Source: Nitrososphaera viennensis EN76
GTDB taxonomy: Archaea; Thermoproteota; Nitrososphaeria; Nitrososphaerales; Nitrososphaeraceae
Length of the DNA stretch: 32,000 bases
Assembly: GCF_000698785.1 (NCBI RefSeq)
Contig: NZ_CP007536.1
Coordinates: 1,590,001 to 1,622,000, forward strand
Direction: 5' to 3'
Shown: positions 1-32,000 of the stretch, in pieces
How positions within the stretch are numbered: the stretch's first letter is position 1
How the letters are laid out: each line of letters starts with the position of its first letter
The notes under the pieces: generated by a model
What the model saw: the letters and a program-made list of their open reading frames with translations, nothing else
Databases searched by the model: none
What the model was told of the DNA's origin: nothing
Made by a program: the position numbers and the translations under genes

Positions 1-192
1 ATTTCCATGCTTGGCGAGGCAGGATTTCCCGACGACGCGAGCATCGCGATAGCGCAGGACGTCGACTCGGAAGGCGAGATCCTTGAAATGACGACGCTTG
101 CAGACCAGCGCGGCAGGAAAGGCCCGACAGAGAAATATTTCTCGATAATGGTGGCGAAGAAAAAGAGTGCAAGGCAACAACAACAGCAATAG
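1..192 (+). CDS. 3' end of a gene entering from the left edge (partial); possibly another cobalamin-pathway methylase
   Basis: Frame 1 is open from base 1 to TAG at 190-192. The peptide ...GEAGFPDDASIAIAQDV..EILEMTTLADQ... ends ARQQQQQ. It overlaps the start of the downstream cbiF-like gene, as in an operon. Function is guessed from context only. Confidence 0.4.
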   Translation: MSMLGEAGFPDDASIAIAQDVDSEGEILEMTTLADQRGRKGPTEKYFSIMVAKKKSARQQQQQ

Positions 193-976
193 TAAAACAG
201 TATATTTCGTCGGCTCCGGGCCGGGCGACCCCGAGCTCATCACGCTCAAGGCAAAAAAGCTCGTCGAGCAGGCAGACGTCATCATTTACTCTGGCTCGCT
301 TTTCAACCCAAAGAACCTGAAGTACGCCCGCAAGGACGCCGTGCTGCACGACGCGGCGCTCATTGACCGTGAGAAGATTTACCAGATCCTTCGCGACAGC
401 GCCCTTGAGGGCAAGCTTGCAGTCAGGTTCCACGACGGCGACCCGGCGCTTTTCAGCACGATTCGTGAGCAGATAGACAAGCTGGAAGCCGACGGCATCA
501 CGTGCAAGGTGGTGCCCGGCGTGACTGCAATCCTTGGCGCGGCCGCAGACCTGAAGCTTGAGGTGACGCTGCCAGGCATCACGCAGACTCTGATAATAAC
601 GAGGGCGGAGCTCCGCACGCCGGTGCCCGAGCGCGAGGCGATATCAGAGCTTGCCAAGCACGGCGCCACGATGGCGTTCTACCTGAGCGTGCACCTGATA
701 GGCGACGTGGTGAAGGAACTGCTGAAAGGCGGCGTGTACACGGAGCAGACGCCGGCGGCAGTCGTGTACCGCGCTACGTGGGAAGACGAGAAGATAATCA
801 AGGGCACGCTTGGCGACATCGCCGAAAAGACAAAGAAGGAAAAGATAATCAAGACTGCGCTCATCATAGTCGGCGACGTGATTGCGCCAAAAAAATACGA
901 GCACTCGAAGGTGTACGACGCCGGCTTTACGCACGGGTACAGAAAGGCAGAGAACAAAAACAGTAACAACAAGTGA
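167..976 (+). CDS. cbiF: Cobalt-precorrin-4 / precorrin-4 C11-methyltransferase (tetrapyrrole methylase family)
   Basis: 269-aa ORF. N-terminal VYFVGSGPGDPELITLKA SAM-binding motif, central GDPALFS, C-terminal SKVYDAGFTHGYR. Length and layout are typical of CbiF/CobM. Confidence 0.85.
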   Translation: MQGNNNSNSKTVYFVGSGPGDPELITLKAKKLVEQADVIIYSGSLFNPKNLKYARKDAVLHDAALIDREKIYQILRDSALEGKLAVRFHDGDPALFSTIREQIDKLEADGITCKVVPGVTAILGAAADLKLEVTLPGITQTLIITRAELRTPVPEREAISELAKHGATMAFYLSVHLIGDVVKELLKGGVYTEQTPAAVVYRATWEDEKIIKGTLGDIAEKTKKEKIIKTALIIVGDVIAPKKYEHSKVYDAGFTHGYRKAENKNSNNK

Positions 977-1041
977 AAGCCATAGACAACATGGGCAGGC
1001 CTTAACTATCCCGGCCCGCCTCATGCAAGCTCCAAGAAGAT

Positions 1042-1314
1042 GTGACCTGCATGGAAATTGAACATTCAAGTTTGGCCGTCATGTCCGCGCTGAAAGACGC
1101 CCTTGACTTTCTGGGCGAGGATTCAAGGCGGGTGGTGCACTACCACATGGCTGAAAGGCACGGCATACGCGCAGGAGACAGGGTGTCGCTTCCGGAGGTA
1201 GAGGCGGCGCTTGCAAGCCTCCTTGGCCCTGCCGCGGGCATCATCACAGTGCTTGTGCGCAAAAAGCTTGTTGGCAGCAGCGGCAGTAATAGTAGTAGTA
1301 GTGCCACGGCATGA
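1042..1314 (+). CDS. Small helical hypothetical protein (about 90 aa; ATG at 1051 is an alternative start)
   Basis: ORF with protein-like composition. Its stop overlaps the next ATG (ggcATGAcagg at 1311-1314). Its pattern resembles the small ORF at 19249-19581. Confidence 0.5.
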   Translation: MTCMEIEHSSLAVMSALKDALDFLGEDSRRVVHYHMAERHGIRAGDRVSLPEVEAALASLLGPAAGIITVLVRKKLVGSSGSNSSSSATA

Positions 1315-1711
1315 CAGGCCATTTCGATGAGTTTTGCCGGCGTGCGCTTGGCTGCGACGGCGCCATGAGGTCCGCAAGGGTTGCAGACTCGTTTGGCGGG
1401 CTCGTAGGCGGCGCCTACAGGGAAGGCCTTGCGCACATGAAGGACGACGAGGAAGAGCGATATACTCTAGCCAGTCCGTGCTGCGCGCCACCCTGCGCGA
1501 GAATTTCCAGCCGACAAACGGCAGGCTGCGCTATTCCGTGTCGGTATATGAAAAGCTTGTGCGCGCAACGCTTCCGCTTGCGATAGCGGGCGAAAAGTTC
1601 TACCTGCTCCTGTCGCTTGACGCTGAGGCGGACATTTCGGTCATAATAAGGGAAAAGGTGATCCCGATGGTGGAGGAGAAAAGCGCCGCTGCCCTGCAGT
1701 CAGAGATATAA
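1311..1711 (+). pseudogene. Roadblock/LC7-like small protein, apparently interrupted by a -1 frame change near 1467-1478
   Basis: The N-terminal half reads in the frame of 1311 (MTGHFDEFCRRALG...MKDDEEERYTL). The C-terminal half reads in the frame of 1334 (SQSVLRATLRENFQPTNGRLRYSVSVYEKL...). Joined, the two halves align along their length with the intact paralogue at 9169-9522 (GRLHYVTGRYD vs GRLRYSVSVYE). Confidence 0.45.
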
Positions 1712-1751
1712 TCATAATAAGTAAAGAGATGAAAAAGTAAAAAGTAGGGGT

Positions 1752-1961
1752 TTAGGCCCTTTTTGCCCACGCCGTGACGGTTATGGTGCTTATCGCCGCG
1801 CCTGCTCCACCGCAGATCATGGCAAGGATGATGCTCTGGTCCAGCATGGGCCACATTTCCTTGAGGTACTGCCCCACCGCAGGAGTTGCGAGGTAGGCCA
1901 TGAAGCCTATCGCAAAGCCGATGGCCGCAAATATCCCTATTATGCCTGCTCTTGATGCCAT
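1752..1961 (-). CDS. Small two-helix membrane protein (69 aa)
   Basis: Two hydrophobic stretches (GIIGIFAAIGFAIGFMAYL and IILAMICGGAGAAISTITV). Lies 14 nt downstream of cdvB on the same strand. Confidence 0.5.
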   Translation of the reverse strand: MASRAGIIGIFAAIGFAIGFMAYLATPAVGQYLKEMWPMLDQSIILAMICGGAGAAISTITVTAWAKRA

Positions 1962-1975
1962 CTCATGCTCACCTA

Positions 1976-2626
1976 CTACTGTTGCTGGTGTCCCTCCGCA
2001 GACACCCTCACGCTGCCGACAGGGATTGAGGGGAACTTGTCCGTCACCCTCTGCTCCGCGACGGCGGATGCTTCCATCATTATCTGGTCGATGTCGCTTC
2101 CCGAGCCCTGGTTCAGCTCGACTCCCATGCCGCTTCCCTGGAGCGAGTCCATCATGATTCCGCTGAGCAGGTTCTGCATGTTGCCTATCTCGGCGTCCGC
2201 GCCTGGCATAAAGCGTGTGAGCCCTGACTTTAGTCCCTTTATCGAGGCCATTGCCGGGCCAAGCGCCACCATCGCGTCTCCAAGGTCGTGCACCGTGGAC
2301 AGCCTCATCTGTACCTGCTCGATTGCTATCTTGGCGTTTCCGAGCGTCTTGGAGATCTTGCGCACCTCCGCCAGCTCGTTTGAGAGGACCTTTGCGGTGT
2401 CGGCGTCGTGCCTTTGCATCGCGTCTACCACCCTCCTGAACAGGGCGGCGTCCCTCTCGTTCATCTTGGTGATCATTGTGTCTAATTTTGATGTCTGCAG
2501 CTGAAGCTTGTTAACAGCCGTCTCGATCCTCGGTTTCAGCGGTCCCTGGGGTCTCAAGGACTCCTTCAGTCTATCGCTGGCCGAAGCCTTGCTCTGGTTG
2601 CTCCAGTTCTTGTCGAAGCCAGTCAT
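1976..2626 (-). CDS. cdvB: ESCRT-III / Snf7-family protein (CdvB-like cell-division protein)
   Basis: 216 aa, long helical-hairpin core (LKPRIETAVNKLQLQTSKLDTMITKMNERDAALFRRVVDAMQRHDADTAKVLSNELAEVRK...), typical of archaeal CdvB. Ends EGHQQQ. Confidence 0.75.
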   Translation of the reverse strand: MTGFDKNWSNQSKASASDRLKESLRPQGPLKPRIETAVNKLQLQTSKLDTMITKMNERDAALFRRVVDAMQRHDADTAKVLSNELAEVRKISKTLGNAKIAIEQVQMRLSTVHDLGDAMVALGPAMASIKGLKSGLTRFMPGADAEIGNMQNLLSGIMMDSLQGSGMGVELNQGSGSDIDQIMMEASAVAEQRVTDKFPSIPVGSVRVSAEGHQQQ

Positions 2627-2813
2627 GGATTGCCATGCTGTTTTTTGTTATTAATTTCGGGTGTATAATCCGGTAAACCAGCAGGTCAGCTAGCAAGCCG
2701 CGTTGTTGAGACGCGCGTGTTATAGAGGAAAAATCCAGCCAAAAGTTACATTTGTGCAACGCGGACATGGCAAAAAGAGGGCAACAAAATGCGCAGACTA
2801 CTGTCTGAAAAAG

Positions 2814-4199
2814 TCATGGGAGGGGATTGATCTCCCTTATGGTAAAGTTGGAGAACCCCATGGCCGCGAACTCGCTTCTTATGTAGACGGAAAGCATGGG
2901 CTTTTTTGTTTCGCTGCTGGCGTCTATGAACGAGTGTATGAGCGGCATCGCAGGGTTCACGAAGGACTTGCACGGCTCCATGCCGACCCCAAAGTTCGTG
3001 CCGTTGTCCACGAATTCAGTCATTTTCTCCCACTTGCCCCCGTTCAGGCCGGCAGTCATGTCGCGGTACAGCTCCAGCTTTACCTTGGTGTCGTTGTCCA
3101 TGTTGCGCAGGACGAACTTGATGCCTACCCACGTGTCCTTTGGAAGCCCGCCCCAGGGCCTTTCAGTCGCCACCTCGACGTAGCCATTTGGCAGGTGGTG
3201 GGCAATCTCCTTTACAAACGCCCACTTGCCGTTGCTTAATGCTACGCCGCCGTAACCACGGTCGTCGCAGAGGTTCACGTTTTCGTCGGCATTCGTGCCG
3301 TGGTTTGTGCGCGCAAATATCTCCGGCCCAGAATAGTCGACAAGCTGCGTTTCGTTTATCCTGTTGACGTACACGGTTATCTCCAGGTTCTCCGACCATT
3401 CCCTGACGTTGGCAGGGTCGTGGACGTACATCCTGGTAAAGTTGCCCGATGCCGTCAGCGTGCCCTTGCCGTCTATGACGTACGTTCCTTCGCCGTGGTC
3501 CGTGTCAAACCAGCTGTCGCCGGGGTCGACTTCGTTGCCGATTTGCCTGGGATTGCCGTTGTCCCAGCTTGACGACCATTCCAGCCCGCCAGCGGCAGTC
3601 GGGTACAGCTTGGCGATGCCAAACCTGTCTGTCGTTGTTGTTGTCGTCGTTGTCGATGGCAAAGGGCCTGCCACATGCACGGTCTGGCCCGGATCTTGGG
3701 CCTGAGAAACAACCGTTATGGGCATGACGTACCACTGGCGGTTCCCGTCGCTGTCAGTCGCACGCGCAACTATTTCATGGACTCCAGTCGGCAGCGCATG
3801 GGAGTAGTGATAGTGGTAGGTCCACGCCGACCAGTCTCCGGGGGAGACAGGGGTTGCAGGCTCGTAGGTGGCGTTTTCGGCCCTGACTTCGACCTGATTT
3901 ATCTTGCTGTTGCCGGAACCTGATGTCTTGCCGTTGATAATGATGATGATGTCGTCGTCTGTGGCGAGCGCGCCAAGTTCGCCGTTGTTGTTATTTGAAG
4001 GCGGATCTATGGTTATAGAGGGCGCGGTTTTCCGGGTTTTTTCTTCTTCCATAGCAGAAGCATCATCCCCGAAAACGGTGCCTGTCAAAAGAAGAGGCGG
4101 TAATGCCAGCATTGCAGCCAAGGCCGCAAAAACAAGCCACTTGCAGATGATTTTAGAAGGCCTTGCAGGCAGGTTTTCTCCCCTATTTTTTGCAGCCAT
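2814..4199 (-). CDS. Secreted/anchored protein: signal-anchor, Ig-like domain, poly-Thr linker, C-terminal beta-jelly-roll (lectin/lyase-like) domain
   Basis: ORF is open to a TTG at 4235; ATG at 4199 gives MAAKNRGENLPARPSKIICKWLVFAALAAMLALPPLLL (signal/anchor). Ig-like segment VEVRAENATYEP...ARATDSDGNRQWYVMPITV. T8 linker. C-terminal function is uncertain. Confidence 0.75.
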   Translation of the reverse strand: MAAKNRGENLPARPSKIICKWLVFAALAAMLALPPLLLTGTVFGDDASAMEEEKTRKTAPSITIDPPSNNNNGELGALATDDDIIIIINGKTSGSGNSKINQVEVRAENATYEPATPVSPGDWSAWTYHYHYSHALPTGVHEIVARATDSDGNRQWYVMPITVVSQAQDPGQTVHVAGPLPSTTTTTTTTDRFGIAKLYPTAAGGLEWSSSWDNGNPRQIGNEVDPGDSWFDTDHGEGTYVIDGKGTLTASGNFTRMYVHDPANVREWSENLEITVYVNRINETQLVDYSGPEIFARTNHGTNADENVNLCDDRGYGGVALSNGKWAFVKEIAHHLPNGYVEVATERPWGGLPKDTWVGIKFVLRNMDNDTKVKLELYRDMTAGLNGGKWEKMTEFVDNGTNFGVGMEPCKSFVNPAMPLIHSFIDASSETKKPMLSVYIRSEFAAMGFSNFTIREINPLP

Positions 4200-4493
4200 A
4201 TGTACACACGGTGTCCGGTTGTCGGATGCAGGCAAAATATATCAATAAACACGTCAAGGGTGCATTCAATACCGGAACTTTTCGCCACACCTGGCAACCG
4301 CGGGGCAGGCGCGCCTCTCATCCCAGCGCGAACGCCTGCAGCCGCTGCACGCGCGCACACACGCACATCCATTCACGCTTCAGGATTCAAGCAAGCGAAC
4401 CGCCTTTGCAGGGTGCAGAGAATGTTGGCGCGGTGCATGGCGCATGAATAACGAAGGTAGTTGTTGCCGTCTGTCGGACGGCGCGCGCGTTTT

Positions 4494-4790
4494 TTACTTC
4501 TTTAGCGGCAGGCGCATTATTTCCTTGGTGGCTACAGAGCCCCACGCCCCCATGCCGTGGCTCTTGCCCGGCTCGGCCGGGCCTGTTATGACGCTTACCA
4601 TGATCTCGCTTGCGGCCATAGGCGGCCACAGCATGGCGACGTACTCGCCGGCGTTGCCGGCCTTGTCCAGAGACGCCATCTCTGTGTTTTTGAAGCCTGC
4701 TGCTGCAAGCTTCTCCTTCACCGGCTCTGCCAGGTTGCGCTGGCCGTGCACAATCACATAGACCTTTTTAGTGCCATCTATCTGGGACAT
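4494..4790 (-). CDS. Hypothetical protein (about 98 aa)
   Basis: ORF 4494-4805 starts at TTG; ATG at 4790 gives MSQIDGTKKVYVIVHGQ.... Protein-like composition, and divergent from 4865 across a TATA-containing spacer. Confidence 0.55.
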   Translation of the reverse strand: MSQIDGTKKVYVIVHGQRNLAEPVKEKLAAAGFKNTEMASLDKAGNAGEYVAMLWPPMAASEIMVSVITGPAEPGKSHGMGAWGSVATKEIMRLPLKK

Positions 4791-4864
4791 GGCTCTGGAT
4801 CGCAAATAGGACTATAAACGTGTTAGTGTCCCTGTCAGGGGTCGTGATAGTGGCCGACTCGCAC

Positions 4865-5434
4865 ATGGCAATGGTGCTCCCAGACGACATTTCAGAGCGC
4901 ATTTCTGCGTTTGTTGCAGGCAAGAGGGCCTTTCCCTTCATTGAAAAGGACGAGCTTGCATGCGTCATGTACCTGTACGGCAGGTCGGCCGGTGTCAGGC
5001 AGGAAAGTGAGGTTGCCGAGGCGACGGGGCTTGCCCAGCGCACGGCAGGGCAGATGTCAGTCGAGATAGACGGCTACCTCAACAGCTCTGCCGGCAAGCT
5101 TGACTCCGAGTACATCAGGAGCAGGTACCTCAACCGCGAGCTCCAGCTTGCGGTGGAGAAAAAGAACGGCGCAGGCAGGCTTGCAGGCGATCCTGCAATC
5201 CTTTCTGACTGCTTTGCGCAGCACGTAGCGTTTTACAGGCAGGATTATTTCTTTGGCCTGTACGGGCCGCTGAAGGAAGGCGAGCTGACAGCCGACATCC
5301 GCGGTGCGCTCTTGGGCAGGATGGTCATGGTATGCTACAACAGGAAAAGCGAGCAGGAGCTTGGATCGCATCCCCTGATACCGGTGTACGTGTGGTTCAA
5401 AGAACGGCTTCAGCGTCAAAGTAGCAATATATAG
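4865..5434 (+). CDS. Hypothetical protein
   Basis: ORF 4820-5434 starts at GTG; first ATG is at 4865 (MAMVLPDDISERI...). No motif recognised. Confidence 0.55.
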   Translation: MAMVLPDDISERISAFVAGKRAFPFIEKDELACVMYLYGRSAGVRQESEVAEATGLAQRTAGQMSVEIDGYLNSSAGKLDSEYIRSRYLNRELQLAVEKKNGAGRLAGDPAILSDCFAQHVAFYRQDYFFGLYGPLKEGELTADIRGALLGRMVMVCYNRKSEQELGSHPLIPVYVWFKERLQRQSSNI

Positions 5435-5447
5435 CGAAAGTGCGTTT

Positions 5448-5939
5448 TTGCGCGTGTTGCAAGAAGGAGAAGAGAAGGAGCCCCGCGCCCCGGTGGTCAG
5501 GTTCTCCGAGTTTCTCGGCATGGGCTATTTCGGCGATGAGCGGCAGGACGTTGTCGCGCCGATATTTGACTCGCGGCGCAATGCCGAGAAGGGCTGGTCG
5601 AGGGTCATGGAGATGCACGGCGAGACGCCGCCGGCGTTCCACGCGGCGTTCGTGGAGCACCCTGCCAAGTACGAGTTTATCGCGTACCCGCTTTCCATGA
5701 ACCCGGCGCAGATAAACTATGTCATCTACAGGTCGTTTTCAAGCCTGGCGTCCCTGCGCAAGTTCAAAGAGACGCACGACGGGCGCACGTTCATCAAGTT
5801 CGGCTGGCAGGACATAACAAAGCCGCAAAAGTTTGACGTGCTTGCGCAGTACGCGTTAGTGGACGCAGTAGAGTTTCTGACAGTACAGGACGTCAAGCCC
5901 GGGACGATGGTTGACAGGATAAGGAAAAACGAGCTTTGA
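5448..5939 (+). CDS. Hypothetical protein
   Basis: 163-aa ORF (TTG at 5448; ATG at 5520 is an alternative). Balanced composition, no motif recognised. Confidence 0.55.
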   Translation: MRVLQEGEEKEPRAPVVRFSEFLGMGYFGDERQDVVAPIFDSRRNAEKGWSRVMEMHGETPPAFHAAFVEHPAKYEFIAYPLSMNPAQINYVIYRSFSSLASLRKFKETHDGRTFIKFGWQDITKPQKFDVLAQYALVDAVEFLTVQDVKPGTMVDRIRKNEL

Positions 5940-5985
5940 CGCAAAAACGTTTTTTGCCGGCCCGGCGGGCAGGCAGGCAAAAACT

Positions 5986-6714
5986 CTAGCTGTTCAGGGC
6001 GGAATTATGATGACTGCTACTGCTGCTGCCGCAGCCCGGCAAGCTGGCAGGGCGGACGTTGAGGAACTTTAGCAGCCCCGCCCCAGCATCATCGTCATCT
6101 TGACCTGGGCCAAAGCCGGGATAGTAGTTTATCCGGTTGTCTGGAAGCGGCCTGCCTGCGTCATCGTGCCACGTGCCGTGGATTGCAAGGTGCCTTCCTT
6201 CGTGGTATATCGTGGACGCCCAGACCGGCGAGAACGCCGTATTTTCAGCGACGTTTGCCCAGCCATCCACCATGCTGGCGCGCTCGGTCCCAAAGCGCAT
6301 GGCGATGTAATCCCGGAATTGCTTTTCAAGCGGCTGCTGGTACACAAAGATGTAAAGCTCTTCGACGTTTCCCGCCTTTTCCTGCGCGGCCTTGCGGAGC
6401 ACAGGCACCGTCACCTTCTCTATGTACTGGAAAGTGTTTGCATCCTTTTTGACCAGCCCGTCAAGGCACGTCACGTCATAGTCCTTTGGAAAATGCTGCT
6501 TGTTGCCTTCAGGGTCTGGAAGCAGCATCCCTTTTTTTATCAGCTCCGCGGAACACCCGGTGTCGTCAGAGATCACCAAGACGTTCATGTGCTGCTGCTC
6601 AGGCGCTCTGCAAGAATAAGCGGCCGGCACATTGACTGCGGCAATTATGCCGGCAAGAGCTATCGCGATCACTCCTGCTGCATGCACAGGACACGAATCC
6701 TGTCCTGCGTACAA
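5986..6714 (-). CDS. Secreted/anchored hypothetical protein
   Basis: N-terminal hydrophobic segment AAGVIAIALAGIIAAVNVPAAYS, globular body, then a DDDD and Ser-rich tail. The opposite-strand ORF 6100-6747 is Arg/His-rich and less protein-like. Confidence 0.65.
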   Translation of the reverse strand: MYAGQDSCPVHAAGVIAIALAGIIAAVNVPAAYSCRAPEQQHMNVLVISDDTGCSAELIKKGMLLPDPEGNKQHFPKDYDVTCLDGLVKKDANTFQYIEKVTVPVLRKAAQEKAGNVEELYIFVYQQPLEKQFRDYIAMRFGTERASMVDGWANVAENTAFSPVWASTIYHEGRHLAIHGTWHDDAGRPLPDNRINYYPGFGPGQDDDDAGAGLLKFLNVRPASLPGCGSSSSSHHNSALNS

Positions 6715-6850
6715 AAGAAACGAGACTTTTTCTGCAACAATACATGAGAATAATTCTCTGTAACACTGCGCATAATGGAATTATGCACGTACATTTAGCA
6801 GATCATTGGATTTGCTCGATTCGGGAGTGCGGCTAGAGCTTTTTTGTGCG

Positions 6851-6901
6851 CAAAAGAAGAAGGTTAGGCCCGCCCAGCTGAAGCGTGTGAGGCTGGGCGG
6901 G
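6851..6901 (-). terminator. GC-rich hairpin followed (on the minus strand) by a T-rich tract
   Basis: CCCGCCCAGC (6869-6878) pairs perfectly with GCTGGGCGGG (6892-6901), with a 13-nt loop. The minus strand continues tcttcttttg (6851-6860). Lies downstream of the minus-strand ORF 7055-7237. Confidence 0.45.
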
Positions 6902-6947
6902 GGTGATTTGAGACTTGCTGGTAGATGCCAATGCCAGACTTCCTGGA

Positions 6948-6978
6948 AATTAGGCATGCCTAATTAGGTCAGCCTAAT
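6948..6978. promoter_or_regulatory. 18-bp perfect palindrome AATTAGGCATGCCTAATT plus a third GCCTAAT half-site
   Basis: Positions 6948-6965 are self-complementary. GCCTAAT recurs at 6972-6978. Intergenic. Confidence 0.35.
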
Positions 6979-7054
6979 ATTTAAACGGTCTTTCGATTGG
7001 CTCTGTAGAGAATACCAAGGATTATGCTGGGTTGCAGGTGTTGCTGTTGTGGCC

Positions 7055-7237
7055 TCAGTTGCACGATGAACCAGCGAGGCATCGAAACAGGTGCTTGTGC
7101 TTCTCTTTGAGGTATAGGATGCACTCCAGAAGGTCCCGGGCCTGAGAGTCAGTCAGCATCGACAGAAACTGCCTGTCAATGCCGTGCTCTGCCAGCATGG
7201 CCCTGACCCTGACGTTCTGTGGCAATCTTGCCGGCAT
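7055..7237 (-). CDS. Small hypothetical protein (60 aa)
   Basis: ORF with helical-looking sequence (AMLAEHGIDRQFLSMLTDSQARDLLECILYLKEK). Weak support. Confidence 0.35.
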   Translation of the reverse strand: MPARLPQNVRVRAMLAEHGIDRQFLSMLTDSQARDLLECILYLKEKHKHLFRCLAGSSCN

Positions 7238-7477
7238 TATCCACGATAGGGAGGAATAGTTGGATATATCAAAGTATAGCGTGAATATTATGCGTATTCT
7301 CCTGTAATAGCGAAAAATAGAATAAAGCTATATAGTATCTCTACTGCAAAAGGGGTTCAAAAGGCACTGCCGCAAGCACGATCGCGTCCAAAGCTTGTGC
7401 GAGCCGCAGTTGTGCATCATAGTATCACTCAAGTGCGGGACTGCAATTTTTGCACCGGCCATCCGAGAGAGAGATCA

Positions 7478-9013
7478 TCATTGTTGTTGTTGCCGCGTGA
7501 CGTTGACCGGGACGTATACCCAGGTTTGTTTTCCCTCGATGTCAGTCGCCTTGGCAATGATGTCGATGGCTCCGGGCGTTGACGGCATCTGGACGATTTT
7601 CGTCCAGTCCTCAAAGTCGTTGTCAGTAGACGCGACGCGGTACGAGGAATCCGTTGTCCGCACCTCCACCGACTCTATCCCCGTGTCGTCAAATGCCCTG
7701 CCGGTGACTGTGACCTTTGCGTCTGTCGCAAACGACGATCCGGCGGTCGGAGTCAGGACGCTTTCATACGGCTTTGACTTGTCGGGTATGGTCGAGAGGT
7801 CCGGGTGGTTATCCTCAAGTGCCTGCTGGAAGCCTGCAAAGGAGAACCCCGCATCCCTGGCAGCCGTGATAAACTGCTCCAGCCGGAGCATCGCCACAGG
7901 GTTCACCTCATTCTGCACCTCTGTGCCGTTGTACTGCGTAAAGTCCTGCGGGTGGAGGGTGAGGACTGCGTATCCCTTGTCCCGTATGTCCGTGCTGACG
8001 GCAGAAACAAGGTCGTCAAGGGGGCGGAGAACCCTCACTTCCCCGACCTGCTCTGCAAAATTTATCGTCTGCGGCATATGCTTGACATTGGGATAGAGTG
8101 GCGATTCCCTTGGGGCTGCAGGGAAAAGGTCTGTGTCGTCAGAGCTTATGATCGTCATCCCGATCTGGTCCATGGCGTTTAGCGTGTCCTCGTTAAAGTT
8201 GTTGTAGGGCGCGACAAAGATGTTTGAATCCTTGCCAAGGACGTCTACAAGCTTGGCCTTGGCCTGCACAAGCGTGCTTTTCTGCTCTTCAGGGGAAAGG
8301 GTCGCATAGTCGACGTGCTTCCAGCCGTGGACCGAATATTCGAACAACCCTGCGTCTGCGCCTTCACGGACCTTTGACACTATTGCAGGGTCGTTGCCGA
8401 AATCATGCATTATGATTGCGGTGGACGTATGGACCTGGTTGGAGATCAAGCGGTTCATGAGGGCAAGCTGCACGTCTCTGACCCAGTCATCCTGCACGTC
8501 ATCCAGGCGCATTACGATGCAATTGCAGCGGTCGTCATCACCATTATTATCATCATCACCATCACCGTTGCCGCCGTTGCTGTTGCTGTTGTGGTCTCCA
8601 TTTCTTCTGTTGCCATCGTCATTGTCTCTTTCGCCCCTGTCATCGCTATCGCCGCCACGCCTGCTGGCATCGTCATCATTATTATTATCATTGCCACCAT
8701 CCCTGCCGCCGTTATTGTTACTGTCATCGTCATCATCATTATGATTTATCCTGACTATGTCGGCTATTGAATCAAGCGTGCTGCCAACGACTGCATGCAC
8801 GGCATCGCCGGCTCCATTGAGGGCTTTGTCGACGGGCCGCTGTGCAAACGCGCTTGGCATGGCCGCGCTCATGGCGATCACGGCAAACGTTGCAAAGGCA
8901 AGCAGGCGGCGGGAGCCAAGAGTACGCAAAGAAGGAGAAAGAGAAGAAGGATGCATCAGCGTCCTTGACAGGCGTGTAAGGGCCAGGCTGCCAAAAATAG
9001 ATCTAGGTGACAT
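7478..9013 (-). CDS. Secreted polysaccharide deacetylase (CE4/NodB domain) with an N-terminal acidic D/N/G/R module and a C-terminal Ig-like domain
   Basis: Signal-like LLAFATFAVIAMSAAMPSAFA. NodB-type motifs RLDDVQDDW, SVHGWKHVDY, FVAPYNNF. C-terminal VEVRTTDSSYRV...AKATDIEGKQTWVYVPVNV. Ends RQQQQ. Confidence 0.8.
   Translation of the reverse strand: MSPRSIFGSLALTRLSRTLMHPSSLSPSLRTLGSRRLLAFATFAVIAMSAAMPSAFAQRPVDKALNGAGDAVHAVVGSTLDSIADIVRINHNDDDDDSNNNGGRDGGNDNNNDDDASRRGGDSDDRGERDNDDGNRRNGDHNSNSNGGNGDGDDDNNGDDDRCNCIVMRLDDVQDDWVRDVQLALMNRLISNQVHTSTAIIMHDFGNDPAIVSKVREGADAGLFEYSVHGWKHVDYATLSPEEQKSTLVQAKAKLVDVLGKDSNIFVAPYNNFNEDTLNAMDQIGMTIISSDDTDLFPAAPRESPLYPNVKHMPQTINFAEQVGEVRVLRPLDDLVSAVSTDIRDKGYAVLTLHPQDFTQYNGTEVQNEVNPVAMLRLEQFITAARDAGFSFAGFQQALEDNHPDLSTIPDKSKPYESVLTPTAGSSFATDAKVTVTGRAFDDTGIESVEVRTTDSSYRVASTDNDFEDWTKIVQMPSTPGAIDIIAKATDIEGKQTWVYVPVNVTRQQQQ
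8528..8746 (-). repeat. Coding low-complexity acidic module (Asp/Asn/Gly/Arg)
   Basis: aa 90-162 of the deacetylase: NHNDDDDDSNNNGGRDGGNDNNNDDDASRRGGDSDDRGERDNDDGNRRNGDHNSNSNGGNGDGDDDNNGDDD. Confidence 0.8.
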
Positions 9014-9020
9014 CGTTTCC

Positions 9021-9035
9021 TGCTCTTATAATAAG
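9021..9035 (-). promoter_or_regulatory. TATA-like palindrome just upstream of the deacetylase start
   Basis: ctcttataataagag (7+1+7 palindrome) is centred about 15 nt upstream of the ATG at 9013. Consistent with a short-leader or leaderless archaeal promoter. Confidence 0.35.
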
Positions 9036-9168
9036 AGCGGGGATAACTGCGTATTGTTCATCAAAAATGAAATTATAAGAAAAGTTTTCCACTCCTGACT
9101 CTAGTAGAATTTCATATAGATCTGGGAAAAATCTTATCTATGTCCCGGAAAGCCGAAATCACGGTATC

Positions 9169-9522
9169 ATGCAGCAAAAGGAGGTATGCCATGCAATAGC
9201 CAGGCTGCATGAAAACGTCCTCGCAGTGTTTCTTGTACAGGACGGGGCGATAGTGGAATGGAAGGTCCGGCCCGGCACAAGGCTGCCCGGGCCGCACGAA
9301 ATGGAAGGCGTGATGATGCAGAGGCTCATCATGATGTCGCTTGCAAAAAACCACGAAACGTTTCTTGGCAGGCTGCACTACGTCACGGGCCGCTATGACG
9401 ATTCGGACATCCTGCTGTTTGACCACGGCAGGGACGCAAAGTCCTTGCTCGTGGTGAGGGTAAGGAGGCCTTACAGGATGGAGGCGCTTGCAAGAAAGGT
9501 GGCCGGCATCCTGGCGGCCTAG
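9169..9522 (+). CDS. Roadblock/LC7-like small protein (intact paralogue of 1311-1711)
   Basis: 117-aa ORF, MQQKEVCHAIARLHENVLAVFLVQDGAIVEW...GRLHYVTGRYDDSDILLF.... More protein-like than the overlapping minus-strand ORF 9112-9426. Family assignment is tentative. Confidence 0.55.
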   Translation: MQQKEVCHAIARLHENVLAVFLVQDGAIVEWKVRPGTRLPGPHEMEGVMMQRLIMMSLAKNHETFLGRLHYVTGRYDDSDILLFDHGRDAKSLLVVRVRRPYRMEALARKVAGILAA

Positions 9523-9556
9523 GAAGAAAAAGGAGAACCTACAATAACCCCATCAG

Positions 9557-10372
9557 GTGCACAAAGTCCTGTTGACCAACAACCCCGTGGCAGTTTTCGA
9601 CTCGGGCATAGGCTCGCTTTCCATAATACGCGAGCTGAAAAAAGCGGTGCCTGCCGAGGACCTGCTGTACTTTGCCGACAGGGCGCACTTTCCCTACGGG
9701 AACAAGTCGCACCAGCAGCTCCTGGAGATAACGGTCAGCACGATAAACTACCTGAAACGCTACAAGCCCAAGCTCGTCGTCATGGCGTCAAACACCCCGA
9801 GCGTGCAGGTGCTCGAAGAAGTCAAAAAGAGGGTCGGCGAGATGCCGATAATCGGCGTGCGGCCGCCCCTCAAGGAGGCCGTGCGGCTGACCAAGAAAAA
9901 GCACATCGGGATCATGGCCACCGCCGGGACCATAAACAGCAAGGAGCTTGAGAACCAGATAAGGCGCGAGGTGCCTCAGCACATACTTGTAACAAAGTTC
10001 AACGCGTCTCCCATAATAGAGCTCGTGGAAAGCGGCGTGCACCTTGAAAACGAGCGCAGGACGTTTGACGTGGTGTCGAGGGTGCTTGGCGACGGCGTGG
10101 ACGAAAAGATCGATGTCATGACCCTGTCGAGCACGCACCTGCCGTTTGTGAAAAGCTACCTCAACGCGCTCCTGCCCACAGTCAGGTTCGTCGACCCCGC
10201 CCAGATGGTCGCAAAAGACGTGAGAAAGTTCCTGAACTTTTACAGGATGGCCAAAAAAAGCGGCAGCGGCAAATTGCAGATCCTCGTCTCGGACGGCAAG
10301 CGCGAGTTTGAAAAGTCCATCCGCGCCATGGGGGTGCGGGAGCCCGTGGAAGAAGTGTTTTTGACGTTTTAA
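9557..10372 (+). CDS. murI: Glutamate-racemase-like protein (Asp/Glu racemase fold) with Ser in place of both catalytic Cys
   Basis: VFDSGIGSLSI, YFADRAHFPYGNKS, then VVMASNTPS where MurI has ACNTAS, and LSSTHLPF where MurI has GCTHxP. GTG start. Confidence 0.75.
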   Translation: MHKVLLTNNPVAVFDSGIGSLSIIRELKKAVPAEDLLYFADRAHFPYGNKSHQQLLEITVSTINYLKRYKPKLVVMASNTPSVQVLEEVKKRVGEMPIIGVRPPLKEAVRLTKKKHIGIMATAGTINSKELENQIRREVPQHILVTKFNASPIIELVESGVHLENERRTFDVVSRVLGDGVDEKIDVMTLSSTHLPFVKSYLNALLPTVRFVDPAQMVAKDVRKFLNFYRMAKKSGSGKLQILVSDGKREFEKSIRAMGVREPVEEVFLTF

Positions 10373-10593
10373 CCAACAGGATAGAGCGTTTGAACGGAAC
10401 GTTGCGTGAAAGAGTAAAGGTACAGCGCGGCCGGAAAACTGTAAGGACGTCGTTGGCCGAAGGTAACAGGATACAGTACAACTTTGTCAAGCCACACATG
10501 GCTTTGGGCGGGCAGACACCCGCGCAGGTAGCAGGCTTAGATGTCAAAGGATGGAAGGAATTGCTAGAGCGGGCAATACTTGAGAAGTCATGA
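10372..10593 (+). mobile_element. 3' fragment of a DDE/rve-type transposase gene (IS remnant)
   Basis: TNRIERLNGTLRERVKVQRGRKT...NRIQYNFVKPHMALGGQTPAQVAG. Only the C-terminal ~74 aa are present. Homology begins at the stop codon of the murI-like gene. Confidence 0.65.
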
Positions 10594-10989
10594 GCTGCCT
10601 TTTTTCTTGTAGTAATCTAAAAGATAAGCGACATCTCGCATTTCTTTGTCGAGATGTTTTAGTTCAAAATTCGCAATATCTTGCTGTCCGCCAAAAAGAT
10701 TGTTGGAGAGTGCTTTCTTACTGGATTCTAGGTCTTTATGATAAACCGCCAGCGCATTGCAGATCAACCCTAAGTTGTATCGGATGAGGTTTTCTGCCGT
10801 TTTATCGATAAACTTCTGTCTTAGTTGGTTACATCGATCTGCATGTGCATCTAGGTCTTTAATCATCACTCCGTTACCGATTTTGACCAATTCATCAGTC
10901 TTTAGACTTTCTAGGCGCTTTGCGAGATGCCCCAAAGCGCGGGCAATTATATCATAATCTGAATCGCCTTCGTCAGACAACCAAATCAT
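10588..10989 (-). CDS. Hypothetical helical protein (133 aa) between the two IS fragments
   Basis: AT-richer ORF, MIWLSDEGDSDYDIIARALGHLAKRLESLK.... No motif recognised. Confidence 0.5.
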   Translation of the reverse strand: MIWLSDEGDSDYDIIARALGHLAKRLESLKTDELVKIGNGVMIKDLDAHADRCNQLRQKFIDKTAENLIRYNLGLICNALAVYHKDLESSKKALSNNLFGGQQDIANFELKHLDKEMRDVAYLLDYYKKKGSS

Positions 10990-11053
10990 GGTAAATACTC
11001 CTGTAAGAAATATCTTTTGTCTTTACCAACCAGCTTGCAACAACCAAAACGAA

Positions 11054-11389
11054 CACCTAGGGAATTCAACGGAACCAATATTTTCGTTGAGGGCGTACAG
11101 CTCTGGTGTAAACGTATTCCAGAATGCCAAGCGCGTTGAGAATTGCGGGATTGCCAAGCGTCAAACAAACAACAGGATTGAGCGCATGAACGGCACTCTG
11201 CGTGAAAGGGTAAAGGTACAGCGCGGCTGGAAAACTATCAAAACGCCGCTTGCAGAAGGCAACAGGATTCAGTACAATTTCGTAAAGCCACACATGGCAA
11301 TAGATGGAAAAACGCCAGCTCAAGCAGCGGGTATCGGAACGGAAGGAAAAGACAAGTGGATGGAGTTGATCAGAAATGCGAAAAAGTAG
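11054..11389 (+). mobile_element. Second, longer 3' fragment of the same transposase family
   Basis: ...NSTEPIFSLRAYSSGVNVFQNAKRVENCGIAKRQTNNRIERMNGTLRERVKVQRGWKT...NRIQYNFVKPHMAIDGKTPAQAAG. No N-terminal catalytic region (ORF 10988-11389). Confidence 0.65.
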
Positions 11390-11422
11390 TTCTTTTAATA
11401 GAACTAGGATAATACCTCCCCC

Positions 11423-11920
11423 GTGGCAATAGAACTGCTATCACATTTTTGGATAGTTTTGCCCATCTTCTTTGTTCTTAGGATGCTCGTTCCAATATTT
11501 GATAAAGGTATGCGAGACTCTCCGAATCAATCTGAAATAAAGACATTTTCCGAATATCGAGTACATAACATCACATTAGCTACATTCAGCATTGTTGCAA
11601 TTGCCTTGATTCTAGGGTTTAATCCTGAAAATATCTCGAAGCATGTGGATGAGTTATTTTTTCTGTCAATCAGTATGTTCTGCTTTTTCGTTGCATCTTA
11701 CTTGCTGGTTATCCGACCGAATAGGTGGATACCATTTGCAGGACGTACGTTCGAGTATACAGGGTTACTTGCAATAGCCATAGGATTTGTCTATCTAATA
11801 TCAAATACGATTCCTGACGATAGACTGGTCTATTCCTACATTGTCTTTTTTATAGGTACACTGGCTATTGCAATATTCGATCTATCTGTTAATATACATG
11901 CCCGTTATTTCCAAAAATAA
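11423..11920 (+). CDS. Polytopic membrane protein (165 aa, about 4-5 TM helices)
   Basis: AT-rich ORF with repeated hydrophobic spans (HFWIVLPIFFVL, ATFSIVAIALILGF, LFFLSISMFCFFVASYLLVI, GLLAIAIGFVYLI, IVFFIGTLAIAIF). GTG start. Confidence 0.6.
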   Translation: MAIELLSHFWIVLPIFFVLRMLVPIFDKGMRDSPNQSEIKTFSEYRVHNITLATFSIVAIALILGFNPENISKHVDELFFLSISMFCFFVASYLLVIRPNRWIPFAGRTFEYTGLLAIAIGFVYLISNTIPDDRLVYSYIVFFIGTLAIAIFDLSVNIHARYFQK

Positions 11921-12045
11921 TGGTGTCATTTGCCAGCGCCTCTGTAGAACGCTGTGAAATATGCGGGAAGCGTCTGATAGATGGTCGCTGCTTCAATACG
12001 CTCTGTGGCACTAACCAGAAAGTGGTAAAAGATGGAAAAGAATGA
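11920..12045 (+). CDS. Zinc-ribbon micro-protein 1 (41 aa)
   Basis: The ATG overlaps the stop of the membrane-protein gene (TAATG). MVSFASASVERCEICGKRLIDGRCFNTLCGTNQKVVKDGKE has a CxxCGxRxxDGRCFNxxC motif. Below the 60-aa ORF track threshold. Confidence 0.4.
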   Translation: MVSFASASVERCEICGKRLIDGRCFNTLCGTNQKVVKDGKE

Positions 12046-12130
12046 ATCTGTCGATCCATGTCCGCATTGTGGAGGCCGAACGGTTGATGGCAGATGCTTT
12101 AACCCACGATGCCCATCAAACAAGAAATAA
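12032..12130 (+). CDS. Zinc-ribbon micro-protein 2 (32 aa), paralogue of 11920-12045
   Basis: MEKNESVDPCPHCGGRTVDGRCFNPRCPSNKK has the same CxxCGxRxxDGRCFNxxC spacing. Its start overlaps the end of micro-ORF 1 by 14 nt in another frame. Confidence 0.4.
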   Translation: MEKNESVDPCPHCGGRTVDGRCFNPRCPSNKK

Positions 12131-12145
12131 TGCCACCCGAAATTC

Positions 12146-12195
12146 AACACCCAAACGCGACACCCATAGATTCAACGGAACCAATATTTTGGTAG
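12146..12195 (+). repeat. Third short piece of the transposase gene (direct repeat of 11041-11084)
   Basis: attcaacggaaccaatatttt occurs identically at 11064-11084 and 12170-12190, with imperfect similarity extending about 25 nt upstream. It would encode ..DSTEPIF... Confidence 0.5.
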
Positions 12196-12753
12196 GTTAA
12201 GGCAAAATTAATCCAAGCGTCCACAAAGTTGACTATTGCTTTCATTAAACGACATGGCAAGCAAGGGATGCGAAACGAAAGCCCAGAACCTCGGCCAGCA
12301 AGACGCAGATATAATGAGGGAAAAATAATTGCGGAAGCAAGAGAGGGAGAAAGACGCAGGTGACGCAGGAAGCAACGAAAACAGAAGAAAAGAGCGGGGA
12401 GGGAGATAACGACAAATCTGGCTATGCGGGCGGCACGGGCCGGCGCTCTCGCACAATGGTGCGAGGAAGGAGAAGCTGGCCAGTTGCAACCGTGCTGCCT
12501 GCGAGGGATGGAGGATGCTTTCAGTCGTGCTGTTGATAGCAGCTAAAGCGTGACGACGTGAATCGAGAAAACTAGCAAAAAAGGTGCGCCGGCCCGCATG
12601 ACGTGCATTGGGCGGGCCGTGCAAGCATCTGACCATCGTTAACAATTGTATGGCCCAGTCCTCCTGAATATTGAAATATAGATGCACAGAATTCCACAGG
12701 TGTACATACAGATGGGCCTGAGCAAGGATTTTGACAGGGGAGGGAGAGCGGTT

Positions 12754-13533
12754 ATGGACACACTGCTCCACGCAAGCCGCATCTATTCCTACTATGAGCG
12801 CAGGCTGGAGAACGAGATATTGAGCCAGCCCCTGCCAAACCACGTCGCCATAATCCTGGACGGCAACAGGAGGTGGGCCCGCTACCATTTCCTTGACACA
12901 GAAATGGGCCACGCCTACGGAGCGGACAGGGCCGAGGACCTGCTCAACTGGATACACGACATCGGCGTCAGGATAACCACTCTTTACATCCTTTCAAACG
13001 AGAACCTGGAGCGAAACGACGAGGAGCTCGAGAACATCTACAGGCTGCTTGAGGTCAAGCTGAACAGGCTGTACAACGACGAGAGGGTGCACAGGCGCCA
13101 GATGAAGATAAAGGCCATTGGCGACAAGCACAGGCTCCCCCGCAACCTGCAGGAGATACTTGGCAAGCTCGAGGAGGCGACTGCCGAGTACGAAAAGATG
13201 TTTCTCAACATCGCAGTCGCGTACGGCGGCCAGAAGGAGCTCGTGGATGCCGTGAAAAAGATTGCAGGCATGGCCAAGAACAACGAGATAAAGATAGAGG
13301 ACATCAACGAGAAAACGATAGAGGCGTGCCTCTACACGTCGCACCTGCCCCAGTCGTCGCCAGACCTCATCCTGAGGACGTCGGGCGAGAAGCGCCTGAG
13401 CGGGTTCTTGATATGGCAGAGCGCCTACAGCGAGCTCATGTTCATGGACGTTTTCTGGCCTGAGTTCCGCAAGATAGACCTGATGCGCGCGATCAGGACG
13501 TACCAGCGCAGGGTGCGCCGGTATGGAAGGTAG
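12754..13533 (+). CDS. uppS: cis-Prenyltransferase (undecaprenyl-diphosphate synthase family)
   Basis: HVAIILDGNRRWA, YGGQKELVDA, DLILRTSGEKRLSGFLIWQSAYSELMF, and the C-terminal RRYG are all UppS hallmarks. The ORF is open from 12682; ATG at 12754 is the preferred start. Confidence 0.85.
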   Translation: MDTLLHASRIYSYYERRLENEILSQPLPNHVAIILDGNRRWARYHFLDTEMGHAYGADRAEDLLNWIHDIGVRITTLYILSNENLERNDEELENIYRLLEVKLNRLYNDERVHRRQMKIKAIGDKHRLPRNLQEILGKLEEATAEYEKMFLNIAVAYGGQKELVDAVKKIAGMAKNNEIKIEDINEKTIEACLYTSHLPQSSPDLILRTSGEKRLSGFLIWQSAYSELMFMDVFWPEFRKIDLMRAIRTYQRRVRRYGR

Positions 13534-13924
13534 AGCAAGAGCCGGAAAAATGTGCAGCTGGAAAGCAAATTTTGAGAGACTGTACACTCTCTGCGCTTGT
13601 CAGGGCAGCAGTAAAAAACACGCAAGAACCTGATTTGCGGCAACAAAAAAATTATTTCCTGCTCGCAAGAAAATATACTATGCACATCGTCGTCGTTTAT
13701 CCAGATTGTGCTGTTGTTCAAAAAAAACTCTCCCTTTTTCCAGCCATGTACATCATATCGTGTAAAGACATGTCTTACATACTACCATCATGATGAGATT
13801 TTGCATCAGATATAACGGCATGTTACGCATATCTCCCTCATATAATATTTGTAGGTAATTAGAGTGGGGCGCTCTCTTCCATAATCTCTTTAAGTTATCT
13901 TTATCCTGCTGCGCGAGGATAAGG

Positions 13925-15976
13925 ATGAACCTTAATTCAGACGCAAGGGCGGTAGCGGGATGTACGTTCGTGGTAGCGGTGCTGTTGATAGGCTGTGCGG
14001 CGTACCCTCTGATGGGCGGCGTTGCACATGCAGCCACCACGTCGGAGAGCCTCACCATAAACGCATTTTCCCTGCCAGATGGCGACGCGGTCAGCGTACT
14101 GGTGGAAATCCGGGCAGGCGAGAGCCTGATAAAGTCTGGATTTGCCCCGCTGACCATTGCGGGACAAGCCGGCACGATATACACCATCAAGGTGAGCAAC
14201 AGCCAGAGCTATGCATTTGACCACTGGCAGGACGGCAGCAAAAGCAACACCAAGGCGGTACTCCTGTCCGGGGACACCACGCTTGCGGCTTTCTTCAAGA
14301 AGGTCTCTACGCCTCCAAACCTCACCGTAAGTGCAGTGACGCCCAACGGCGAAGAGCTCCACATGTGGACGACTATCAGGTCGGGCATACAAACTGTGGG
14401 CGCAGGGCTGACGCCCTTTTCGTTTAGCGGGGCGCCGGGCAGGACGTACCAGCTGATAGTTGGAAACCAGGAAGCAGAAAATGCCTCTCTTGTGGAAGGA
14501 AACACGTCGTCGCTCTCGGGAATCGCTCCAATCAGCATCATTTTCAACCACTGGCAGGATAACAACGACAGGAGCAGGACGCGCGATGTCACCCTGCCGG
14601 CCGACGGCACGCCCTTGAACCTTGTTGGAGTATACAACAAAGGCGACAGGATCACGCTTGAAGACCTGGGAGTGCTGCAGCTTGTATCGCACGACCTGTA
14701 CAACACCATCCGCGACGGGCCAAACCCGGGAAGCATAGAGGACGAGAGGCTCAACCTCAGCACAGTGCTTGACCACGGGGAGAACCAGATAATCGTCGGA
14801 GGAGAGCCAAGGAACAGCGAGAACATCGCAATCCACACGGTAGCTGTAAAGCTGGGCAAGATGTACCTCGACCTCGTAATAGACAAGAAGATGAAGCCAG
14901 AGGACGCAAGAGAGCAGACGGTGCAGGTCTACCTGCAGATGGTTGCAAAGGCCTACCAGAACACCTTTGGCGAGCCGCTTCCCGACGCGGCGCCCAGCGA
15001 GCACGAAGACAAGCCGGACGGCACCGAGAACCTTACAGGCGACCTTTCGTTGAGGGCCATTCACTCGTATGTCCCAGGCCACATCATCGTAAACGGGGTG
15101 GACACGATGATACTGGATCCGTCGCTCAGAGGAAAAACACTGTCTGATGAAGACATGCGGCAGCTGTCAAAGCCGCTTGACGGGACGTTTGATCCTGTGT
15201 TCAGGAACGTCACCATATTCCTTCCCCCGCCCAACCCGCCGCCGAACACCTTTACCATCGACCTCTTTGAAAGGGACAGCACGTTTGCGACGCAGTTTGG
15301 GACCGACGTTTCGTTCGAGGAGTTTATGGACGAGCTCAAGGACGGCCGATTTGACGAGAAGGAGAAGGTGATGTTCTACCTGAGGGAGGATATCGCCAAC
15401 GGGTTGATGCCTCCAGAAGAGGAGGGAGGAGGAGAGGAGGAAGGCAGCGGCGAAGTTGCAGCAGGGGAAGTGGCGGCGGTTGCCAACGCGACCGCTACCG
15501 CATCCGCAACTGCTACTGCATCCGCAAATGGGACGGTCAGCACACCTGCCATTCCTCCAACACTTGCCTCAAATGTAGAGACGGCGCAGGAACAGGCGAT
15601 GACAACTAGTAGCAGCGAGCAGCCTGCAACGGGTGACAACAACGGCAGCAGTAACGTGCAAGGACCGGCGAATGACAACGAGGAGGAGGAAGATGAAGAG
15701 CGCGAGTCGGCCAATGGCGGTAGCAGTGGCGATGATGATGATAACAGCAGGCATGGTGATGGTGATGATGATGACGAAGAGCGCCACAGGGACAGACACG
15801 GTCGCAGCAGCAATGATAGTAGCAGTGATGACGATGACAGGGGAGAAAGAGATGATGACGGCAGAAGAAATTGGGACAGAAATGGCGGCGATAATGGGCA
15901 CGACCGGTCATCAGAGGATAATGATGATGACGGCTCCATATTGAGGAGGCTACTTTCTTTTCAACGCCCTAGGTGA
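13925..15976 (+). CDS. Large secreted protein: signal peptide, two tandem beta-repeat domains (F[DN]HWQD motif), unknown middle domain, long acidic D/N/G/R/S tail
   Basis: 683 aa. N-terminal FVVAVLLIGCAAYPLMGGVAHA. Repeats end in YAFDHWQDGSKSN and IIFNHWQDNNDRS. PPPNPPPN linker. Acidic tail from about 15631. Confidence 0.8.
   Translation: MNLNSDARAVAGCTFVVAVLLIGCAAYPLMGGVAHAATTSESLTINAFSLPDGDAVSVLVEIRAGESLIKSGFAPLTIAGQAGTIYTIKVSNSQSYAFDHWQDGSKSNTKAVLLSGDTTLAAFFKKVSTPPNLTVSAVTPNGEELHMWTTIRSGIQTVGAGLTPFSFSGAPGRTYQLIVGNQEAENASLVEGNTSSLSGIAPISIIFNHWQDNNDRSRTRDVTLPADGTPLNLVGVYNKGDRITLEDLGVLQLVSHDLYNTIRDGPNPGSIEDERLNLSTVLDHGENQIIVGGEPRNSENIAIHTVAVKLGKMYLDLVIDKKMKPEDAREQTVQVYLQMVAKAYQNTFGEPLPDAAPSEHEDKPDGTENLTGDLSLRAIHSYVPGHIIVNGVDTMILDPSLRGKTLSDEDMRQLSKPLDGTFDPVFRNVTIFLPPPNPPPNTFTIDLFERDSTFATQFGTDVSFEEFMDELKDGRFDEKEKVMFYLREDIANGLMPPEEEGGGEEEGSGEVAAGEVAAVANATATASATATASANGTVSTPAIPPTLASNVETAQEQAMTTSSSEQPATGDNNGSSNVQGPANDNEEEEDEERESANGGSSGDDDDNSRHGDGDDDDEERHRDRHGRSSNDSSSDDDDRGERDDDGRRNWDRNGGDNGHDRSSEDNDDDGSILRRLLSFQRPR
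15631..15934 (+). repeat. Coding low-complexity acidic module, related to 8528-8746
   Basis: GDNNGSS...GGSSGDDDDNSRHGDGDDDDEERHRDRHGRSSNDSSSDDDDRGERDDDGRRNWDRNGGDNGHDRSSEDNDDDG. Shares the D-RGERD-DDG-RRN-D core with the deacetylase module. Confidence 0.8.
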
Positions 15977-16071
15977 ACTGGCACCCTCTGCATTCAGTAC
16001 ACATATCTGATGCAGCAATAGTAACAGGCTTGAAAAATGAGATAAAGCCACCAGTTTTTCTTTTCTTCTTA

Positions 16072-16227
16072 TTAATGCACGGCTTCCTTTGCCTTTTTTA
16101 TCAATTCGTCGATCGAGAGATCTTTGCTTTTCAAGCTGACGTCTGTTTGCTCGATGATGTAATTGCTTGTCGTGTCAATTCTCCGCTTTGAGATGAAAAC
16201 CTCGTTGCGGTTGTCAGAGTAGCTCAT
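16072..16227 (-). CDS. Possible small protein (51 aa)
   Basis: MSYSDNRNEVFISKRRIDTTSNYIIEQTDVSLKSKDLSIDELIKKAKEAVH, preceded by aaaGGTGAcaa ATG. Not in the ORF track (under 60 aa). Confidence 0.35.
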   Translation of the reverse strand: MSYSDNRNEVFISKRRIDTTSNYIIEQTDVSLKSKDLSIDELIKKAKEAVH

Positions 16228-16348
16228 TTGTCACCTTTCCCTCACATTTGTAGGCATAGAAAGTTCGGATAGAACGAACGCGGAGAATTAAATAAACGCA
16301 GTGGAAGTGACTACTATTATTATTTATCACATCTACTGAACGAACGGC

Positions 16349-16372
16349 TTTTTCATGCATATGCATGAAAAA
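16349..16372. promoter_or_regulatory. Perfect 24-bp palindrome TTTTTCATGCATATGCATGAAAAA
   Basis: Self-complementary over 16349-16372. Intergenic, between the stop of 16387-17304 and the small ORF 16072-16227. Carries the ATGCATG core also seen upstream of amoC. Confidence 0.5.
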
Positions 16373-16386
16373 AGAAGGAGGAAGAT

Positions 16387-17304
16387 TCAGGATTGCTTTG
16401 TGCCGCATGACGAGCAGAACTTGGCCTCCTTTGGTATCTGGACGCCGCAGCTGGTGCAGTACTTTGTTTCTGTCGTCACGTTTACCTGCTCAAAGCTCCT
16501 CAGGACCTTGTCCTCCCCCACAAGCTCGTTAATGCCCGCCAGGACGCCCCGTATGATGTCGTCGTTGAGGTTGAACACCGGCTTGACAGTTCTACCATTC
16601 GCATCCTTGCATGCCAGCTGTATCATCAGGTCGTCCTCGCTGAGCCCCTTCTTTCTTGCTATGATGTGAGCCTCGATGACGTTGGCAGAAGGTATCGCGA
16701 TTTCCCGGGAATCCGGCGACTTGAAGGCAAGCCTGTTCTTTCCGCCCTTTTCTCGCACAAGGAGCAGCTTGCCTCCCAGGACCTGCTCGTTCCATCCGGG
16801 GTAGCCTTCAACATAGTCGCAGTCGTATGCCCTGCTGTCCGTGCTGACTCCGGCGGCAGTAATGGAAGAAGAGGATGAGGGCTTGTCAGTGGCGCGCAGG
16901 GCGCTGTCTGCAAGGAACCTTGACTGGTCCCGGATGTACTTCCAGAGGTTGTCCTCGAATTTCTTGGCCGTGTACAGTTTGACAAGGGTGGCGCTTATAC
17001 CGACGACGGGCACGATAAAGAGTGGCGCAGACGTTACGAGGTTCTTGCCCCATTCGCCCGTGCCCACAGAAACCTCAAAACTGCCTGGAGAGCCCTTTAT
17101 GGTGATGTCCGTGCTCCTCCTTGCTCCCGCAACGGTGCGCAGGGCGCTGGCCTTTCTTGCCTGGATAAAGAACCACGACGCAGGCTCTGTAGGGTCTTTT
17201 GAAAATGCGACCTCAAACCCGCTTTCCTGCAGGTACATCTCTATCCTGTTGGCAAGCCTTTCCAAGTCGGTATTCAGTCCAGAAAATTTTTCAGTTTTCC
17301 CCAT
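16387..17304 (-). CDS. Hypothetical protein with a central TM segment and a C-terminal zinc ribbon
   Basis: 305 aa. Hydrophobic LVTSAPLFIVPVVGISATLV. C-terminus KYCTSCGVQIPKEAKFCSSCGTKQS (CxxC...CxxC). Confidence 0.75.
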   Translation of the reverse strand: MGKTEKFSGLNTDLERLANRIEMYLQESGFEVAFSKDPTEPASWFFIQARKASALRTVAGARRSTDITIKGSPGSFEVSVGTGEWGKNLVTSAPLFIVPVVGISATLVKLYTAKKFEDNLWKYIRDQSRFLADSALRATDKPSSSSSITAAGVSTDSRAYDCDYVEGYPGWNEQVLGGKLLLVREKGGKNRLAFKSPDSREIAIPSANVIEAHIIARKKGLSEDDLMIQLACKDANGRTVKPVFNLNDDIIRGVLAGINELVGEDKVLRSFEQVNVTTETKYCTSCGVQIPKEAKFCSSCGTKQS

Positions 17305-17448
17305 GCGGTCAGCACACAGAAGGTAGTATTTTAATCTAAACGGTTCTTCTATAGTTAGAAGTTACCTTACTAATTTCCGGAGGATACTAGCAGGCGTACG
17401 AGCTTTTCTTTGTCTTCTTGATGCCATCGCCTCTTTTGTACAGCCTGT

Positions 17449-17470
17449 GCGCATGCGTGTATGCATGCGC
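17449..17470. other. Inverted repeat GCGCATGC-gtgtat-GCATGCGC next to an A7/T7 run
   Basis: 8-bp arms at 17449-17456 and 17463-17470. On the minus strand a T7 run directly follows the stop of 17488-18114, so this may act as a terminator. Confidence 0.35.
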
Positions 17471-17487
17471 GATAAAAAAATGATCCG

Positions 17488-18114
17488 TCACACGAAACCC
17501 AGCGCCAGGTTTGCCATCACGAATATCAGGGCTACCTGAAAGACTCCCTGGCTCCCTGCCAGCTTGATGTTTCTCATGCCCCATTTTATTATCTTGTTCC
17601 GGTCAGGCTCTTTTTTGCGAAGCTCCAGGTAGACCCTGACCTCGGTAGGCATTATCATTCCAAAGCCCTGGACGGAGAGGATGATCACGATGACTATGGC
17701 CGCGATTATGGTGGGCGATTCCAGCGTCAACAGGCCCAGCCTGTCTGCAAGGTTTATGCCGGAGGTTATCGCCACGGACGCAAGGGACGGCATTAGAAAG
17801 AGCATGACAGGCACCAGCTTTTTGATCACCTGCGTCCTTGCCTGCGGCTCCAGGCCCTTCATCACCCTGCTCATCACGAGCCCCATGAAGAGGTCGATGC
17901 CGGTCCAGGTCCCGCCGGTGATCACGTGGACGTAGTTGAGGGCAAGCAGGTTTCCGTAGACAAGGGCAAAGATGAGGCCGGCTATCGGAACCAGCAGGGT
18001 CAGCATAGAATACGGCGATACTATGCGGTGTTGTTTTTCCTCGATCACTTTTCTTTGTAGACCAAGCTTGTAATTATGTGTTAATTGAAAGAACAATATG
18101 CCGCCGGTTGGCAC
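17488..18114 (-). CDS. Polytopic membrane protein, unknown function
   Basis: Hydrophobic helices throughout (LLVPIAGLIFALVYGNLLAL, GIDLFMGLVM, VPVMLFLMPSLASVAI, IIAAIVIVIILSVQGFGMI, VFQVALIFVMANLALGF). GTG at 18114; ATG at 18006 is an alternative start. Confidence 0.7.
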   Translation of the reverse strand: MPTGGILFFQLTHNYKLGLQRKVIEEKQHRIVSPYSMLTLLVPIAGLIFALVYGNLLALNYVHVITGGTWTGIDLFMGLVMSRVMKGLEPQARTQVIKKLVPVMLFLMPSLASVAITSGINLADRLGLLTLESPTIIAAIVIVIILSVQGFGMIMPTEVRVYLELRKKEPDRNKIIKWGMRNIKLAGSQGVFQVALIFVMANLALGFV

Positions 18115-18233
18115 AAGATCTATAGTTTGGCTATACCAAAAAGTTGATGATTGACGTTATTGATCAGGATTATTTTGCATTTTGACCACTATACGTTTCT
18201 ACAATAACCAGCTTTATGATATGAATAATTAAC

Positions 18234-18407
18234 ATGAGCGAGTCAGCTTTGGAAGGCGCCATTTTCTTTATGATGAGGACATACCTTGATTCTGGGCTTG
18301 TCACTCCAGAGCAAGCAAACCACGTGCTGCAGAGGTTGCAGGAAAGAACCAAGGAGTATTGTTCTTCACGGTATCATTCTGGTGGCGCCAAGTTCCGGGC
18401 CGAATAA
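18234..18407 (+). CDS. Possible small protein (57 aa)
   Basis: MSESALEGAIFFMMRTYLDSGLVTPEQANHVLQRLQERTKEY..., with an AT-rich TATA-like stretch immediately upstream. More protein-like than the antisense ORF 18170-18352. Confidence 0.35.
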   Translation: MSESALEGAIFFMMRTYLDSGLVTPEQANHVLQRLQERTKEYCSSRYHSGGAKFRAE

Positions 18408-18498
18408 CTGCAAAGCGATGCGATGTTCGGCTCTATTTGATCCTTTTATCTGAATTTCATGGTAGACTGTTTTATAATCGCATAAAGTCTTTTATTTT

Positions 18499-18774
18499 TT
18501 GGATACCGTTTATAGAAACGACGCATCTGGGGGCCGAAGCGTGGAAGCTACTCAACTACATCCACCAAACATCAAACAATCACGACCCCGGGTGCTGAAT
18601 TTCTTGCTCTGTCCGTCATGCTACTGGTCTGCCTCAGATATTGCGAATTGGAAGCCGGACGCCTGTCCCACGTGCAAGAGCTCCCCGATAAGCTGCATTC
18701 CAGTCAAACTGGACAGCTACAATGATAATGGTAGCAGTAATAATAATACACGCATTATTCGCCAGACTCTATAA
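18499..18774 (+). CDS. Small CxxC...CPxC zinc-finger protein with an Asn/Ser-rich tail
   Basis: ...FLLCPSCYWSASDIANWKPDACPTCKSSPISCIPVKLDSYNDNGSSNNN.... Paralogue of 28882-29337. Start uncertain (TTG). Confidence 0.5.
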   Translation: MDTVYRNDASGGRSVEATQLHPPNIKQSRPRVLNFLLCPSCYWSASDIANWKPDACPTCKSSPISCIPVKLDSYNDNGSSNNNTRIIRQTL

Positions 18775-19248
18775 GCAGTAGACCTGTGTGACCCTGTCCC
18801 GACTTCATACGTGCTAGCAGATATGCCCAAAATATCACAGAAGAGGCCGGACTTGTGTGTTCGGCGTTTCATTGAAACTGAAGATAGTGACAGAAAGCCT
18901 TAAGGCTAATTTCTGCAAAAGACACGTAGCCAACTGGCCGAAAAAGAAGACAGATGCACTGTTCGGCGCCGCGCAGCAGGTAAAGGCCTGCTGGGCCTAG
19001 GTTAAAAATCAGTGCCTGCAAGACGCCGGAAAAGGTGGTCTGCCACTCGCAAGGGTGGAAGGATAGTCCAAATGCATCTTACAGGGGCAAACCACGGGGC
19101 TGCCAGGACCCTTGGAAGCAGTCTCGAAGGGAAAGCCACATGTCTTCGAAAGCCAGTTGGCTTTCATTTCATTCAACAGGCCTGCGCTTTGGTGCGAGGC
19201 ATCACACATACTTGTGATGAAAAACTCTGCAACTTTGAAATAATTATT

Positions 19249-19581
19249 TTAGCTTGCAGACACGCTAGGTGATTGGCGATGAAATGCTATTTCGGTCTTT
19301 AGATCCTTCAGGACGGCCGCTAAAATGGCAAGCGACGAATCTCTAAAGAATTTGCCTATCGCATCCTCCAGAATTGCTGGATCGGAAATGATGGCTTTTT
19401 CATCCACCTTGTAAACCGACTTTAGAGTCTTTAATACCAGATCCGAGGTCGTAGAGCCCAGTACTTTATTGAAGGCAGAAGCCAATACACTCTGTAATTT
19501 ATCGTCTTTCCATTCTGAATATTTTTTTGCGCCGTCATGAATGGTATATTCATGGGCATTTAGAATGGTAATATGCAGCAA
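19249..19581 (-). CDS. Small helical hypothetical protein (TTG start)
   Basis: VLASAFNKVLGSTTSDLVLKTLKSVYKVDEKAIISDPAILEDAIGKFFRDSSLAILAAVLKDL has the same pattern as ORF 1042-1314. Confidence 0.5.
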   Translation of the reverse strand: MLHITILNAHEYTIHDGAKKYSEWKDDKLQSVLASAFNKVLGSTTSDLVLKTLKSVYKVDEKAIISDPAILEDAIGKFFRDSSLAILAAVLKDLKTEIAFHRQSPSVSAS

Positions 19582-19793
19582 AAGAATCCAGCCTCAATTA
19601 TTACAAGAACCCATTATGCTACATATGCAATTGCTCTTATACGCCTGAAAGAATGAGTCAGCACCTTATGCTTGACCACACAAGAGAGGAGGTAGCTCGT
19701 CACCTTGCGGTAATTAACGTTGATGATTGGCGCGAAGAGGCCGAGCTGCAAGCCGAGAGCAATTCCACGCTGCAGCAGCTGCTTCGCAATTAA
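19572..19793 (+). other. C2H2-type zinc-finger reading frame with no in-frame canonical start before the finger
   Basis: A stop-to-stop frame encodes ..NPLCYICNCSYTPERMSQHLMLDHTREEVARHLAVINVDDW... (C-x2-C-x12-H-x4-H). The only in-frame ATG lies after the Cys pair. The upstream ATG at 19573 is in another frame. Confidence 0.3.
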
Positions 19794-20030
19794 GCAGCTT
19801 TCACACCTTGTGGACTATTCAGGCCTCTGTGTCTGCTACAGGAGCCTGTGAATGGAGTAATCAAACCTCTTTTTGGTGTAGAAGAACACGCCAGCTTGCG
19901 ATACAGCGGCCTTTCTCTTCCAGGTACAACACAGGCAGGACGACACTGTTCAAACAGGTTTGAAATCCTCGCCTATTCAAAATGACAAGAAGAGCTTTTG
20001 AACTAAGATGATAAATGAAAAGAAGAAAAA

Positions 20031-21266
20031 CTAGGACGAAGGCAAGTCGTCTTTCTTTTCTTCTTCTTTTTCCTCTTCTTTCTTTTCCTGTTGCTTTAGG
20101 GAACCGGCAAGCTTCCAGCCAAACTTGATGACGTAGGGCGAAAGGAACGTGGTGATTATGGTCATCGTGCCGACCATTGGAAGGATGAACGAGCTTGTCG
20201 CACCGACGTCCGCGCCGCCCTTGGCCGTCACAAGCGCCAGCTCGCCGCCGGACGCAGACAGCGCAAAGCCTGCCTTCATCGACGTCTTTTTGTCCGTGCG
20301 CAGCATCTTGGCGGAAAAGTACACGGTTGTGAATTTTGCCCCGAACGACGTGGCGATCAGTATCATGGCAGGGACTATGAACAGCGGAAGCAGGGAAATA
20401 TCCATGAGCGCCCCCACGGAAACAAAGAACAGGGCCGCAAACATGTCCCTCAGCGGCATGGACAGGACCCGGGCCACCGCATGGGACTTGGATTCTGCCA
20501 CGAGCACGCCTGCAAAAAAGGCGCCGGCCGCGACGGAGATCCCTATCTCGTTTGCGATGAACGACAGTCCAAACGCCACGCCCAGAACGGCCACTATGAC
20601 CAGATCGTGGTGGTTGGTCTTGCCGACGAGGTCTACAAACTTGGGCACAGTCTTGGAGCCGATGAACAGGGCGCCTCCTATGAACGCCAGCACGAGCCCG
20701 ACGGATATCCCTATTTCCTGTATCGAAAGGCTGCCGGTCGACGCAACGGACTGCAATACTGCAAGTATAGAGACGATGATGATGTCCTCGATGACTGCGA
20801 CTCCCAGGAGAAGAATCGATGCCTTGTCCTGCAGCATGCCAAGCTCTTCAAGAACGCGCATCACTATCACCGTGCTCGTGACGGAGATCGAAAGCGCCAG
20901 AAACAGGCTGTCAAACAGCGCCAGCCCCATCGCCTGGCCGACAACGTATCCCAGAGCCAGCGTGCCAAAGGCTTCAGTCATTGCTATGACAAGAGCCTTC
21001 TTGCCGACCGACCGCAGCTTGGCTATCGGGTATTCCAGGCCGACAACGAACAGCAGCAGGACGATCCCTATCTCTGCAAGGAGGTTGACGACCTCGGGAT
21101 GAGAGACTAATGAAAACGGCGGGGTATACGGGCCGATGAGCATTCCTGCCGCAATGTAGCCTATGACCATCGGCTGCTTTATCTTGTAAAAGACCAGGGC
21201 CATGACAGAAGCGATGACCATCACGATTGCAAAATCCTGAATTACCTGAGCCGCCTCTGCCGCCAT
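20031..21266 (-). CDS. Cation:proton antiporter, CPA2 family (Kef/NapA-type), no RCK domain
   Basis: 411 aa, about 12 TM helices. QPMVIGYIAAGMLIGP, LLLFVVGLE and AFFAGV motifs. Lys/Glu-rich tail. Confidence 0.9.
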   Translation of the reverse strand: MAAEAAQVIQDFAIVMVIASVMALVFYKIKQPMVIGYIAAGMLIGPYTPPFSLVSHPEVVNLLAEIGIVLLLFVVGLEYPIAKLRSVGKKALVIAMTEAFGTLALGYVVGQAMGLALFDSLFLALSISVTSTVIVMRVLEELGMLQDKASILLLGVAVIEDIIIVSILAVLQSVASTGSLSIQEIGISVGLVLAFIGGALFIGSKTVPKFVDLVGKTNHHDLVIVAVLGVAFGLSFIANEIGISVAAGAFFAGVLVAESKSHAVARVLSMPLRDMFAALFFVSVGALMDISLLPLFIVPAMILIATSFGAKFTTVYFSAKMLRTDKKTSMKAGFALSASGGELALVTAKGGADVGATSSFILPMVGTMTIITTFLSPYVIKFGWKLAGSLKQQEKKEEEKEEEKKDDLPSS

Positions 21267-21476
21267 TGTGATTACGTAGGTAGCATCAGTTAAAAATGTA
21301 CGCCAGAAATTTTGATGTTATCGTCCAGAACATATCAAGGCGCAGATAGCAAAGTCAATCCATGTACGGTTTGATACTGTAAGCTTGACTACTTCTATGC
21401 CCACAATATGCTATAATACGAGCTATCCAAGTGTGTAATCGAGTGCAAAACCTAACTCCAAGATAGTTTTGATTCA

Positions 21477-21866
21477 TTATGATCGTCTTACCTCCTCAAT
21501 TTTCCATTCATCGTTGACATAAAGTCCGATGATTTGCACTGGAAACTTCCACGAGTGGACTTCCTGAACTGCCCTCCTTATGTGCGCGTAATGATGTTCT
21601 TTGTCTCCCGGGTTGCCTGCACAATCGTGATGTCCTACCACCGCTATCACTTTTGAACCGTGCCTTTCTATGGATATAGAAGTCGCTCGTTTTATGAACA
21701 CCAACTCTTCCGAATGTTCGCAGTTTGCAAAGGTTCCGTCCGCGCCTGGAAAGTTTACCATGTCTACTCCATCAACTTCAAAGTTCTGCCTCATGTAGTC
21801 TATCACAACTTGCTGAGTCCTTCCGTCGATGCAGTTTATTGCGGTTCCGAACTTGAAACCTGTCAT
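21477..21866 (-). CDS. Small beta-carbonic-anhydrase-like protein (CxDxR ... HxxC motifs), 129 aa
   Basis: AINCIDGR (C12, D14, R16) and VVGHHDCAG (H79, C82) match the beta-CA zinc-ligand/dyad pattern and intervening topology. The protein is shorter than canonical beta-CAs. Lies 9 nt downstream of the MDR reductase. Confidence 0.5.
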   Translation of the reverse strand: MTGFKFGTAINCIDGRTQQVVIDYMRQNFEVDGVDMVNFPGADGTFANCEHSEELVFIKRATSISIERHGSKVIAVVGHHDCAGNPGDKEHHYAHIRRAVQEVHSWKFPVQIIGLYVNDEWKIEEVRRS

Positions 21867-21875
21867 TGACGAACC

Positions 21876-22925
21876 CTACAACCTCTGAGGAGTGGTTAGT
21901 ACCTTGCCAAACAGCTGTGAGTCTGCCATCTTTACGTGGCCCTCCACCATATTGCTGAAGGGAAGGACTGTGTCTATGACTGATTTTATCTTGCCCTTGC
22001 TAACCCAGCTGATGACCTCTTCCAGGCCGGCCTTTGTACCCTGTGTGGCTCCAAGTAGGTTGATACCTCTGAAGAAGAGGTACCTCAGGTCGATTGTCGA
22101 GTCGTATCCAGTCGTAGCACCCGTTGAAACCAGAGTACCGCCCATCTTCAAAAGCCCTACTTCCTGCGGAAATACTGTCTTGCCTATGTGTTCGAAGATA
22201 ACATCGACTCCAAGCTTGTTTGTAATCTCTCGCACTTTCCTGTGCCAACCGTCTTCGCGGTGGTTCACAACATAGTCGGCGCCAAGCTTGATACACTTGT
22301 CCATTTTCTCCTTGTTACCGGCAGTAGCGATGACGTCGCAATTGAACAGCTTGGCTATCTGGATACCGGCTATTCCCATGCCACTTCCTCCTCCCATTAT
22401 CAATACAGTCTGGCCGGGCCTTATCCCCGCTCTTGTTACCAACATGTGCCATGCGGTCATCCCAACCATCGAAATGGCTGCAGCATCGTTGAATGATACA
22501 CTATCGGGTAGCTTGACTACGTTCACTTCTGGAAGATGGGTATACTGAGCAAATCCGCCCCAAAGCGGCCCTGTTTGAAATCCCCATACAAGCCGGTCAC
22601 TGCAATCATATTCACGGCCAGAGGTGCACTGGTAGCATACTCTGCAAGTAAGGTTAGGGTGAGAGACAATCCTGTCTCCTACCCTTATCTTGGAGACATC
22701 ATCCCCGACTTCAATCACCGTACCTGCGACGTCGGATCCCGAGATGTGAGGGAGTGGAATCTTGATAGGTTCTCCCCAGATTCCCCAGAGGTCATTGTAG
22801 TTATAGGCCGCAGCATCAACCTTTATCAAGACTTCATGGGATTTTATTTTTGGTACATCAATATCCTCAATCCTGACAACTTGTCGGGGATCCTTGCTAT
22901 GTGATCGATAAACAGCAGCTTTCAT
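21876..22925 (-). CDS. MDR-superfamily NAD(P)H oxidoreductase, enoyl-reductase-like
   Basis: MKAAVYRS..., GroES-like N-domain, structural-Zn lobe CRVCYQCTSGREYDC, Rossmann GGGSGMG. Catalytic-Zn positions read AAAYNYND and GSD instead of C..H and GHE. The ORF is open to a TTG at 22976. Confidence 0.85.
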   Translation of the reverse strand: MKAAVYRSHSKDPRQVVRIEDIDVPKIKSHEVLIKVDAAAYNYNDLWGIWGEPIKIPLPHISGSDVAGTVIEVGDDVSKIRVGDRIVSHPNLTCRVCYQCTSGREYDCSDRLVWGFQTGPLWGGFAQYTHLPEVNVVKLPDSVSFNDAAAISMVGMTAWHMLVTRAGIRPGQTVLIMGGGSGMGIAGIQIAKLFNCDVIATAGNKEKMDKCIKLGADYVVNHREDGWHRKVREITNKLGVDVIFEHIGKTVFPQEVGLLKMGGTLVSTGATTGYDSTIDLRYLFFRGINLLGATQGTKAGLEEVISWVSKGKIKSVIDTVLPFSNMVEGHVKMADSQLFGKVLTTPQRL

Positions 22926-23030
22926 GTTCTTCTTGTTGCGGTCTGTCGCGAGTTGACTTAAGCTTGAAGTTTGCAAAGTATTGCAGAGTAAACGTCACTC
23001 ATAAAACTGGTGCATAGGCTAATTTGCAAC

Positions 23031-23162
23031 ATGAGCAAACATATGCAAGGTTCCCGGTCCACATATCGTTTGTCCAAGTTTGCAAGTAACATAGAGCTAT
23101 CAAAGCACATAGATAGAATGCATCAAGGTTCTGGTCTTTTGGGAGATTCGCGTCAACGGTGA
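23031..23162 (+). pseudogene. Degenerate paralogue of the C2H2 mini-protein at 26121-26249 (Cys ligands lost)
   Basis: ..RSTYRLSKFASNIELSKHIDRMHQGSGLLGDSRQR versus ..SCPYCQSKFASNEELSKHIDRLHHGSGLLEGDSSRW. Both Cys are replaced (Ser, Arg); the His pair is kept. Confidence 0.35.
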
Positions 23163-23218
23163 GCAATGTGACTGGCAAAACTTCTACTGAGCATTATAGG
23201 AACTGCTGGTGATCAAGA

Positions 23219-23524
23219 ATGCCCGGTCAGAGATGCAGGGACCTATGCAAAACTCTTCAAGCAAAGAAAACAGGATTCTCAACTAGTCCTTATTTAGAAG
23301 GTCTGAAAAAGTGCACAGTTTGCGCAATCTATGTGAAGACCGATTCCAAGTACTGTCCATGCTGTAATTACCTACTCCGGACTAGAGCAAGAAGCAAAAA
23401 GACAAAGATATTCGCGGCGAAGATTCCTGGAAATCGAGATTATCAATTATGTCGACCATCAAGAACTGCAGGAATAATCGAAATCGCACACTTGTCAGAG
23501 GTGACAAGAAATCATCTACCCTGA
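23219..23524 (+). CDS. Small Cys-rich (zinc-ribbon-like) basic protein
   Basis: RCRDLCKTLQ...KKCTVCAIYVKTDSKYCPCCNYLLRTRARSKK, 101 aa, AT-richer region. Confidence 0.5.
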   Translation: MPGQRCRDLCKTLQAKKTGFSTSPYLEGLKKCTVCAIYVKTDSKYCPCCNYLLRTRARSKKTKIFAAKIPGNRDYQLCRPSRTAGIIEIAHLSEVTRNHLP

Positions 23525-23636
23525 GAAATTATTATTTAGAGAGGTTAGTGCTTTAGACACCCCACATATAGGTCAGGTAGTACTGGAAACACCAAATGTC
23601 ATCGTTGTATTCGGGGAGGGCGATGACAGGTACGAT

Positions 23637-24047
23637 GTGATCAGATCAGAGATCATGAGTACAAAAGATATGGTCTTGATAGGGCTCCCTTTGTATGAAA
23701 TCGCGAGACGCTACAAGAAAAGCAGGGAGGCTGCCATGCCTGTTCCCCGATTGGAGAGGACGCCAGAGAGAGTTGAACGGTCAAACTCGCACGAATTGCA
23801 CACAAAATCGTTAATCGGGAGAAAGGTAAAAAGTCGAGATGACCAATTCGTTGGTCATGTGATAGCAGACGCCGACAAGAGCATTATAGTTCTTGGTCAC
23901 CATCATTATAGGTTTGACATCCCAAAGTCGAAAATCCAACAAATCACCAAGGATGTTATTTTGAGTCAAGAGTACGAGACGATCTTCACTTACTCCAAGC
24001 CCAGGACCACGTCCATAGATAAAGTGAGCGTGACATCCAGCGAATGA
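23637..24047 (+). CDS. PRC-barrel-like protein
   Basis: LIGRKVKSRDDQFVGHVIADADKSIIVLGHHHYRFDIPKSKIQQITKDVILS resembles a PRC barrel. GTG at 23637. The frame is open upstream to 23505 and encodes a similar strand pattern with no start codon. Confidence 0.55.
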   Translation: MIRSEIMSTKDMVLIGLPLYEIARRYKKSREAAMPVPRLERTPERVERSNSHELHTKSLIGRKVKSRDDQFVGHVIADADKSIIVLGHHHYRFDIPKSKIQQITKDVILSQEYETIFTYSKPRTTSIDKVSVTSSE

Positions 24048-24220
24048 CCGAAAATCCAAGTCTGAATCAAAGCTGTTACCAAAAAAGTGCGCCAAGATGT
24101 CCTCTGTGTGGCAAGATTATGAGAGAACAATATAGCAGCCCAAAGTACTTGTGCACATGTGGGCATGGCGAGGGGTTCGTCTATCCCCATCGACCCCGGC
24201 GGTTCCTGACCGTGAAATAA
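24044..24220 (+). CDS. Zinc-ribbon protein (58 aa), translationally coupled to the PRC-barrel gene
   Basis: The ATG overlaps the upstream TGA (ATGA at 24044-24047). ...APRCPLCGKIMREQYSSPKYLCTCGHGEGF... (CxxC-x14-CxC). Below the ORF-track threshold. Confidence 0.5.
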   Translation: MTENPSLNQSCYQKSAPRCPLCGKIMREQYSSPKYLCTCGHGEGFVYPHRPRRFLTVK

Positions 24221-24306
24221 ATCTAATAATGCAGAATGGTCATAGGAAATTCTTCAATAATCAAACAACTCTAAAATTCAAAACTCTTGCTAAATGGTAT
24301 GTACCG

Positions 24307-24903
24307 TCACACTATATTCTCGGTGTCTACAGTGAAGGAGATCACACTGTCAGTAATTTCAAAATCTACTTTCTTCAGTCCGAAATCCTCAAACATAAAC
24401 TGGTACTGGTTTGAAATGTAGAGCGACCACTTTTTCCCCATTTCATGTTGAATGGTATAGGAATGTTTTGAGTAGTTCACCTCATGTCTGTATGGATAAC
24501 CTGCTATCCTTATCCAGGTTTCTACTACATCCAGAACAGACGTTATATTGTACTCGTTTCTTAGCATCAAGACAAAATTCTTGGTCTCTTTCTTGGCGAT
24601 GTATTCGGCTATCTCAACTAGCTCGCGGTCTGTAGCCAATTCTAGCAGTTTTACTATCAATCCCCTTCTGACCGTCAAGAACCCTGCCTTTGCTGCATTA
24701 GAATGCCAGTCTATATGTTGTTTGAATATCTGTCCGGCAAGAGCGTTAAGGCTTATCTCCTTCTGTTTTGCGTCGTTTCTTAGCCTTTCAATTATTGAGG
24801 TATCCAGTCTAAAAGCTATAGTTTCTGTCTTGCCACTAAGACTACCCATAACCATATGCGCATTGGTGCTGTTGATAAATGTATTTTTCTCGTGCGCTGC
24901 CAT
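24307..24903 (-). CDS. RHH (CopG-like) DNA-binding protein with a conserved C-terminal KWSLY domain, copy A
   Basis: GKTETIAFRLDTSIIERLRNDAKQKEISLNALAGQIFKQHIDW (strand-helix-helix) ... IQHEMGKKWSLYI. The ORF is open to 25029; ATG at 24903 matches the N-terminal length of copies B and C. Confidence 0.7.
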   Translation of the reverse strand: MAAHEKNTFINSTNAHMVMGSLSGKTETIAFRLDTSIIERLRNDAKQKEISLNALAGQIFKQHIDWHSNAAKAGFLTVRRGLIVKLLELATDRELVEIAEYIAKKETKNFVLMLRNEYNITSVLDVVETWIRIAGYPYRHEVNYSKHSYTIQHEMGKKWSLYISNQYQFMFEDFGLKKVDFEITDSVISFTVDTENIV

Positions 24904-25030
24904 ATTCGAATTGTTTGTCAGGTGAAGAAACAAAAAGATATTCTCGATGTATGCTACAAGGAATGTTGCATATACTATTACGCCTAGTCCGGCCGTATCT
25001 TGATACGCAGCAAAATCGCAAGATAACATT

Positions 25031-26002
25031 TCACTTCATTCTACCACCAGAATCTGGAGTCCCGGCAGCCTTTTCCCTTTTCACACGAACTACTGACAAT
25101 GACAGGGCACCGCCAAGTATCAAGCCTATCACCACAAGCGACACGGTGACCGGAATGTGAAGAACGTCTGAAGCAACCATCTTCACGCCTATGAACAGCA
25201 ACAGTGCAATGAGCGCTGGCTTTAGGTAATAGAATTTCTCCATCATCCCGGCAAGCAGAAAGTACAGGCTCCTGAGGCCGAGGATCGCAAAGACGTTTGA
25301 AGTTATGACGATAAAGTGGTCGCTGGTAATCGCAAGCACGGCAGGAATCGAGTCGATGGCAAACACAAGGTCGGTCATCTCGACTATGACAAGCGCGACG
25401 AGCAGAGGAGTGGCGTACAGGACTCCTCCTATCCTTGTGAGGAACCTCCCGTTGTGCAGCTCGGAGGAAACAGGGATCATCTTCTTCAGCATCCTGACTG
25501 CGAGGTTCTTTTCTACCTCGATCTTTTTCTCCTTCTTCTGCACGATCATCCTGGCAGCCGTGAGCAGCAGCATGCCGCCAAAGATAAAGATCATCCAGTG
25601 GAACGTTTCAAGAAGCGACACTCCCACGATTATCAGCGGTATCCTCATCGCTATCGCGCTCAGGATCCCGACGGAAAGGACCCTGTGTTGCATGGCGTGC
25701 GGCACGCCAAGCGACGAAAATATCAGGAGAAATACGAACATGTTGTCGACGCTCAGCGACTTTTCGACCACGTAGCCGGTGACAAACTCGAGCATCTTGT
25801 CACGGCCCATCTGGACGAGGACGAGCGCCGCAAAGACTGCCGCAAGCCCTATCCAGATAATGGTCCATATGAGGCCCTGTCGGAACGCGCTCGTCTCATG
25901 GGCGACCTGCGGCATGCGCCCGGCCAGCCTTCTTATGGCGCCTATCAGCCCTAGGTCTATTGCAAGCGCGACGCCCACAAAGAGCCCGAACAGGACCCAC
26001 AT
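25031..26002 (-). CDS. terC: TerC-family integral membrane protein
   Basis: EKSLSVDNMFVFLLIF and DLVFAIDSIPAVLAIT repeat motifs, about 8-9 TM helices. TTG at 26023 or ATG at 26002. Confidence 0.9.
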   Translation of the reverse strand: MWVLFGLFVGVALAIDLGLIGAIRRLAGRMPQVAHETSAFRQGLIWTIIWIGLAAVFAALVLVQMGRDKMLEFVTGYVVEKSLSVDNMFVFLLIFSSLGVPHAMQHRVLSVGILSAIAMRIPLIIVGVSLLETFHWMIFIFGGMLLLTAARMIVQKKEKKIEVEKNLAVRMLKKMIPVSSELHNGRFLTRIGGVLYATPLLVALVIVEMTDLVFAIDSIPAVLAITSDHFIVITSNVFAILGLRSLYFLLAGMMEKFYYLKPALIALLLFIGVKMVASDVLHIPVTVSLVVIGLILGGALSLSVVRVKREKAAGTPDSGGRMK

Positions 26003-26120
26003 CCCAAGGCCGCCTTCAAACAATCAACGTGTCTGCTTGGCCGGCGTATTTGGGCAGCGCGTCCACTTTGCAACACAATGTAAACACGCCTGCTAAATAG
26101 CAGGAAGGAACAGTATTGTC

Positions 26121-26249
26121 ATGAAAGACAAGGCGGTGTCATGCCCGTACTGCCAGTCCAAGTTCGCAAGCAACGAGGAGCTGTCAAAGCACATCGACAG
26201 GCTGCACCACGGCTCGGGCCTACTTGAGGGAGACTCGAGCAGGTGGTGA
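26121..26249 (+). CDS. C2H2 zinc-finger mini-protein (42 aa)
   Basis: MKDKAVSCPYCQSKFASNEELSKHIDRLHHGSGLLEGDSSRW (C-x2-C-x12-H-x4-H). Divergent from terC and directly upstream of RHH copy B. Confidence 0.5.
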   Translation: MKDKAVSCPYCQSKFASNEELSKHIDRLHHGSGLLEGDSSRW

Positions 26250-26312
26250 TCTTTTTTCTTATCATGCAAATCTTTTAATTCTGTTCAAGCCCAAGCCTGA
26301 CAGACGCCCATT

Positions 26313-26858
26313 TTGCACAAAAGCGAAGCCGAGTCCCAGAAGGGCAAGACCGGAACCATTACGTTCAGGCTGCCGTCCGCCCTGATAGAAGAGCTCAGGC
26401 GCGATGCCGAGGTCGAGGGAGTGAGCCTCAACAGCTACGCGTCCAAGATCTTCTCCAACCACATACTCTGGGAGAGGTATGAAAGGAAGGTTGGCCTCCT
26501 GCCCATGACTGAGGCCTTCCTGAAGGAGACGCTCCACCAGCTGAGCGACGAGCAGGTGGTGAACCTCGCGCAAAAGCTGGAGAAGCAAAAGTTCAAGAAC
26601 ATACTGGCCTTCATGAACGACAACCCTACCGTGGGGGACTTTGCAGAGCTCATAAGGACGTGGCTAAACGTGTCGTGGATGCAGCAGAACGTCGAGGTGA
26701 ACGACGGAGCGTACCGGCTCAAGATACAGCACAACCTCGGGAGCAAGTGGTCGCTCTATGTCAGGACGCTCGTGTCAGAGCTTGCGCAGGACGTCCTGGG
26801 CAAGAAGGCCGGCATCAAGGTCGTGGGAGAGACCATAACGTTCTCGTTTTCCGACTAG
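26313..26858 (+). CDS. RHH (CopG-like) + KWSLY-domain protein, copy B
   Basis: GKTGTITFRLPSALIEELRRDAEVEGVSLNSYASKIFSNHILW ... IQHNLGSKWSLYV. TTG start. Confidence 0.75.
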   Translation: MHKSEAESQKGKTGTITFRLPSALIEELRRDAEVEGVSLNSYASKIFSNHILWERYERKVGLLPMTEAFLKETLHQLSDEQVVNLAQKLEKQKFKNILAFMNDNPTVGDFAELIRTWLNVSWMQQNVEVNDGAYRLKIQHNLGSKWSLYVRTLVSELAQDVLGKKAGIKVVGETITFSFSD

Positions 26859-26949
26859 CGTTCTGATCAGTTTCAGGTCACGTGCCAACGTAGTCGGTTA
26901 TCTTTGGAGCCCTCTTGGCGCGCCTGCCTATCAACTTCAGCACCCTTTC

Positions 26950-27590
26950 CTAGCTTTCTGTCATGGCACCCATCATCTGCAGGAGCTCTAGCGCGTTTGT
27001 GGGCGCTTTTGCATTGTAGTGGTTGTTAAAGTATGCGAACGTCTCGGCCTTTGCAGTTATTGTTTTCATGTTTTTGCCCAAGACGACAGCTCATATTCAG
27101 AATATTTGTGGTCAAACCAGATTTTCTTCCCTCCTGCCGTGTCATCGCAGAGTCCTTACATTTGATCACGACATTCCCTTGATCGCGACGCATTCTTAAC
27201 AGCTATGCTGCTCCTACGTTGAGATCTTTGACATCTATGACTCCATCTATAATACCCGCATCGTTATACAAGATGAAGTGATTTGAGCCTGTAACGCACG
27301 TGTTAGCCCTAAAACATGATGAATTTGATCCCCAATGACTCTCGACATCCTTCGGTTGTTGCATATAACATTACCACTAGTCTTAGTGCAATTCGTTATT
27401 CACCAAAATCGAAAGATAATTATTTCTTTTCTTAGAAATGTATGTAGGAGTCTCGCCGTTTGTTCAAAATCTGCGGGACTCATGTCGTATTTGTCTGCAT
27501 CGCCGGACATAGGTGGAAAAACTATGCACCCTGATGCTTTTTGGCAGATTATGCATGACAGCTACAAGTTCATGAACTATACAAGGGGCG
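26950..27590 (-). pseudogene. Decayed DUF72-family gene (multiple frame breaks, N-terminus missing)
   Basis: Minus-strand pieces lie in three frames: ..VFPPMSGDADKYDMSPADFEQTARLLHTFLRKEIIIFRFW*, ..KIWFDHKYSEYELSSWAKT*, and MKTITAKAETFAYFNNHYNAKAPTNALELLQMMG (26950-27069). Order and motifs (RxxSW; Y-Y-S-E-E-L-x-x-W-A; YFNN....A..NA..L) follow DUF72. Confidence 0.45.
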
Positions 27591-27631
27591 GTTAGGGTCC
27601 TCTCCTATTATGTACATCATTGCCTCTCCCC

Positions 27632-28186
27632 TCAGAAAACACCTCCAATTCCCAAGTTCCCCATTGGCATCCCCTGGGGGGTGGAAACCGCGCTGGTGTT
27701 GGGGTCAACAGTCATCTTGTAGAGCATCCCGCTGTCAACATCCGCGACTGTGATGCTATAGACTACCATATTGCCCTGTGAAACTTCAATGTCGCCTGCA
27801 ATTGCTATGCCATTAGGAATCTGGTCTTCTGCTACATCGGCCGCGTCGACTAGTGTTATGGTGACGTTTTCAAAGTTTGTTACGTTGCCAGCAGCACCAC
27901 CAAGCTCGGCCAAAGGCGTTCCTTCTGTAGATGTGGCAAGAACTCTTCCCGTGCTAGGATCGACGTACACTTTGTATGCCAGCTCGCTATTTAGGTCGGC
28001 CACCGTGATTTTGTATACAAGAGAGTCCTGCACTGCGTCCAAGCTGCCAGCAACCACCGTGCCGTTAGTGATCTGCTCTTCTGCCAAGTCAGTCGCATCC
28101 ACCAGAGTCGCATTAAGGTGCTCGTTCAAAAAGTCCTTTGCTGCCTGTTTGACGTTTATGGTGCCGTTCAGCTGCATTGTTGTCAT
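27632..28186 (-). CDS. Tandem PepSY-domain protein (no signal peptide in this frame)
   Basis: Two repeats: AAKDFLNEHL..VDATDLAEEQITNGTVVAGSL..VYKITVAD..AYKVYVDPSTGRVL and ..LVDAADVAEDQIPNGIAIAGDI..VYSITVAD..LYKMTVDPNT. Confidence 0.75.
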   Translation of the reverse strand: MTTMQLNGTINVKQAAKDFLNEHLNATLVDATDLAEEQITNGTVVAGSLDAVQDSLVYKITVADLNSELAYKVYVDPSTGRVLATSTEGTPLAELGGAAGNVTNFENVTITLVDAADVAEDQIPNGIAIAGDIEVSQGNMVVYSITVADVDSGMLYKMTVDPNTSAVSTPQGMPMGNLGIGGVF

Positions 28187-28383
28187 AGTAGTAGTATTGT
28201 TATTACTAGTGGTGGCAGCTGCGCAAAAGCACTCAAAGGCGTGACCATCGTAGTAGTCGTCGTCATCACTGTTCCCAAAGATGGGAGAGCAGCAAGCACC
28301 AAGCCAACAACAACAGCCGCAACAACTACCGAGGACAGCACCGTGGGATTCAAGAATTTTTTACTTCGGGTTAGACCTGACAT
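28183..28383 (-). CDS. Membrane-anchor ORF, probably the detached N-terminus of the PepSY protein
   Basis: MSGLTRSKKFLNPTVLSSVVVAAVVVGLVLAALPSLG... poly-Thr. Its stop overlaps the PepSY ATG (ctATGAca). The PepSY frame stays open upstream (..AAATTSNNNTTT-M). Confidence 0.45.
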   Translation of the reverse strand: MSGLTRSKKFLNPTVLSSVVVAAVVVGLVLAALPSLGTVMTTTTTMVTPLSAFAQLPPLVITILLL

Positions 28384-28881
28384 TAATACAATTTTCACAG
28401 TTAGCCATCTTAAAACTTGGGTAACACAATTGAGTATCAATCCCATCTGAAATATTCATAACAGAACTTTCTCAAGCTAGGCCTAGGATGTCTGCCAACG
28501 TAAAATCACACCGCTACTAATATGCTACTGCTGCTACCATCAATCGACATGAATCATGATGACGATTATGATAACCTGAAATAGCCCAGAATGCAACAAT
28601 GTGAACAAACAAGTGTACATGAGAACCCTTCTTTCCCATCCTTGCCAAGCAAGCGAACATGCTTGTCAGATTTTATCTTGACCGCCGTCCCTCCCTCTTT
28701 ATCCCCGCAGCAGCACTTCCTGCCATACGCATGCACACGAAACCGTTACACGAGTGCGCACACGCACATTTTTGAACAGTAACGACACAAAACCGTCACA
28801 GCAGAGAGTAAGGAGCACCAGCACGGCCAGCTGCACACATCCTAACTTTTTTAAGTTCTACCAGCACATCATCTACACGAT

Positions 28882-29337
28882 GTGACTCTTCGTAATTTTG
28901 TCAAAACTAATTCTTCCCTGTTAATAGTGGCCGCATTTGCTCTGCTTTGCGATGCACTTCTTTCGCATAAAGAAGCCTCGCGGCACATGAGTGCTGCGAC
29001 CATGGTCGTCTATGCCATGAAGGAAGAAACAGCAGCTACATTCACTAATGCTAATGTTGCCAATGCAAAGGACGATGTCAGGTCAAGCCTTTTCCGGGCT
29101 AGAAAAAGGACATCTGACGGCAAGACGCGGCAGGCCAAATTTCTGATTTGTGACGGCTGTTTCTGGTGCGCATCATTGATTTCGATAGAACCTTTGCACA
29201 AGGGTGAATCCAGGATCGTAAGCTGCCCTGCGTGTGATGGCAGACAAGTAGAGTCGCTTCCTGTATCAATCGACAACAACAACGATGATGATTACGACGG
29301 CGTAGATGCTGCTGCAAGTCTTGGACAACAACAGTAA
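28882..29337 (+). CDS. CxxC...CPxC zinc-finger protein with an Asn/Asp-rich tail (paralogue of 18499-18774)
   Basis: ...AKFLICDGCFWCASLISIEPLHKGESRIVSCPACDGRQVESLPVSIDNNNDDDYDGVDAAASLGQQQ. GTG start; internal ATGs are possible. Confidence 0.55.
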   Translation: MTLRNFVKTNSSLLIVAAFALLCDALLSHKEASRHMSAATMVVYAMKEETAATFTNANVANAKDDVRSSLFRARKRTSDGKTRQAKFLICDGCFWCASLISIEPLHKGESRIVSCPACDGRQVESLPVSIDNNNDDDYDGVDAAASLGQQQ

Positions 29338-29464
29338 GAAAAGCGATTTCTGGTCATCCCCATTACTACGGCCATTGTTGTACGTCTAGAATCAAAATAT
29401 TATCTTACCCGCGCCAGCTACGGCCGTTTTTAGTGTATTGAAAAAATATGTGTATGAAGTGCGC

Positions 29465-29701
29465 CTATGCCGTAGTCTGTACTTCTATTACCCAGTCGCA
29501 CTTCATTCCAAGCTTCTGATGGGAATTTTCTACTGCTTCCTTATTGGGAGCATCCAGAATGCAGAAAACTTTGTTCTCTTGCTTGTTGTAAAGGATGTTC
29601 TTGTGCGTGATTCCAAATTCATCTGTTGGTGATTTCTGCGCCTGCTTTAGTGCCTCTTCTTCTACAGGACCCATTGGATGCGAATCAAGAAATGTTGGCA
29701 T
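29465..29701 (-). CDS. DUF4242-family protein
   Basis: MPTFLDSHPMGPVEEEALKQAQ...DEFGITHKNILYNKQENKVFCILDAPNKEAVENSHQKLGMKCDWVIEV follows the DUF4242 pattern (MP.F+D.H ... VFC+.eAP..eAV...H). Confidence 0.7.
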   Translation of the reverse strand: MPTFLDSHPMGPVEEEALKQAQKSPTDEFGITHKNILYNKQENKVFCILDAPNKEAVENSHQKLGMKCDWVIEVQTTA

Positions 29702-29877
29702 TACTACAGTTTTCGAGTCCGACGCTTTAAGGCTTCTTTCAGAAATTTACTAAATGTGCTAACCGAAAAATCTACTATGACATATATTATGAAACCCGGC
29801 AGGATATTCTGCTGTCAGTCAATTCACTCTATTACCCTAGGTTCAAAAAAAGGGAATGGTGATGATGATGCCACCTA

Positions 29878-30000
29878 CTACTGCTGCTTCCGGGAAGTAT
29901 CTTGGTGGAATCTCTTGAGGTGGTACTTCAGTTGCCCCTCACTTCCGCCCACGTCCTTGTTGCAGTAAACACATCTCCAAACTTCTTTGATTATTCCCAC
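29878..30000 (-). CDS. C2H2 zinc-finger mini-protein (40 aa, GTG start), divergent from amoC
   Basis: (V)GIIKEVWRCVYCNKDVGGSEGQLKYHLKRFHQDTSRKQQ, with an AT-rich TATA-like stretch upstream on the minus strand. Not in the ORF track. Confidence 0.4.
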   Translation of the reverse strand: MGIIKEVWRCVYCNKDVGGSEGQLKYHLKRFHQDTSRKQQ

Positions 30001-30270
30001 TTCGTCATTTCAAGAAGACATAATTTTAAAAAATTTACAATCCTGCAAAAATTGCCTATGTCGGCTTTTGCCAAGCCGCTTCATAACTCTTTAAGCATAC
30101 TCCTTATCTTGTTTCTTCCCTCTTGCGGACGACGACGTAACTTGGAAAAATAAAAAGATATTTTGCAGAGTTTCTTTTCGCTCTTATTGCTCCTCTCAAG
30201 CGCATCAACTTGCTCGCCTGTGAGAAAAGGAGCTTATACTGATGGCCGCGGCAGCATCTGAAATAGACAA

Positions 30271-30285
30271 GTCTGCAGTGCAGAC
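30271..30285. promoter_or_regulatory. Inverted repeat GTCTGCA-g-TGCAGAC
   Basis: 7-bp arms at 30271-30277 and 30279-30285, in the amoC upstream region. Confidence 0.4.
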
Positions 30286-30388
30286 ATCATGACTCCAATA
30301 TCGCGACCAAGAAATAGAATTAGAAAAGTCGCAGTCTCTGCAAACACCGAGAAACGAGCATTATCTTGAAATGCAGTAAAGCAGAGTC

Positions 30389-30442
30389 TGCACATGCATG
30401 CACTTTATTGCAGGGATTTGCATGGAAATGCATGTTTTTGCA
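30389..30442. promoter_or_regulatory. Helically phased array of six TGCA motifs (exact 10-bp period)
   Basis: TGCA at 30389, 30399, 30409, 30419, 30429 and 30439, plus one at 30395. Those at 30395, 30419 and 30429 extend to TGCATG. Lies about 195-250 bp upstream of the amoC ATG. Confidence 0.6.
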
Positions 30443-30636
30443 AAGAATGCCTATCGATATTATAAATCATTATTGCTCATCCTGAACAACATATAATTTC
30501 TATAATAACTAGCTCTTGTCAGTGTGACTAATAGCACAGTATCCAATGCATGTCTGTAAAATGTATATCATTACTTGTAGATTTTGCAACACAAGTAATT
30601 AGAATTACGATTTTCTATAAATGGCGAGGAACTAAA

Positions 30637-31200
30637 ATGGCACAAATGCCTGCACTGATACCAAAAGAAGTCGAAATACAGAGGCTGAAAAAGATCTACA
30701 TCTTTGTCATATGCCTTGGTTCTATCGCAGCCTCCGTCGAAGTCGACAACTTCGTCGATGGCTCGCTGCACCAGACTGCAATCAGAGACTCGGCCTTCAC
30801 GCCGGCCCACTGGTGGCTGTACAGCCACTTCGTGGCCCTTCCAATCGGCTGGGGCATGGTGGCCATGTACGATAGAAGGGTCCCGGTACTCAGAGGTCCA
30901 GGCAACTCGATGAACACGGGCTTGAAGATAACCATCATTGGCTATCTGGCAACCATGTTCACCATAGGTGTGAATGAACTCTGGCACTTCTGGTTCGTGG
31001 AAGAAATCTTCTCCGTTCCGAACCACTGGATGTTCAACATGGGTGTCGTAGTGGCATTCATGGGCGCTCTGGCCTATGTCGTCAGAGTGTACGCCAGACT
31101 GGTGGAACTGGGTGCAGAAACACCAGCAAAGAACCCGTATGTAGCAGAGTTGTACAAGCTAGCGCTGGAAGGCAAGCTGTACAGCAGGTCGATACCGTAG
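30637..31200 (+). CDS. amoC: Ammonia monooxygenase subunit C (archaeal type), solitary copy
   Basis: MAQMPALIPKEVEIQRLKK...FVDGSLHQTAIRDSAFTPAHWWLYSHFVALP...NELWHFWFVEEIFSVPNHWMFN...YSRSIP matches archaeal AmoC along its whole length. The longer ORF from 30550 is unlikely. TATAAA at 30616-30621. Confidence 0.9.
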   Translation: MAQMPALIPKEVEIQRLKKIYIFVICLGSIAASVEVDNFVDGSLHQTAIRDSAFTPAHWWLYSHFVALPIGWGMVAMYDRRVPVLRGPGNSMNTGLKITIIGYLATMFTIGVNELWHFWFVEEIFSVPNHWMFNMGVVVAFMGALAYVVRVYARLVELGAETPAKNPYVAELYKLALEGKLYSRSIP

Positions 31201-31275
31201 GAAAGAACAAACGAACAAAAAAGAGACATACATACACACACCGAGATAGAGGGAGAGAATATACGCATCTGTGCT

Positions 31276-31325
31276 GAGGACAGGGAGGGACTGTGCTGGT
31301 TTCCCTGTCCTCATTTTCTTTTCTT
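31276..31325 (+). terminator. Hairpin plus T-rich tract downstream of amoC
   Basis: GAGGACAGGGA (31276-31286) pairs with TCCCTGTCCTC (31302-31312), then attttcttttctt. Lies between the convergent amoC and RHH copy C. Confidence 0.5.
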
Positions 31326-31342
31326 AAAACAAATAGAGAAGG

Positions 31343-31900
31343 TCAGTTTTTGTATTCGAGCGATACAAGCGAGTCGCTTATGAAAAAAACTGGCGCTTTT
31401 CCAAACGCCTCCAGCGTAGACTCGAGCATTATCTTCAGGTAGAGGGACCAGTTCTTTCCCAGATCGTGTTTTATGATTATGTTATGGCCGCCGTCTTCTC
31501 GCGTGCGGTGCGCGACTTCGCAGCCCGAATTCTTCATCCTCATCTCGATCCATGAAATGAATGCATCAGAATTGAATCTGCCCTGTACAAAGATTGACAT
31601 ATCGATGGCGGTACTCTTTCCAATTCCATTTGCAAGCTTTTCGACCTCGTCCTGGTTCATACTTGCAAATATGCTTGCCAGCACCGGTTTTGGAAACGGC
31701 ATCATTCCAATCTTGGATTCAAACAGGTCCCATTCAACATGCTGGCGCAATACCTGGTTAATGTATGCGTTAAGGCTTGTCTGCCTTTTTTCTGATTCTG
31801 CGCGCAGTTTCTTCATTACGGCCGAACTGACACGAAAAGTTGCATTGACAGAGTCTTCATGAAACGTGCTACTATCTTCTTTGAAATCAGCTTCATGCAT
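31343..31900 (-). CDS. RHH (CopG-like) + KWSLY-domain protein, copy C
   Basis: NATFRVSSAVMKKLRAESEKRQTSLNAYINQVLRQHVEW ... IKHDLGKNWSLYL. Convergent with amoC. Confidence 0.75.
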   Translation of the reverse strand: MHEADFKEDSSTFHEDSVNATFRVSSAVMKKLRAESEKRQTSLNAYINQVLRQHVEWDLFESKIGMMPFPKPVLASIFASMNQDEVEKLANGIGKSTAIDMSIFVQGRFNSDAFISWIEMRMKNSGCEVAHRTREDGGHNIIIKHDLGKNWSLYLKIMLESTLEAFGKAPVFFISDSLVSLEYKN

Positions 31901-32000
31901 ATGTGTATGTGCATATGTACAATCTATGGTCTGTAATTATAGTCTAGGTTAACCATGTTAACTGTCTGAAGCAGCGCCGCGCGATGCAGGCCCGGCAAAA

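Follow-up and report, generated by a model that had tools for sequence, protein, structure and literature searches.

RHH-family paralogs beside terC, amoC4 and NVIE_018990 in Nitrososphaera viennensis EN76, and a candidate operator in the terC/ZF1 spacer

At two places in a 32-kb stretch of DNA from the ammonia-oxidising soil archaeon Nitrososphaera viennensis EN76 (the whole stretch analysed, called the window below), a C2H2 mini-ORF, a gene for a multi-pass membrane protein and a paralog of one RHH family lie within 2 kb. An earlier note on this DNA had interpreted the pair as a modular cassette (a C2H2 finger of about 40 aa, a polytopic membrane protein and an RHH-KWSLY protein) deployed twice around different membrane proteins. 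All seven ORFs that it described are present at the positions given below. The question is whether they form one recurring unit or several units of separate history. The reading favoured here, with a probability of roughly 0.55, is that the region holds three small, separately conserved modules, each with its own RHH paralog, and that RHH-B would be a local regulator of terC and ZF1; that the modules adjoin one another in N. viennensis would be incidental.

An uncharacterised family of predicted DNA-binding proteins

RHH-A (NVIE_019000; 24307..24903, minus strand), RHH-B (WP_075054996; 26313..26858, plus strand) and RHH-C (AIC16171; 31343..31900, minus strand) are mutually paralogous. Full-length alignments show 24-30% identity (30% between RHH-A and RHH-B), and residues R19, W53 and G61 and the motif I-x-H-x2-G-x-KWSLY are common to the three. 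Searches at E <= 1e-10 place them in a family of uniform length (~180 aa) comprising 1,078 clusters at 90% identity and at least 1,122 at 50% identity, in which W53, G61, H140, G143 and S147 are almost invariant. Pfam returns weak N-terminal CopG, HicB or Arc matches to the three proteins and nothing further (for RHH-A, CopG_antitoxin at E 4e-4). An N-terminal RHH match was found in 44 of the 48 family members examined, and no Pfam family covers their C-terminal half. AF2 models of the family (pLDDT ~80; 80.8 for RHH-B) predict an RHH segment followed by three helices and a beta-beta-alpha-beta-beta arrangement. RHH-A, RHH-B and RHH-C are three different old paralogs of one uncharacterised family of ammonia-oxidising archaea (AOA) predicted to bind DNA; the claim that these proteins represent a real, conserved and undescribed family is borne out. 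The beta-strand residues T-x-T/S-x-R of RHH-B resemble those of RHH-A and RHH-C too closely to support an argument about specificity.

Database names for family members are limited to "hypothetical" or HicB, the latter a misnomer. RHH-B itself is named "toxin-antitoxin system HicB family antitoxin" in RefSeq and scores 23.6 bits against the Pfam HicB/RHH model (cut-off 21), as might be expected if it were, with RHH-A and RHH-C, the HicB-type antitoxin of a toxin-antitoxin system. The match is limited, however, to the ~40-aa RHH segment, and none of about 125 loci carries an adjacent HicA or other toxin gene, the neighbours including terC, amoC and housekeeping genes. Moreover, one subfamily is single-copy and conserved across AOA families, unlike mobile toxin-antitoxin pairs. 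An antitoxin role is extremely improbable.

Gene neighbourhoods of the three paralogs

In module 1, terC (NVIE_019010; 25031..26002, minus strand) encodes a TerC/Alx-family membrane protein (Pfam TerC, E 1e-47; TIGR03718, 340 bits with the cut-off at 246). It is expressed at a low level and changes by a log2FC of +0.93 under Cu limitation. ZF1 (26121..26249, plus strand), a 42-aa protein with a single C2H2 zinc finger, is divergent from terC across 118 bp; RHH-B follows it in the same direction after 63 bp. The arrangement is kept, between different flanks, in N. gargensis, N. evergladensis and two further loci (L143, L144), with identities to N. viennensis of 63-73% for TerC, 76-78% for ZF1 and 70-79% for RHH-B; it is also kept in loci L005 and L029. 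The linkage of the three genes at this locus, as first proposed, is upheld by its persistence in these four further Nitrososphaeraceae lineages despite the changed flanks. RHH-B orthologs with 45-53% identity occur in Nitrosopumilaceae, at loci from which terC and ZF1 are absent.

In module 2, amoC4 (NVIE_019080; 30637..31200, plus strand), an orphan ammonia monooxygenase subunit C copy (Pfam AmoC, 55 bits with the cut-off at 26.7), is convergent with RHH-C. An amoC gene lies convergent ~100-140 bp from RHH-C in six of six orthologs at >=52% identity (L064, L090-L094); homology of these loci to N. viennensis is limited to RHH-C and amoC, the flanks being unrelated, which supports the RHH-C/amoC linkage. 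Within 3 kb of the other amoC copies, neither an RHH nor a ZF gene was found. amoC4 is highly expressed (log2 RPKM 14.1), and the AMO complex contained AmoC4/C6 peptides (PMC10030591). The sequence GTTAACCATGTTAAC (31948..31962), 48 nt upstream of RHH-C, is shared with L090, whose RHH-C ortholog has 76% identity, and is the sole match in the window with fewer than three mismatches; it is a weak candidate for an RHH-C autoregulatory site. The amoC4 promoter lacks it, and a search of the amoC promoter for a shared motif found none.

In module 3, RHH-A is convergent with NVIE_018990 (23637..24047, plus strand; locus tag inferred from gene order), whose product, of 125-136 aa in this group, has no assigned function and matched no Pfam family. 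In L005, L006 and L007 a homolog of NVIE_018990 is convergent with the RHH-A ortholog at a distance of ~50-70 bp, and in L031 one lies nearby; RHH-A orthologs in L005-L017 show 54-95% identity. Under Cu limitation NVIE_018990 has a log2FC of +2.96 (Reyes 2020 supplement). RHH-C with amoC4, and RHH-A with NVIE_018990, probably act as dedicated regulator or partner. No binding site was found in modules 2 and 3, and their convergent layout is not the classic regulator-target arrangement.

ZF1 combines a C-x2-C-x12-H-x4-H motif with a conserved tail, HGSGLLEGDxRKW, and matches Pfam zf-C2H2 families below cut-off (E 1e-4 to 3e-4). Its homologs form 92 clusters across AOA. ZF1 stands next to terC and RHH-B in L005, L029 and L141-L144; the core AOA ZF1 locus adjoins an HD hydrolase, not an RHH or membrane gene, and other genes of the family adjoin an HD hydrolase or SDR. 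The position beside the HD hydrolase is ancestral for this AOA-wide C2H2 micro-protein, of which ZF1 is a paralog. ZF2 (29878..30000, minus strand), a 40-aa C2H2/BED-like mini-ORF (zf-BED, E 2.7e-4, at best borderline), gave no BLASTP alignment with ZF1 even at E <= 100, the two sharing only the generic C-x2-C...H-x4-H pattern. It lies 636 bp from amoC, has no gene call in L001-L003 and is missing from the five other RHH-C/amoC loci; its sole homolog (P0194, 82% aa identity) is located between ferredoxin and P450-like genes. ZF2 appears to be a rare mini-ORF with no relation to ZF1 and no tie to amoC.

A third ZF1-like ORF, absent from the earlier note, was seen at 23031..23162 (plus strand), divergent from a gene for a cytoplasmic Zn-dependent alcohol dehydrogenase (ADH). 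It shares 61% aa and 77% nt identity with ZF1 but has lost Cys ligands; it differs from its L005 ortholog by 2 synonymous and 12 non-synonymous codon changes plus an indel, and the L006 remnant is degraded further, the picture of a decaying duplicate.

These observations bear directly on the twofold cassette. Besides the proximity of the three gene types at both loci, the preservation of locus 1 as a three-gene unit speaks for it, as does the density of C2H2 mini-ORFs: two in 9 kb is about ten times the local expectation (0.21 per 9 kb, as estimated from 689 kb of related AOA DNA; P(>=2) ~0.02), a mildly unusual outcome of a post hoc test. However, ZF1 and ZF2 have no detectable relationship, ZF2 is absent from the five other RHH-C/amoC loci and has its homolog elsewhere, and the geometry differs, RHH-B following ZF1 on the same strand at locus 1 and RHH-C being convergent with amoC at locus 2. 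ZF1-family genes elsewhere keep other company, the decaying copy adjoining an ADH gene. Gene-neighbourhood statistics also failed to bear out the proposal: among immediate neighbours of 139 RHH genes in 119 related loci, proteins with >=3 TM segments numbered 13/202 against a background of 34/661 (p = 0.34), that is, no membrane-protein excess. A cassette deployed twice is therefore very unlikely, and the triad is not one repeated neighbourhood. What survives of the earlier reading is the RHH family, the conservation of locus 1 and a link to a named membrane-protein gene for two of the three paralogs (RHH-B with terC, RHH-C with amoC).

The terC/ZF1 spacer and its conserved element

The 118-bp divergent control region (26003..26120) contains GCAACACAATGTAAACAC. 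Alignment of six Nitrososphaeraceae spacers revealed conserved TATA-like blocks and a conserved central element, the remainder being variable. The block GTATTT (26046-26051) reads as TATA-like AAATAC on the terC strand and CTAAATA (26093-26099) is TATA-like for ZF1; the two would serve as the respective promoters. The central element, ACTTTGCAACACAATGTAAACAC with core GCAACACAATGT (26065..26087), occupies a conserved position in 10 terC/ZF1 loci, with a diverged version in the N. gargensis and L143 spacers, and the extended pattern AYTYTG-N5-CAAKGTAAAC is confined, among 144 loci, to those 10. The core recurs at -48 to -283 and at +60 to +173 of Nitrosopumilaceae RHH-B orthologs, in some copies as a perfect palindrome. 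These loci carry the motif without terC or ZF1, so the motif tracks RHH-B rather than TerC or ZF1. The 13-mer GCAAYACAWTGTR is matched 30 times across the 174 kb of RHH-B-type loci and once across 639 kb drawn from other AOA loci (0/206, 1/324 and 0/109 kb in three separate control sets), counts that overstate the number of independent events since many of the loci compared are syntenic orthologs. At 5 of 19 RHH-B-type loci, gene and site are >300 bp apart. Some 40 nt upstream of RHH-B stands a conserved CTTTTAAT. The motif occurs once in the window, and at least one match was obtained in 29% of shuffles; by count alone this occurrence is compatible with chance, and the weight of the motif rests on its position across species. 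Such an operator-like element in the terC/ZF1 spacer favours the suggested regulatory role at locus 1.

Regulation of terC could instead depend on DNA binding by ZF1, with RHH-B a co-factor or a protein of separate function. A single zinc finger recognises only 3-4 bp, not an ~18-bp repeat. The element is also found at RHH-B loci devoid of any ZF1 gene and is missing from ZF1/HD-hydrolase loci, where the 13-mer had no match in 109 kb. These points outweigh the conserved divergent position of ZF1 across the spacer and the DNA binding shown for a viral archaeal C2H2 micro-protein (PMC3541406), and they leave ZF1 a very unlikely candidate.

A stronger competitor, though still an unlikely one, is that there is no functional link: the family is abundant and multi-copy, the adjacencies would be inherited synteny, and the motif an ordinary feature of RHH-B promoters bound by other or basal factors. 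The RHH family is indeed very large, the commonest neighbour of a member is another paralog (26 of 119 loci), housekeeping genes surround the Nitrosopumilus copies, and the evidence is comparative throughout, from loci that include syntenic orthologs. Yet terC/ZF1/RHH-B and RHH-C/amoC persist while flanks change between genomes. The motif lies upstream of TATA-like boxes and is not itself one, occurs on both sides of RHH-B, palindromic form included, and is retained between families whose RHH-B proteins share only ~50% identity. It could also belong to another factor, RHH-B being merely among its targets.

A proposed local regulator and its relation to known systems

Most likely, RHH-B is a transcription factor that acts locally on terC and ZF1 and regulates its own gene. 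It would bind the GCAACAC-containing element at 26065-26087 as a dimer of dimers, between what would be the back-to-back TATA boxes of the two genes, and from there control both and probably RHH-B itself, its C-terminal domain sensing the signal. The comparisons show paralogy, conserved adjacency and a motif that is both conserved and specific; that RHH-B binds this motif, in which direction it regulates and which ligand it senses are inferences, and the idea of a metal ion as signal is guesswork prompted by the link to terC. H140 is the sole invariant His of this domain, a poor metal-site signature.

The scheme resembles that of the Arc/MetJ/CopG repressors, whose profiles weakly match the N-terminal strand-helix-helix of the family, and the position of the candidate site implies autoregulation, as in those repressors. 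Half-sites of the P22 Arc operator are spaced by one helical turn; in the candidate, AACAC repeats are spaced by 11-12 bp or take a palindromic form. Arc and CopG, however, are ~45-55 aa long and lack a sensor domain, whereas the predicted binders described here (~180 aa) carry a 120-aa C-terminal domain that no Pfam family covers. NikR joins an RHH domain to a C-terminal metal-sensing domain and controls a metal transporter; RHH-B would follow the same logic, with an RHH DNA-binding domain before a C-terminal regulatory domain and a gene beside that of a metal-related membrane transporter, terC. The NikR domain has an ACT-like ferredoxin fold, unlike the three helices and beta-beta-alpha-beta-beta predicted for RHH-B; sequence similarity is lacking, as is a His/Cys ligand cluster. 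Among natural proteins, Foldseek matches the C-terminal domain best to alpha+beta domains of H-NOX, Bet3-TRAPP and BcsD, with a common helix-beta-beta-helix-beta-beta order, the family's H-x2-G-x2-WS lying at the beta2/helix junction. These matches between predicted and known folds are weak (E 3e-3 to 0.15, TM 0.47-0.52, 8-18% identity) and rank below de novo designed proteins. The domain has no heme-ligand motif, and profile comparison with a V4R protein of the same genome revealed no similarity.

In size (40-45 aa) and in having a single finger, ZF1 recalls archaeal zinc-finger micro-proteins such as Haloferax C(P)XCG proteins and viral AFV1p06, a C2H2-type DNA binder (PMC3541406; see PMC6562870 for archaeal micro-proteins) for which no thaumarchaeal homologs were reported (PMC3541406); ZF1 differs from them in its classical C-x2-C-x12-H-x4-H finger and conserved HGSGLLEGDxRKW tail. 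Another parallel is the yybP-ykoY (Mn2+) riboswitch, which acts on the same target family (TIGR03718, "R_switched_Alx"), both cases implying a need for tight local control of terC. An Rfam search of the window found no riboswitch and no other Rfam family, and control here would be exerted by a protein at a divergent promoter. If so, RHH-B would do for terC, as a protein, what riboswitches do for bacterial TerC/Alx genes.

Two loci compared

Every ORF that an earlier note had assembled into a gene triad occurring twice (a C2H2 mini-protein, a polytopic membrane protein and an RHH-KWSLY protein) is present in the sequence. Locus 1 comprises RHH-A (24307-24903, -), terC (25031-26002, -), the mini-ORF ZF1 (26121-26249, +) and RHH-B (26313-26858, +); locus 2 comprises the mini-ORF ZF2 (29878-30000, -), amoC4 (30637-31200, +) and RHH-C (31343-31900, -). 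The two membrane proteins had been correctly named: terC encodes a TerC/Alx metal-homeostasis membrane protein matching its families over the full length (TIGR03718, 340.7 bits, cut-off 246.4; PF03741, 162.5 bits), and the amoC4 product scores 55 bits with PF04896 (cut-off 26.7). The presence of one RHH family at both loci was also confirmed, since the three proteins align end to end with 24-30% identity.

The proposal that the two loci are the same thing did not survive. BLASTP at E <= 100 yields no alignment between ZF1 and ZF2, and tblastn gives no match of one to the other. Their geometry also differs: ZF1 lies 118 bp from terC and 63 bp 5' of RHH-B on one strand, whereas ZF2 lies 636 bp from amoC4, with which RHH-C is convergent. 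Neighborhoods were surveyed in 80 loci from species genomes and 39 from metagenomes, the latter obtained with the alignment as query (RHH-C alone yielded no match). Proteins with at least three transmembrane segments are not enriched among immediate neighbors of RHH genes (13/202 vs 34/661, p = 0.34), and the membrane neighbors found are assorted and mutually unrelated (DUF7144, M48 peptidase, EamA, CitMHS, LPG synthase). Searching the 80 genome loci with TerC, AmoC, ZF1 and ZF2 (tblastn) revealed partners in close relatives only. A reading of locus 1 as mere synteny was rejected: the 80-locus set had been ranked by RHH-A, and look-ups of RHH-B orthologs show wider conservation. At ten further amoC loci, which represent three contexts, neither an RHH nor a ZF gene lies within 3 kb. 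Repeats common to the two loci are limited to coding-sequence paralogy and one unexplained 63-nt repeat.

The possibility that such families are simply abundant and randomly placed is borne out in its first half, an exhaustive HMM search (E <= 1e-10) having returned 1,122 RHH-family clusters at 50% identity, but modules containing these genes persist with differing flanks. RHH-A, RHH-B and RHH-C are ancient paralogs, each with its own orthologs; their proximity in Nitrososphaera viennensis is therefore a juxtaposition of modules. In another metagenome-assembled genome, RHH-A and RHH-B are found on separate contigs (L006 and L029). Thus, regulatory modules remain a plausible interpretation of the region, while the repeated triad finds no support and the idea of a three-part cassette should be dropped.

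Classical C2H2 fingers have the form C-x2-4-C-x12-H-x3-5-H, with conserved hydrophobic residues and a match to the zf-C2H2 profile. ZF1 (AIC16161 by exact sequence look-up) reads C-x2-C-x12-H-x4-H and scores 21-23 bits with zf-C2H2 and zf-C2H2_4, below the cut-offs of 25-27; in ZF2 the spacing is x13, and the zf-BED score is 21.3 bits (cut-off 20.6). Conservation of the mini-ORFs holds for one of them: ZF1 has 92 homolog clusters, in which the putative zinc ligands are conserved within the sequence VSCPYCxSKF...ELSKHIDRxHHGSGLLEGDxRKW, but ZF2 has a single homolog (L129; 84% nucleotide identity over 228 bp, including 100 bp upstream), flanked by ferredoxin and P450-like genes. The 100 bp 5' of ZF2 (30001-30100) are about 85% conserved with L129, as strongly as the ORF itself, so that what is conserved may be a micro-ORF together with its promoter, or a small RNA.

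In N. gargensis, Nitrosopumilus and another Nitrososphaerales genome, the core locus of the ZF1 family has a PduO-type adenosyltransferase gene on one side and an HD hydrolase gene on the other. Across ammonia-oxidizing archaea, the family keeps this home (L085, L086 and L130): the ZF1 homolog is directly 5' of, and abuts, the gene for an HD-domain (YfbR-like) hydrolase, beside that for the PduO-type cobalamin adenosyltransferase. N. gargensis has two ZF1 copies of identical core sequence, one at this HD-hydrolase home and one at terC. A third ZF1-like ORF in the window (23031-23162, +), divergent from a gene for a cytoplasmic Zn-dependent alcohol dehydrogenase, is 61% identical to ZF1 in amino acids and 77% in nucleotides and has lost both zinc-binding cysteines. 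Its orthologs in L005 and L006 show progressive degradation, which makes it a decaying ZF1 duplicate.

The ribbon-helix-helix family

Exact sequence look-ups identified RHH-A as NVIE_019000 (AIC16159), RHH-C as AIC16171 and RHH-B as WP_075054996, named "HicB family antitoxin" in RefSeq; RHH-B is identically encoded on CP103305.1 and CP104300.1. A profile of the three paralogs matched 1,078 clusters (90% identity), and all source-named members among the matches listed are "hypothetical". Nearly all HMM matches are 170-200 amino acids long and are matched end to end. Among 48 members, the N-terminal segment matches CopG_antitoxin in 44 (best E 2.5e-6) and HicB in 39, single-protein scores lying mostly below curated cut-offs; RHH-B reaches 23.6 bits with HicB (cut-off 21). 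Arc repressor was weakly matched by this segment in a PDB search, and AF2 models place an extended segment before helices 22-35 and 39-60. With this N-terminal strand and two helices (about 45 residues), the proteins belong to the ribbon-helix-helix (RHH; CopG/Arc/MetJ) superfamily, whose members are obligate dimers contacting the major groove of a repeated operator through paired beta-strands. For the proteins described here, such binding would be in keeping with the invariance of R19 and N40 and with a conserved, repeat-containing site beside RHH-B genes. Among 126 representatives (median 23% identity), R19 and N40, both listed as invariant in the representatives' alignment, and W53, G61, H140, G143 and S147 are each kept in 86-94%. 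These residues fit a DNA-contacting RHH domain plus a conserved junction motif, with no recognizable metal site.

The C-terminal 120 residues have no Pfam family and no informative sequence relative in the PDB. In the AF2 models (pLDDT ~80), the RHH helices are followed by three helices and a beta-beta-alpha-beta-beta unit. The best natural Foldseek matches of this domain, all weak and ranking below de novo designed proteins, are BcsD, a Bet3-type TRAPP subunit and H-NOX (E 3e-3 to 0.15, TM ~0.5). A place among the H-NOX- and V4R-like ligand-binding domains would call for a significant match in fold or profile and for ligand-binding motifs (proximal His, Y-x-S-x-R); H-NOX gives a weak fold match, and the profile comparison with V4R (hhalign against a V4R fragment of the same genome) was negative.

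Two known regulator classes were weighed for the family. NikR-type regulators possess a C-terminal ACT-like tetramerization domain with conserved His/Cys metal ligands; the topology predicted here and the presence of one invariant His only speak against this class, and Pfam and PDB searches gave no NikR match to the family. HicAB systems have an adjacent HicA toxin gene, and in HicB an N-terminal domain precedes the DNA-binding domain. In RHH-B, the HicB match spans residues 7-45 only and the RHH is N-terminal rather than C-terminal; none of the neighbors in the window, or at about 125 related loci, is toxin-like. Annotation as a toxin-antitoxin system was rejected because the toxin partner is absent, and the RefSeq name of RHH-B is thereby corrected. 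The RHH-family protein is a putative RHH one-component regulator with a C-terminal domain outside Pfam.

The neighbor that recurs most frequently beside RHH genes is a second member of the family, present in 26 of 119 loci and often arranged as a tandem with a gap of about 90 bp. In the soil metagenome loci (L100-L124), many lineages carry two paralogs as a same-strand tandem, separated by about 90-115 bp; the two are about 35% identical to each other's closest homolog in the window, and this arrangement suggests that the pairs are old and retained. Nitrosopumilus copies lie amid housekeeping genes (M1 aminopeptidase, TFB, methylmalonyl-CoA mutase small subunit, IlvC).

The amoC4 and NVIE_018990 modules

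The amoC4 product (NVIE_019080 in the Reyes et al. supplement) shares 87-96% identity with many AmoC proteins of ammonia-oxidizing archaea (AOA) and, by this near-identity and its Pfam match, is archaeal ammonia monooxygenase subunit C. All six RHH-C orthologs with at least 52% identity have an amoC gene convergent with them at a distance of about 100-140 bp, and in the longer of these loci homology to N. viennensis ends at amoC and RHH-C. The sequence GTTAACCATGTTAAC, 48 nt 5' of RHH-C, also occurs at one ortholog but not in the amoC4 promoter. No convincing motif was common to the amoC4 and RHH-C promoters, or to the amoC promoters of five loci; Hodgskiss et al. likewise found no common promoter motif for the amo genes (PMC10030591). 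RHH-C is a candidate regulator tied to one of the multiple amoC copies.

RHH-A orthologs are convergent with homologs of NVIE_018990 (23637-24047, +), a gene without a Pfam family, and the pairing is kept in L005, L006 and L007. NVIE_018990 is among the genes strongly induced by copper limitation (about 8-fold, log2FC +2.96) in the Reyes 2020 supplement, where terC (NVIE_019010), NVIE_019060, NVIE_019070 and amoC4 are mildly up (+0.5 to +1.0 log2). The window lacks the copper-limitation motif described by Reyes et al. The neighborhood, several of whose genes share this mild increase, is rich in metal-related genes: beside or between the two loci are a two-PepSY-domain protein, an SCO4226-like nickel-binding protein and an ArsR-type HTH regulator (jointly, 27632-28186, -; 29465-29701, -; and, just past the window end, L001 16069-16599).

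A small C4 zinc-ribbon protein with a basic tail (C-x3-C...C-x2-C...CPCC...RSKK) is encoded at 23219-23524 (+). Homologs lie about 0.2-1.5 kb from RHH-B-like genes in ten Nitrosopumilaceae loci (L038-L040, L044, L046, L047, L051, L052, L054 and L057) and, in Nitrososphaera, close to RHH-A orthologs; none occurs in about 430 kb from other loci. This association with RHH genes may be more general than that of ZF1. The proteins encoded at 18499-18774 (+) and 28882-29337 (+) have a common zinc-ribbon-like segment (C-x2-C-x-W...CP-x-C...P-V-x-[LI]-D; BLASTP E 1e-6) and are thereby a further small family of paralogous zinc proteins, one that Pfam does not match. Elsewhere, an integrase-core (rve_3) fragment at 10988-11389 (+), in a local GC dip (0.42 vs ~0.53-0.57 around it), is probably an IS remnant.

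RHH-B and its candidate operator

By direct look-up, the arrangement in which terC diverges from ZF1 and RHH-B follows ZF1 was located in N. gargensis and N. evergladensis as well as in a third, widespread lineage (206 contigs), with flanks that differ among the three; close relatives (L005 and L029) also have it. A gene for a wHTH protein with a transmembrane segment and acidic tail, conserved after RHH-B in other Nitrososphaera, has no homolog in the window. Here, a 43-aa ORF 3' of RHH-B (26950-27081, -) is a gene remnant, as it matches only the C-terminal end of DUF72. Further 3', a 63-nt stretch (27357-27419) is 71% identical to 24964-25026, just upstream of RHH-A.

Alignment of six terC/ZF1 spacers revealed three conserved blocks: GTATTT (which the terC strand reads as AAATAC, TATA-like), a central ACTTTGCAACACAATGTAAAC, and the TATA-like CTAAATA, 21 nt 5' of the ZF1 start codon. 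Among 144 loci, the central block is found in ten terC/ZF1 loci only. Its core recurs beside Nitrosopumilaceae RHH-B orthologs (about 50% protein identity), which have no terC or ZF1 nearby, at positions -48 to -283 and +60 to +173 relative to the ortholog. The consensus there is tA..GTAGCAACACAATGTAAyACAA, sometimes palindromic (GCAAYACAWTG-N5-CAWTGTRTTGC or GCAACACATTGTGTTGC). The 13-mer GCAAYACAWTGTR has 30 matches in 174 kb of RHH-B-type loci, none in 206 kb of RHH-A-type loci, one in 324 kb of RHH-C-type loci and none in 109 kb of amoC and ZF loci, counts that are not independent, many of the compared loci being syntenic orthologs. Looser matches elsewhere fall within coding regions and lack the extended consensus; the window carries one site (26070-26087). 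From the 13-mer distribution and the Nitrosopumilaceae recurrence, it is apparent that the element follows RHH-B, not TerC or ZF1. The motif could nevertheless belong to another factor. The N. gargensis element has diverged. The beta-strand residues of RHH-B do not discriminate it from RHH-A and RHH-C, so they provide no argument on specificity. Arc and MetJ bind as RHH dimers of dimers to repeats one helical turn apart, and by analogy the spacing of the element's repeats would fit such binding.

The evidence on mechanism is comparative throughout. With the element taken as the RHH-B operator, RHH-B would bind this central spacer site, control the divergent terC and ZF1 promoters and probably also its own expression, and be modulated by a signal read by its C-terminal domain. 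The sequence CTTTTAAT, conserved about 40 nt 5' of RHH-B, together with a T-tract that follows ZF1, suggests an additional promoter belonging to RHH-B. A far broader reading, which we consider unlikely, is that RHH-KWSLY proteins are lineage-specific ligand-sensing one-component regulators wiring AOA-specific physiology, that RHH-B and the GCAACACAATGT element are a transcription factor and its operator, a pairing that extends from marine Nitrosopumilaceae to soil Nitrososphaeraceae, and that RHH-C is a dedicated switch for the timing of production of AmoC4, the alternative subunit (AMO isoform switching under stress).

To our knowledge, almost nothing is known of gene-specific transcription control in AOA, and we know of no routine genetics for these organisms. 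A large family otherwise annotated "hypothetical" or "HicB" can now be approached through its predicted DNA-binding domain, a candidate operator that recurs across AOA families, a putative target promoter (terC/ZF1) and a paralog locked to an amoC copy. What appears new, judging from sequence comparison, is a putative RHH regulator with a non-Pfam C-terminal domain and a conserved candidate operator; RHH-B and the element, unsurprising in principle, would be a directly testable candidate transcription factor/operator pair for AOA biology. Bacterial "R_switched" members of the TerC/Alx group carry a yybP-ykoY riboswitch upstream. None is present at terC, and across the whole window no match to an Rfam family attains the gathering score; compared with the riboswitch-controlled bacterial genes, control of terC in N. 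viennensis would thus be a protein-based analogue.

What the first reader, a model, noticed from the sequence alone, without database searches (positions are those of the whole stretch)
30160..30636. Six TGCA motifs at exact 10-bp spacing in a TGCA-dense region upstream of amoC
In 10-nt blocks from 30381 to 30450, six successive blocks end in TG and the next begins CA. This places TGCA at 30389, 30399, 30409, 30419, 30429 and 30439, exactly one helical turn apart. There is an extra TGCA at 30395, and three sites extend to TGCATG. Across the whole intergenic (30160-30590) I count 14 TGCA, where a given tetramer is expected about once per 256 nt. A 7+1+7 inverted repeat GTCTGCA-g-TGCAGAC sits at 30271-30285. 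Same-face phasing of a palindromic core suggests cooperative binding of a dimeric factor, or intrinsic DNA curvature. The region separates the divergent C2H2 mini-ORF (29878-30000) from amoC. I know of no described regulatory element of this kind for archaeal amo genes.
Basis: seen in the sequence. Interest (0 to 1): 0.78.

Follow-up and report, generated by a model that had tools for sequence, protein, structure and literature searches.

The report
Phased TGCA boxes upstream of amoC4
Six TGCA boxes spaced exactly one DNA turn apart sit about 200-250 bp upstream of the amoC4 gene of the soil ammonia oxidiser Nitrososphaera viennensis. The array recurs at the same place in related species, so it is probably a docking array for a regulatory protein, which would be the first candidate control element for an archaeal ammonia-monooxygenase gene.

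Summary
TGCA occurs at 30389, 30399, 30409, 30419, 30429 and 30439, with an extra copy at 30395. No other 4-mer in the 32 kb window forms a run of four or more at any period from 7 to 12.

The window comes from Nitrososphaera viennensis. The gene is amoC4 (NVIE_019080).

The array is not found upstream of amoC genes in general: none of 67 other amoC loci has it. It is found upstream of the amoC4-type orthologues, which are recognisable by a convergent ribbon-helix-helix (RHH) gene. Five of ten such loci keep 4-6 boxes in 10-bp register, and the array starts at -228 to -253 in all five. Three more keep degenerate copies. The box cores are conserved and the spacers are not. The unit consensus is tTGCAa plus 4 nt.

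The same boxes lie between the TATA box and the start codon of the RHH gene in relatives, three of them in 10-bp phase in two species.

The architecture matches the CopG operator: TGCA boxes one helical turn apart, with dimers bound on one face.

Best reading: a cooperative operator array, probably for the neighbouring RHH-sensor protein. Binding and regulatory effect are untested, and the array lies unusually far from the core promoter.

The parts
30389..30442 (.). Array of six TGCA boxes at exact 10-bp spacing (30389, 30399, 30409, 30419, 30429, 30439). The unit consensus across orthologues is tTGCAa plus 4 nt.
   Evidence: unique in the window; conserved in register in L085, L088, L091, L097; logo: T27/34 G26/34 C30/34 A34/34, plus the unselected flanks A22/34 at position 5 and T26/34 at position 10
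30395..30398 (.). Extra, out-of-phase TGCA. It lies inside a 15-nt alternating pyrimidine-purine tract, TGCACATGCATGCAC (30389-30403).
30437..30480 (+). Conserved block following the last box: TTGCAAAGAATGCCTATCGATATTATAAATCATTATTGCTC. It includes a TATA-like ATTATAAAT (about 30460-30468) that can be read on either strand.
   Evidence: Alignments. The block is near-identical in L085 and L088 and partly retained in L100. A profile of array plus block finds only the orthologous sites.
30271..30285 (.). Perfect 7+1+7 palindrome GTCTGCA-g-TGCAGAC, containing two more TGCA. The motif GTCTGCA recurs at 30386.
   Evidence: Lineage-specific: orthologues have other genes at this position.
30575..30605 (+). 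Promoter-proximal conserved segment. TTGTAGATTTTGCAA (30575-30589) is the only match with one mismatch or fewer to an Ss-LrpB-type 15-bp box in the window. It is followed by ACAAGTAATTAGAAT (30591-30605), the likely BRE/TATA of amoC4-type genes.
30612..30629 (+). TATA-like TTTCTATAAA (30612-30621) and Shine-Dalgarno-like GAGG (30626-30629). GAGG is conserved in the orthologues; this TATA-like box is not.
30637..31200 (+). amoC4 (NVIE_019080), encoding ammonia monooxygenase subunit C, 187 aa
   Evidence: Pfam AmoC; sequence identical to A0A060HLS1, amoC4; start codon as in the other AmoC
31343..31900 (-). Convergent gene for a 185-aa protein (AIC16171.1). It has an N-terminal ribbon-helix-helix domain and a conserved C-terminal domain of about 120 aa. 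It is the candidate binder of the array.
   Evidence: RHH families; Arc E=0.041; family alignment; synteny with amoC in L069, L085, L087, L088, L090-L100; structural model
31896..31962 (-). Promoter of the RHH gene. It comprises the pair GTTAAC-ATG-GTTAAC (31948-31962), the TATA box ACTATAAT (31936-31943), and two TGCA boxes (31910-31913 and 31896-31899). The second box overlaps the start codon.
   Evidence: In L083 and L087 the same interval holds three TGCA boxes in 10-bp phase.

Best explanation
The array is a conserved cis-regulatory operator. It consists of four to six self-palindromic tTGCAa boxes, one per helical turn, so all boxes face the same side of the DNA. I propose that dimers of a sequence-specific DNA-binding protein bind them cooperatively, forming a short nucleoprotein filament about 200-250 bp upstream of amoC4-type genes. 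This filament would tune expression of this amoC paralogue.

The most likely binder is the ribbon-helix-helix protein encoded convergently just downstream of amoC4 (31343-31900). It carries a C-terminal putative ligand-sensing domain, and its own promoter carries the same boxes between the TATA box and the start codon, which suggests autoregulation.

Shown: the array, its uniqueness in the window, its conservation in register, the synteny with the RHH gene, and the boxes at the RHH promoters.

Inferred: that a protein binds the array, that this protein is the RHH neighbour, and that amoC4 is the regulated target.
For: 1. The array is non-random and unique in the window.

2. There is selection on the cores and not the spacers. 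Between orthologues the cores are 75-94% identical and the spacers 23-50%. Within the window the spacers are about 30% identical. The flanking positions, which were not used to pick the units, still give T-TGCA-A.

3. The array is conserved in register at a fixed place. With one mismatch allowed, the period-10 runs are 6 (window), 6 (L088), 4 (L085), 4 (L091) and 4 (L097). All start at -228 to -253 from the ATG. None of 67 other amoC loci has a run of four or more; Fisher P is about 1e-5.

4. In 471 kb of fetched Nitrososphaeraceae DNA, exact TGCA runs of three or more occur 5 times at period 10 and 0-2 times at other periods. All five are either upstream of amoC4-type genes (L085, L088) or between the TATA box and the ATG of the RHH gene (L083, L084, L087).

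5. TGCA is enriched about 4-fold in the 66 bp around RHH start codons: 21 found against 5.6 expected.

6. The RHH gene is convergent with amoC in nearly all loci that carry it.

7. There is a precedent. CopG, an RHH protein, reads self-palindromic TGCA boxes, and four dimers bind cooperatively on one face, one helical turn apart (PMC2724298; PMC3413123). ParG binds arrays of tetramer boxes with 4-bp spacers.

8. No conserved ORF and no Rfam family explains the region.
Against: - No binding data exist.
- The array lies about 150-200 bp upstream of the likely core promoter. Characterised archaeal regulators, and CopG and Arc, usually act at or next to the promoter.
- Two RHH-linked loci lack the array (L098, L100), and the distant clade has degenerate boxes (L069, L095, L099).
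- In N. viennensis itself the RHH promoter has only two TGCA boxes, 14 bp apart, not a phased array.
- The RHH promoters also carry a conserved GTTAAC-N3-GTTAAC pair, which could equally be the RHH operator.
- TGCA also sits next to the TATA box of many other amoC promoters, so it may belong to a more general factor.
- The orthologues are related, so the counts are not independent events.
- The RHH assignment rests on weak but mutually consistent profile hits.
Confidence: 0.45

Rival explanations
1. The array is a protein-binding operator, but the binder is a different factor from the neighbouring RHH protein. One candidate class is a helix-turn-helix dimer or Lrp/AsnC-type oligomer that bridges adjacent boxes and wraps the DNA. 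Another is a general amo or BRE-proximal factor that also reads the single TGCA next to the TATA box of other amoC paralogues.
For: - TGCA sits at -36/-37, directly upstream of the TATA box, in 17 of 68 other amoC loci.
- TTGCA resembles the half-site of the Sulfolobus Ss-LrpB box TTGYAW5TRCAA (own knowledge).
- A one-mismatch Ss-LrpB-type box, TTGTAGATTTTGCAA, lies at 30575-30589 next to the core promoter.
- The RHH promoters have a second conserved palindrome pair, GTTAAC-N3-GTTAAC, which could be the real RHH site.
Against: - Each box is itself two-fold symmetric. That suits one dimer per major groove, as in RHH proteins, better than one HTH monomer per box.
- The 10-bp offset does not fit the 9-bp offset of the LrpB box, and no such box lies inside the array.
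- Phased runs occur only at amoC4-type upstreams and at RHH promoters.
Confidence: 0.25
2. The array is a structural DNA element rather than a specific operator. Phased flexible TG/CA steps with GC cores and AT-rich flanks would give anisotropic bendability. This would position an archaeal histone or another chromatin protein over about 60 bp, or create a bend that organises the upstream region.
For: - The unit has a GC core and AT-rich positions 8-10 (5-6 of 6 units) and 1 and 4, giving a 10-bp WW/SS alternation.
- The array length of about 54-60 bp is close to the DNA wrapped by an archaeal histone tetramer (own knowledge).
- Long alternating pyrimidine-purine tracts also mark the RHH promoters.
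Against: - Positioning needs only WW/SS periodicity, yet the core is always G then C, flanked by T and A (6 of 6 in the window; 30-34 of 34 for C and A across orthologues).
- Only one A/T tract of four or more exists in the array, and none is phased.
- The spacers are not conserved in composition pattern between species.
Confidence: 0.15
3. The array is a neutral remnant: a decayed 10-bp minisatellite or a by-product of the genome's general TGCA richness, with no function.
For: - TGCA is 1.8-fold over-represented in the window.
- The array is most perfect in one species and degenerate or absent in some relatives.
- It lies far from the core promoter.
Against: - Decay of a repeat would hit cores and spacers alike. 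Here the cores are perfect and the spacers are at chance similarity.
- Register and distance to the ATG are retained across species whose flanking genes differ.
- The chance expectation is about 1e-9 per window (f=0.0071, six sites; computed), and there are 0 matches in shuffles.
Confidence: 0.1

Closest known systems
CopG (pMV158) operator and the related Arc operator, bound by ribbon-helix-helix repressors
   Same: Both use the self-palindromic 5'-TGCA-3' box. The boxes lie about one helical turn apart on one face of the DNA, and several dimers bind cooperatively: four in CopG (PMC2724298; PMC3413123). An RHH-domain gene lies next to the regulated gene.
   Different: - CopG has two central TGCA boxes 5 bp apart (a 9-bp offset) plus two weaker outer sites. 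Here there are six exact boxes at a 10-bp offset.
- The CopG operator overlaps its promoter. This array is about 150-200 bp upstream of the likely amoC4 core promoter.
- CopG is a 45-aa plasmid protein. The candidate here is a 185-aa chromosomal archaeal protein with an extra C-terminal domain.
- Binding has not been tested here.
ParG/parH centromere and OF operator of plasmid TP228; also ParR/parC and omega-protein heptad arrays
   Same: These are long arrays (about 100 bp) of degenerate tetramer boxes separated by short AT-rich spacers and coated cooperatively by RHH dimers (PMC3130281 abstract; PMC3413123). The boxes are conserved and the spacers are free to vary, as here.
   Different: The ParG boxes are ACTC with 4-bp spacers, giving an 8-bp period. 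Their function is plasmid partition or autoregulation. Here the period is 10 bp and the context is a chromosomal metabolic gene with no partition ATPase nearby.
Archaeal RHH regulators SvtR (SIRV1) and AvtR (AFV6)
   Same: These are archaeal RHH transcription factors that nucleate at a site and oligomerise along the DNA (own knowledge). AvtR is the second-best PDB sequence match of the family profile (E=0.45).
   Different: They are viral proteins with different sites. No helically phased tetramer array is described for them, to my knowledge.
Ss-LrpB and other archaeal Lrp-type boxes (TTGYAW5TRCAA)
   Same: The TTGCA/TGCAA half-sites are shared. Lrp-type regulators also use multiple regularly spaced sites and cooperative binding with DNA wrapping, upstream of the promoter (own knowledge).
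   Different: Lrp boxes are 15-bp palindromes spaced about 30 bp apart. None lies in the array. The 10-bp offset differs by 1 bp from the 9-bp offset within an Lrp box.

Membership tests
RHH-type multi-box operator (CopG/Arc/ParG kind) | Short (4-6 bp) two-fold symmetric or pseudo-symmetric boxes | tested here: met
   TGCA is self-palindromic, and the extended consensus is tTGCAa.
RHH-type multi-box operator (CopG/Arc/ParG kind) | Adjacent boxes 8-11 bp apart, so that successive dimers lie on one face and can touch | tested here: met
   Exact 10-bp spacing over six boxes. The register is kept in the orthologues.
RHH-type multi-box operator (CopG/Arc/ParG kind) | Boxes conserved while spacers are free to vary | tested here: met
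   Cores are 75-94% identical and spacers 23-50% between orthologues.
RHH-type multi-box operator (CopG/Arc/ParG kind) | A cognate RHH protein is encoded nearby and its own promoter carries the boxes (autoregulation) | tested here: inconclusive
   An RHH-domain gene is convergent with amoC4 and syntenic. Its promoter holds 2-3 TGCA boxes in most relatives, and three in 10-bp phase in L083 and L087. In N. viennensis there are only two boxes 14 bp apart, and a GTTAAC pair is an alternative site.
RHH-type multi-box operator (CopG/Arc/ParG kind) | The operator overlaps or abuts the regulated promoter | tested here: not met
   The array ends about 150 bp upstream of the conserved AAGTAATTAGAAT and about 195 bp upstream of the ATG. 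It does abut a TATA-like box at about 30460-30468, whose use as a promoter is unknown.
RHH-type multi-box operator (CopG/Arc/ParG kind) | Cooperative binding of RHH dimers shown by footprint or EMSA | not testable with these tools
   Needs purified protein.
Lrp/AsnC-type (Ss-LrpB) binding boxes | A 15-bp palindrome TTGYAWWWWWTRCAA within the element | tested here: not met
   The array contains no match with two or fewer mismatches. The only match with one mismatch or fewer in the window is at 30575-30589, outside the array.
Slippage-derived tandem repeat (minisatellite) | Unit-to-unit similarity over the whole unit | tested here: not met
   Tandem Repeats Finder finds only 1.9 copies. The spacers are about 30% identical.
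Intrinsically curved DNA (phased A-tracts) | A/T tracts of 4 nt or more repeated in helical phase | tested here: not met
   There is one T5 tract in the array (30435) and none is phased.
Known RNA family or small ORF | A match to an Rfam model, or an ORF conserved in the orthologues | tested here: not met
   No Rfam match at E of 1 or less in 29700-31400. All six frames are broken and not shared among the window, L085, L088 and L091.

The most novel reading that the evidence does not exclude
The array and the convergent RHH-sensor gene together form the first dedicated transcriptional switch for an archaeal ammonia-monooxygenase subunit. In this reading the C-terminal domain, which is weakly similar to H-NOX and Bet3 folds, senses a small molecule linked to ammonia oxidation or metal status, such as NO, a hydrophobic ligand or copper status. 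Ligand binding would control assembly of an RHH filament on the phased TGCA boxes. That would decide when the amoC4 paralogue is made alongside or instead of AmoC6.
Probability: 0.15. Interest if true: 0.8.

Novelty: new member of a known kind. Interest (0 to 1): 0.55.

Why it matters
How ammonia-oxidising archaea regulate their amo genes is unknown. Published comparisons found no regulatory motif for amoC (PMC3379541) and no shared amo promoter motif (PMC10030591). The role of the multiple amoC paralogues in soil AOA is also open.

N. viennensis amoC4 encodes a protein 96% identical to the main subunit AmoC6, and it is mildly induced under copper limitation (PMC7785015, PMC10030591).

This finding supplies a conserved, easily mutated cis-element and a specific candidate regulator, NVIE_019080's convergent RHH neighbour AIC16171.1. 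That makes paralogue-specific amo regulation directly testable by EMSA, footprinting, DAP-seq or in vitro transcription.

Tried and rejected
- **Array upstream of amoC genes in general.** I examined 80 amoC loci from GTDB genomes. None has a phased array, and none shares upstream DNA with the window. Conservation appeared only after I switched to loci found through the RHH neighbour.
- **Metagenome scan with the RHH alignment.** It returned only 5 loci. They confirmed the RHH-amoC synteny but added no exact phased array.
- **Small ORFs.** The minus-strand 37-aa His/Cys-rich ORF (30320-30433) and the plus-strand ORFs are not conserved. The His/Cys/Ala richness is what TGCA gives in the three reading frames.
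- **RNA element.** No Rfam hit.
- **C2H2/BED mini-ORF as partner.** It has no homologue in any fetched locus, and the upstream neighbours differ between orthologues.
- **Other copies of the array plus conserved block.** An nhmmer profile finds only the orthologous sites.
- **Published transcription start sites.** A literature search for N. viennensis transcription start sites found nothing.

Full report
**1. The observation**

The region reads: 30389 TGCAcaTGCA TGCActttat TGCAgggatt TGCAtggaaa TGCAtgtttt TGCAaagaat.

- TGCA starts at 30389, 30395, 30399, 30409, 30419, 30429 and 30439. TGCATG occurs at 30395, 30419 and 30429. There are 14 TGCA in 30160-30590.
- The 7+1+7 palindrome lies at 30271-30285.
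- TGCA is generally common in this window: 228 copies, 1.8 times the 1/256 expectation. Even so, 14 copies in 430 nt is the window maximum, against a mean of 3.0 and sd of 2.1.
- The three-box phased pattern matches only inside the array and never in 100 shuffles.
- No other period from 4 to 24 gives a TGCA run longer than 3.
- No other tetramer gives a run of four or more at periods 7-12 anywhere in the window.
- Tandem Repeats Finder barely sees a repeat, reporting 1.9 copies. The reason is that only the four core bases repeat; the six spacers are about 30% identical to one another.

**2. Where the window comes from**

- Neighbouring proteins are identical to Nitrososphaera viennensis entries AIC16160, AIC16169 and AIC16171.
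- The AmoC encoded at 30637-31200 is identical to AmoC4, NVIE_019080.
- N. viennensis has six amoC copies. AmoC6 is the main subunit, and AmoC4 is 96% identical to it (PMC10030591).
- The standard ATG used here is the start favoured by those authors.
- In the copper-limitation data, amoC4 rises slightly, with log2 fold change +0.54. The upstream DUF4242 gene NVIE_019070 rises by +1.04.
- The neighbours in the window are:
  - a 40-aa BED/C2H2-like mini-ORF (29878-30000, minus strand);
  - a DUF4242 protein;
  - a PepSY protein;
  - TerC;
  - three paralogous proteins with an N-terminal ribbon-helix-helix (RHH) domain (24307-25029, 26313-26858, 31343-31900).

**3. Conservation**

First attempt, through amoC itself:
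- Eighty amoC loci from other genomes showed no phased array and no homologous upstream DNA.
- Only L069 shared the downstream RHH gene.

Second attempt, through homologues of that RHH protein and the contigs that encode them:
- The RHH gene is convergent with an amoC in almost every locus.
- These amoC4-type loci do have homologous upstream regions.

In the alignment the boxes stay in register:

| Locus | Boxes in 10-bp register |
|---|---|
| window | TGCA x6 |
| L088 | TGCA TGCA TGCA TGAA TGTA TGCA |
| L085 | AGCA TGCA TGCA TGCA |
| L091 | GGCA CGCA TGCA TGCA |
| L097 | TGCA AGCA TACA TACA |
| L069 | TGCA TACA GAAA TACA TGCA |
| L095 | TGCA TACA CAAA TACA CGCA |
| L099 | degenerate |
| L098, L100 | none |

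- Allowing one mismatch per box, runs of four or more at period 10 occur in 5 of 10 amoC4-type loci and in 0 of 67 other amoC loci. Fisher P is about 1e-5. The loci are related, so this is not a count of independent events.
- In all five loci the array starts at -228 to -253 from the ATG. The last box is at -198 in three of them.
- The upstream neighbours differ between species. In L085 the array runs into the stop codon of a same-strand phosphoribosyltransferase gene.
- Over 34 units the logo is T27 G26 C30 A34. Position 5 is A in 22 of 34 units and position 10 is T in 26 of 34. These two positions were not used to choose the units. The unit is therefore tTGCAa plus four free bases.
- A conserved block with a TATA-like sequence follows the last box (30437-480).
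- Nearer the gene lie a conserved ACAAGTAATTAGAAT (30591-30605) and a GAGG Shine-Dalgarno-like motif.
- Other amoC paralogues instead have a TATA box at about -38 to -27 and look leaderless, as reported earlier (PMC3379541).

**4. Link to the RHH gene**

- I scanned all 471 kb of fetched DNA for exact TGCA runs of three or more. There were five hits at period 10 and 0-2 at each other period.
- Two of the five are the amoC4-type upstream arrays (L085, L088). Three lie between the TATA box and the start codon of the RHH gene (L083, L084, L087). There the sequence reads GTTAACATAGTTAAC-n4-ACTATAAT-TGCA-n6-TGCA-n6-TGCA-n7-ATG.
- Other RHH promoters keep two boxes: L088, L094, L099, L101, L100 and the window.
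- Overall, 21 TGCA fall in 792 bp around the RHH start codons, against 5.6 expected.
- The RHH assignment rests on many weak but consistent hits:
  - HicB in 13 of 22 family members;
  - CopG_antitoxin in 9 of 22;
  - RHH_1 in 4 of 22;
  - Arc repressor as the best PDB sequence match, E=0.041.
- The AlphaFold model (mean pLDDT 76) shows the two RHH helices followed by an alpha/beta domain. That domain has only weak Foldseek similarity to H-NOX and Bet3-like folds.

**5. Mechanism**

- A self-palindromic 4-6 bp box in every major groove on one face is what RHH dimers read.
- The CopG operator consists of TGCA boxes, and four dimers bind it cooperatively one helical turn apart on one face (PMC2724298; PMC3413123).
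- ParG coats arrays of tetramer boxes separated by short spacers.
- I therefore propose a cooperative RHH filament on the array, with the neighbouring RHH-sensor protein as the binder and the boxes in its own promoter serving autoregulation.

Weak points:
- There is no binding evidence.
- The array is 150-200 bp from the likely core promoter.
- The N. viennensis RHH promoter has only two boxes, 14 bp apart.
- The conserved GTTAAC pair may be the true RHH site.
- A single TGCA next to the TATA box of many other amoC promoters hints at a more general factor.

**6. Rivals**

- **Another transcription factor.** An Lrp-type or general amo factor remains possible. The array contains no LrpB-type box, but one lies at 30575-30589.
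- **A structural or histone-positioning role.** This fits the GC-core and AT-flank alternation. It does not explain the invariant letters, and phased A-tracts are absent.
- **Neutral repeat decay.** This is contradicted by perfect cores with random spacers and by the conserved register.
- **Coding or RNA explanations.** These fail.

**7. Verdict**

It is a conserved, previously undescribed cis-element specific to the amoC4-type paralogue. Its architecture is of a known kind, a phased tetramer-box operator, and there is a concrete candidate regulator. Its function is inferred, not shown.

Noticed in passing
window 31948-31962; L083, L085, L087, L088, L094 RHH promoters; L001 and L004 amoC promoters: A conserved pair of palindromes, GTTAAC-ATR-GTTAAC, lies 4 nt upstream of the TATA box of the RHH gene. 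A similar GTTAAY...GTTAAT pair precedes the TATA box of another amoC paralogue type (L001, L004). L004 has an RHH paralogue 2.2 kb upstream. The pair could be a strong BRE or a second operator.
   Followed up: partly
L002, L003, L006-L008, L010, L018, L022, L029, L039, L049, L051, L059, L061, L063, L064, L076 (position -36/-37 from the amoC ATG): In 17 of 68 other amoC loci a single TGCA sits directly upstream of the TATA box, for example aacTGCAggTTAAAATA. TGCA may therefore be a common promoter-proximal element of Nitrososphaeraceae amoC genes.
   Followed up: partly
window 24307-25029 (-), 26313-26858 (+), 31343-31900 (-): The window holds three paralogues of an uncharacterised family with an N-terminal RHH domain and a conserved C-terminal domain of about 120 aa (invariant H145, G148, W151, S152, Y154). 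One is co-oriented with TerC. The C-terminal domain is weakly similar to H-NOX and Bet3 folds in Foldseek, with TM 0.35-0.43.
   Followed up: partly
window 26121-26249 (+) and 29878-30000 (-): There are two tiny zinc-finger ORFs. The first is a classical C2H2 protein, MKDKAVSCPYCQSKF...HIDRLHH, between TerC and an RHH paralogue. The second is the 40-aa BED-like ORF upstream of the array. Neither has a homologue in the fetched loci.
   Followed up: partly
window 30575-30605: TTGTAGATTTTGCAA is the only match with one mismatch or fewer to the Ss-LrpB-type box in the 32 kb window. It lies directly upstream of the conserved ACAAGTAATTAGAAT. amoC4-type genes carry a GAGG Shine-Dalgarno-like motif and about 10 extra nt, whereas most other amoC paralogues look leaderless.
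   Followed up: partly
window 31896-31923; L083, L085, L087, L088 RHH promoters: The regions around the RHH start codons are long, perfectly alternating pyrimidine-purine tracts, 28 nt in the window (TGTACATATGCACATACACATATGCATG). The first 15 nt of the array (30389-30403) alternate in the same way.
   Followed up: no
L100:1256-1640: This RHH-linked amoC keeps part of the conserved block (TATGATTATCATTGTTGCTC). It lacks the array and has the leaderless-type proximal promoter of another paralogue group, which suggests promoter replacement by recombination.
   Followed up: no
window 25031-29701; L088:766-2250; L085:3059-3301; L090:1505-2401: The neighbourhoods of the RHH-amoC4 pair are metal-related. 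The window has TerC, a DUF4242 nickel-binding-like protein (induced under copper limitation) and PepSY. L088 has a multicopper oxidase, L085 a small His-rich protein and L090 a DUF4396 protein.
   Followed up: no
L081, L082: Two short ENA contigs are 100% identical to the window across the array and amoC4. One comes from a run labelled a synthetic metagenome. They are the same strain and give no independent evidence of conservation.
   Followed up: yes
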